This document shows, piece by piece, positions 1 through 32,000 of a stretch of 32,000 nt of DNA (position 1 is its first letter; the number at the start of each line of letters is the position of its first letter). The stretch is taken from contig OZ245817.1 in NCBI GenBank assembly GCA_965228475.1, positions 4,728,524 to 4,760,523 on the forward strand. Reading direction: 5' to 3'. This stretch comes from Myxococcota bacterium. GTDB lineage: Bacteria > Myxococcota_A > UBA9160 > JAFDDA01. The notes beneath the pieces were generated by a model that had not been told where the DNA came from, ran no database searches, and was given only the letters and a program-made list of their open reading frames with translations. The translations under genes were made by a program, and so were the position numbers.

Positions 1-120
1 GCGAAGGGCTTCGCGACCGACTGCCAGGGCTGCCACCTCCCCGCGCGCGCGACGGATTGGGTCTACGTGCAGGGCTACCCGCGCCTCACGGCCGACTCCG
101 CAGCTGAGCCTGGCCGCTAG
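1..120 (+). CDS. 3' end of a haem-c protein (cytochrome P460-like C-terminus), truncated by the window edge
   Basis: Frame 1 reads AKGFATDCQGCHLPARATDWVYVQGYPRLTADSAAEPGR*, with a CxxCH haem-binding motif (CQGCH) and high GC3. The TAG at 118-120 overlaps the GTG of the next gene by 1 nt. The P460-type assignment is from memory of that family's C-termini and is unverified. Confidence 0.45.
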   Translation, partial: AKGFATDCQGCHLPARATDWVYVQGYPRLTADSAAEPGR

Positions 121-1052
121 TGGGCGCCGACGTCCTCAGCGAGGTGCTCACGGCTCTCGAGCTCTCGGCCGTTCCGTGGTTCCGCGCGGAGCTCCACCAC
201 CCGTTCGGCGTCGCCGTCCCGCCCGGCGCCGAGGGTGGGGACGGCGCCATCCGGTTCCACGTCGCGATGGAGAACGACTGCACGATCGCCGTCGGCGAAG
301 ACGAACCGCTGCGCTTTCATGCGGGAGATCTCGTCCTCGTTCCGGGTGGGGCGAGCCATGTCCTCTCCGACTCACCCGGACGCGCCTCTACACCTTTGGC
401 CGAGGCCCTCGCGGGCGCGCGCTTCGACGGGATCGGTCCGATCACGCTCGGCGAAGGCCGCGATCGGACCGTCGTCGTCTGCGGTGAGTTCCGCTTCGCG
501 AACGAGGCGCTCCATCCCTTCGTCGCTTCCCTGCCGTCGTTGCTCCACCTCCCCGCCGAGGAGGGAACGGGCTACGGCTGGGTGGAGAGCCTGCTGGAAC
601 ACCTCGAGCGCGAGGCCCGCCACCAGCGGACGGGCCACGTCGAAGTCATCCGCCGGATCGCCGAGATCCTGCTCATCGAAGTCTTTCGCGCCCGCGCCGA
701 CGACCCGGAGCTCGGCGCGCTCTCCGCGCTCGCGGACCCGCAGCTCCGCCGCGCCCTCGAGGCCATCCACGCCCAGCCCGAGGCGGACTGGCGCCTCGAA
801 CAGCTCGCGCGGATCGCCGGGCAGTCGCGCACGGTCTTCGCCGAGCGGTTCCGGGCGCGCGTCGGCGTCGCGCCGATGAAGTACCTCACCGGCTGGCGGA
901 TGCAGAAGGCGCGCCGCCTGCTCGCCGAGTGTGACGAGCCGGTAGGCTGGGTGGCCCAGCGCGTCGGGTACGGCTCGGAGTCCGCCTTCAACCGGGCCTT
1001 CCGGGAACACTTCGGCGTTCCACCCGGAACCTGGCGCCGGAGCGCCGCCTAG
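120..1052 (+). CDS. AraC family transcriptional regulator (N-terminal cupin-type sensor, C-terminal AraC HTH)
   Basis: 310-aa ORF with a GTG start. The N-terminus (VLSEVLTALELSAVPWFRAEL...) is typical of cupin-type AraC sensors. The C-terminus (WRLEQLARIAGQSRTVFAERFRARVGVAPMKYLTGWRMQKARRLL...GYGSESAFNRAFREHFGVPPGTWRR) is a canonical AraC double HTH. Confidence 0.9.
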   Translation: MGADVLSEVLTALELSAVPWFRAELHHPFGVAVPPGAEGGDGAIRFHVAMENDCTIAVGEDEPLRFHAGDLVLVPGGASHVLSDSPGRASTPLAEALAGARFDGIGPITLGEGRDRTVVVCGEFRFANEALHPFVASLPSLLHLPAEEGTGYGWVESLLEHLEREARHQRTGHVEVIRRIAEILLIEVFRARADDPELGALSALADPQLRRALEAIHAQPEADWRLEQLARIAGQSRTVFAERFRARVGVAPMKYLTGWRMQKARRLLAECDEPVGWVAQRVGYGSESAFNRAFREHFGVPPGTWRRSAA

Positions 1053-1185
1053 CCGCTCGCCCCGGCTCCGCGCTTCCGGACGATCGGGCAAGTCCCGCGA
1101 ACGCCGGCGCGGCTCCCGCGCCTTGGCACCGCATCGAACTCTCCACAACGAACCGGCCCCACCCGGGCCGGAAGGAGAGAAGAAG

Positions 1186-1683
1186 ATGAATCACGATCGA
1201 ACCGTTTCCCGGAACGCTTTCGCCGCACTCGGCGCGCTGCTCTTCGCCTTCGCGATGCCGGCCGCCGCCGAGGACGAGCAGAACCTCTCGCTCGGACTGA
1301 CCGCCGAGGGAAAGCCCCTCGCCATGCACGGCTACGACCCCGTGGCCTACTTCACGCTCGGCGCGCCGACCCTCGGCAGCGCCGCGCACGCCGTCGTCCA
1401 CGAGGGTGCGACCTACTACTTTGTGAGTGAGGACCACGCCAAGCGCTTCCGGAAGTCGCCGGCGAAGTACGCGCCCCAGTTCGGCGGCTACTGCGCCTTC
1501 GGCGTCTCCGTCGGCAAGAAGTTCGACGCGGACCCGCGCTTCTGGGCGGTTTCCGACGGGCGGCTCTTCCTGAACCTGAATGCGGACATCGCGAAGATGT
1601 TCCAGAAGGACGTGCCCGGCGCCGTCGCCAAGGCCGACGGCCAGTGGCGGAAGATCGAGCGCAAGGCGGTCGGCGCGCTCTAG
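1186..1683 (+). CDS. exported YHS-domain protein
   Basis: The ATG at 1186 is preceded by GGAAGGAGAG. There is a signal peptide (AFAALGALLFAFAMPAAA/ED). YHS-type motifs are present: GYDPVAYF, ATYYFVSEDHAKRFRKSPAKYAPQFGGYCAFG. I prefer this internal start over the ORF-track start at 1123 because of the RBS and signal-peptide position. Confidence 0.85.
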   Translation: MNHDRTVSRNAFAALGALLFAFAMPAAAEDEQNLSLGLTAEGKPLAMHGYDPVAYFTLGAPTLGSAAHAVVHEGATYYFVSEDHAKRFRKSPAKYAPQFGGYCAFGVSVGKKFDADPRFWAVSDGRLFLNLNADIAKMFQKDVPGAVAKADGQWRKIERKAVGAL

Positions 1684-1756
1684 GCGCCCCGCGCTTCGGC
1701 ACGAATCCCACCCGGGCCTCGGCGGCTCGGGTGGGATCTCGTTTCGCGCTTCCCGC

Positions 1757-2644
1757 TCACGCCCCGGGCGCGAGCGCCTCGAGCACGGCCAGGTCGTTGC
1801 CGAAGGCGGCGTCCGGCCGGATCGGCTGGATGCAGACGTGGGTGGCGCCCGCGTCGTGATGCTCCTGGATCCGCGCCCGCAGGGCATCCTCGTCGCCCCA
1901 GGCGACGATCGCGTCGACGAGCCGGTCGCTCGGCGCCGCCGGATCCGCCCAGTCCGAATCTTCGAAGCCGAGCTCTCGCAGGTTGTTCTGGTAGTTCGGC
2001 GCGCGCAGGTAGATCGCCATGGCGTTGCGGGCGGCGGCGCGAGCGCGCTCCGGATCGGTCTCGAGGATGACCTTCTGCTCCGGGCAGAGCCAGGCGTCCG
2101 GGCCCATGCGCTCGCGTGCGCGGCGCGTGTGCTCGGGGGTCACGAAGTAGGGATGCGCTCCGCGCACGCGGGTGGCCGCGAGCTTGAGCATGAGCGGCCG
2201 CAGCGCGGCCAGCACGATCGGGGCATCCTCCTCGGGCGGGCGCGCCATGAAGATCGCCTTCTCCATCGCATCGAGGTACTCGCGCATGGCCGGCACGGGC
2301 TTCTTGTACTCGTGGCCGCGGGCGTTCGAGACGAGATGCTTGTGCGAGACCCCGATGCCGAGAACGAAGCGCCCGGACGCGAGCGACGACATCGTCTTGT
2401 GGATGGCCTTCATGGTCATCGGATCGCGCGCGTAGATGTTGGCGATGCCGGTGCAGAGCACGAGCTTCTCGGTGTTCGCGGCCAGGTAGCCGAGCGTCGC
2501 GAAGGGATCGAGGCCCACGGCCTCCGGAATCCACAGCGCGGAGTACCCCCAGCGCTCGATCTGCTGCGCGAAGGCCACGCTCTCCTCGGGCGAGTTCCCG
2601 TCGAGCGCCGCCCAGACTCCGAGCTTTCCGATCTCCGTGGCCAT
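1757..2644 (-). CDS. luciferase-like (LLM class, probably F420- or flavin-dependent) oxidoreductase
   Basis: The ATG at 2644 is preceded by AAGGAG. The protein MATEIGKLGVWAALDG...WGYSALWIPEAVGLDPFATLGYLAANTEKLVLCTGIANIYARDP... matches the LLM/TIM-barrel oxidoreductase pattern. It is the last 295 aa of the 957-aa track ORF; the upstream part is an out-of-frame overlap with neighbouring genes. Confidence 0.85.
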   Translation of the reverse strand: MATEIGKLGVWAALDGNSPEESVAFAQQIERWGYSALWIPEAVGLDPFATLGYLAANTEKLVLCTGIANIYARDPMTMKAIHKTMSSLASGRFVLGIGVSHKHLVSNARGHEYKKPVPAMREYLDAMEKAIFMARPPEEDAPIVLAALRPLMLKLAATRVRGAHPYFVTPEHTRRARERMGPDAWLCPEQKVILETDPERARAAARNAMAIYLRAPNYQNNLRELGFEDSDWADPAAPSDRLVDAIVAWGDEDALRARIQEHHDAGATHVCIQPIRPDAAFGNDLAVLEALAPGA

Positions 2645-2688
2645 TCCGACTCCTTCTTGATCGACACTTTTCGATCGACGCTTCCCGA

Positions 2689-3105
2689 TCAATCGACGTG
2701 CTTGGGTTCCGGCGAGTGGTGGTACTCGACCTCGCCGAACGCGTCGGCGGCGAGCACGTAGAGTAGCCGCATCGGCGCCGGGCCGGTGTTCACCGCGACG
2801 TGTTCGCAGCCACCGGGCAGGTAGACCGCCGAACCCGGCCGCAGCGCATGGACCTCCCCGTCGATGAAGACGGCGCCCTCCCCTTCGAGGAGGAAGTAGA
2901 CCTCGGCCTGGGCGTGGTGGTGGCTGACGGCCGGGGAACCGGGCTCCCGCGGCGGGAGCTCCGCCACGCCGAGGGTGAAGCCGCGGGTCGGCGTGCGGTC
3001 CGCGGAGAAGAGCGTCCGCCAGGCGACGTGCCCCGCCGTCGCCTCGTTCCAACTCTCGAGGGTCACCTCGTCCGCGTGGACGACGAGCGCGCGCTCCTTG
3101 GTCAC
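2689..3105 (-). CDS. cupin domain protein
   Basis: 138 aa with a GTG start. Cupin motifs are present: HHHAQAEVYFLLEGEGAVFIDGE...LRPGSAVYLPGGCEHVAVNTG. It is packed between the ACAD and LLM genes on the same strand. Confidence 0.85.
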   Translation of the reverse strand: MTKERALVVHADEVTLESWNEATAGHVAWRTLFSADRTPTRGFTLGVAELPPREPGSPAVSHHHAQAEVYFLLEGEGAVFIDGEVHALRPGSAVYLPGGCEHVAVNTGPAPMRLLYVLAADAFGEVEYHHSPEPKHVD

Positions 3106-3117
3106 GGACGGCGCCCG

Positions 3118-4818
3118 CTAGGGGTTCATCGTGTAGGCGCCGTCGAGGGGCTCGACGTGGCGCTTCCAGACCCGCTCGTAGCGCTCGGCGTCGTGGGCCG
3201 GCTTGCGCATCATCTCCTGGCAACGCACCTGCTGGGCCTCGTTGCTGCTCGGCTGGCCGTAGAGGCCGAGCGCGTGCTCGCCGACGTCGCGCACCATGAA
3301 CTCGAAGATCTGGTCGAGGAGATCGTCGTCGAGCTCGTAGATGCGCGCGTTCTCGAGGAGGAGCTGCGCGTAGACCACCAGGGCGAAGATCTCGCCTCCC
3401 GCCATCAGGAAGTCGACGTCCTTCATCTGATCGGGCCCGGGCGGCGACTCCTGGAGCAGCGAGCGGAAGGCCTCGACCTGCTCGGCGAAGATCTTCACGT
3501 TCGGGACGTCGACGCCCTCGAAGGCCTTGCGGTAGTCGTGGAACTGGATCTGGGAGAGGCCGCGCGTCGAGCCCTGGTCGAAGAGGAAGTCGTCGTTCGC
3601 GCCGTGGTCCTGCCGCGCGATCTCCGGGTACTCGGCCGGGTTGAAGAAGAAGTTCGGCATGAACTTCGCGATCAGCGCGATGTTCACGTGGACCGTCCCT
3701 TCGAGCTTCGGCAGCGCCCGGATGTCGACGGCCGCCTGGCTGAAGTACATGTCCTTCTCGAAGCCCTTGGCCGCGATCGCGTCCCAGAGCAGGTTGATCA
3801 CGGACTCGCCCTGGGTCGTGACCTTCATCTTCACCATCGGGTTGTAGAGCAGGTAGCGGCGGTCGGAGGCCGAGGCGCTCCGCATGTAGTCCGCCGCGCG
3901 CAGGGCGAAGAGCTTCATCGCCGTGAGGCGCGCATGGCCCTCGACGAACATGCGCCGCACGTGGGACATGTCCGTGACCTTCATGCCGTAGAGCACGCGG
4001 TTGTGGGCGTGGGTGATGGCCTCGTAGAGGGCGTGGGTGCACATCCCGATCGAGGCCCAGCCGAGGTTGTACTTGCCGATGTTCACCGTGTTGAGCGCGG
4101 CGTCCCAGGCGGCGCGGCCCTTGTGGAGGATGTCCTCCTCGCGCACGGGGTAGTCGCGCAGCTCGTACTCGCTCACGTAGTTCTGGCTCGCGACGACGTT
4201 CTTCACGAGGTGGTAGTTCTCGTGCTTCGGGTCGGCCGCGAAGAAGACGTACTCGTCGTCGTCCGCGAAGCGGCCGAAGGTCGAGACGATGGCGGCTTCG
4301 TTGCCGTTCCCGATGTAGTACTTGCGGCCGTTCGCGCGCCAGCCGGGGAGCGACTCGTCGCGCGTCAGCACCATGTCCGTCGAGTAGATGTCGGCGCCGT
4401 GGTCTTTCTCGGAGAGGCCGAAGGCGAAGATGCCGCCGTCCTCGATGGCCTTCGCCGTCCGCTTGCGCATCGCCTCGTTCTCGCTCATCCAGAGCGGCCC
4501 GAGCCCGAGCACCGAGACCTGCCAGACGTACCAGTACTGGAGCCCGTAGAAGCCCAGGATCTCGGCGAACTCGCAGATGCGCCAGGTGTCCCAGCGCGCG
4601 TCCGAGGCGCCCTCGCCTTCGGGCGTGCACAGCGTCGCGAACAGGCGCTCCTTGCCGGCGTACTCGACGAAGTCCGAGTACCAGGGGCGGTCGTAGTAGT
4701 CGGCGAGCAGCCGCTCCTTCCCCTTGTTCTCGAAGAACGCGACGGTCTTGCGCATGACCTCGGCGGAGCGCTCGTCGGGGTAGGGACGGGTGAGGTTCTT
4801 CGGGTCGAGCAGGATCAT
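3118..4818 (-). CDS. acyl-CoA dehydrogenase family protein (long form)
   Basis: 566 aa. ACAD-like blocks are present: FAFGLSEKDHGADIYSTDM, GRKYYIGNGNEA, NIGKYNLGWASIGMCTHALYEAITHAHNRVLYG. Coding GC3 holds throughout. Confidence 0.9.
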   Translation of the reverse strand: MILLDPKNLTRPYPDERSAEVMRKTVAFFENKGKERLLADYYDRPWYSDFVEYAGKERLFATLCTPEGEGASDARWDTWRICEFAEILGFYGLQYWYVWQVSVLGLGPLWMSENEAMRKRTAKAIEDGGIFAFGLSEKDHGADIYSTDMVLTRDESLPGWRANGRKYYIGNGNEAAIVSTFGRFADDDEYVFFAADPKHENYHLVKNVVASQNYVSEYELRDYPVREEDILHKGRAAWDAALNTVNIGKYNLGWASIGMCTHALYEAITHAHNRVLYGMKVTDMSHVRRMFVEGHARLTAMKLFALRAADYMRSASASDRRYLLYNPMVKMKVTTQGESVINLLWDAIAAKGFEKDMYFSQAAVDIRALPKLEGTVHVNIALIAKFMPNFFFNPAEYPEIARQDHGANDDFLFDQGSTRGLSQIQFHDYRKAFEGVDVPNVKIFAEQVEAFRSLLQESPPGPDQMKDVDFLMAGGEIFALVVYAQLLLENARIYELDDDLLDQIFEFMVRDVGEHALGLYGQPSSNEAQQVRCQEMMRKPAHDAERYERVWKRHVEPLDGAYTMNP

Positions 4819-4903
4819 GGGGCGTCCTTGGGTGGGGCGGCGCTTCGCGCGCCGTGGCGGGCGACGTTCTTCGCCCGGACGGACGATCTTCGCACGAATC
4901 CGG

Positions 4904-5611
4904 CTAGAAGACGATCTCCATGGGGAGCCCGGCCGCGTCGAGGACCGGCTCGGCGGGGAGCGTCTCCGCCTCGCCCGCCGCGATCCGGTGCGCGGTGTAG
5001 AGGGCGGCGGCCGCGTCCACGATGTCGTCGTCCGCCAGCCAGCGACGAGGCTCGCCGCCGCGGGCGCGGGCGAGCAGGTCCGGGCCGAGCCAGGACTCGA
5101 CGAGGCGGAGTCGCTCGGTCCGACCCTGCGGTCGCTTCTTCGCGAAGGCCATGGGCTCGCCTCCGTTCCAGACGAGGAAGGAGAGCTCCGGGTGGACCTC
5201 GCGGAAGGCCGCCCGGGCCGCCGGGTGCTCGGCGAGCAGCCGGTCGACCTCGCGGATCTTCGGGAAGAGGTTCCAGGCCTGCCGGCTCACGCGGCGGCCG
5301 TCCGCGCGCCGGGTGGTCTCGCAGGCCTCGGCGTAGTCGCTCGCCCCGAGCGCCGCGCGGATCGGCGCCGGGAACACGCTTCGCCCCCGCGCCGGGCCGA
5401 GCCGGGCGCGCGCTGCGAGATCGCAGGCGCGGCTTCCCGCCTCGGGCAGGCCGATCGGAATGTCGATGGCGACGATCTCGGGAACGGGAGGCTTGCGCAG
5501 CAGGTCCGCCGCGTGCTCGATGTGGTCGAAGGCGACGGCGCCGGTCGCCCCGTTCCGCGAAGCGCGGAACCAGCCGCCGCGGCAGCCGTCGACGCCGGCG
5601 AGCCACGCCAC
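4904..5611 (-). CDS. DUF429 domain protein (predicted RNase H-like fold)
   Basis: 235 aa with a GTG start, 3 nt after the DUF72 stop. The N-terminus (AGVDGCRGGW...IVAIDIPIGLPE...R.CD..AR) is the characteristic DUF429 signature. Confidence 0.8.
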   Translation of the reverse strand: MAWLAGVDGCRGGWFRASRNGATGAVAFDHIEHAADLLRKPPVPEIVAIDIPIGLPEAGSRACDLAARARLGPARGRSVFPAPIRAALGASDYAEACETTRRADGRRVSRQAWNLFPKIREVDRLLAEHPAARAAFREVHPELSFLVWNGGEPMAFAKKRPQGRTERLRLVESWLGPDLLARARGGEPRRWLADDDIVDAAAALYTAHRIAAGEAETLPAEPVLDAAGLPMEIVF

Positions 5612-5614
5612 GGG

Positions 5615-6496
5615 CTAGAGCAGCTCGAGCTGGCCGTTCGCCTGCTCTCCCGACTCGCCCGGGAAGGGCGGCAGCTCGCCGAGATCCTGCTTCGTCCGCG
5701 GCGCGACGCGCGCGTGGAAATCCCGCGCGACCTCGGGCGTCCGCAGGTTGCTCGCCGTGTGGACGAAGAAGATCGGGTCGAGCCCGTCGTCGATCCAGCC
5801 TGCAACGCGCTCGGCCCACTCTTCCAGGTAGGGCTCGTTCGCCTCGTCGTCGGGATGGCCGACGAAGCGCACCATCGGCCGGCGCCCGACCGGCTCGGGC
5901 CGCACGGGCAGGTCCGGCTTCTTGTGGAGGGCCGCGAGCACCTCCGGGTGGTTCGGGTTCCCGGCGCGCAGCGCGCGCGTGTCCATCACGACGCGGTCGC
6001 AGCCGCGCTCCGAGAGCAGCTCGTCCGCGTGGCCCGCGAGGGCTGCATCGTAGAAGTAGTCCCGATGGCGGAGCTCCACGGCCCACTCGAACTCGCGCGG
6101 TGCGCACTCGAGGAAGGCTTCGAGGTCGCGCAGCCGGTCCGGCCCGAAGTTCGGCGGGAGCTGCAGGAGGATCGGGCCGCAGCGTTCGCGCAGCGGCTCG
6201 ATCGCGCGCAGGAACGCTTCGAGCGGCGCCTTGGCGTCGAGCAGCAGGCCGTCGTGGGTGATCTCGCGCGGAAGCTTGAAGGAGAAGCGGAAGTCCGGGG
6301 GCGTCTCGGCGAGCCAGCGTGCGACCGTCCGCGCGCTCGGCGCGCTGTAGAAGGTGGTGTTGCCCTCGACCGCGTTGAAGACGCGCGCGTACTGGCCGAG
6401 CCGGTCGCCCGGGCGGGCGTCGCGGCTGAAGAGCGAGCCGTTCCAGGGCTCGAAGCTCCATAAGGGCGCGCCGAGGGCGTAGCGGGCGAGGGTCAT
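5615..6496 (-). CDS. DUF72 (YecE/UPF0759) family protein
   Basis: 293 aa. DUF72 blocks are present: YARVFNAVEGNTTFYS, PPDFRFSFKLPREITH, PILLQLPPNFGP, WAVELRHRDYF. Confidence 0.85.
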   Translation of the reverse strand: MTLARYALGAPLWSFEPWNGSLFSRDARPGDRLGQYARVFNAVEGNTTFYSAPSARTVARWLAETPPDFRFSFKLPREITHDGLLLDAKAPLEAFLRAIEPLRERCGPILLQLPPNFGPDRLRDLEAFLECAPREFEWAVELRHRDYFYDAALAGHADELLSERGCDRVVMDTRALRAGNPNHPEVLAALHKKPDLPVRPEPVGRRPMVRFVGHPDDEANEPYLEEWAERVAGWIDDGLDPIFFVHTASNLRTPEVARDFHARVAPRTKQDLGELPPFPGESGEQANGQLELL

Positions 6497-6583
6497 GGGC
6501 GCAGCTTAACCCGGCGGGCGTGGGCGGCCGTCCGAGGCCGGCGCTTCACCGCGGACCGGCCGCATTGGTAGAATCGGACGACG

Positions 6584-7618
6584 ATGAGCAAGCAAGCCAG
6601 GCCTGGCGCGCCGGCCACGGGAAGCGGCGAAACCATGTCCGCACGGAGCGAGAGCATCGGCGTCCCCGGCCCGGGCGTCGCAGTGGCCGTGCTCGTGGCC
6701 CTCGCCCTGTTCAACTTCGCGACGGGCGTCTTCCGTCCGAACGCGCTGCCCGACTACGCGGGCTCGGCGCGCCAGATCATCGGCATGGGCCTGATGACGA
6801 CGCTCCTCCCGGCCTACCTCATCGTCGCCACCTGGTTCGGCCAGCGCCGCTCCTTCGCGCTGCTCGAGGCGCTGCGAAGCCGGCTCCCCGACCCGGCGCC
6901 CATCGATGCGGCGAGCCAAACGCTGCGGGGCGGCCTCCGGGCGACGTGGGTGCAGGGGATCGTGCTCGGCTGCTTCCTCGCCCTCTTCAACACCCAGCCC
7001 GTCGAGGCCCTGCGCGGCCCGCTGCCCGTGCTCGAGGGCGCGATCTCCTTCGGACAGTTCGCGCTCTGGATCGCGGTGGCGCTCCTGTTCGGGGTGCGAC
7101 GAAAAGCCGCGCACGCCTTCCGCGAGCTCGCGCGAATCGTTCCGATCGATCTATTTCGCCCTGAGACGCAGCGCCTCATCGCGCGCTCGGGCGTCGTCGA
7201 CGTCGCCGTCGTCGCGGGCGCGCTGCTCTTCACGCCGCTGCAATCCCTCGACGCCGAGTTCCGCTGGTACAACTACCACTTCGGTCTGCTCGTGGCGCTT
7301 CCCGCCGCCGCCTTCTTCCTGCTGTGGCCCATCACCCCACTCCACCGCCGTAACCAGGTGGAACGCGACGCCCAGCTCGCTGCGCTCGACGCGAAACTCG
7401 ACGAAACACTGCACGGTGACGGGCGCACAGCGAGCGAAGACGGAGCGATCGGCCGGCTGGAAACGCTCCTCGCGCACCGCGATCGCATCGCACGCGTGCG
7501 GACGTGGCCCCTCAGCACCGGCCTCCTCTCGCGCGTTTTCCTCTACCTCGTGATTCCGCCGCTCGCCTGGGCCGCCGCCGCCGTCGTCGAACGCTTCGTA
7601 GACCAGATGCTCGGCTGA
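6584..7618 (+). CDS. hypothetical multi-pass membrane protein
   Basis: 344-aa ORF with coding GC3 and several hydrophobic segments (VAVAVLVALALFNF, GMGLMTTLLPAYLIVATWF, IVLGCFLALF, FALWIAVALLFGV, LLVALPAAAFFLLWPI, VFLYLVIPPLAWAAAAVV). I recognise no family. TAGAAT lies 12 nt upstream of the ATG, so the mRNA may be near-leaderless; an alternative start is the ATG at 6635. Confidence 0.6.
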   Translation: MSKQARPGAPATGSGETMSARSESIGVPGPGVAVAVLVALALFNFATGVFRPNALPDYAGSARQIIGMGLMTTLLPAYLIVATWFGQRRSFALLEALRSRLPDPAPIDAASQTLRGGLRATWVQGIVLGCFLALFNTQPVEALRGPLPVLEGAISFGQFALWIAVALLFGVRRKAAHAFRELARIVPIDLFRPETQRLIARSGVVDVAVVAGALLFTPLQSLDAEFRWYNYHFGLLVALPAAAFFLLWPITPLHRRNQVERDAQLAALDAKLDETLHGDGRTASEDGAIGRLETLLAHRDRIARVRTWPLSTGLLSRVFLYLVIPPLAWAAAAVVERFVDQMLG

Positions 7619-7751
7619 AGAGTCTCAGCGACCCGTACGACCTTTTCGGTTGCACGCCTCAACGTCACCCATTTGGGGAATGCAACGGACGCGGAGTTCG
7701 CGTAGAAACGAGTCGAGGCCACGCCTGCTCGTGTCGCGCTACCAACGTTCC

Positions 7752-8066
7752 GTGGAGATCGAAGACCTCGTCGTCGCCCTGGCGGTGACCCGCCAGGGGC
7801 TCACCATCTCGGACATCGCCGAGCGCTACGACGTCTCCCGCCGAACCGCCGAGCGCATGCGCGACGCCGTCGGCGAACGCTTCCCCCTGGTCGAAGCCGC
7901 CCGCAGCGGCGGCGAGCGCCGCAAGCGCTGGCGCATCGAAGGCCCGACGGGCTCCGTCCTCGCCACGATCGACGCTCAGGGCCGAGCGGTGCTCGCCCGC
8001 GCCGTCGCCGCCCTGCGCGAAGCCGGCCGGGTCGAACTCGCCGCCGAGCTCGAGAAGCTCGGATGA
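7752..8066 (+). CDS. small HTH-domain protein (resembles only the N-terminal DNA-binding part of larger regulators)
   Basis: High GC3 begins at the GTG at 7752; the 5' part of the track ORF (7650-7750) has non-coding codon usage. There is an HTH-like segment: LTISDIAERYDVSRRTAERMRD. No clear RBS. Confidence 0.4.
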   Translation: MEIEDLVVALAVTRQGLTISDIAERYDVSRRTAERMRDAVGERFPLVEAARSGGERRKRWRIEGPTGSVLATIDAQGRAVLARAVAALREAGRVELAAELEKLG

Positions 8067-8310
8067 AGGGAGCGCGCGCGCGGCTCGGGAAGCCGCCCTC
8101 ATCCCTTCGGAGCTCGCGGAAAGCCACTCGCTCGCGCCCCCCAGCGGATCGCGCGTGCGGCAGGCGGCGGCGCTGCGGGCACCCCCGGCTCCGCCGTCTG
8201 CTCTCCGCGAGCGCTGCGCCGCAATAGATAGGACCCGACGCCCCGATTGCTGAGGCAGGGTGTCTCGCCCGCGCCCGGAGCAACCCGCATGCGGCTCGCG
8301 CGGGCGGTAC

Positions 8311-8339
8311 GTCTCCTGCAAGATCTCCGCACAGGAGAC
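8311..8339 (+). promoter_or_regulatory. hairpin that would sequester the Shine-Dalgarno of the CBS gene
   Basis: There is a perfect 8-bp inverted repeat: GTCTCCTG (8311-8318) and CAGGAGAC (8332-8339). The 3' arm contains the AGGAGA RBS, 7 nt before the ATG at 8346. Confidence 0.3.
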
Positions 8340-8345
8340 CCGTCC

Positions 8346-8840
8346 ATGCCCTACCGGTTGAGCGACCTGATGACGCGGACCGTCCGGTCCGTGAAAGCCG
8401 ACGAACCGCTGCTCGACGTGCAGTGGCTCTTCGTCGAGCAAGGCTTCCACGGCGCCCCCGTCGTCGACGACGGCGACCGCCTCATCGGCGTCATCAGCAC
8501 CAGCGACCTGCTCCGCGCCGCGACCGCCGAACTCGAGCCGGTCCCCGACACCGAGGCCTACCTGCGAGACCTGGTCGAGTTCGCCGCCGTCTTCTCGGAC
8601 CCCAAGAACCGGCCCGAGCTCAGCGACCTGCAAGAGCGGCTCGCCCACCAGACCGTCGCCGACTTCATGACCCGCGACGTCGTCTCCGTCCCCGAGGAAA
8701 CCCCCGTCGCCGAGGTCGCCCGCCTCCTCCGCGAACACCAGATCCACCGCGTCTGGGTCGTTAACGAAGGCCGCGTCAGCGGCGTCGTCTCGACCTTCGA
8801 CCTGCTGCCGGTGATCGAGGAGCTGGCGGGCTCCGCCTAG
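8346..8840 (+). CDS. CBS domain pair protein
   Basis: The ATG at 8346 is preceded by AGGAGA. There are two CBS-like repeats: LMTRTVRSVKADEPL...HGAPVVDDGDRLIGVISTSDLL and FMTRDVVSVPEETPVAEVARLLREHQIHRVWVVNEGRVSGVVSTFDLL. Confidence 0.85.
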   Translation: MPYRLSDLMTRTVRSVKADEPLLDVQWLFVEQGFHGAPVVDDGDRLIGVISTSDLLRAATAELEPVPDTEAYLRDLVEFAAVFSDPKNRPELSDLQERLAHQTVADFMTRDVVSVPEETPVAEVARLLREHQIHRVWVVNEGRVSGVVSTFDLLPVIEELAGSA

Positions 8841-8853
8841 CGGGCGTCGAGCG

Positions 8854-8926
8854 TGGGCCCTCCAGGATTCGAACCTGGGTCCCTCCGGTTATGAGCCGGG
8901 TGCTCTAACCACTGAGCTAAGGGCCC
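8854..8926 (-). tRNA. tRNA-Met (anticodon CAU; a lysidine-modified Ile2 identity cannot be excluded)
   Basis: The reverse complement is GGGCCCT-TA-GCTC-AGTGGTTA-GAGC-A-CCCGG-CTCATAA-CCGGA-GGGAC-CCAGG-TTCGAAT-CCTGG-AGGGCCC-A. It folds as a full cloverleaf with a 7-bp acceptor stem and a GTTCGAATC T-loop. The G1-C72 pair argues against an initiator tRNA. CCA is not encoded. Confidence 0.9.
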
Positions 8927-9092
8927 GGGCGGCAGGCTAACGGAGGTGCGGCGGGGTTGCCGTCGGGCTGCTGGGGCGCTGCCGGTCGGGTGTGAATTCA
9001 CTCACATTGACCCGTTTTGGGGTCAATTCCACTCAGCCTTTCTCCGATCTCTCTTGCCAAGGCCCGCGTGGGGACGCGGCGAGAGGACCGAG

Positions 9093-9767
9093 ATGAGTCG
9101 ACGAACGTTTTTGCCCTGCCTGTTCAGCCTGCTGCTCGCCGTTGCCGGTGCGCTGCCGGCGCGGGCGGCGACGATGATCACGAGCGCGAGCGACGCGGCC
9201 CTGGTGGGCGCGACGGTGCTGACCTTCAACGGCCAGGCCGACAACACGAACTTCCTGACGACGACGATCGGGAACACCACGGTGCTCTCGAACTCGAACA
9301 CGCTCCGCTTCGACAACCAGTACGCGGCGCAGTTCGGCACCACGGGCATCGCGCTCGAGACGCGCGCCGGGGGCTCGAACGACGACATCGAGTTCCGCTT
9401 CGCCTCCCACGTGGTGGCGGTCGGCTTCAACATCAACGCCCTCGACATCGACCTCACGATGAACCTCTACGACGTGAACGACGTCCTGATCGACAGCTTC
9501 ACGATCCAGAACCAGCCCGGGCAGGGGCTCAGCGGAAACAACCGCCGCGGCTACGCGGGCGCGAGCTCGCCCGATGCGCCGATCGCGCGCGTGCAGCTCG
9601 TGAACGCGAGCCAGCACGACTTCTTCCTGATCGACAACCTCGCGACGGTCGTCCCGGAAGTCGGCGCGGCGCTCCTGCTGCTCGGCGGCCTGGCCGGGCT
9701 CGGCTGGCTCGGGCGGCCCATCCGGCTGCGTGAAGGCCTGCGCGAAGAGCACGTCACCACCCACTAG
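9093..9767 (+). CDS. secreted protein with a PEP-CTERM-like C-terminal sorting signal
   Basis: The ATG at 9093 is preceded by GAGAGGA. There is a signal peptide (LFSLLLAVAGALPARA/AT). The C-terminus is VVPEVGAALLLLGGLAGLGWLGRP. That is a VPE motif, a Gly/Leu-rich TM segment, then basic residues, as in exosortase substrates, but with an unusually long tail (IRLREGLREEHVTTH). Confidence 0.65.
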   Translation: MSRRTFLPCLFSLLLAVAGALPARAATMITSASDAALVGATVLTFNGQADNTNFLTTTIGNTTVLSNSNTLRFDNQYAAQFGTTGIALETRAGGSNDDIEFRFASHVVAVGFNINALDIDLTMNLYDVNDVLIDSFTIQNQPGQGLSGNNRRGYAGASSPDAPIARVQLVNASQHDFFLIDNLATVVPEVGAALLLLGGLAGLGWLGRPIRLREGLREEHVTTH

Positions 9768-9814
9768 CCGCGGCCCTTTTCCGCCCACAGGCCCGCCGCG
9801 TGTATGATCGCGCG

Positions 9815-10930
9815 ATGGGCTCCGATGCGTTGAACGCGCTCTACGACGCCGTCGAAGAGGACACCGCGAGCAAGGGCTGCGCCGCGCAGGTGGCCCTCGC
9901 CCGCGGCGGGGAGCTGCTCGGCACGCGCACCTTCGGCGATGCCCCCGCCGGCGACGCCACGCTCTTCTCGATCTTCTCCGTCACCAAAGCCTTCACCTCC
10001 GCGGTGGCCTGGCTGCTCCTCGCCGACGGGGAACTCTCGCTCGGGGATCGCGCGGCCGACCTCATCCCCGAGTTCGAGAGCCACGGCAAGGGCATCGTGA
10101 CCGTCGAGCAGCTGCTCACGCACACCGCCGGCTTCCCGAATGCCGTGCTCCCGACGCGCGACTGGCCCGACCCGGCACGCCGTCTCGAGCACTTCGCCTC
10201 CTGGCCGCTCGAGTGGGAGCCGGGAAGCCGCTTCGTCTACCACGGCGGCTCGACGATGTGGGTGCTCGCCGAGCTCATCACGCGCGTGGCGGGCCGCGAC
10301 TACCGCGCCTTCCAGCGCGAGCGGATCTTCGAGCCGCTCGGCCTCGCCGATCTCCACAACGGCCTGCCCGACGAAGCCGCCGCGCGTGTCGCCGACGTGC
10401 GCGTCGTCGGCGAGGAACCGACGGAGGCGGAGCGCGCCGTCTCCCCCGTCGACGCTCCGATGATCGGCGAAGAAACCCTCGCGCACGCGAACCGCGCCGA
10501 GGACCGCGCCATCGGCCACCCCGGCGGCGGCATCATCGCGACCGCCGCCGACGTCGCGCGCTTCTATCAGGCCCTGCTCGAAGACGAAGCGGGCGATCCG
10601 AAGGGGCGCGAGCGCCTCTGGCCCGCCGCGCTCCTGCGCGACGCCTGGACCCCGCGCCACACGGAACTGATCGATCCGATGACCGGACATCCGGCCCTGC
10701 GCGGGCTCGGCGTCGTCGTCGCGGGCGAGGAAGGCAAGCTCTGGCGCGGCTTCGCCGAGACGTGTTCGCCCCGGGCCTTCGGCCACATGGGCGCTGGCGG
10801 GCAGATTTCCTGGGCCGACCCGGAGACCGGACTCGTCTTCGTCTACCTGACCAACGGCGCCGAGCGCGACCCGGCGCGCCAGGGTCTACGCGGCTTCCGT
10901 CTCTCCACCCTCGCCGCAGCCTGCGCGTGA
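9815..10930 (+). CDS. serine hydrolase, beta-lactamase/transpeptidase-like (class C family)
   Basis: SxxK active-site motif (FSVTKAF) followed by LLTHTAGFP. About 371 aa. The start could also be the GTG at 9800. Confidence 0.85.
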   Translation: MGSDALNALYDAVEEDTASKGCAAQVALARGGELLGTRTFGDAPAGDATLFSIFSVTKAFTSAVAWLLLADGELSLGDRAADLIPEFESHGKGIVTVEQLLTHTAGFPNAVLPTRDWPDPARRLEHFASWPLEWEPGSRFVYHGGSTMWVLAELITRVAGRDYRAFQRERIFEPLGLADLHNGLPDEAAARVADVRVVGEEPTEAERAVSPVDAPMIGEETLAHANRAEDRAIGHPGGGIIATAADVARFYQALLEDEAGDPKGRERLWPAALLRDAWTPRHTELIDPMTGHPALRGLGVVVAGEEGKLWRGFAETCSPRAFGHMGAGGQISWADPETGLVFVYLTNGAERDPARQGLRGFRLSTLAAACA

Positions 10931-10971
10931 ACGATCCGAGCTAAGCTCGCGTCTTCTTGGAGGAGGTGGCC

Positions 10972-11448
10972 ATGGCGATCGAAGGGATCGGAAAGGCTCC
11001 GGGCAAGGGGGGCGGGCGCAACGCGAAGCTCCGCGCGCCCACGGTCTACAAGACGGAAGTCTTCGAGCGGATCGACCGCCTCTCGCGAGACCCCGAGCAG
11101 ACCCGGCGCGCGATCGAGTCGCTGCGCAGCGGCTCGGGGCTCCTCGACGTCGCGAGCGAAGCGGGCGCCATCGGCGGCGGCGACGGACGCCGCGAGCACC
11201 TCGAACGCCACTGGCTCGGCAGCGAAACCGACCGCGAGGTTCTGCGGCGCGCACTCGTCCGCGCGGGCGAGCTCGTCCTCGAGCATCGCGTTCCGGCCGA
11301 CGTCTACTGGGTGTTCGCGGGAGACCGGCGGGAGGTCGGCGTCTCCTACAGCGGGCAGCAGGTCACGGTGATCGTCGTGACGCCCTTCCCGGACGTCGAG
11401 ACCGAAGGCGCCGCACCCGACCACCCGGCGATCGAGATCTTCCGCTAG
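10972..11448 (+). CDS. hypothetical protein
   Basis: The ATG at 10972 is preceded by a strong GGAGGAGG RBS. 158 aa with consistent high GC3. I recognise no family. Confidence 0.6.
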   Translation: MAIEGIGKAPGKGGGRNAKLRAPTVYKTEVFERIDRLSRDPEQTRRAIESLRSGSGLLDVASEAGAIGGGDGRREHLERHWLGSETDREVLRRALVRAGELVLEHRVPADVYWVFAGDRREVGVSYSGQQVTVIVVTPFPDVETEGAAPDHPAIEIFR

Positions 11449-13832
11449 GCCTTCGAGCGCCCGGCTTCGGGCGGCAAGGCGTAGAGATCCTGCCGTCCGC
11501 TGCGCCCGCGAATCGCGAGCGCCTCGTGGGCGACGAAGCCCTCGCCCGCTTCCCCCGCGGCCTGCCAGGTCGCCGCGTCGGTGACGATGGCCGCGTCGAG
11601 CTTCCGGGTCATCTCCTGGAGCCGGGCCGCCAGGTTCGTGGTGTTGCCGACGGCGCTCCAGATCGCCCGGTCCGCGGCCTGGATGTTTCCGACGAAGGCC
11701 TCGCCCGTAGCGATGCCAACGCCGACCTCGAGCGATGCGCCCGACTCCGCGCCTTCCACCGGGAGCGCTGCCACCGCGCGCACGATCTCCCGCCCGGCGA
11801 GGACCGCCGCACGCTCCTTGCTCTCGAGCTCCCGCGGTGCGCCGAAGACCGCCATCATTCCATCGCCGTTGAACTCGACCACGCTCCCGCCGTTCGCGCG
11901 AACGACCTCTGAAACGAGTTTCGTGTAGCGGTTCACCGTGGAGAAGATCTCGTCCGCCGAACGCTCCTCGCTGAAGCGCGAATAGCCGCGGATGTCCACG
12001 AAGGAAACCGTGACTTCGCGGCGGCCTTCCACGAGCTCCCGACCGTGGACGAGTTCATCCACCAGGGCACCCGGCACATAGCGCCGCAGAGCGGTCTGCA
12101 TGCTGCGCGCCTCCTCGGTCAGCTGCTCGGGCCCGAAGCGGGCGAACCCGGCGGAGACCCGCTCGGCGAGCCTGCCCAGGAGATCGAGCTCGCTCGAGGT
12201 GTAGATGTCTCCCGAGCGCTTGGAGCCGAGGCAGATCACCGCGGCCAGGGCACCCGCCGGGCGAACGGGCAGGATCACCGGCACGCCGAGGGTCTCGAGG
12301 GCGGCGCGGTCGAAGGGGCTGAGGCTCGACTCGCCGCCGCGCCGCCGCAGGCCTTCGGCCGAGAGCGGAACGCCGCGTTCTTCGAGCACCGAGACCAGCG
12401 GGCTCGAAGCCGGGAACGCCGGCGGGACGACGTGCCCCCGGACCCAGATCGGAGCGAAGCTCTCGCCGTCGCGCACGTAGACGGAGCAGCTTTCCGGGTG
12501 GAACAGTTCGTCGAGCCCGGCCCCGACCGTCTCCGCCAGCGCCGCCGGCCCCTTGCTCGCCCCGAGCCGCTCCGCGAGGCCCTCGAGCGACTTCTCGAGC
12601 GCCGGCCGCGCCGGGTAGAAGACCGACTCGACGCGCGGTGCCAGCCAACGGTGCGCGGGAATGACGGCGATCGCCAGCGCCAGCGAGAGAGCGAGCTGGG
12701 CGTTGGCAGACTCGATCCCGAGCGTCGCGGAGAAGCGCTCGGCCACCGCCGGCCCCAGCGCGAGCAACGTCCCCGCACCGACCAGGCCGATCAACGTGTA
12801 GGACGCCGTCGAGTTGATGAGCCGGTCAATGTCGAGGAGGTTGTAGCGGGCGATCGCGATCACGACGGAGATCGGGATCAACGCCAGCGTGCTCATGCTG
12901 ACGACGAGCAGGCTGAAGACCCCGACGTCGAAGGCGGCCAGGGCCGTCGCCGCAGCCGGGAGCGCCACCGCCAGGTAGACGCCCAGCAGGACCCACTTGA
13001 TCTGGCGGCGTGAGAGGGCGTCGGCCATGCGGTAGGTGTGGCTCGCGATGCCGACGAGCAGCGCGAAGAAGAGCAGGTCGCCGAGGGTCATCCCGAGGTT
13101 CCCGAGGCTCCGGCCGAAGGGGAACTCGTAGAAGCGGCTGCTCTCGAAGGGGATGAGGGCCAGGAAGAGCCAGGGCCCATAGCGTGCAAAGTCACCGAGC
13201 GCGTTCGGAGGGCGCGCGCCGTCCGGAAAGAGCAGCGCGGCGCGCAGCGCCAGGGGAATCGCGAAGCCGACGGAGAAGACGTGCACGACGAAGGAGAAGA
13301 GCGTGACGCTCTGGCTCCCGCCGAACGTGCAGGCCAGGAAGCACGCCGCCACGAGGAAGGTCTGGGCGAAGGCGCGGACCAGGCGCGAGCGCGGCGCCTG
13401 CAGCGTCAGCAGGAGCGCGGCGAGCGCGAAGACGAAGGATGCCGGGAGGCGGGGCCAGTAGATCCGGTAGGAGCGGACGGGCACGACGGCGCGGCCCACT
13501 TCGCCGCCGCGTTCGAAGACGACGGGGACCTCGCCCTCCGCGCGGCTCGCCTCGTAGAAGATCGGGTAAAGCGCCGTGTGGCCGCGCCCGAGCAGGCTCT
13601 CGCCGCCAGCCGCACGGATCCGGTCTCCGACCCGGAGCCCCGCTTCCTCCGCTCCGGAGCCCGCCGCCAGGCCGACGAGCTCGGGCGCCCCGCCCGAAGC
13701 CTGGGCTCGCGTGAGGATCAGGGTCGGGTAGCCGACCTGGGTGATGACCGAATGCAGCGAGAGCCCGAAACAGACGATCCAGAGCGGAACGAGCACCCAC
13801 AGCGTTCGGTCGAACGGGCCGCGCGGGTCCAT
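11445..13832 (-). CDS. membrane-bound class III adenylate/guanylate cyclase with a PDZ-like segment, a multi-TM region and a GAF-like linker
   Basis: 795 aa. The C-terminal catalytic domain reads VTVSFVDIRGYSRFSE...GGSVVEFNGDGMMAVFGAP...GVGIATGEAFVGNIQAADRAIWSAVGNTTNLAARLQ. The N-terminus has a PDZ-like GAEEAGLRVGDRI segment followed by about 8 hydrophobic helices. Confidence 0.9.
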   Translation of the reverse strand: MDPRGPFDRTLWVLVPLWIVCFGLSLHSVITQVGYPTLILTRAQASGGAPELVGLAAGSGAEEAGLRVGDRIRAAGGESLLGRGHTALYPIFYEASRAEGEVPVVFERGGEVGRAVVPVRSYRIYWPRLPASFVFALAALLLTLQAPRSRLVRAFAQTFLVAACFLACTFGGSQSVTLFSFVVHVFSVGFAIPLALRAALLFPDGARPPNALGDFARYGPWLFLALIPFESSRFYEFPFGRSLGNLGMTLGDLLFFALLVGIASHTYRMADALSRRQIKWVLLGVYLAVALPAAATALAAFDVGVFSLLVVSMSTLALIPISVVIAIARYNLLDIDRLINSTASYTLIGLVGAGTLLALGPAVAERFSATLGIESANAQLALSLALAIAVIPAHRWLAPRVESVFYPARPALEKSLEGLAERLGASKGPAALAETVGAGLDELFHPESCSVYVRDGESFAPIWVRGHVVPPAFPASSPLVSVLEERGVPLSAEGLRRRGGESSLSPFDRAALETLGVPVILPVRPAGALAAVICLGSKRSGDIYTSSELDLLGRLAERVSAGFARFGPEQLTEEARSMQTALRRYVPGALVDELVHGRELVEGRREVTVSFVDIRGYSRFSEERSADEIFSTVNRYTKLVSEVVRANGGSVVEFNGDGMMAVFGAPRELESKERAAVLAGREIVRAVAALPVEGAESGASLEVGVGIATGEAFVGNIQAADRAIWSAVGNTTNLAARLQEMTRKLDAAIVTDAATWQAAGEAGEGFVAHEALAIRGRSGRQDLYALPPEAGRSKA

Positions 13833-13842
13833 GGAAAAGAGG

Positions 13843-14973
13843 CTAGCGCGCCTCCGCTCGAAGATCGGCCAGGCTCACAACGCGGCACTGCGGCTCCGGG
13901 TGGTCCTTCGCGCGCACCCAGCGCACGCCCATCGTCCCGTGGTGATGGCCCGCGGTGTCGAGCCAGTTGCCCGTGCCCGGATCTTCGTGCGCCACGATGA
14001 TGCGCACCGATCCATCGGCTTCGTAGCGCGCCTGGCCACTGTTCACGTGGGTCTGGTGGAAGTGGTAGTCGAGGGATTCGGCCCAGATGTTCCCGAGCTG
14101 GAGGTTCCAGTAGTGACACTCGGGCGGTGTCACCTCGATGACGAGCGCCTCGTCCGGCGCGAGCTCCCAGAACCCGAGCCACATGCGGATGTTCGGGTCG
14201 CCGCCCATGTGGAGGTGCTTCTCCATCGGCGGGAGGTGGAACGCGTTGCTCGGCGCCTGCTCGCGGTAGCCGATCACCCAGTCGTAGAACCACTGGGCGC
14301 AGCCGACGGCGTAGAGCGCGCTCCCGAGGAGCTGCCCCGGCATGCGCGTCGCCTCGAGCGGCGGCGGCGCAGCGCCTTCGTGGCCGACGCACTCGATCGA
14401 GATGTCGACGGGCTGCTCCTTCGCGCGATCGAGGAAGGTCTGGCGCACGAGGATCTGCTTCGTGTTCGGGCCGAGGCGCAGCCAGTCGCCCGAGCCCTTC
14501 GCCGGCTCCTTCTGACTCGCGTAGACCTCGAAGCTGCCGTCGGCTCCGAGCGTGAGGTCGGAATCGTTCAGGTGACCGGCGCCGCCCGTGATCTTGTCCT
14601 TGGCCGCGAAGTTCTGATCCTGCGCCGCGAGCGAGAGGTAGTGGATGCTCCCGCGCCGGCCCCGCAGCCGGTAGTCGTAGGCCGGGTTCACGGAGGCGCT
14701 GCGATAGAAGTTGTCCGGGTTGTCGAGGCCCATCTTCACCATCTCGGGCATGGTGCGGAAGACCGGGTACTCGGGACCGGTCGCTTCGGCGAAGGAGATC
14801 ATCCCCGCCCGCGCGAGGCGCGAGAGGTATCGCAGGCCCTCGCCCCGGTCGAAGTCCGAGGCTTCGAGCTCCGGGCGCGCGAGCACCTCGCCCGCCTTCT
14901 TCAGGAGATCGCAGAAAGCATCCCAGGCCTCGCGGGCCTCATCGGCGCTCATGCCGGCTTCGGCGTCGCTCAT
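13843..14973 (-). CDS. DUF1214-like protein
   Basis: 376 aa. The ATG at 14973 is preceded by GGAGGG and starts 1 nt after the sulfotransferase stop. Blocks such as GLRYLSRL, GLDNPDNFY, YLSLAAQD, CHYWNLQLGNIWAESLDY and GVRWV match my recollection of DUF1214-family proteins. Confidence 0.75.
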   Translation of the reverse strand: MSDAEAGMSADEAREAWDAFCDLLKKAGEVLARPELEASDFDRGEGLRYLSRLARAGMISFAEATGPEYPVFRTMPEMVKMGLDNPDNFYRSASVNPAYDYRLRGRRGSIHYLSLAAQDQNFAAKDKITGGAGHLNDSDLTLGADGSFEVYASQKEPAKGSGDWLRLGPNTKQILVRQTFLDRAKEQPVDISIECVGHEGAAPPPLEATRMPGQLLGSALYAVGCAQWFYDWVIGYREQAPSNAFHLPPMEKHLHMGGDPNIRMWLGFWELAPDEALVIEVTPPECHYWNLQLGNIWAESLDYHFHQTHVNSGQARYEADGSVRIIVAHEDPGTGNWLDTAGHHHGTMGVRWVRAKDHPEPQCRVVSLADLRAEAR

Positions 14974-14974
14974 C

Positions 14975-16110
14975 TCATTTCCCTCCGAGGCCGAAGCGCT
15001 CGATGTAGCGGGCGAAGCGCGTGTGGACGCGCTCGCGGGTCAGTCCGAAGCTCGCGAGGTCGTACTCGTGCTTGCCGTGCTTGTCCTTCGGGTGGCTCGC
15101 CGAGTACTCGGCCATCGCATACTCCGGCGCGCCCTCGAAGGGCATTCCGAAGTGATCGTAGACGCCGCGCGCCGCCGCACTGTTGTCGGCCACGAGCGCG
15201 TCGTAGTCGACGTCGATGAAGCGGGCTTCGTCGAGCTGCTCGCGGGCGTCCATGGCGCGGTCCATCGAATCCGCGTAGTGCTTCAAGACGAGCGGGCCGA
15301 ACTCTTCCGCGGAGATCGAGACGCGGCTCTCGACGATCATGTAGATCATGCTCGAAATCGATGCGATGCAGGCCGCCGGGTCGCGATGGTTCCAGACGAG
15401 GCTGCAATCCGGGAAGGTCTCGACCAGCACGTCGAGCGCCCAGAGGTGCGAGGGCGTCTTCAGGAGCCAGCGCTCACCCGGGCGCTGCCAGTCGAGCAGC
15501 CGGAGCAGGTCCGCGTAGTAGCGGTAGAGCGGGCGGAAATCGTGCTCGGCGAACCAGCTCGCATAGGGCTCGAGCATCAGCTCGTAGCCGAGCTGGCCGC
15601 CGTCGAGTCCGAAGGCGTGGAGCAGGACGCACTCTTCCGGCGTATCCGCGTCGGCGAAGTGGGCCTTGGTGAACTCCGGGTTCTTCTTGCGGCTCTGCTC
15701 GGTGACGGCCTTCATGGCCTTGTAGCGCGGGTCGACCTCGCCCGGCGCGAGATCCCAGTTCGGGTCCGGGAAGATCCCCTCCCAGAGGTAGAGCGGCCGC
15801 GCGCTCGGGTCGGCGGCGAGCAGGTTGAAGAGCGCGGAGGTTCCGGAGCGCGGCAGGCCGGTCAGGAGCATCGGCTTCGCGATGCGGCGGTCGCGGATCT
15901 CGGGGTGGCGCCGGAAGGCCTCTTCGATCTTCAGGCGGGTCGCGAGCAGGTTCACGAGGCGGCCCCGGTGCTGCGCGATTCCCTTCTCGGTGAAGGGGTT
16001 CTTCTCGGTCAGCTCGATCAGGGCGCGCAGGCCCGGCCGGTAGTGATCCGTCCCGAAATCGGAGAGGCCCGTCGCCTGGCGCGCTTCTTCGAGCAGTTCG
16101 TCTTCGTTCA
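14975..16110 (-). CDS. sulfotransferase family protein
   Basis: PAPS 5'-phosphosulfate-binding loop: LLTGLPRSGTSALFNLL. Later blocks include LLKTPSHLW. I prefer the TTG start at 16110 (LNEDELLEEARQATGLSDFG...), which matches typical N-termini of this family. The track ORF extends to the ATG at 16201. Confidence 0.85.
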
Positions 16111-16251
16111 AGGATGGCCTCGTCGTTCGGACGATCCGGCGCCGTCCGTCGCGCAGTGGGAACCCGCGGCGGCCGAGTATACCCCGACCGGGCGTGCGCA
16201 ATGGCGACCAAGCTGCGATCCTCGGCCAGGCACGGAACCGAGGTCCGATGG

Positions 16252-17607
16252 ATGCCCGAAACCCGCCATGCCGTTGCCGTCGTCGGAGGCGCCACCTCCG
16301 GCGCGGAGATCGCCGCCCGGCTGGCCGAGACCGGCGTCGACGTGACGGTCTTCGAGCAGAGCCCCCTGCCCTACGGGAAGATCATGGACGGCCTCCCGCG
16401 CTGGCACGTCGCCCTGCGCCGGAAGGAGTACGAGAACGTCAACACGAAGCTCTCCCAGCCCGGGGTGCACTTCGTGCCGAACACCCGCATCGGCCAGGAC
16501 ATCGGCTTCGCCGAGCTCGCGAGGGAGTGGGGCTTCACCGCGGTGGTGCTCGCCTCGGGCGCCTGGAACGACCGGCCGATCCCCATCGAGGGCGCCGACG
16601 CCTACGTCAACAAGGGACTGATCTACCAGAACCCCTTCATCATCTGGTTCAACCACGCGGACGAGGCAGGCTACGCCGGCGAAACCTTCGAGGTCCGGGA
16701 CGGCGCGCTCGTCGTCGGCGGGGGCCTCGCCTCGATCGACGTGACGAAGGTGCTGATGCTCGAGACGACGCGGGCGAAGCTCGCCGAGCGCGGCATCGAG
16801 GTCGACATCGTCGAGTTCGAGGTGAAGGGCATCCCGAAGATGCTCGCCGCCCACGGGCTCACCTTCGAGGAACTCGGCATCGAGCCCGCCACGCTCTTCT
16901 ACCGCCGCCGCGGCGAGGACATGCCGCTCGTCGAGATCCCGCCCGACGCCGACGAGAAGCGCCGCGCGAAGCTCGCGGGCGCGCGCGGCAAGGTCCTCGC
17001 CAAGGCGCTCGAGAAGTACCTCTTCCGCTTCGAGCCCCTCGCCGCGCCGGAGGGTCTCGTCGTCGACGACGGCCGCCTCGTCGGGCTGACCTTCCGCCGC
17101 ACGAAGATCGAGGATGGCCGCGTCGTCCCGACGGACGAGACCTTCGAGCGCCGCGGAAGCTGCATCTACAGCTCCATCGGAAGCATCCCGGTTCCGATGG
17201 AAGGCATCCCGATGAAGGGCGAGCTCTACGACTTCACGGATTGGGAGCTCGGCCGTCTCGCGGACTACCCGAACGTCTTCTCCGTCGGGAACATCGTGAC
17301 CGGCAAGGGCAACATCGTCGCCTCGCGCAAACACTCCGCGGCCGTCGCGGAGCAGGTGATCGAACAGTTCCTCGGGGTCGGCGATACGGACGGCCACGAG
17401 GGCGAAGAGAGCCTGCTCGAGGGCGTCACTTCAACGGCCACCGAAGCCGCCGGCCGGATCGCCGCGGAGCTCTCGGCTCAGCCGGCGATCGAGCCCGCGG
17501 TGCTCGAGGCCCTGCGCAAGCGCGTGGCCGAGCGCCAGGCCGCCGTCGGCCACGACGGCGACTACCGCGCCTGGATCGAGCGCAACACGCCGCCCGACCT
17601 GCAGTAG
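16252..17607 (+). CDS. FAD/NAD(P)-binding oxidoreductase (two dinucleotide-binding folds; ferredoxin-NADP reductase or glutamate-synthase small-subunit-like)
   Basis: The ATG at 16252 places VAVVGGATSGAEIA (GxGxxG) at the N-terminus. A second Rossmann motif is ALVVGGGLASIDV, and the C-terminal FAD block is VFSVGNIVTGKGNIVASRKH. An alternative start is 16201. Confidence 0.8.
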   Translation: MPETRHAVAVVGGATSGAEIAARLAETGVDVTVFEQSPLPYGKIMDGLPRWHVALRRKEYENVNTKLSQPGVHFVPNTRIGQDIGFAELAREWGFTAVVLASGAWNDRPIPIEGADAYVNKGLIYQNPFIIWFNHADEAGYAGETFEVRDGALVVGGGLASIDVTKVLMLETTRAKLAERGIEVDIVEFEVKGIPKMLAAHGLTFEELGIEPATLFYRRRGEDMPLVEIPPDADEKRRAKLAGARGKVLAKALEKYLFRFEPLAAPEGLVVDDGRLVGLTFRRTKIEDGRVVPTDETFERRGSCIYSSIGSIPVPMEGIPMKGELYDFTDWELGRLADYPNVFSVGNIVTGKGNIVASRKHSAAVAEQVIEQFLGVGDTDGHEGEESLLEGVTSTATEAAGRIAAELSAQPAIEPAVLEALRKRVAERQAAVGHDGDYRAWIERNTPPDLQ

Positions 17608-17644
17608 CCCCAGCAGCCCCCACGAATCCGATCTCCGCTCGTTG

Positions 17645-17670
17645 GTAACCGGCCGCGCGCCGGGTGCGTA
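17645..17670 (+). promoter_or_regulatory. candidate ECF-sigma-type promoter (GTAACC-N16-CGTA)
   Basis: GTAACC lies at 17645-17650, followed by a 16-nt spacer and CGTA at 17667-17670, about 50 nt upstream of the precursor ATG. It has the AAC-N16/17-CGT architecture of ECF promoters. Confidence 0.35.
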
Positions 17671-17719
17671 GTGGTTTGTGAAGCCGGAACACCGGCGAAA
17701 ATCCAACGAAGGAGACTCG

Positions 17720-17998
17720 ATGAAGACCCGAAGTGGCATGCTGGCCGCGGCCGCGGCCTCCCTGTTCATGGCCGGTGGCGCGGCCCTGGTGGCCGCCCCG
17801 GCGGCAGCGGAAGACAAGATCAAGTGCGAGGGCGTGAACTCCTGCAAGAGCCACAGCGATTGCAAGACGCTCTTCAGCGAGTGTGCCGGCCACAACGACT
17901 GCGCCGGCAAGGGTTTCAAGATGCTCACGCCGGAAGAGTGCGACGAGGCGAAGGCCGAGATGGCGCGCAAGGCCGGTGAGAGCAAGGACCGCATGTAG
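17720..17998 (+). CDS. bufA: bufferin-type RiPP precursor: Sec signal peptide plus a six-Cys core (DUF2282/BufA-like)
   Basis: The ATG at 17720 is preceded by AAGGAGA. The product is 92 aa. The signal peptide is MKTRSGMLAAAAASLFMAGGAALVAAPAAA/EDK. The core is EDKIKCEGVNSCKSHSDCKTLFSECAGHNDCAGKGFKMLTPEECDEAK..., with 6 Cys and two CxGxNxC motifs. The stop TAG abuts the ATG of the DUF692 gene. Confidence 0.8.
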   Translation: MKTRSGMLAAAAASLFMAGGAALVAAPAAAEDKIKCEGVNSCKSHSDCKTLFSECAGHNDCAGKGFKMLTPEECDEAKAEMARKAGESKDRM

Positions 17999-18886
17999 AT
18001 GAGCCATGCGCCCGGTACGCGGTCCGACGCCCCCTATCTCGGTGTCGGCGTCGGGCTGCGGCCGGTGCACTACGGCGAGCTGCTCTCGCGCGCCGCCGAA
18101 GGCCGGCTCGAGATCGACTGGGTCGAGGCCACGAGCGAGAACTACATGATCCCGGGCGGGCGGCCGCTGCGCATCCTCTCCGAGGTGCGCGCCGCCCTTC
18201 CCCTCGTTCTCCACGGCGTCTCGATGAGCCTCGGCTCGACCGATCCGCTCGACGCCGGCTACCTCGACGACCTCGACACCCTCGCCGCACGCTTCGAGCC
18301 GAGCTGGGTCTCGGACCACCTGTGCTGGACCGGCGTCGGCGGCCACAACCTGCACGACCTGCTCCCGCTGCCCTACACGGAGGAGGTCGTCCGCCACCTG
18401 GCCACGCGGATCCGGCGGGTGCAGGAACGCCTCGGGCGGCGCATCGCCGTCGAGAACGTCTCCTCCTACGTGAGCTTCGCGGCGAGCGCCCTCACGGAGT
18501 GGGAGTTCCTCTCCGCCGTCGCCGAAGAGGCGGACTGCGGAATCCTCCTCGACGTGAACAACGTCTTCGTCTCCGCCCACAACCACGGCTTCGACGCCCG
18601 CACCTACCTCGCAGCGATCGACCCGGATCGCATCTTCCAGATCCACCTCGCGGGGCCGAGCGAGGAAGGCCCGCTGCTCATCGACACCCACGACCACCCG
18701 GTGCGGGAAGAGGTCTGGCAGCTCTACGCGGAGCTCGTCGCCCGCACGGGGCCCGTCTCCACCTTGATCGAATGGGATGCGAACCTCCCGAGCTTCGAGC
18801 GACTCTGCCAGGAAGCGAAGCGGGCGCGCACGATCCTCGATGCCGAGGCAAGCGGGAGCGCCCGTGCAGTCGGAGCCCTCGGTTGA
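17999..18886 (+). CDS. bufB: DUF692 / MNIO (multinuclear non-haem iron oxidative) peptide-modifying enzyme, MbnB/BufB-like
   Basis: 295 aa with classic DUF692 blocks: GVGLRPVHY, IDWVEATSENYM, LHGVSMSLGSTDPLD, WVSDHLCW, HDLLPLPYTEE, ENVSSYV, EWEFL, CGILLDVNNVFVSAHNHGFD, IHLAG, IDTHDHPV, TLIEWD. Confidence 0.9.
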   Translation: MSHAPGTRSDAPYLGVGVGLRPVHYGELLSRAAEGRLEIDWVEATSENYMIPGGRPLRILSEVRAALPLVLHGVSMSLGSTDPLDAGYLDDLDTLAARFEPSWVSDHLCWTGVGGHNLHDLLPLPYTEEVVRHLATRIRRVQERLGRRIAVENVSSYVSFAASALTEWEFLSAVAEEADCGILLDVNNVFVSAHNHGFDARTYLAAIDPDRIFQIHLAGPSEEGPLLIDTHDHPVREEVWQLYAELVARTGPVSTLIEWDANLPSFERLCQEAKRARTILDAEASGSARAVGALG

Positions 18887-19674
18887 GCGCCCTCGCCGAC
18901 GCCCAGGAGCGGCTCTGGCGCTTCATCACCGCGCCGAGCGGCGTGCGTGCAGCCCTCGCAGAGGCCGGGCCTGCCGAGCGCGACGCCTTCGAGACCCTGC
19001 TGGCGCGCGACGACGCACTTCCGAGCGCGCTCCGCCTCGAGATCTACGCCAACGCCTATTTCCAGCGCATCCTCGAGGTGCTCGAGCGCGACTTCGAGGC
19101 ACTCGCTGCGGCCCTCGGCGAGGCCGGCTTCCACGATCTCGTGACGGCCTACCTGTGCGTCCACCCGCCCCGCCGCGCTTCCCTGCGCCACGCCGGGGCC
19201 GAGCTTCCCGGCTTCCTCGCTGCGCACGAGGCCGCCGCACCGTTCCGCTCCCGCTGGCCCTTCGCCGCGGACCTGGTCCGGTTCGAGTGGGCCAAGGGCA
19301 TCGCCTTCGACGCGCCGGATGCGGAGCCCCTCGGCCGGGAGCACCTCGCCCGCGTTGCGCCCGAGCGTTGGGACGGCCTCTGCTTCGCGCTCCAGCCGGG
19401 CGCCGCGCTGCTCGAGTTCGGTTGGGACGTCACCGAAGCCGCGCCCGTGCTGCGTCCGACCCGCGTGCGCGTCTGGAGGAAGCGGGAGCGCGTGCACCAC
19501 CGCAAGATCGAGGACGAAGAGTTCGCGCTGCTCGCGGACCTCGTCGCCGGAGCGTCCTTCGGGGATCTTTGTGCCCGGCTCGTCGCGGTGGCGGGTGAGG
19601 AAGAGGCCCCGCAACGTGCCGCGGGCTGGCTCGCCCACTGGCTCGAGGACGAGCTCCTGGCCGCCCGGCCCTAG
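18883..19674 (+). CDS. bufC: DUF2063 protein (partner subunit of DUF692 enzymes, BufC-like)
   Basis: The in-frame TTG at 18883 overlaps the bufB TGA (TTGA), and no ATG or GTG lies nearby in frame. DUF2063-like blocks are present: LRLEIYANAYFQRILEVLERDFEALAAALGEAGFHDLVTAYLCVHPP...LRHAGAELPGFL. The exact start is uncertain. Confidence 0.8.
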   Translation: MSALADAQERLWRFITAPSGVRAALAEAGPAERDAFETLLARDDALPSALRLEIYANAYFQRILEVLERDFEALAAALGEAGFHDLVTAYLCVHPPRRASLRHAGAELPGFLAAHEAAAPFRSRWPFAADLVRFEWAKGIAFDAPDAEPLGREHLARVAPERWDGLCFALQPGAALLEFGWDVTEAAPVLRPTRVRVWRKRERVHHRKIEDEEFALLADLVAGASFGDLCARLVAVAGEEEAPQRAAGWLAHWLEDELLAARP

Positions 19675-19687
19675 CCGGCCGCTGGCG

Positions 19688-20434
19688 CTAGACCGCCGGG
19701 ATGTGCTCGCGAATCTCCGCGAGCACGCGGTCCGGGTGCGAGCGCACCTGGTAGTTCTCCGACTGATCGATCCAGCGCACGATCCCCTTCGCGTCGACGA
19801 GGAACGTCGTCGGGACGGGCATGCCGGTGACGCCCTTCGGCGTGATGCTGTTCGGGTTCCGAAGACCGTAGCGGTCGGTCACCGCGAGATCCGCGTCCGA
19901 GAGCATCACCGCGTTCGCGCCGTGCTTCTTGCGTCCCTTGCGGATCTCCGCCGGCGTGTCGCTGCTCACGGTCACGAGCGAGACGCCGTGGGCATCGAGC
20001 TCGGGCCGCATCTCTTCCCATCGCCGCAACTCGGCGACACAGTACGGTCACCAGTGGCCGCGGAAGAACTTCAGCAGGTAGGGCTTGCCCGAGAGGCTCG
20101 AGAGGGCGAACTCGGCACCCCCGTCGTCGACGGCGCTGAACTCGATGATGCGCTCGCCGACGCCGGTCTTCGGCGGCGTGCGCGACTGCCCCGCGAAGGG
20201 CTGCAGGAAGAGGAACGTGCCCGAGAGCGCGAGCGCCAGGCCCGCGCCGATCTTGCCGAGGAGGCCCGCGCCCGCCACGAAGGCGGTCACGGCGAGGAGC
20301 GCGCCGAGGCCCATCGCAGCGATCACGAGGCTTCGCACCTCGGCGGTGCGAACCGCCTGCATGCGCTGGAACCAGAGCGCGCCGGTGGCGCCGACCACCG
20401 TGACCGCGAGCAAGGCGAAGAGGTTGCCGTCCAT
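19688..20434 (-). CDS. membrane-anchored thioredoxin-fold redoxin (AhpC/TSA-like) with an in-frame TGA at the first Cys of the CxxC motif; candidate selenoprotein (UxxC)
   Basis: Track ORFs 20048..20434 and 19688..20029 are in the same frame. They are separated only by a TGA (20048-20050) and 6 sense codons. Read through, the junction is GKPYLLKFFRGHW-U-PYCVAELRRWEEMRPELDAHGVSLVTVSSD..., a textbook redoxin W-C-x-x-C context. GC3 is high on both sides. The downstream part has no RBS or ATG of its own. The N-terminus has about 3 TM helices. Confidence 0.6.
20019..20039 (-). promoter_or_regulatory. SECIS-like hairpin downstream of the in-frame UGA
   Basis: The mRNA reads UGA CCGUACUGUG-UCGCCG-AGUUG-CGGCGA-UGG. 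There is a 6-bp perfect GC-rich stem (20021-20037), extendable by two G.U pairs. The 5-nt apical loop contains GU about 18 nt after the UGA. Confidence 0.4.
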
Positions 20435-20451
20435 GGGGAAACGGTAGCGCC

Positions 20452-21144
20452 CTAGGACACCGGGAGCAGTGCGGCGATGAGGAAGCGAATCACGTGCTCG
20501 CGCGCCTCGTCCGGATCGTACGCCTCGGGGGCGCGGTCCCAGTGGATGTGCACCGCCCAGGTCACGAGCGTCTCGAGCGTGATGCGGGCGAGCAGGCGGA
20601 CGTTCGGGACGCGTCGGATCTGGCCCGAGGCCATGCGCTGCTCGAGGTAGCGGCGCAGGGAAGCCCGCCCGCCCTCGCGCCCCGTCTCCTGCCAGATGGG
20701 GCCGAGCTCCGGATGGTCGAGACAGCGGTCGATCAGCTTGATCCCGCGGCGGTTCGCGCTGAGCACGTCGAAGAGCTCACCGAGAACGGCTTCGAGTTCG
20801 CCGCGCGGGTCGCCGGCCCGATCGCGACCGTTCGCCGCTTCGAGGAGTGGCTGCGTCGATTCCTCCGAGATCCGCTGCTTCACGAAGACGCTGAGCGACC
20901 CGGACTTCGGCGTGGGGATGGGCAGGTGCTCGGGCTTCTCGATCCGGCCTTCGCGGTCCGCGGCGCCGACACAGAGCGCGAAGAGGGCCTCCTTGCTCTC
21001 GACGTAGCCGTAGAGCGTTCCCTTCGCGACACCGACGGCGGCAGCGACGTCGGCCATCTGCGTGCGGCGATACCCCCGCTCGATGAAGACCTCGACGGCA
21101 GCGTCGACGAGCTCGCCGAAGCGCTCTTCGGGAATCCGTCTCAC
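20452..21144 (-). CDS. TetR/AcrR family transcriptional regulator
   Basis: 230 aa. The GTG start overlaps the methyltransferase stop (GTGA). The N-terminal TetR HTH reads FIERGYRRTQMADVAAAVGVAKGTLYGYVESKEALF. Confidence 0.9.
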   Translation of the reverse strand: MRRIPEERFGELVDAAVEVFIERGYRRTQMADVAAAVGVAKGTLYGYVESKEALFALCVGAADREGRIEKPEHLPIPTPKSGSLSVFVKQRISEESTQPLLEAANGRDRAGDPRGELEAVLGELFDVLSANRRGIKLIDRCLDHPELGPIWQETGREGGRASLRRYLEQRMASGQIRRVPNVRLLARITLETLVTWAVHIHWDRAPEAYDPDEAREHVIRFLIAALLPVS

Positions 21145-21794
21145 CGGGCGCCCGCCTCCGTTCGTGGCTCGAAGATCTGGAAGCTCTGGACGGGGAGGAA
21201 CTCGAAGCTCTCGGTCCGCCGATAGCCCGCCGCTTCCATCTCGGAAACGATCACGGCGGCATCGCTCGTGTGCTCACCCTGGATCCAACGGATCGGCGCC
21301 GGCGTGTCGTGGCGGTCGTCGAGATGGGCGACGCGCCCGCCGGCCGCGAGATCCGTGCGCAAGCGCTCGAAGTAGGCGATCTGGCCCTCGATGTGGTGAT
21401 AGGTCAGGCAGGTCATCGCGAGGTCGATCTCTCCATCGGGGAGCTCCGGATCTTCGTAGCGGCCCCGAACGATGACGACGTTCTCGAGGGCCTCCCGCGA
21501 GACGCGCTCCTCGAGCTCCGCGATCTTATCGTCTTCGACCTCCACCGCGAAGACGACGCCTTCTTGGCCGACCGCGCTCGAGAGGTAGGGCAGCCAGTAG
21601 CCGTCCCCGGCGCCGATCTCCGCGACCCGGTCTCCCTCCGCCAGGCCGAGGGAGCGGACGACCCGCTCCGGATGCTGCCAGCCGTCTCGTCCCCCGGTGA
21701 GGAGGCCCGGAAGATCGACCTTCGCGACCGGCGCGCAGGCGGTGCCGAGCGCCGTCAACGAAGACAGGGCCATGCAGCGGGCGAAGCGCTTCAT
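21141..21794 (-). CDS. class I SAM-dependent methyltransferase with an N-terminal signal/lipoprotein-like peptide
   Basis: The ATG at 21794 is preceded by GGAGGAAAG and overlaps the MFS stop (ATGA). The N-terminus is MKRFARCMALSSLTALGTAC. The SAM motif I is VAEIGAGDGYW, followed by VFAVEVED and IDLAMTCLTYHHI. It is the last 217 aa of the 588-aa track ORF. Confidence 0.85.
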   Translation of the reverse strand: MKRFARCMALSSLTALGTACAPVAKVDLPGLLTGGRDGWQHPERVVRSLGLAEGDRVAEIGAGDGYWLPYLSSAVGQEGVVFAVEVEDDKIAELEERVSREALENVVIVRGRYEDPELPDGEIDLAMTCLTYHHIEGQIAYFERLRTDLAAGGRVAHLDDRHDTPAPIRWIQGEHTSDAAVIVSEMEAAGYRRTESFEFLPVQSFQIFEPRTEAGAR

Positions 21795-23176
21795 CGGATC
21801 TTTCCTCCGGACTCGAGGGCGAGACGCCGGATACGCCGGCGGTACTCCTGGTGGCGCCCTTCGTCGAGGCCGAGGCGCGCCAACAAGGCCATGGCGAGGA
21901 GGGTCGCGAGGAGCGGCAGAACGGAGACCGAGAGTTGGATCCCGTTCAGCGTCTCCGCCGTCTGGGCCACGTTGGGCTCGAAGCCGATCCCGGAAAGCAG
22001 GAGGCCTGCGAAGAGGATCGAGAACCCGACGGCCATCTTGATCGCCAGGTTCCACGTCGCGAAGAAGGTGCCCTCCTTCCGCTCTCCCGTTCGGGCTTCG
22101 TCGCCGTCGACCACGTCGGCCTTGAGCGAAGGGCCGAGCACGGCGCCCGCCCCGGTGGCCGCTCCGAAGACCACGGTGAGCCCTGCGATGAGGAGCGTGT
22201 CCCCGGCCCCGACGAAGGCCATCCCCGCGAAGACGCCGCCCTTCACCGCGAGCGAGCCGCCCCAGACCCGGGCCTTCCCGAAGCGCCGTGAGAGCGGCAC
22301 CCACACCGGGAGCGTCGCGAGGGTCGTGAGGATCGCGCCGAAGAGGTAGTACGCCGTCGAACCCGGCGTCTCGAGCACGTACTCCGTCACGTAGGGAAGC
22401 ATCACGACGAAGATCTGGTAGCCGAGCATCTCGAGGAAGAAGACGCCGACCAGGATGCGCGCCTCCCGGTTCCGCATGACGTCGAGGAACGCGGCGTGGG
22501 GCGCCTTGCTGCCGCCGCGCCCGAGGTGATGCTCCGGCTCGCTCAGCCCCGCGCTGACGATGACGGTGCCGATCACCATGAGCAGACCCGCGGCCGTGGC
22601 AACGCACACCGCAGCCACCCGCGGTGAGTCGGCGTTCTCCATCAAGAGGAGGGAAGCGGCGCCGAGCACGATCCCGATGTGGTCGCCGAAGGCCTTCGCG
22701 CCGAACACGCGCGTCCGGTCGTGGTAGCCCTCGGAGAGCTCCGCGCCGAGGGCGTGGTAGGGCACGCTGAAGGCGGTCACGGCGGTGTAGAAGAGCAGGA
22801 TCGACGCGCCCATCCACAGGTCGAGGTGCTCGGGCGGAAGGGAGTCCGGCGGGGACCAGACCGCCATGTAGGAGCCGGCGATCGGCAGCGCCGAGAAGAG
22901 GAACCACGGCCGTCTTCGCCCGAGGCGGGTCCGCGTCCGGTCGCTCAGGTGCCCGACGACCGGGTCGGTGACCGCGTCCCAGAAGCGCCCGACGGCGAAG
23001 ATCACTCCGATCGTCGCCGGGGCGATCAGCAGGACGTCGGTTGAGAACTTCAGGAGGTACAGGCTCACGGCCGTGAACACGAAGTGGATGGCCACCCCCG
23101 GCGCGCCGTAGGCGATCAGGACGGAGAGGGGGACGCGGGCCTCGGAGCCTCGGGACGGTGCGGAGTACTGGGTCAT
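21791..23176 (-). CDS. MFS transporter, glycoside-pentoside-hexuronide (GPH):cation symporter-like
   Basis: The ATG at 23176 is preceded by AGGAGG. The GPH signature is GRFWDAVTDPVVGHLSDRTRTRLGRRRPW. About 12 hydrophobic helices. Confidence 0.9.
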   Translation of the reverse strand: MTQYSAPSRGSEARVPLSVLIAYGAPGVAIHFVFTAVSLYLLKFSTDVLLIAPATIGVIFAVGRFWDAVTDPVVGHLSDRTRTRLGRRRPWFLFSALPIAGSYMAVWSPPDSLPPEHLDLWMGASILLFYTAVTAFSVPYHALGAELSEGYHDRTRVFGAKAFGDHIGIVLGAASLLLMENADSPRVAAVCVATAAGLLMVIGTVIVSAGLSEPEHHLGRGGSKAPHAAFLDVMRNREARILVGVFFLEMLGYQIFVVMLPYVTEYVLETPGSTAYYLFGAILTTLATLPVWVPLSRRFGKARVWGGSLAVKGGVFAGMAFVGAGDTLLIAGLTVVFGAATGAGAVLGPSLKADVVDGDEARTGERKEGTFFATWNLAIKMAVGFSILFAGLLLSGIGFEPNVAQTAETLNGIQLSVSVLPLLATLLAMALLARLGLDEGRHQEYRRRIRRLALESGGKIR

Positions 23177-23212
23177 GCGGGCCTCCTGGGTCGGTGGCCG
23201 CAAGGTAATGTT

Positions 23213-23233
23213 AACTGACCCGGTCGGTCAAGT
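23213..23233. promoter_or_regulatory. short inverted repeat upstream of the MFS operon; candidate TetR operator
   Basis: The sequence AACTGACC-cggtc-GGTCAAGT contains the perfect core TGACC-N5-GGTCA. It lies 37-57 nt upstream of the MFS ATG, in a locally AT-richer patch (GGTAATGTTAAC). Confidence 0.25.
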
Positions 23234-23250
23234 CTTCAAGAAGAACGGGT

Positions 23251-23290
23251 CCCAGGTATCATGATTCCCATTGGAAATCAGATACTTGGG
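23251..23290 (-). terminator. long AT-rich hairpin immediately after rpoD; probable intrinsic terminator
   Basis: The minus-strand RNA is CCCAAGUAUCUGAUUUCC-AAU-GGAAUCAUGAUACCUGGG. That gives about 18 bp with one A.C mismatch and one bulge. It starts 7 nt after the rpoD TAG and is followed by ACCCGUUCUUCUU. Confidence 0.45.
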
Positions 23291-23296
23291 CGCTCG

Positions 23297-25111
<1,815 letters not shown>

Positions 25112-25131
25112 GGGTTTCTCCTTGAGACCTT

Positions 25132-26964
25132 CTAAAAAGCTGCGCTGCTTGAGCTGCCGGGGCGGCCGGGGGGCCGCACCGACGGTTCGGGGACATGGGT
25201 TCTTCGGCGTCGGCGCTCGACGCGCTGCTGGGCCTCGGCCAGAAGCTCCGCATCGGAGAGCTCCTGCCGCTGCCAGCGGCGGCGCCGGTCGCGTCCTTCG
25301 TCGCGCTGGGTGGCTTCTTGGAGGCTCGCCACCACGTCCGCGAAGACTCGTTTCGCCCGCTCGGCGTCGCCCGCGAAGCGATCGTCGAGCACGACGCTGC
25401 GGAGCACCGCCAGCGCCACGGGATCCTCGCCGGCACCCGCGCCGTCGGCGGCGTCGATCGCGGCGACGTCGACCGTTCCGGCGCGCGCCGCTTCGTCGAG
25501 GGCGCGGGAGAGGGCCGTCCGGGCGGGGCTCTCGGGAACCAGGGAAAGCAGCGCGTCGTGAGGCTCGACGCTCGCGAGGCTCGGGTCGGACACGATCGCG
25601 GCGATCAGATCGAGGGTCCAACGCACGCGGCGGTCGTCGCGCCGCGGCGGCTCGGGGACGGCTTCCCGCGCGGCGGTCTCCCCGCCGCTGCGCGCGCGCA
25701 GCGTCGCCTGCTCGACCGCGGCGATCTCGACGTCCACGGCCAGGGCGAGCTGGCGGATGCGCTCGCTGCGCTCGACGGCATCGGGCACGAGCGCGAACAG
25801 CGGCGCCACGGCCGCAACGGCATCCGCCTTCTCCCAGGGCGTCGCGCAGCCGCGGGCGACCGCACGCGAGATCACGCGGTCGAAGGCCGGCTCGGAGGCG
25901 TCGACGCGGGCGCGCAGGCCCTCGGCCCCCTCGCTCGCGAGCAGGTCGTCGGGGTCCTGGCCGGCCGGGAGGAGCACCGTCTCCGCGCGCAGCCCTTCGG
26001 GTAACAGGACCTCGAGAGCGGACTCCGCCGCGCGCTGGCCGGCCTCGTCGCCATCGAAGACCAGGACCACGCGGCCCGTCCGTCGGCGGAGCGCCCGCGC
26101 ATGCTCGGCGGTGAGCGCCGTGCCGCAGGTCGCCACGGCTTCCTCGATGCCGGCGCGGTGCATCGCGATCCGGTCGAAGTACCCCTCCACGACGACCGCC
26201 CTCTCGCTCTTCCGCATGGCCGCGACGGCGTCGTTCAGGCCGTAGAAGACTTCGCGCTTCTTATAGATTGGGCTCTCGGGGGTGTTCAGGTACTTCGGCT
26301 TCTGCTCGTCCTGGGTCGCGCGGCCGCCGAACCCGAGCACCTGGCCGCGTGCATCCTGGATCGGGAAGGTGATGCGCCCGCGCAGCATGTCGTAGCTGCG
26401 GCCTTCGCGATTCCCGATCAACCCGGCCTGCTGGCCGATGGCCGCCGGGATCTTCTCGCGCTCGAGGCGTCCGAGCAGCGCACGCCCGCTCGCCGGCGCG
26501 AAGCCGATGCCGAAGCGCGCGATCTCCTCCGGTCCGATGCCCCGCTTCGCCAGATACGCGCGCGCGGCCTCCGCTTCCGGCGCGCGCAGGGCCTCGGCGT
26601 AGAGCGCCTGGGCGGTCTGGTTCGCGCCGCGGAGCTTCTCCGAGAGCCCCGCCTCGCCCGGCGCGGCGTGCTCGGGAATCTCGATCCCGAGCTCGCGGGC
26701 GAGGGTCCGCACCGCCTCGGGGAAGGTGAGGTTCTCGTGCATCATCAGGAACGTGATGGCGTTGCCGCCCTCGCCGCACCCGAAGCAATGGAAGATCTGC
26801 CGTTCGACGTTGACGTTGAACGACGGAGTCTTTTCGTCGTGGAAGGGACAAAGCCCGGAAAAGTTGCGTCCGGACTTCTTAAGGCTGACGTGGCGTCCGA
26901 TCAGTTCGACCAGATCGACGCGATCCCGAATGGCTTGGAGGGTTTCCTCGGGAATGCGTGCCAC
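25132..26964 (-). CDS. dnaG: DNA primase
   Basis: 610 aa with a GTG start. There is a zinc-ribbon segment: [45 protein letters not shown] region ([17 protein letters not shown]...[14 protein letters not shown]) follows. Confidence 0.95.
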
Positions 26965-26976
26965 TTCGACCCCGAC

Positions 26977-27174
26977 CTAGCGCGCCGCCCTCTTGAGCTT
27001 CTTCAGCGCCCGCTTCCGTGCCGCCGCAGCCTTCTTCTTCTTGCGGATGCTCGGCTTGTCGTAGTACTCGCGGCGGCGCAGCTCAGTGAGGATTCCGGCC
27101 TTTTCGCACTGCTTCTTGAAGCGCTTCATGGCCTGTTCGAAGGTTTCGTTCTCTTTGACTTTGACGACCGGCAT
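26977..27174 (-). CDS. rpsU: 30S ribosomal protein S21
   Basis: 65 aa: [48 protein letters not shown]... Its position ahead of dnaG-rpoD is the classical macromolecular-synthesis operon arrangement. Confidence 0.95.
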
Positions 27175-27478
27175 TCGAGCGGGTCTCCCAGCGAATCTGA
27201 CGCTCCGTCAGATGCGCGACGCTATCGGAAGTAAGTGGTCGCGGAAACCCGCTCGTGTCGGAAGCTGCCGGTTGAAGAACGCGGCCGGGAGAGGCCGGTG
27301 GGCGGCGGCAACTTCGCCACAGAACTGAGTTTTACGCGCTATCCCCCAGAAAAACTGAACAAATTCAAACGTTTGCCAGCACCCGTGCGCGAGGCCGAGC
27401 AAGGCTAGCCCAGGGGTTTTCCGCCTGCCACGACGCCGCGTGTCATCGAATCGTTCCCCAAGCCCCGAGAATTTCGTG

Positions 27479-28357
27479 CTAGGCGCGAGGGCCTTCCAGG
27501 GGCTCCCTGGGAGGCCGGACGGGGATGCCGAGGGCCATCAGATCGCGCTTCACCTCCCCCACCGTCGTTTCCTTGAAGTGGAAGATCGAGGCCGCCAGCG
27601 CCGCCTGGGCGTGGCCGCCTTCGGGGCCGTCGTCGAGGGCCTTCGCCATGTCCTCGGCGCTGCCGCCGCCGCCGGAGGCGATCACCGGGATGGGGATCGC
27701 GTCCGCCACGGTGCGCACGGCTTCGAGGTCGTAGCCCGCCTTCGTCCCGTCGCGATCCATGCTCGTGAGCAGGATCTCGCCGGCGCCCGCCTCGGCCATC
27801 GCGCGCGCCCAGGCCACGGCATCGATCCCCGCCGGCGTGCGCCCGCCGTGGGTACAGACCTCCCAGCGCGATTCGCCGGGGACGATGGGTGCGAGCGCGG
27901 CACCCGCGAGCTTCTCCCCGCCGGCGCGCTCGCTCGGAACGAGGACATCGCCCGAGACCGCACGCGCATCGATCGCGACGACGAGGTTCGCGCTGCCGAT
28001 CTTCGCCGCGGCGCGCGCGACGAGGTCCGGATCCTTCACCGCGGCGGTCATGATCGAGACCTTGTCCGCGCCGGCGTTCAAGAGATCCCGGATGTCGTCG
28101 AGGCTGCGCACGCCGCCCCCCACCGTGAGCGGCATGAAGACGGTCTCGGCCGTGCGCGAGACGACGTCGAAGATCGTGCGGCGTTCCTGGTGGCTCGCGG
28201 TGATGTCGAGGAAGGTGATCTCGTCGGCTTCCTGGGCATCGTACATCTGGGCGACCTCGACCGGGTCGCCCGCGTCGACGTGGTCGACGTACTGCACGCC
28301 CTTCACGACGCGGCCGTCGGCGACGTCGAGGCACGGGATGATGCGCTTCTTCAGCAT
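27479..28357 (-). CDS. hisF: imidazole glycerol phosphate synthase, cyclase subunit
   Basis: The ATG at 28357 gives [24 protein letters not shown]...FLDITAS...[10 protein letters not shown]...ASGGGGS...AALAASIFH. It carries an extra ~20-aa segment ([25 protein letters not shown]) and a short C-terminal tail relative to typical HisF. Confidence 0.95.
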
Positions 28358-28373
28358 CGCGGCGCCCGCATCT

Positions 28374-29114
28374 TCACGAGGATGCCTCGACGGCCTCGGC
28401 CAGATCGACCGCACCGGTGTAGAGCGCGCGGCCGACGATGATGCCGGCGATGCCGTCCGCCTGGGCCTCGGCCGCCGCACGCACGTGGGCGACTTCGCCG
28501 ACGCCGCCGGAGACGATCACGGGGATCGAGACGGCGCGCGCGAGCTCTCGGGTCGCCTCGAGGTTCGGCCCGGTCTGCATGCCGTCGCGCGCGATGTCGG
28601 TGTGGATGATGGCCGCGACGCCCGCGTCCTCGAAGCGCCGGGCGAGATCCACGGCCGTGGTCTCGCTCGCCTCGAGCCAGCCTTCGACCGCGACGCGCCC
28701 GTCCTTGGCGTCGATGCCGACGGCCACCTGCCCGGGGAAGGCGCGGGCGGCTTCGCGCACGAGCTCGGGTTCGCGCAGGGCCACCGTCCCGAAGATCACG
28801 CGCTCGACGCCGAGGGCGAGGGTCTCCTCCGCGATCTCCACGCTCCGGATGCCGCCGCCGACCTGGAGCGGAACCTTCCCGGCGGCGTCGGCGACCTCGG
28901 CGATCCGGCGGATCGCCTCGCGGTTGCGCGGGGTGCCCTCCTTCGCGCCGTCGAGATCCACCGCGTGGAGGCGGCGCACCTTCGCGGCGACGAAGCGCTC
29001 GGCCATCGCGCCCGGGTCGTCGCCGTACTCCGTCGCCTGGTCGTAGCGCCCCTGGGAGAGACGCACGCAGCGCCCCCCGAGGAGGTCGATGGCCGGGATC
29101 AGCTCGAACGCCAT
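28374..29114 (-). CDS. hisA: 1-(5-phosphoribosyl)-5-[(5-phosphoribosylamino)methylideneamino]imidazole-4-carboxamide isomerase
   Basis: 246 aa: [24 protein letters not shown]...LHAVDLDGA...LQVGGGIRS...[16 protein letters not shown]...VIVSGGVG...GIIVGRALY. Confidence 0.95.
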
Positions 29115-29121
29115 GGCCGCC

Positions 29122-29784
29122 CTAGTAGGCGCTCTCGCCGGCGGGCATGGACTTCGACATCTCGCTCGCGCCCCAGCGCGCGAGCTCCTCCGCCGTCAGC
29201 CAGCGCGTGCCGCCGCCCGGGTAGCGGCGCACGTTCAGCAGGTTCTCGTTGATCGGCTGCTGCGTCTCTTCGAACGTGCCGCTCCACAGACGCCGCGCGG
29301 CCGGGGCGTCCTGGAGCATCACGCGGAATCCCACGCTCGCCGGGTTCGCCGCGGCGAGGGATTGCCCCGTCCGCTCGCGGAAGCGGGTCACCGTGCCGGT
29401 CAGGACGCCGTCGGCCCCGAAGGCGAAGGCCGCGAGGTTCGCGATGGGCCGCCGGTTCTCCGGAATGGCCGGGTCGAGGCCCGCCTCGTCGAGGGCGACG
29501 CGGAAGTCGTCCGCCGGAATGACGCGCACGCCGCGGCCGGCCAGGGCTTCGGTCACGTAGCGCGTCACGAGCTTGGTGACGGCCTCCGTCGAATCCGTCG
29601 TGTTCTCGGGGCCGCTGCGCTTGAGATCCCCGCCCGTGGTGAAGGGGACCACCACGACCTTGCTCACCGTGGCGCCGCCGCGGTCTTCGAAGGCCGGGAA
29701 GGTCTCCTGGCGGACCGTGTCGAAGGCACAGGCGGAGAGCAGCAGCGCCGCGGCCGCGGCCCAGACCGTTCGCACGCGCCTCAC
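29122..29784 (-). CDS. hypothetical lipoprotein embedded in the his operon
   Basis: The GTG at 29784 overlaps the hisH TGA (GTGA), and the stop lies 7 nt before the hisA ATG. The lipobox is AAALLLSAC. The body (KVVVVPFTTGG...VTEALAGRGVRVIP...FGADGVLTGTVTRF) follows the alpha/beta pattern of small periplasmic lipoproteins (LpoB/GNA1162-like by pattern only). It is the last ~220 aa of the 402-aa track ORF. Confidence 0.7.
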   Translation of the reverse strand: MRRVRTVWAAAAALLLSACAFDTVRQETFPAFEDRGGATVSKVVVVPFTTGGDLKRSGPENTTDSTEAVTKLVTRYVTEALAGRGVRVIPADDFRVALDEAGLDPAIPENRRPIANLAAFAFGADGVLTGTVTRFRERTGQSLAAANPASVGFRVMLQDAPAARRLWSGTFEETQQPINENLLNVRRYPGGGTRWLTAEELARWGASEMSKSMPAGESAY

Positions 29785-30407
29785 TGGGCCACCCACTCGG
29801 CGTAGGCGGAAAGCAGACGGTGACCCGCGGACTGACTCTTCTCGGGATGGAACTGCACGGCGAAGATGCCCTCCCTGGCGACGGCCGATGCGAAAGGTCC
29901 ACCATACTCCGTCACGCCGACCACGTCGCTCGCTTCCGCGGGGCGCGCGTAGTAGGAGTGGACGAAGTAGTAGTCCTCTTTCTCCGGCAGGCCGCCGAGC
30001 ATCGGGTGCGCACCCGAGAAGGCGACCTCGTTCCAGCCGATGTGCGGCACCGGAAGCGACGTCTCGGGGAAGCGCTCGACGCGGCCCGGCAGCACCCCGA
30101 AGCCCTTCGTCACGCCGTGCTCGTGGCCCTCTTCGAACAGCAGCTGGAGCCCGAGGCACAGGCCCAGGTAGGGCTTGCCGTCTTCGATCGCGCGGACGAC
30201 CGCGGCGTCGAGCCCCTTGCTGGCGAGGCTCTCGGCGGCGTCCTTGAACGCACCGACGCCCGGCAGGACGACGCCGTCGGCGCGCGCGAGGGCCGCCGGG
30301 TCGCCGGTGACCTCGACGCGCAGCGGACACTGCTCGAGCGCCTTCGCCACGCTGCGAAGGTTTCCGTAGCCGTAGTCCACGACGGCGATGGTGGGGAGGG
30401 GGGACAT
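29781..30407 (-). CDS. hisH: imidazole glycerol phosphate synthase, glutamine amidotransferase subunit
   Basis: 208 aa: IAVVDYGYGNLRSVAKAL...VLPGVGAF...PYLGLCLGLQLLF...PHIGWN...YFVHSY...AVQFHPEKS. Confidence 0.95.
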   Translation of the reverse strand: MSPLPTIAVVDYGYGNLRSVAKALEQCPLRVEVTGDPAALARADGVVLPGVGAFKDAAESLASKGLDAAVVRAIEDGKPYLGLCLGLQLLFEEGHEHGVTKGFGVLPGRVERFPETSLPVPHIGWNEVAFSGAHPMLGGLPEKEDYYFVHSYYARPAEASDVVGVTEYGGPFASAVAREGIFAVQFHPEKSQSAGHRLLSAYAEWVAQ

Positions 30408-30411
30408 GTCT

Positions 30412-30493
30412 TTCCGTTCGAAGCTCGCGGGTTCCGTTCGGGGCTCGGGCGTTCCGTTCGAAGCCTTGGGGGTTCGGCCGTTCGCTCTGCGGG
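30412..30493. repeat. tandem array of a 20-bp unit (3 good copies plus 1 degenerate) in the hisB-hisH spacer
   Basis: The copies are ttccgttcgaagctcgcggg (30412-30431), ttccgttcggggctcgggcg (30432-30451) and ttccgttcgaagccttgggg (30452-30471). A degenerate copy, ttcggccgttcgctctgcggg, follows. The conserved core is TTCCGTTCG. Confidence 0.7.
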
Positions 30494-30498
30494 TCGGG

Positions 30499-31089
30499 CT
30501 AGAGGCTGCCCTTCACCGAGGGCACGCCCTCGACACGCGGGTCGAGCTCCACCGCTTCGCGCAGTGCTCGTGCCGCGCCCTTGAAGACCGCCTCGACGAC
30601 GTGGTGCGGGCTATTCCCGTACCGCTGCTCCACGTGGAGGTCGAGCCCGGCGTTCTGCGAGAACGCGTAGAGGAAATCTTCGACCAGCGAGACGTCGAAG
30701 TTCCCGACGCGATCGTTCGGCAGGTTCACGAGGTAGACCATGTAGGGACGGTTCGAGACGTCGACGGAGGTCTCGACCTTCGACTCGGCCATCGGCAGCA
30801 CGCAGTGCCCGAAGCGCCGGATGCCCTCGGCGTTGCCGAGCGCCTCGCGGACGGCCTGACCGAGGGTGATGCCGACGTCCTCGACCGTGTGGTGCAGATC
30901 GACCTCGAGATCGCCCTTGGCCTCGAGCCGCAGGTCGAAGAGCCCGTGCTTGGTGAAGGACTCGAGCATGTGGTCGAAGAACGGGATGCCGGTCGCCACC
31001 TCGTAGCTGCCGGTGCCGTCCAGATCGAGCTCGATCCGGATCTCCGTTTCCTTCGTCTTCCGCGTGATCTGCGAGCGTCGCCCACTCAC
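30499..31089 (-). CDS. hisB: imidazoleglycerol-phosphate dehydratase
   Basis: 196 aa with a GTG start: RKTKETEIRIELDLDG...TGIPFFDHML...DLHHTVEDVGI...NSHHVVEAVFKG-like blocks (here NSPHHVVEAVFKGAARAL). Confidence 0.95.
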   Translation of the reverse strand: MSGRRSQITRKTKETEIRIELDLDGTGSYEVATGIPFFDHMLESFTKHGLFDLRLEAKGDLEVDLHHTVEDVGITLGQAVREALGNAEGIRRFGHCVLPMAESKVETSVDVSNRPYMVYLVNLPNDRVGNFDVSLVEDFLYAFSQNAGLDLHVEQRYGNSPHHVVEAVFKGAARALREAVELDPRVEGVPSVKGSL

Positions 31090-31129
31090 GGCTTTCCCTC
31101 TTCTTTCTGCGTCAGCCCGGCCGCGAAGC

Positions 31130-32000
31130 TCACGGCTGGACCTCCGCTTCCCGCGCCGCCTCGCGCTCCCGGCGCGCGCGGCGAATCTTCTGCAAGCGTA
31201 GCTCCACCGAGTTGGCGTGGCCGGTCAGGCCTTCGAGCTCGGCCAGGCGGATCACCTCGGTCCCGAGCTCGCGCATCTTCGGCGGCTCGAATCGCATGAA
31301 GCTCATCCGCTTCATGAAATCCTCGACGCCGAGCGGCGAGAAGAAGCGCGCCGTGCCCCCCGTCGGCAGCACGTGGCTCGGCCCGGCGAGGTAGTCCCCG
31401 ACGGCCTCGGGCGTGTAGTGCCCGAGGAAGACGGCCCCGGCGTTCTCGACCTGCTTCAGCGCCACGTCCGGCTTCTCGATGGCGAGCACCAGGTGCTCGG
31501 GCGCGTAGCGGTTCGCGAGGGCGATCGACTCCTCGAGGTTCTTCGTGAGGATGATCGCGCCGCGGTCCGCGAGGGACTTCTTCGCGATCTTCGCGCGCTC
31601 GAGACTCTTCAGCTGCTTTGCGAGCTGGTCCTGCACCTTGGTGATGAGACCCTTCGTGTGGGTCACGAGGATCGGGCACGCGACCTCGTCGTGCTCGGCC
31701 TGGGAGAGCAGGTCCGCCGCGACCCAGGGCGCCGTCGCCGTGCGGTCGGCCACGATCAGGATCTCACTCGGGCCTGCCTCGGAGTCGATCGCGACCTGGC
31801 CGAAGACGAGGCTCTTGGCCGTCGCCACCCAGACGCTCCCGGGCCCGACGATCTTGTCGACGGCGGGCACGGACTCGGTGCCGTAGGCGAGCGCCGCCAC
31901 CGCGTGCGCGCCGCCCATCTTGAAGATGCGGTGGACGCCGGCCAGGCGCGCGGCCATCAGCACGTCCGGGCGGATGCTGCCGTCGGGCTGGGGCGGCGTG
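31130..32000 (-). CDS. hisD: histidinol dehydrogenase, 5'-truncated by the window edge
   Basis: The frame stays open to the window end (TPPQPDGSIRPDVLMAARLAG...). Conserved blocks are present: GGAHAVAALAYGTESVPAVDKIVGPGSVWVATAK, IDSEAGPSEILIVAD, QAEHD, YAPEHL, GDYLAGPSHVLPTGGTARF. Confidence 0.95.
   Translation of the reverse strand, partial: TPPQPDGSIRPDVLMAARLAGVHRIFKMGGAHAVAALAYGTESVPAVDKIVGPGSVWVATAKSLVFGQVAIDSEAGPSEILIVADRTATAPWVAADLLSQAEHDEVACPILVTHTKGLITKVQDQLAKQLKSLERAKIAKKSLADRGAIILTKNLEESIALANRYAPEHLVLAIEKPDVALKQVENAGAVFLGHYTPEAVGDYLAGPSHVLPTGGTARFFSPLGVEDFMKRMSFMRFEPPKMRELGTEVIRLAELEGLTGHANSVELRLQKIRRARREREAAREAEVQP

Follow-up and report, generated by a model that had tools for sequence, protein, structure and literature searches.

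Three genes on the plus strand of the 32-kb window (the whole stretch of DNA that was analysed) raise the question of whether they form a complete pathway for a modified, metal-binding peptide, to which class of such pathways they belong, and whether the redox genes on either side are part of it. We conclude that positions 17720-19674 very probably constitute a self-contained bufA2-bufB-bufC operon for a bufferin (alias 'captophorin') of the Buf2 type. The observations behind this assignment are the gene structure, the family membership of the products, the intact catalytic residues, the fold of the partner protein, the co-conservation of the trio and the conservation of a promoter motif.

Three tightly coupled genes on the plus strand

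The first-pass annotation had described three coupled plus-strand genes, and reading of the sequence bears this out for positions 17720-19674; the start that it gave for the cluster, 17645, is no gene start and lies in intergenic sequence, where it coincides with a promoter-like motif. The first gene, bufA2 (17720-17998), encodes a 92-aa precursor (NCBIfam NF050166, Cu_RiPP_BufA2) and runs from an ATG at 17720, 5 nt downstream of a Shine-Dalgarno-like AAGGAG read in the sequence at 17709-17714 of the same strand, to a TAG at 17996-17998. This stop is directly abutted by the ATG at 17999 of bufB (17999-18886, plus strand; NF050167 MNIO_BufB, PF05114), which encodes a 295-aa MNIO (multinuclear non-haem iron oxidative enzyme, formerly DUF692) and ends in a TGA at 18884-18886. 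The bufB stop is in turn overlapped by the TTG start, at 18883, of bufC (18883-19674, plus strand), which encodes a 263-aa partner of the DUF2063/RRE type, identified by PF09836 and by its AF2 fold. Both junctions, TAGATG between the peptide and DUF692 genes and TTGA between the DUF692 and DUF2063 genes, are as previously reported. The broader proposal of a bufferin-type RiPP cluster, in which a Cys-rich precursor destined for export is accompanied by an MNIO and a DUF2063 protein, is likewise upheld, the curated BufA2 and BufB models scoring above their cutoffs. The accompanying remark that standard annotation would call all three genes hypothetical is outdated: NF050166 and NF050167 name two of them, and NCBI labels one homologue BufA2.

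A scan for sigma-70 promoters found no site, a terminator scan returned two weak terminator-like hairpins, no more than expected by chance, and Rfam scans gave a tRNA-Met as the sole match. A sub-threshold Guanidine-III match from Rfam, inside bufC on the opposite strand, was taken as chance. Elsewhere the window contains rpoD, dnaG and his genes.

The precursor belongs to the six-cysteine bufferins

BufA2 scores 75.9 bits on NF050166 (cutoff 60, E = 2.1e-21), covering profile positions 3-77 of 79, and has 70 homologues with identities of up to 92%. Its predicted Sec-type signal peptide (17720-17809, plus strand), judged by inspection and from the name of the family model, comprises a basic N-terminus (MKTRSG, with K2 and R4), a hydrophobic stretch of 23 residues and a cleavage-type site (AAA followed by ED) after residue 30; by inspection there is no lipobox, the +1 residue not being Cys, and the N-terminal region aligns across homologues. 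The remaining 62-aa core (17810-17995, plus strand) contains six cysteines, C36, C42, C48, C55, C61 and C74, so that the earlier description of a 92-aa peptide with a Sec signal peptide and a 62-aa Cys-rich core holds, for the signal peptide on inspection. In an alignment of 21 BufA2 homologues all six are invariant except C55, which is nearly so, and the CCCCCC pattern is found in 83 of the 88 BufA2 ORFs of related loci. The residue that follows CysIV and CysV in this precursor is Ala, not Lys. An AF2 model of low confidence (pLDDT 63) places CysI in a strand (34-37) and CysVI in a helix (71-90), and a fold search was dropped because the model is too uncertain.

A search for DUF2282, proposed earlier for a BufA-type precursor, gave no match of BufA2 to PF10048 even at E <= 10. 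By its sequence BufA2 is assigned to the Buf_6/12Cys ('Cys-Lys') group and not to DUF2282/BufA1; the BUF_6/12Cys bufferins are those termed Buf2 (landscape paper, PMC12452194). Some BufA2 homologues carry weak precomputed PF10048 matches, so that the DUF2282 and BufA2 families are related.

The enzyme and its partner

BufB scores 363.4 bits on NF050167 (cutoff 310) and 358 bits on Pfam PF05114, MbnB_TglH_ChrH (E = 2.7e-107). This match, together with nine intact Fe-ligand positions, agrees with the first reading of gene 2 as a DUF692/MNIO enzyme that carries the MbnB/MNIO blocks. The residues equivalent to the Fe ligands of MbnB are H72, H107, E152, D185, N188, H216, D229, H231 and E258, each kept in 80-81 of 81 sequences, and D260, which corresponds to the proposed catalytic base, does not vary. 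Residue 261 is Ala in this BufB; across the 81 sequences it is Asp in 60 and Ala in 14. Most 'Cys-Lys' MNIOs have Asp at this position, which is proposed to contact the substrate Lys. Comparison of residue 261 with the residues that follow the modified cysteines shows a tendency only and no clean rule.

The partner BufC scores 62.6 bits on PF09836 (gathering cutoff 27.2), in line with the earlier identification of gene 3 as a DUF2063 protein. Comparison of its sequence with the PDB returned nothing meaningful, and the match to Pfam NGO1945_C is weak (15.2 vs. a cutoff of 27). The AF2 model reaches a pLDDT of 94.7, and its best PDB fold matches in Foldseek are NGO1945 (3DEE, E = 3.7e-6), TglI (8HI7_A) and RRE domains of lasso-peptide systems (6JX3_B at a probability of 0.98), so that the kinship to NGO1945 and TglI surfaced by fold comparison only. 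BufC is thus confidently modelled as a DUF2063 protein with a C-terminal RRE-like domain.

The family scores also bear on whether the genes might encode another class of MNIO RiPP, such as an oxazolin/EGKCG peptide (HvfABC) or a methanobactin. BufB does match the HvfB model (254.5 vs. a cutoff of 360), the MbnB model TIGR04159 (62.6 vs. 325) and the ApyH and ChrH models, and the only NCBIfam match of BufC is to HvfC, a full-length match (E = 1.2e-13) that scores 51.5 against an equivalog cutoff of 142, the sole such cutoff available for comparison. However, all of these rival scores fall below the curated cutoffs, whereas BufB exceeds its own, and the precursor matches BufA2, lacks EGKCG repeats and has a signal peptide in place of a leader of the methanobactin type; MbnC is not present. 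We therefore consider it exceedingly improbable that the locus belongs to another such class.

Co-conservation of the trio and its neighbours

The lack of co-conservation of the three genes in related genomes had been named as a weak argument against the cluster. Among 80 related loci, a BufA2-like ORF lies upstream of bufB in 68 and BufC downstream in 78, and the order A-B-C recurs in Myxococcota, Binatia, Acidobacteriota, Alpha-, Beta- and Gammaproteobacteria, and other phyla. The nearest relatives of BufB, approximately 65% identical, come from MAGs of Thermodesulfobacteriota, 'Deltaproteobacteria' and Myxococcota. In close relatives the trio is intact amid entirely different neighbourhoods.

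A Pyr_redox_2 flavoprotein gene ends 112 bp upstream of bufA2 on the same strand, and an AhpC/TSA redoxin gene with an in-frame TGA converges on bufC with a gap of 13 bp. The adjacency of the two genes, and the fact that both encode redox proteins, might suggest a larger system in which the flavoprotein, the redoxin or both cooperate with the bufferin, for example in place of DoxX. The positions given in the first-pass annotation for the FAD/NAD(P) oxidoreductase and the seleno-redoxin are correct, but as peculiarities of the system they do not stand, since neither gene is co-conserved with it: neither adjoins the module in the 80 related genome loci or in 4 close metagenomic relatives (precursors 73-83% identical). 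Moreover, the redoxin gene is on the opposite strand, and the position of the promoter motif, between the genes for the flavoprotein and BufA2, points to their separate transcription. The missing co-conservation largely refutes the larger system, which we consider very improbable, and for the same reason a functional link of the flanking flavoprotein, redoxin or TetR to the bufferin was rejected.

There is no DoxX gene within the 32-kb window, which had been seen as a departure from the described operons. The archetypal buf2 operon of C. vibrioides has no DoxX, and in the buf1 operon the gene is dispensable (PMC11626156); it occurs among the downstream genes of 1 of 61 related loci, the other 60 lacking it as well. 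Its absence here is no peculiarity, because the archetype lacks it and only that one locus has it.

The neighbouring redoxin gene

The redoxin gene beside the cluster is a well-supported candidate selenoprotein gene, with a putative Sec/Cys pair and SECIS hairpin, that appears unrelated to the bufferin. Its active-site stretch in the window reads GHW-UGA-PYC. In the 29 of 47 matching metagenome loci that were compared, the position of the UGA codon is TGC or TGT in 22 and TGA in 7. The 7-bp hairpin GUCGCCG-AGUUG-CGGCGAU is present in the window and, in the same form or a close variant, in 5 of the 7 TGA loci; a sixth, more distant TGA locus has a 5-bp stem and retains the AGUUG loop. Most of the Cys forms use codons that disrupt the hairpin. 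The support for a SECIS element comes from this comparison of UGA and Cys forms and not from the stability of the fold, the 86-nt region as a whole being not unusually stable (z = -0.48). The protein is membrane-anchored and encoded on the strand opposite bufABC. Automatic gene callers split the gene in two at the UGA, of which it is a clean example.

A sigmaF-like motif upstream of bufA2

The sequence GTAACC-N16-CGTA, a predicted ECF sigmaF-like promoter, occupies positions 17645-17670 of the plus strand, with its 3' end 50 nt ahead of the bufA2 ATG, and differs by one substitution from the sigmaF site of C. crescentus, GTAACC-N16-CGAA (PMC3511200). The pattern GTAAC-N17-CGT has a single match in the 32-kb window. 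The same motif lies upstream of bufA2 in 4 of 4 close relatives with flanks that are unrelated in all other respects, and it is found in 7 of 65 genome loci vs. a background of 0.55 in shuffled sequence and none on the reverse strand. The motif is thus conserved upstream of bufA2, where it is predicted to act as a promoter.

Neither genes for an ECF sigma or anti-sigma factor (sigF/nrsF) nor copper-resistance genes were found within the 32-kb window. With nothing copper-related in the window, the bufferin biochemistry might serve another trigger or target, either a different metal (gold, mercury, cadmium or chromate) or an oxidant, for example hypochlorite. Caulobacter ECF systems of the SigF/NrsF type respond to chromate and cadmium (PMC3511200), such systems are reported to respond to hypochlorite in other bacteria (PMC4436054, PMC8315932), and MerC fusions as well as gig operons related to gold are mentioned in the landscape paper on bufferins (PMC12452194). 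Conversely, there is a copper link for both characterised bufferins and for the related fontiphorin, oxazolin and gonophorin, and bufA2 of C. vibrioides is induced by Cu and not by Fe, Zn or Mn (PMC11626156). We regard a trigger other than copper as rather unlikely.

Comparison with known systems and proposed mechanism

The closest counterpart is the buf2 operon of C. vibrioides, bufA2B2C2 (CCNA_03001-02999), which lacks DoxX (Leprevost et al., PNAS 2024, PMC11626156). The two share the order precursor-MNIO-DUF2063 without DoxX, a Sec signal peptide, a core of approximately 61-62 residues with six conserved cysteines, a precursor and an enzyme that score above the NCBIfam equivalog cutoffs for BufA2 and BufB, and a promoter motif, here one base off the sigmaF site by which buf2 is controlled in Caulobacter. 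Unlike C. vibrioides buf2, the locus comes from an uncultured lineage of 70% GC and has no sigF/nrsF gene nearby, its BufB has Ala261 where Asp is usual, Ala replaces Lys after CysIV and CysV of its precursor, and the charged C-terminal helix of the precursor is longer. The enzyme subfamily and the partner are common to Buf1 (bufA1B1C1D1), and conversion of Cys to 5-thiooxazole, a disulfide between the outer cysteines and periplasmic copper buffering would, by analogy, be shared as well; however, Buf1 precursors have four cysteines and match DUF2282, whereas the precursor here has six and no PF10048 match, and Buf1 operons usually contain DoxX and often sigma/anti-sigma genes, neither of which is found here.

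With the EGKCG captophorins (oxazolin, HvfABC, of H. influenzae; gonophorin of N. gonorrhoeae; fontiphorin) the locus shares an MNIO and a DUF2063/RRE partner, and the gonophorin partner NGO1945 is the best PDB match of the BufC model. Those systems install 5-thiooxazoles on an exported Cys-rich substrate, as proposed here by analogy, but their precursors consist of EGKCG repeats (the 'Lys-Cys' group) and BufA2 has no EGKCG motif. Methanobactin systems (MbnABC) have an MNIO TIM-barrel with the same Fe ligands and would be alike in forming a Cys-derived, copper-binding heterocycle; they differ in having the partner MbnC and a leader-type MbnA in place of a DUF2063 partner and a signal peptide, the homology is only distant, and the product, a secreted chalkophore, contains oxazolone-thioamides.

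The identity of the modified cysteines, the formation of thiooxazoles, export, the binding of copper and the nature of the regulator are predicted here from C. vibrioides Buf1 and Buf2 and from related systems. Transcription would probably start from the ECF sigmaF-like promoter just upstream, and the locus would therefore be stress-induced; in C. vibrioides, buf2ABC is copper-induced and controlled by sigmaF (PMC11626156). BufA2 would be synthesised with its Sec signal peptide, and a complex of BufB, an iron- and O2-dependent MNIO, with BufC, a DUF2063/RRE-like protein that recruits the substrate, would act on it ahead of export. The four central cysteines, C42, C48, C55 and C61, may be oxidised by BufB-BufC to 5-thiooxazole heterocycles, while the outer C36 and C74 would be left unmodified and joined by a disulfide. 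Each central Cys of C. vibrioides Buf2 changes by -4.03 Da and CysI and CysVI are unmodified (PMC11626156); the 5-thiooxazole assignment for bufferins has since been confirmed in the literature. The modified 62-residue BufA2 would then be exported to the periplasm, where it may buffer excess copper through its thiooxazole sulfur and nitrogen ligands.

Because BufB has Ala261 and Ala follows CysIV and CysV, the number of modified cysteines could differ from this scheme. Along with the extended charged C-terminal helix, the sigmaF-like promoter and the Myxococcota-like lineage, these features mark a sub-clade that might make a bufferin whose modification pattern or metal selectivity is altered, for which we see a slim chance. 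Conceivably, the adjacent membrane-anchored selenocysteine redoxin could also service the bufferin in this genome.

Implications

As judged from its sequence, the locus appears to be a textbook example of the already described and very widespread Buf2 system, real but ordinary. Coming from an uncultured high-GC bacterium, it is a further case of a family that is known from thousands of genomes, and it leaves the picture of bufferins unchanged. The sigmaF-type promoter signature of Caulobacter goes with Buf2 operons in distant lineages, and the natural Asp-to-Ala variant of BufB, together with its Cys-Ala substrate, could help to work out what determines the specificity of the enzyme for its substrate.

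Gene layout and family assignment

As described in the first-pass annotation, three plus-strand genes are tightly coupled: the 92-aa precursor gene bufA2 (ATG at 17720 to TAG at 17996-17998), with AAGGAG 5 nt 5' of its ATG; bufB (ATG at 17999 to TGA at 18884-18886; 295 aa), which encodes the MNIO enzyme and whose ATG abuts the precursor stop (TAGATG); and bufC (TTG at 18883 to 19674; 263 aa), whose TTG overlaps the bufB stop (TTGA) and which encodes the DUF2063 partner. The start originally reported for the cluster, 17645, is an intergenic position. The precursor scored 75.9 bits against the BufA2 model NF050166 (cutoff 60), and the enzyme scored 363.4 bits against the BufB model NF050167 (cutoff 310), both NCBI curated equivalogs; the enzyme also matched Pfam MbnB_TglH_ChrH (358 bits), and the third protein matched Pfam DUF2063 (62.6 bits vs. 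a cutoff of 27.2). The models for HvfB, ApyH, MbnB and ChrH each scored the enzyme under their own cutoffs. Of the families proposed at first reading, DUF692 and DUF2063 were thus recovered, but the precursor had no match to DUF2282, even at E ≤ 10, and is therefore assigned to Buf2 (‘Cys-Lys’) rather than Buf1. These profile matches support the original reading of a bufferin-type RiPP metallophore cluster as to family membership.

The window has a GC content of 70% and is identical to a segment of a metagenomic contig 2.45 Mb long (ENA ERZ25074506). It carries a housekeeping set (rpoD, dnaG, rpsU, the his operon genes hisD, hisB, hisH, hisA and hisF, and a tRNA-Met; 23297-32000 and 8853-8926), so that the bufferin module is chromosomal, with no obvious island around it. 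No DoxX, ECF sigma, NrsF or copper-resistance genes were found in the 32 kb. The only faintly metal-related gene encodes a 186-aa protein (1123-1683, plus strand) with a weak match to the metal-binding YHS domain (25.2 bits, under the 30.3 cutoff), and adjoins an AraC/Cupin_6 regulator (120-1052, plus strand).

Precursor, enzyme and partner

The precursor opens with MKTRSG; a hydrophobic stretch and AAA|ED come next, leaving a core of 62 residues with six cysteines, CysI to CysVI (C36, C42, C48, C55, C61 and C74). In an alignment of 21 homologues, all six occupy invariant or nearly invariant columns, within the motif CEGVNSCK-HSDCKT-...-CxGxNxCxGKGF-...-EC. A low-confidence AF2 model (pLDDT 63) assigns CysI to a β-strand and CysVI to the C-terminal helix, in agreement with the disulfide between such elements in the published description (PMC11626156). 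Two BufA2-like ORFs precede a single BufB at several loci of relatives, mainly from Bradyrhizobium and Hyphomicrobium (L034, L036, L047, L066, L070, L075 and L076); tandem precursors have already been noted in the literature.

All iron ligands of BufB are present (H72, H107, E152, D185, N188, H216, D229, H231 and E258), as assigned by alignment with MNIOs of known structure (3BWW, TglH and MbnB) and from the published MbnB ligand list (PMC9060507), and these positions are kept in 80-81 of 81 related enzymes. D260, which corresponds to FonB-D249, the proposed catalytic base, is invariant. Residue 261 (18779-18781) is Ala, as in 14 of the 81 relatives, compared to Asp in 60. Published work has suggested that an Asp at this position makes contact with the Lys that comes after each modified Cys; in the precursor, the residues after CysII to CysV are K, K, A and A (Ala at 56 and 62). 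Across loci, residue 261 and the residue after the modified Cys show a loose tendency only, and Ala261 combined with a Cys-Ala precursor is a minor variant.

A sequence search with BufC against the PDB gave no match. Its AF2 model (pLDDT 94.7) matched the folds of NGO1945 (3DEE, E = 3.7 × 10−6), of TglI, which partners TglH, and of RRE domains from lasso-peptide B1 proteins; as modelled, BufC has the expected DUF2063 plus RRE-like architecture. Antisense inside bufC (19295-19356, minus strand), an Rfam Guanidine-III riboswitch match (24.7 bits vs. a gathering score of 36) is most likely due to chance in GC-rich DNA.

Conservation of the module

We compared 80 genome loci from many phyla that encode the nearest BufB relatives (52-65% identity). 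A BufA2-like ORF lies immediately 5' of bufB in 68 of the 80 and a BufC homologue immediately 3' in 78, and the three genes are thus co-conserved, the absence of which the first-pass annotation had named as a weaker argument against the cluster. The gene 3' of bufC varies, and no homologues of the window's flavoprotein, redoxin or TetR genes were found beside the module at the 80 loci. Metagenomic relatives with precursors 73-83% identical keep the trio in wholly different neighbourhoods. This pattern indicates that the unit is the three genes and that the neighbours are incidental, so the upstream flavoprotein and convergent redoxin are unrelated flanks, not peculiarities of the cluster as initially read. 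Nor is the missing DoxX a departure: it is typical of Buf2, with DoxX making up 1 of the 61 genes 3' of bufC and lacking from the archetypal Buf2 operon, bufA2B2C2 of C. vibrioides (CCNA_02999-03001; PMC11626156). DoxX is also dispensable for Buf1 function and modification (PMC11626156).

Two MAGs of Gammaproteobacteria have another MNIO-DUF2063 pair after the Buf2 trio (L009 2988-5004 and L010 7195-9109). By size, the intervening ORFs (2645-3010 and 6777-7217, respectively) could be DUF2282 (Buf1-type) precursors, two of which were scored across the related loci as a whole, so that these MAGs may have a Buf1 cluster behind the Buf2 one.

The neighbouring redoxin

Convergent to bufC lies an AhpC/TSA-type redoxin gene (19688-20434, minus strand), whose product has a hydrophobic N-terminal region and is predicted to be membrane-anchored. 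Automatic callers split it into ORFs of 107 and 128 aa at an in-frame TGA (20048-20050; GHW-U-PYC). Of 29 loci examined out of 47 related metagenomic loci, 22 have TGC/TGT at the equivalent codon and 7 have TGA, and the sequence is conserved to either side of it. Nine nt after the UGA begins the hairpin GUCGCCG-AGUUG-CGGCGAU (20020-20038, minus strand), with a 7-bp stem; it or a close variant occurs in 5 of the 7 TGA forms, and one further, more distant form has a 5-bp stem with the same loop, so that an AGUUG-loop hairpin lies 9-11 nt 3' of the UGA in all TGA forms but one. Most Cys forms carry synonymous codons (CUG, CGC) that break the hairpin. These features are the classic signature of a bacterial SECIS element and a Sec/Cys pair, and strongly support the candidate seleno-redoxin of the first reading as a selenoprotein, but not a link to the bufferin genes, with which it is not co-conserved.

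A candidate promoter and comparison with known bufferins

Upstream of bufA2, we identified GTAACC-N16-CGTA (17645-17670, plus strand), ending 50 nt before the ATG and a single substitution away from GTAACC-N16-CGAA, the sigmaF site derived by experiment in C. crescentus (PMC3511200). On the two strands of the window, GTAAC-N17-CGT is matched here and nowhere else. The motif also precedes bufA2 in 4/4 close relatives examined, whose upstream sequences are otherwise unalignable; among 65 genome loci, 7 have it, compared to an expectation of 0.55 from shuffles and a count of 0 for the reverse strand. A scan for sigma-70-type promoters gave none, and the window contains no cognate sigma factor. 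We infer that the motif is an ECF sigmaF-like, stress-responsive promoter. In upstream regions from a close relative (L129 ~990-1040 and L130 ~175-255), the −35 element segment (CACCGGTAACCGGGCTTTGCCCGC) is tandemly repeated 2-3 times 5' of bufA2, with a CGTA −10-like element after the last copy only.

The locus fits the C. vibrioides Buf2 description point by point. There, the core has 61 residues and six Cys, buf2 is copper-induced under SigF, and the central Cys are modified (−4.03 Da) with CysI and CysVI unmodified (PMC11626156). By now, the identity of the modification as 5-thiooxazole is firmly established. By analogy with these characterised homologues, the locus would share their chemistry and copper role. 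Buf2 precursors number in the thousands, with six Cys in 90% (PMC12452194), and the locus is another member of this known, very large family.

Follow-up and report, generated by a model that had tools for sequence, protein, structure and literature searches.

The question raised by this locus is what kind of precursor is encoded by a short, cysteine-rich open reading frame on the plus strand of the 32,000-nt window, the whole stretch of DNA analyzed here. The earlier note had described the 92-residue product as a six-Cys variant with a duplicated CxGxNxC motif, which could either belong to the bufferin class with 6 or 12 cysteines or be an intermediate between this class and the DUF2282 precursors. 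The analysis indicates that the open reading frame is very probably bufA2, the gene of a Buf2-type bufferin precursor and the first gene of a bufA2-bufB-bufC operon. Judged from its sequence, the peptide is an ordinary BufA2 (Buf2, "6/12-Cys") precursor with the six-Cys pattern usual in the family, and not a new variant. The locus is one more Buf2-type bufferin operon, and as such it matters little beyond its correct annotation. The features of the locus are the following:

17645 to 17670, plus strand: ECF sigma-F-type promoter-like motif GTAACC-N16-CGTA, read from the sequence, 50 nt upstream of the bufA2 ATG
17709 to 17715, plus strand: Shine-Dalgarno sequence AAGGAGA of bufA2, read from the sequence, ending 4 nt before the ATG at 17720
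17720 to 17998, plus strand: bufA2 open reading frame, translating to a 92-aa peptide
17720 to 17809, plus strand: predicted Sec-type signal peptide of BufA2, residues 1-30, from the sequence and the homologue alignment, with putative cleavage after A-A-A
17810 to 17995, plus strand: BufA2 core peptide of 62 residues, from the NF050166 match and the invariant Cys
17825, 17843, 17861, 17882, 17900 and 17939, plus strand: first positions of the Cys codons in the bufA2 core
From about 17930, plus strand: C-terminal helix and tail of BufA2
17996 to 17998, plus strand: bufA2 stop codon TAG, abutting the bufB ATG
17999 to 18886, plus strand: bufB, MNIO (DUF692) bufferin maturase, 295 aa, from NF050167 and PF05114
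18883 to 19674, plus strand: bufC, DUF2063/HvfC-type partner, 263 aa, from PF09836, with a TTG start overlapping the bufB stop (TTGA)

The N terminus of the peptide contains Lys2 and Arg4 in the n-region, followed by a 20-residue hydrophobic core and by A-A-A before E-D-K, and in the alignment of BufA2 homologues the A-x-A preceding the core peptide is conserved. We infer that the precursor carries a Sec-type signal peptide, which would be cleaved after Ala30, between AAA and EDK. Numbered from this cleavage site, translation of 17720 to 17998 placed cysteines at mature positions 6, 12, 18, 25, 31 and 44, with the spacing x5, x5, x6, x5, x12, exactly as the earlier note had read them. Both copies of the CxGxNxC motif, CEGVNSC and CAGHNDC, are also present, and this duplication is a feature of the family.

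When compared to the NCBIfam model NF050166, "BufA2 family periplasmic bufferin-type metallophore", the peptide scored 75.9 bits (E 2.1e-21) against a curated cut-off of 60 bits, in an almost gap-free match of residues 7-80 to profile positions 3-77 of 79. A phmmer search with the peptide alone retrieved 70 relatives, among them a Sphingomonas protein named BufA2 by NCBI (E 3.6e-12), and NF050166 was matched by all 70 of these homologues. On the other hand, the peptide did not match PF10048 (DUF2282) in Pfam at either E≤0.01 or E≤10, nor did any of the 70 homologues match PF10048 in the current Pfam. The intermediate position between DUF2282 and Buf2 was rejected for this reason. Some database entries carry older, precomputed PF10048 tags. 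The NF050166 model found no match in the control genome of Caulobacter vibrioides, where BufA2 was defined, which may reflect the limit of the first-look filter for short genes.

The six cysteines and the Gly and Asn residues of both CxGxNxC motifs were invariant in an alignment of 30 sequences, and invariant or at least 90% conserved in an alignment of 70 sequences, which argues that the pattern does not arise by chance. Among 86 peptides from the best 80 genome loci, the spacing x5, x5, x6, x5, x12 was observed in 77, while seven had x13 in the last gap and two had x5 in the third. As these 86 peptides had been retrieved by sequence patterns, the count was repeated on other samples. The same spacing was found in 142 of 146 single-domain relatives obtained from two database searches, which also contributed 34 two-domain relatives with 12 cysteines, and in all six relatives retrieved by HMM from genomes of the same order. 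Hence, the spacing that had seemed unusual at first reading is the family norm and, together with the NF050166 match, it identifies the peptide as a standard BufA2 member. The peptide falls, at the family level, inside an already characterized precursor subfamily with the same Cys pattern, so that of the options offered earlier the 6/12-Cys bufferin class was the right one, while the variant and the intermediate were not borne out.

The family is large and widely distributed. A scan of species-representative genomes gave more than 600 pattern matches and 582 confirmed relatives in Myxococcota, Alpha-, Beta- and Gammaproteobacteria, Leptospira, Bacteroidota, Verrucomicrobiota and other groups, and a profile search returned at least 7086 clusters at E≤0.001; Caulobacter BufA2 was not among the best 120 matches of this profile search. 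Within the lineage of the host, about half of the relatives sampled from the same order (14 of 30) had a BufA2 match. One bufA2 homologue, from a Hyphomicrobiaceae MAG (L046:4001-4267), has an internal stop in the matched stretch and may be a pseudogene or an error.

The genes that follow bufA2 correspond to those of known bufferin operons. A DUF692/MNIO gene had been noted directly downstream, and indeed bufB begins right after the bufA2 stop codon. Its product scored 363.4 bits against NF050167, "MNIO family bufferin maturase" (MNIO_BufB), for which the cut-off is 310, and 358 bits against PF05114. The product of bufC scored 62.6 bits against PF09836 (DUF2063; cut-off 27.2), while its score against the NCBIfam model HvfC was below the cut-off (49 versus 142); the TTG start of bufC is supported by a tblastn alignment, from residue 1, to the called bufC of relatives. 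All close relatives have the genes in the order bufA2-bufB-bufC, as do 57 of the 80 genome loci, the remaining 23 loci being orphan precursor genes. When three close relatives were compared, conservation was limited to these three genes, and the flanks differed. The genome encodes one BufA2 and one MNIO protein (BufB), and a search for DUF2282 (PF10048) anywhere in it found none. There is no DoxX (bufD) gene after bufC, where the next gene is a convergent redoxin gene on the other strand, and DoxX homologues are encoded elsewhere in the genome.

The promoter-like motif upstream of bufA2 offers an explanation for how the operon may be controlled. In Caulobacter, the sigma-F site GTAACC-N16-CGAA drives the buf2 operon CC2907-CC2906-CC2905 (PMC3511200). 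The motif GTAACC-N16-CGTA was located 43-129 nt upstream of bufA2, with unrelated spacers, in all three close relatives. It was also present upstream of bufA2 in a spirochaete locus and in loci of Myxococcota, Sphingomonas and Sphingosinicella, and in three of six relatives of the same order. Overall, it occurred in 16 of 86 bufA2 upstream regions versus one of 86 random control stretches. A scan of the 5.0-Mb genome with the exact pattern yielded only five sites, and its reversed control none; a sigma-70 promoter scan of the bufA2 region found nothing. Besides the bufA2 site, the scan gave the following sites on C1:

744086 to 744111, minus strand: GTAACC-N16-CGTA
1373647 to 1373672, plus strand: GTAACC-N16-CGTA
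1776393 to 1776418, minus strand: GTAACC-N16-CGTA
1776490 to 1776515, plus strand: GTAACC-N16-CGTA

The five sites precede bufA2, an ECF sigma gene (C1:~1776526-1777155) followed by an NrsF homologue, a divergent second ECF sigma gene, a pair of genes for a thioredoxin-like and a DsbD_TM protein, and a radical-SAM/DUF3641 gene. As a set, these sites resemble a small stress regulon of the sigma-F-like type. The sequence data support sigma-F/NrsF-type control of bufA2 in trans, as for Caulobacter buf2, which would fit the previous observation that sigma and anti-sigma genes were not found inside Buf2 clusters (PMC12452194). Expression would then be triggered by metal or oxidative stress through the release of the ECF sigma factor from NrsF. 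Buf2 operons that have no sigma gene of their own thus seem to retain this promoter logic in different phyla. At the radical-SAM/DUF3641 site, the two domains of the expected single gene were found in two overlapping frames (L091:1538-2298; C1:~1373684-1374444), with the change of frame near locus nucleotide 1920. An assembly error, a frameshift or a pseudogene could account for this.

The founding member of the family is BufA2 of Caulobacter vibrioides, CCNA_03001 (YP_002518374.2; PMC12452194 Table S4), which was described together with bufB2 and bufC2 (Leprevost et al. 2024, PMC11626156; PMC12452194). The comparison with this system was made through the family HMM and the published description. 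Both precursors have a core of about 60 residues with six conserved cysteines, and a Sec signal peptide like that of the founding member is predicted for the peptide described here. The operon found here, bufA-bufB(MNIO)-bufC(DUF2063) without a DoxX gene, has the same composition as CCNA_03001-02999, which comprises bufA2-bufB2-bufC2 without bufD (PMC11626156), and the sigma-F-type promoter of the Caulobacter operon has its counterpart here in a predicted one, with sigF/nrsF genes located elsewhere in the genome in both cases. The host differs, as the operon described here resides in a genome of high G+C content, with Myxococcota or 'Deltaproteobacteria' MAGs as its nearest named relatives, and not in an alphaproteobacterium.

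An AlphaFold2 model of BufA2, built from the 70-sequence alignment, contained strands at residues 34-37 and 66-69 and a single helix at residues 71-90 running through the tail, with a mean pLDDT of 61.7. This predicted topology, which is of moderate confidence, agrees with the published bufferin fold (PMC11626156). In the model CysI belongs to the strand 34-37 and CysVI to the beginning of the helix 71-90, so that, as in Caulobacter Buf2, a fold of two strands and a helix is predicted to position the two outer cysteines for a disulfide. Relatives of solved structure were found neither by sequence profile nor by a fold search with this moderate-confidence model.

The BufA2 precursor can also be compared with two other groups of peptides that have MNIO partners. 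The Buf1 precursors (DUF2282, PF10048), represented by Caulobacter BufA1 with bufB1C1D1, follow the same RiPP logic as is predicted here, with a Sec-exported precursor, MNIO and DUF2063 partners, thiooxazoles and a role in copper buffering, and they have a related predicted fold in which the outer Cys pair forms a disulfide. However, they contain four cysteines and not six, and neither the peptide (at E≤10) nor the genome described here has a PF10048 match. Moreover, Buf1 operons usually contain a DoxX gene and often sigF/nrsF, while the present operon lacks both. The Lys-Cys 'captophorins' (oxazolin, fontiphorin and gonophorin; PMC13097082, PMC11252979) resemble it in having an MNIO enzyme with a DUF2063-type partner and in the conversion, predicted here, of Cys to a copper-binding heterocycle. 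They differ in consisting of unstructured EGKCG repeats with Lys before Cys, while in the peptide studied here Lys (or Ala) follows the Cys, and a small folded domain is predicted; tandem 5-mer repeats of the EGKCG type were not found in its sequence.

The earlier statement that it is unknown which cysteines are modified and which form disulfides was too strong, because these positions have been mapped in Caulobacter Buf2 by mass spectrometry (PMC11626156). In this protein CysI and CysVI are unmodified and probably form a disulfide, while each of the four central cysteines is lighter by 4.03 Da; the modification amounts to −16 Da in total and is accompanied by absorbance at about 305 nm (PMC11626156). 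According to the authors, the chemical identity of the Buf2 modifications is not yet established (PMC12452194). In the published labels CysI is Cys24 and CysVI is Cys50 (PMC11626156), which are 26 residues apart as compared to a family span of 38; since 50 minus 38 is 12, "Cys24" may be a slip.

By analogy to what has been reported on bufferin chemistry and function (PMC11626156, PMC12452194), the precursor would be bound in the cytoplasm by a complex of BufB (the MNIO protein) and BufC. This complex would oxidize the four central cysteines (mature C12, C18, C25 and C31) to 5-thiooxazoles, each in a four-electron step with a loss of 4 Da. The modified BufA2 would then be exported by the Sec system, with removal of the signal peptide after Ala30, and a stabilizing disulfide would link CysI (C6, in the first β-strand) to CysVI (C44, in the first part of the C-terminal helix). 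The resulting small folded protein would buffer excess copper in the periplasm. The C6-C44 disulfide, the four thiooxazoles and the periplasmic copper buffering are thus expected by homology. On this assignment the two CxGxNxC copies would be non-equivalent, as the first Cys of copy 1 would serve as a disulfide partner, while both cysteines of copy 2 would be modified.

Three traits are specific to the clade of the peptide, namely a longer tail, Ala in place of Lys after CysIV and CysV, and Ala in place of Asp after the catalytic Asp of BufB. The Lys/Glu-rich, helix-prone tail noted earlier is indeed present, and what the close clade adds is its extra length. The tail after CysVI has 18 residues, including five basic and five acidic ones, which is about seven more than the family median of 11. 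Tails of at least 18 residues were found almost entirely in close relatives, with 73-92% identity, and Met was the last residue in 17 of the 35 homologues with long tails. The longer charged tail is probably a clade-specific extension of the C-terminal helix of the family. Another influence on this region is suggested by a purine-rich Shine-Dalgarno sequence for bufB located inside the last four codons of bufA2. This sequence is AAGGAC here, and AAGGAGAAG, GGAAGAGA and GGAGAAG were found inside the bufA2 3′ end in four related loci (L083, L085, L086 and L087); in this locus (17975-17998) and in these four, the bufA2 stop and the bufB start either abut or are 2-4 nt apart. The last codons of bufA2 thus appear to double as the ribosome-binding site of bufB, which could explain at the nucleotide level a part of the Lys, Glu and Asp richness of the tail as well as its conserved ending. 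The Lys/Glu-rich C terminus of BufA2 would then be under a double constraint.

Other readings of the locus concern the start of the precursor, its modification by the neighboring genes, and the number of modified cysteines. An alternative start had been considered at 17678, as an upstream ATG that would abolish the signal peptide. The codon at this position is actually GTG, which is usable as a start and lies in a frame open from 17672, and translation from it would add 14 charged residues, thereby weakening or abolishing export. However, it lies two codons past an in-frame TAG without a Shine-Dalgarno sequence ahead of it, while the strong AAGGAGA precedes the ATG at 17720. In the 70-sequence alignment M1 is nearly invariant, and the Met encoded at 17720 corresponds to the first residue of essentially all homologues. 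Moreover, no more than about 8 nt separate the sigma-F-type −10 element (17667-17670) from the GTG downstream of it, and the predicted transcript would begin at this codon or a few nucleotides away. A start at 17678 is hence scarcely credible, and on the evidence of the Shine-Dalgarno sequence and of the homologues the 17720 start and the predicted signal peptide stand. It is also very improbable, although slightly less so, that the product is an unmodified, disulfide-rich secreted mini-protein that happens to lie beside an MNIO gene and is not part of a functional RiPP system. This could be suggested by the considerable fraction of Buf2-type precursor genes that have no adjacent MNIO gene, as in the 23 orphan loci and as described in the literature (PMC12452194), but here the bufA2 stop abuts the bufB ATG and bufB overlaps bufC, close relatives have nothing but the three-gene unit in common, and BufB scores above the bufferin-maturase equivalog cut-off.

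A reading which deserves somewhat more weight, but is still unlikely, is that the peptide and its close metagenomic relatives form a Buf2 subtype. In this subtype only C12 and C18, which are followed by Lys, would be converted to thiooxazoles, while C25 and C31, which are followed by Ala, would remain thiols or form a second disulfide, and the Met-terminated tail might add a ligand. If true, there would be two thiooxazoles only, or a different metal stoichiometry or specificity. Cys II-V are followed here by K, K, A and A, while about half of the family has Lys at all four sites, and the BufB motif I-E-W-D-A-N has Ala (Ala261) after the catalytic Asp, where 47 of 54 relatives have Asp. For "Cys-Lys" MNIOs, a contact between the latter residue and the Lys of the substrate has been proposed (PMC13097082). 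Among five close loci, fewer Lys residues after Cys went along with the loss of this Asp, a suggestive trend, and the Met-terminated tails of about half of the long-tailed homologues also speak for the subtype. Across the whole family, however, the BufB residue was not associated with the number of Cys-Lys sites (Fisher p = 1.0), and the covariation was rejected as a family-wide rule. Additionally, the Buf1 MNIO is documented to modify a Cys followed by Ala (CysIII-Ala32), the six cysteines and the Gly and Asn of both CxGxNxC motifs are invariant in the clade, and the bufB Shine-Dalgarno sequence inside the last codons accounts equally well for the conserved K-[DE]-x-M ending of the tail. The Cys-Ala sites and the Asp-to-Ala change in BufB are therefore treated here as ordinary variation within the family, alongside the longer tail, and the peptide as a standard Buf2 precursor. 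The modification of all four central cysteines is nevertheless less certain than in Caulobacter, given the Ala after CysIV and CysV and the Ala in BufB. The rule proposed for MNIO substrate selectivity could be tested on this natural combination of Cys-Ala sites and Asp-to-Ala change.

The genes flanking the operon were considered as conserved accessory genes, for example as a substitute for DoxX. These candidates, namely a selenocysteine redoxin, a TetR regulator and an upstream FAD oxidoreductase, were rejected. None of the three was found beside bufA2BC in the 80 genome loci or in the three close relatives, and they are not part of the system, as the flanks differ between close relatives. 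The redoxin gene, located at 19688-20434 on the minus strand, is of the AhpC/TSA type with a thioredoxin fold, and it contains a single in-frame TGA (20050-20048) at the first position of the redox motif W-U-P-Y-C. It also encodes N-terminal hydrophobic segments and has a hairpin just after the TGA. This gene likely encodes a selenoprotein. It converges on bufC, and its stop codon is separated from that of bufC by 13 nt.

Follow-up and report, generated by a model that had tools for sequence, protein, structure and literature searches.

Does the in-frame TGA at 20048..20050, on the minus strand of this Myxococcota DNA, end one gene and precede another, or does it lie within a single gene and specify selenocysteine (Sec)? 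The stretch analysed, called the window here, is 32,000 nucleotides long. An earlier note on it had proposed that two adjacent open reading frames (ORFs) are one Sec-containing UxxC redoxin miscalled as two. This core claim is supported by the conservation of the TGA, by a covarying hairpin behind it and by purifying selection on the region beyond, and further by relatives in which the gene is linked to selA, selB and tRNA-Sec. We consider it highly probable, from sequence comparison, that 20434..19688 is a single gene encoding a 248-residue membrane-anchored thioredoxin-fold thiol:disulfide oxidoreductase with Sec in its active site (W-U129-P-Y-C132). That Sec is inserted in this organism is what we infer from the same comparisons.

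Gene structure

The coordinates and shared frame of the two ORFs, split by a single TGA, were confirmed. The upstream ORF (20434..20051, minus strand) starts with ATG, encodes 128 aa and ends ...GKPYLLKFFRGHW, its C-terminus being ...LLKFFRGHW. It is followed by the UGA of codon 129 (20048..20050, minus strand), the putative Sec codon at the first, nucleophilic position of W-U-P-Y-C. Directly 3' of the TGA the same frame stays open (PYCVAELRRWEE...; PYCVAELRRWEEMRPELDAHGVSLVTVSSD...) for 119 codons up to a TAG at 19690..19688. The complete selenoprotein gene would thus occupy 19688..20434 on the minus strand, with 248 codons including Sec129, and the TAG stop. Coding codon bias had been reported on both sides, in agreement with a GC3 of 0.98 upstream and 0.90 downstream of the TGA. 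Nowhere else in the window is an in-frame TGA flanked on both sides by conserved protein sequence. We reject a general reassignment of TGA, because six other genes in the locus terminate with this codon.

Standard gene callers report two products here, a "hypothetical" protein of 128 aa and an "AhpC-TSA" fragment of 107 aa; the downstream ORF was also given as 113 aa. The same mis-call stands in the protein database for 13 homologues. The downstream ORF is called from an ATG which GGGAAGAG precedes by only about 2 nt. The earlier statement that this half has no ribosome-binding site is therefore fair in the sense that no properly spaced site exists. A scan for promoters and terminators around the gene gave none above shuffle expectation. 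With the corrected call, the organism would gain a selenoprotein, which would imply that it uses selenium.

The redoxin domain and its membrane anchor

When Cys is substituted at the stop, the product carries one Pfam AhpC-TSA domain of thioredoxin fold at residues 92-221 (19772..20161, minus strand), which spans the TGA (PF00578, E=1.5e-27, 96 bits against a cut-off of 26; PF08534, E=7.5e-20). The domain is thus one and complete, as had been suggested. The TGA had been placed exactly at the nucleophilic Cys of the CxxC motif; indeed, it aligns with the first Cys, the invariant Cys129, of the W-C-P-Y-C that is invariant in 26 full-length homologues. The second residue of the pair, Cys132 (TGT, 20039..20041, minus strand), is the candidate resolving cysteine of UxxC, is invariant in the homologue alignment, and matches in position both the active-site Cys of PrxQ 5enu and the second residue pair member, Cys, of the ResA CxxC. 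Further along the domain lies a cis-Pro-type loop, P206-V-P208-T-T, whose Pro208 (19811..19813, minus strand) is nearly invariant across the family in the alignment of homologues.

Residues 1-80 (20195..20434, minus strand) form a predicted N-terminal membrane anchor of three transmembrane helices, on the evidence of hydropathy, K+R counts and a homologue model. Pfam matched no family on residues 1-91. Hydropathy gives three hydrophobic segments, at about residues 5-22, 36-57 and 62-80. The structure modelled is that of a Cys homologue (P0002, 54% identical), standing in for the window protein; its AlphaFold model (pLDDT 90.9) has helices at 2-26, 35-54 and 58-79, and hydropathy and model agree with the roughly three helices described before. 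In the PDB, this model is closest in fold to PrxQ/BCP and ResA (target-normalised TM-scores about 0.85). The positive-inside rule, taken by itself (K+R of 3.3 in loop 1 and 0 at the N-terminus), suggests with moderate confidence that the redoxin domain is on the cytoplasmic face of the membrane. By the Pfam span and the model, the 128-aa fragment would stop partway through the thioredoxin fold.

Conservation of the TGA and selection on the frame beyond it

Searching with the 128-aa N-terminal part as the query returned 13 proteins of 123-130 aa, 38-97% identical to it, all 13 of which end in ...LLKFFRGHW. At the nucleotide level, at least 120 species-representative genomes contain the pattern F-R-G-H-W-TGA-P-Y-C, and among the matches listed for it are Acidobacteriota, Gammaproteobacteria, Myxococcota, Gemmatimonadota and Planctomycetota. 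The downstream frame of these genomes is open for about 115-140 codons in nearly all; at four loci (L017, L073, L109 and L111) it closes 42-83 codons 3' of the TGA. Because the same stop stands at the same residue in every short homologue and in at least 120 genomes, the TGA is not there by chance; its conservation extends over a deep clade. The earlier question of whether homologues carry Cys or Sec at this position is thus answered by TGA forms in these numbers, with Cys forms abundant as well.

The nearest relatives are informative. L143, a second contig from the same sample, has the same gene order, and its N-terminal part is 97% identical to that of the window; in L144 and in L145/L146 this part is 61-62% identical. 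All of them carry the TGA, an identical hairpin and an intact downstream frame. This is the opposite of the scenario that the earlier note would have taken as refutation, in which relatives have TGC and this strain alone has TGA and lacks the hairpin. A strain-specific nonsense mutation, or a sequencing or assembly error, in an ordinary Cys redoxin would need one base change, from TGC to TGA, in a family where Cys forms are common. This explanation is already contradicted, and its probability is close to nil: all the nearest relatives have the TGA, the 13 short homologues share the position of the stop, the contig has a coverage of about 159x by its name and an independent 11x contig agrees on the base, and the window gene has the hairpin codons of the Sec forms (TTG, CGG, CGA), which are rare in Cys forms.

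The region downstream of the TGA is under purifying selection. Between the window and L143 it differs by four synonymous changes and one non-synonymous change. In pairwise comparisons with the window gene, pN was below pS in 30 of 30, and dN/dS was 0.08-0.74 for the 29 pairs that allowed its calculation (0.33 against L144/L145). In 29 of these 30 comparisons, protein conservation was higher beyond the TGA than across the 40 codons that precede it. These data bear on a further possibility, that of a recently stranded gene, in which a true Sec form was inherited, the Sec machinery was lately lost and the downstream part is a relic that has not yet decayed. Such decay does happen in the family, as the four closed frames show. 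However, TGA, hairpin and frame are all retained in the window and in the co-occurring L143, with the 4:1 excess of synonymous changes; relatives only about 60% identical have the same intact arrangement at a dN/dS of about 0.33; and GC3 beyond the TGA is still 0.90. We consider a stranded gene quite unlikely.

How often the Sec form arose is a separate matter. In a neighbour-joining tree built on BLOSUM62 distances, 129 of the 132 Cys forms fall into one contiguous block of leaves; with identity distances the Sec/Cys split is not a bipartition, and it appears in 1 of 30 bootstraps. The sole group recovered joins the window with L143, L144 and L145 (16 of 30 bootstraps). We make no claim from these trees of a single origin of the Sec forms.

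The putative SECIS hairpin

A predicted bacterial SECIS hairpin, GUCGCCG-AGUUG-CGGCGAU, occupies 20020..20038 on the minus strand and overlaps codons V133-W139. It begins 10 nt after the TGA, with 16 nt from the UGA to the loop. The stem has 7 bp (six Watson-Crick pairs and a closing G-U), the 5-nt loop AGUUG has G-U at its positions 2-3, and the fold has an MFE of -11.1 kcal/mol (z = -2.9). As set out in a review (PMC13188914), bacterial SECIS elements have a loop of 3-9 nt with G in its first two positions, a stem of 4-16 bp, 16-37 nt between UGA and loop, and an MFE of -7.5 kcal/mol or lower; the window hairpin agrees with all of these published constraints. Over 67 nt around the TGA, folding is no stronger than in shuffled versions of this 70% GC sequence (z = -0.38). 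In its context the hairpin is thus not remarkable alone, and its significance comes from the comparison with relatives.

In this comparison the hairpin codons are frozen in the Sec forms and free in the Cys forms. Across 36 Sec forms, codons +4 to +9 are GTC (35/36), GCC (36/36), GAG (35/36), TTR (35/36), CGG (36/36) and CGA (36/36), and Arg codons elsewhere in the same genes are variable. In the 21 Cys forms, by contrast, Leu is CTN in 20 and Arg is mostly CGC (Leu codon, Sec versus Cys, Fisher p = 8e-13). The stem is 99% paired and shows six double-sided changes at two pairs (U-A to C-G or G-C; C-G to U-A), a level of covariation that none of 500 shuffles reached. We regard the covariation as modest; double-sided variation is confined to two pairs, since the same stretch has to code for conserved amino acids. 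The consensus GUCGCCGAGUURCGGCGAUGG is almost invariant across Gammaproteobacteria, Myxococcota and other lineages, and other W-U-P-Y-C subfamilies have hairpins of different sequence at the same offset. Rfam at gathering thresholds found a tRNA-Met as the sole match in the whole window and no family on the hairpin. A SECIS-like element near the UGA, which the earlier note had expected, is thus supported at 20038..20020 by the published constraints, the frozen synonymous sites and the covarying stem. It would be a clean natural illustration of how a SECIS freezes synonymous sites within a conserved coding segment.

Sec machinery and gene neighbourhood

Some family members are embedded between selB and tRNA-Sec. 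In a Halioglobus MAG of the same subfamily (L049), selA, selB, the redoxin gene and tRNA-Sec stand in one row, and in L068 and L110 selA-selB and tRNA-Sec adjoin the redoxin copy; L110 and L084, the latter of the same subfamily, are contigs that belong to a single MAG. Tblastn with E. coli SelA, SelB and SelD, together with ARAGORN, gave no match in the 32-kb window, L001 or L143-L146.

The location of the gene in relatives also bears on whether the UGA might have a non-Sec outcome: either a near-cognate tRNA, that for Trp or for Cys, decodes it, or termination is programmed and yields a 128-aa membrane protein, with the hairpin acting in pausing or regulation. In favour of this, no stop codon is leakier than UGA. 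We nevertheless rate it as very unlikely, considering that a UGA exactly at the catalytic Cys of a redox motif is the signature of Sec/Cys pairs, that loop, spacing and G-U of the hairpin all fit the SECIS consensus, that family members lie between selB and tRNA-Sec, and that the 128-aa fragment would end mid-fold.

Flanking ORFs were clustered for 44 subfamily loci. Besides ORFs that overlap the redoxin gene, no family occurred in more than five loci, and no conserved neighbour pointing to a substrate was found among the 44. The earlier note had also raised a functional redox tie to the adjacent Cys-modifying RiPP cluster. We reject this link, because in L144 the syntenic site has no MbnB/DUF2063 cluster and because none of the 44 subfamily loci has a homologue of MbnB or TetR close to the redoxin gene.

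Placement among known families and proposed mechanism

UxxC redoxins had been called established bacterial selenoproteins, and the literature agrees. The family to which this gene corresponds was named "Prx-like protein" in the Sargasso Sea study and "Prx-like 1" (pfam00578, UxxC) in the GOS study (PMC1088965, PMC2398784, PMC1794560); a 2026 review places it under "predicted with high confidence" (PMC13188914), and these sources report it from marine metagenomes and Deltaproteobacteria. The window protein shares with Prx-like selenoproteins the PF00578 thioredoxin fold, Sec at the first position of UxxC rather than the TxxU of Sec-peroxiredoxin, abundant Cys homologues and a bacterial SECIS after the UGA. 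It differs from the family, as described in the available passages of those papers, in its conserved three-helix N-terminal anchor, of which these passages give no description. The gene is a new member of this long-known family of thiol:disulfide oxidoreductase selenoproteins and not a new kind, a placement made by description rather than against the sequence of the exemplar WP_010940744.1. It has no curated name, as no NCBIfam model reaches its cut-off for the window protein. Its biology adds one further example to a well-documented class and opens no new question.

Two other families are close in fold. ResA, TlpA and CcmG have a W-C-x-x-C site, here W-U-P-Y-C, and P-V-P-T-T-F-L aligns with P-L-P-T-T-F-L of ResA; the aligned Pro, Pro208 here, is what we take to be the cis-Pro of ResA. 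ResA is also membrane-tethered and matches the P0002 model at a target-normalised TM-score of about 0.85. However, the ResA model (NF002854) gives the window protein 41 of the required 170 bits, the protein has three helices where the ResA/TlpA/CcmG type has one anchor, Sec replaces the first Cys, and by the positive-inside rule its domain is predicted to be cytoplasmic rather than extracytoplasmic. PrxQ/BCP (PDB 5enu and 5epf, Xanthomonas PrxQ) gives the best PDB sequence match (5enu, E=6e-9) as well as the best fold match, and Cys132 aligns with the active-site Cys of its T-P-G-C. The alignment with 5enu also separates the two: the window protein has neither the TxxC Thr nor the active-site Arg of peroxiredoxins proper, since the Sec codon takes the place of the Thr, and Pro208 that of the Arg (the R within ...ERSTFLID... 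of 5enu). The Arg at this position is the conserved catalytic Arg of peroxiredoxins; thus a peroxiredoxin mechanism is not expected. With both residues replaced, the chemistry is expected to be closer to that of ResA, TlpA or thioredoxin than to the reduction of peroxides. PrxU (NF040737) and SelL-related proteins (NF040769) are thioredoxin-fold selenoproteins of the same superfamily, but they have Sec in TxxU and UxxU, respectively, and the window protein scores 18.2 bits against a cut-off of 270 for the former and 27.7 against 120 for the latter.

We propose the following for the Sec redoxin. During translation, the hairpin at 20038..20020 would be bound by SelB with GTP and Sec-tRNA(Sec), and this complex would deliver Sec to the UGA in place of termination by release factor 2. 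In the finished protein, motif and fold suggest that U129, as a selenolate, attacks a substrate disulfide or some other form of oxidised sulfur, and that the resulting selenenyl-sulfide may be resolved by Cys132. The three N-terminal helices would tether the redoxin domain to the membrane.

A broader and tentative proposal, which we think doubtful at present, is that the three-helix, apparently cytoplasm-facing LLKFFRGHW-U-PYCVAELRRWEE proteins are a distinct, undescribed Sec redoxin subfamily that has spread horizontally and is a main reason for the upkeep of the Sec machinery. The near-invariant SECIS across lineages suggests spread by horizontal transfer, and the position of the gene inside the sel locus of some genomes (selB, the gene, tRNA-Sec) would fit a main role in keeping this machinery. 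If so, aerobic marine and soil bacteria would keep the Sec machinery for this subfamily, perhaps for the reduction of membrane-proximal oxidised thiols or lipids. The membrane anchor on a Sec redoxin is, in any case, a small extra of interest.

A single redoxin gene divided by an in-frame TGA

The redoxin is encoded on the minus strand by one reading frame that a TGA divides. From an ATG at 20434, 128 codons run to ...GKPYLLKFFRGHW; the TGA (20050..20048) follows, and the same frame goes on as PYCVAELRRWEEMRPELDAHGVSLVTVSSD... for 119 codons to a TAG at 19690..19688. With Cys put in for the stop, one AhpC-TSA domain (Pfam, E=1.5e-27, residues 92-221) spans the TGA, and the Pfam Redoxin domain (7.5e-20, same residues) likewise lies across it. 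Thus, the earlier note was right to see two same-frame ORFs parted by a single TGA, and its roughly three N-terminal transmembrane helices are recovered as three hydrophobic N-terminal segments. GC3 is 0.98 on the 5' side of the TGA and 0.90 on the 3' side, in a window of 70% GC. We surveyed the in-frame TGA junctions flanked on either side by 40 or more open codons, 133 in all; GC3 exceeds 0.8 on both sides in eight, and among these the redoxin TGA is the only junction with conserved protein sequence at the flanking residues. The public gene call of the source contig has two products, one of 128 aa without a Pfam hit and one of 107 aa named "AhpC-TSA". The redoxin is very probably a genuine selenoprotein gene that has been mis-split by annotation, and its recognition as such was a correct and useful catch.

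The TGA recurs in relatives

The alignment against homologues that had been called for places Cys in the full-length ones and TGA in the nearest relatives. Homologues of full length, about 260 aa and no more than 57% identical, are named "peroxiredoxin" at source and all carry an invariant LLKFFRGHW-C-PYC-VAELRRWE. With the N-terminal 128 aa as query, 13 proteins of 123-130 aa (38-97% identical) were obtained, every one of which terminates exactly at ...LLKFFRGHW. For four of these we fetched the DNA: L143, a second contig of the same sample at 11x coverage, whose N-terminal part is 97% identical to the window, and L144 and L145/L146, from other metagenomes and 61-62% identical in that part. 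The stop is TGA in all four, and the frame continues into the conserved C-terminal half. An exact-pattern scan for F-R-G-H-W-TGA-P-Y-C over 185,579 species genomes returned at least 120 loci. The matches listed include Acidobacteriota, Gammaproteobacteria, Myxococcota, Gemmatimonadota and Planctomycetota, with Halieaceae MAGs, strain NOR5-3 and Plesiocystis pacifica SIR-1 among the named organisms, and nearly all of them have about 115-140 open codons past the TGA. The recurrence of the TGA in both the relatives and these loci excludes a private nonsense mutation.

The window's subfamily (...LLKFFRGHW-U-PYCVAELRRW...) accounts for about 42 of the matches listed; the rest are sister subfamilies in which the residues after the motif differ. 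One of these, the soluble ...VVSFFRGHW-U-PYCNMELEALQ, abounds in Acidobacteriota MAGs, where it accounts for L003, L008, L011 and roughly 30 more loci. At four W-U-P-Y-C loci (L017, L073, L109 and L111), the frame is shut 42-83 codons past the TGA, and these are either decaying copies or assembly indel errors. A Myxococcota MAG contig (L083, JAYGDB010000208.1) carries a tandem pair of same-subfamily Sec-form paralogues at 1058 and 2177 (+), about 1.1 kb apart, each with its own TGA and its own hairpin.

Selection was examined in the region 3' of the TGA by pairing the window gene with other Sec forms: pN is lower than pS in 30 of 30 pairs, and protein conservation there exceeds that of the 40 codons 5' of the TGA in 29 of the 30. 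The dN/dS is 0.08 to L143 (four synonymous changes and one non-synonymous) and 0.33 to L144/L145, rising to 0.74 over the 29 computable pairs, with dS partly saturated.

A conserved hairpin constrains synonymous sites

Ten nucleotides past the TGA lies a hairpin, GUCGCCG-AGUUG-CGGCGAU (20038..20020, minus strand), with a 7-bp stem and a 5-nt loop. The bacterial SECIS model, as set out in a 2026 review (PMC13188914), has an apical loop of 3-9 nt on a stem of 4-16 bp, a G at loop position 1 or 2 (G or U usually comes next), a UGA-to-loop distance of 16-37 nt and an MFE of at most -7.5 kcal/mol. All four constraints hold for the redoxin hairpin, whose loop is A-G-U-U-G and whose spacing is exactly 16 nt. 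Alone it has an MFE of -11.1 kcal/mol (z = -2.9); the fold of the 67-nt surrounding context is unremarkable for its GC content (z = -0.38), and the argument for the hairpin must therefore be comparative.

The hairpin overlies the conserved codons V-A-E-L-R-R-W, so we compared synonymous usage. Across 36 Sec forms, these positions read GTC (35/36), GCC (36/36), GAG (35/36), TTR (35/36), CGG (36/36) and CGA (36/36); elsewhere in the gene, the same forms use three codons for the conserved Arg four codons 5' of the TGA and five for the Arg at +14. By comparison, Cys forms that share these amino acids, taken from a metagenome scan (n=21), have CTN for Leu in 20 of 21 (Fisher p = 8e-13) and mostly CGC for both Arg codons. 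TTG and CGA, rare in this 70% GC gene, are exactly the codons that close the stem. In the alignment used for stem covariation, the stem is repaired where the amino acids differ: AGC...CGC (L016 and L041), TCC...CGG (L030), ACC-GCT...CAG-CGG (L022) and GCT...AAG-CGA (L049). It is 99% paired there, and six double-sided changes fall at two of its pairs; no shuffle out of 500 does as well. The locus is a fine natural example of how a SECIS can restrict synonymous sites.

At the same offset, sister subfamilies have hairpins of unrelated sequence, and the Acidobacteriota PYCNMELEALQ subfamily has its own conserved one, GGAGCU-GGA-GGCUCU, also at that offset. A metagenome contig (L129, ERZ795061 NODE-127459, around 767-802) has TGC at the Sec position, yet retains the exact Sec-type hairpin GTCGCCGAGTTGCGGCGATGG in which TTG and CGA, both rare codons, are still present; this Cys form has probably switched from Sec recently and kept its SECIS as a fossil.

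Selenocysteine machinery

Nothing similar to SelA, SelB or SelD was found within the 32-kb window, nor was a tRNA-Sec, the sole tRNA there being a tRNA-Met. The main residual risk to the Sec reading, that the gene is a relic, concerns the Sec machinery of this source genome, and we consider it very improbable. In a Halioglobus MAG (L049, JBBKWY010000124.1, 1-5164), a W-U-P-Y-C redoxin of the window's subfamily sits inside a sel locus that runs from a partial selA through an aldehyde dehydrogenase gene and selB to the redoxin and then a tRNA-Sec (5048-5135; 69 bits against Rfam RF01852). At L068 and L110, selA-selB and tRNA-Sec adjoin a sister-subfamily redoxin, and L110 and L084, which bears a same-subfamily gene, are contigs of one MAG. 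Thus, the genomes of relatives bearing the redoxin gene demonstrably have Sec machinery. Reassignment of the TGA codon is ruled out because six other genes in the locus end in TGA. It is highly probable, in our view, that SelB and a SECIS bring about read-through of the TGA and that the product is a Sec-containing redoxin.

Among the 20 genes called around the redoxin (L001, about 10048-30434), stop codons are TAG in 13, TGA in 7 and TAA in none, a TAG share that is unusually high for a 70% GC genome.

Gene neighbourhood

Immediately upstream on the same strand lie genes for an MFS transporter, a SAM-methyltransferase and a TetR regulator (20452-23176). Each of the first two pairs shares a 4-nt overlap, and TetR ends 17 nt before the redoxin start, so an operon of the four is plausible. 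At L144 and L145, the upstream place is taken by a HAMP histidine kinase gene that overlaps the start of the redoxin with its stop. Convergent with the redoxin, 13 nt between stops, is a RiPP-type cluster on the plus strand (17720-19674) with a 92-aa ORF, an MbnB/TglH/ChrH enzyme (17999-18886; PF05114, E=2.7e-107) and a DUF2063/HvfC_N protein (18883-19674). The window and L144 have the flanks Pyr_redox_2, sulfotransferase and DUF1214 in common; only the MbnB cluster is lacking at the syntenic L144 site, and it is thus an insertion or deletion. In the window, the Pyr_redox_2 gene comes after the cluster, and at L144 it is the immediate convergent neighbour of the redoxin. No MbnB or TetR homologue occurs near the redoxin in any GTDB locus examined, and no neighbouring family is common to more than 5 of 44 subfamily loci. 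The functional redox link to the RiPP cluster that the earlier note raised is therefore without comparative support.

Family, chemistry and topology

"Prx-like" UxxC proteins were already among the known selenoprotein families in a 2005 Sargasso Sea study (22 sequences; PMC1088965). A "Prx-like thiol:disulfide oxidoreductase" is recorded for Geobacter, Syntrophus and Desulfotalea genomes (PMC1794560), and GOS has "Prx-like 1 (pfam00578, UxxC)" with 225 Sec sequences and 2,740 Cys homologues (PMC2398784); the 2026 review calls the family "predicted with high confidence" (PMC13188914). The redoxin has every sequence-level feature of this Prx-like thiol:disulfide oxidoreductase family, and it joins an already known selenoprotein family, which will not surprise specialists. 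Its three-helix anchor does not appear in the published passages on the family with which we compared it. The redoxin falls below the curated cut-offs of the ResA, PrxQ, PrxU and SelL-related models.

The best solved relatives by sequence are Burkholderia BCP/PrxQ (5enu, E=6e-9) and ResA (3c71, 3e-8). A model of a Cys homologue (P0002; pLDDT 90.9, pTM 0.85) combines a thioredoxin fold with three long helices at the N-terminus and has PrxQ/BCP/AhpE and ResA as fold neighbours (target-normalised TM-scores about 0.85). The Thr and Arg of peroxiredoxins are missing from the redoxin: the Thr of the PrxQ T-P-G-C corresponds to the Sec position, its active-site Cys aligns with Cys132, and the Arg of ...ERSTFLID... 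corresponds to Pro208. The P-L-P-T-T-F-L loop of ResA, in contrast, matches P-V-P-T-T-F-L in the redoxin. A W-C-x-x-C motif with a cis-Pro loop and without the peroxiredoxin Arg goes with thiol-disulfide exchange, not peroxide reduction, and the aligned residues indicate that the redoxin would likewise perform thiol-disulfide exchange rather than reduce peroxide. K+R is highest in loop 1, with a family mean of 3.3, against 1.4 past helix 3, 0.1 in loop 2 and 0 at the N-terminus; from these counts we predict an N-out, C-in topology, which would place the redox domain on the cytoplasmic face.
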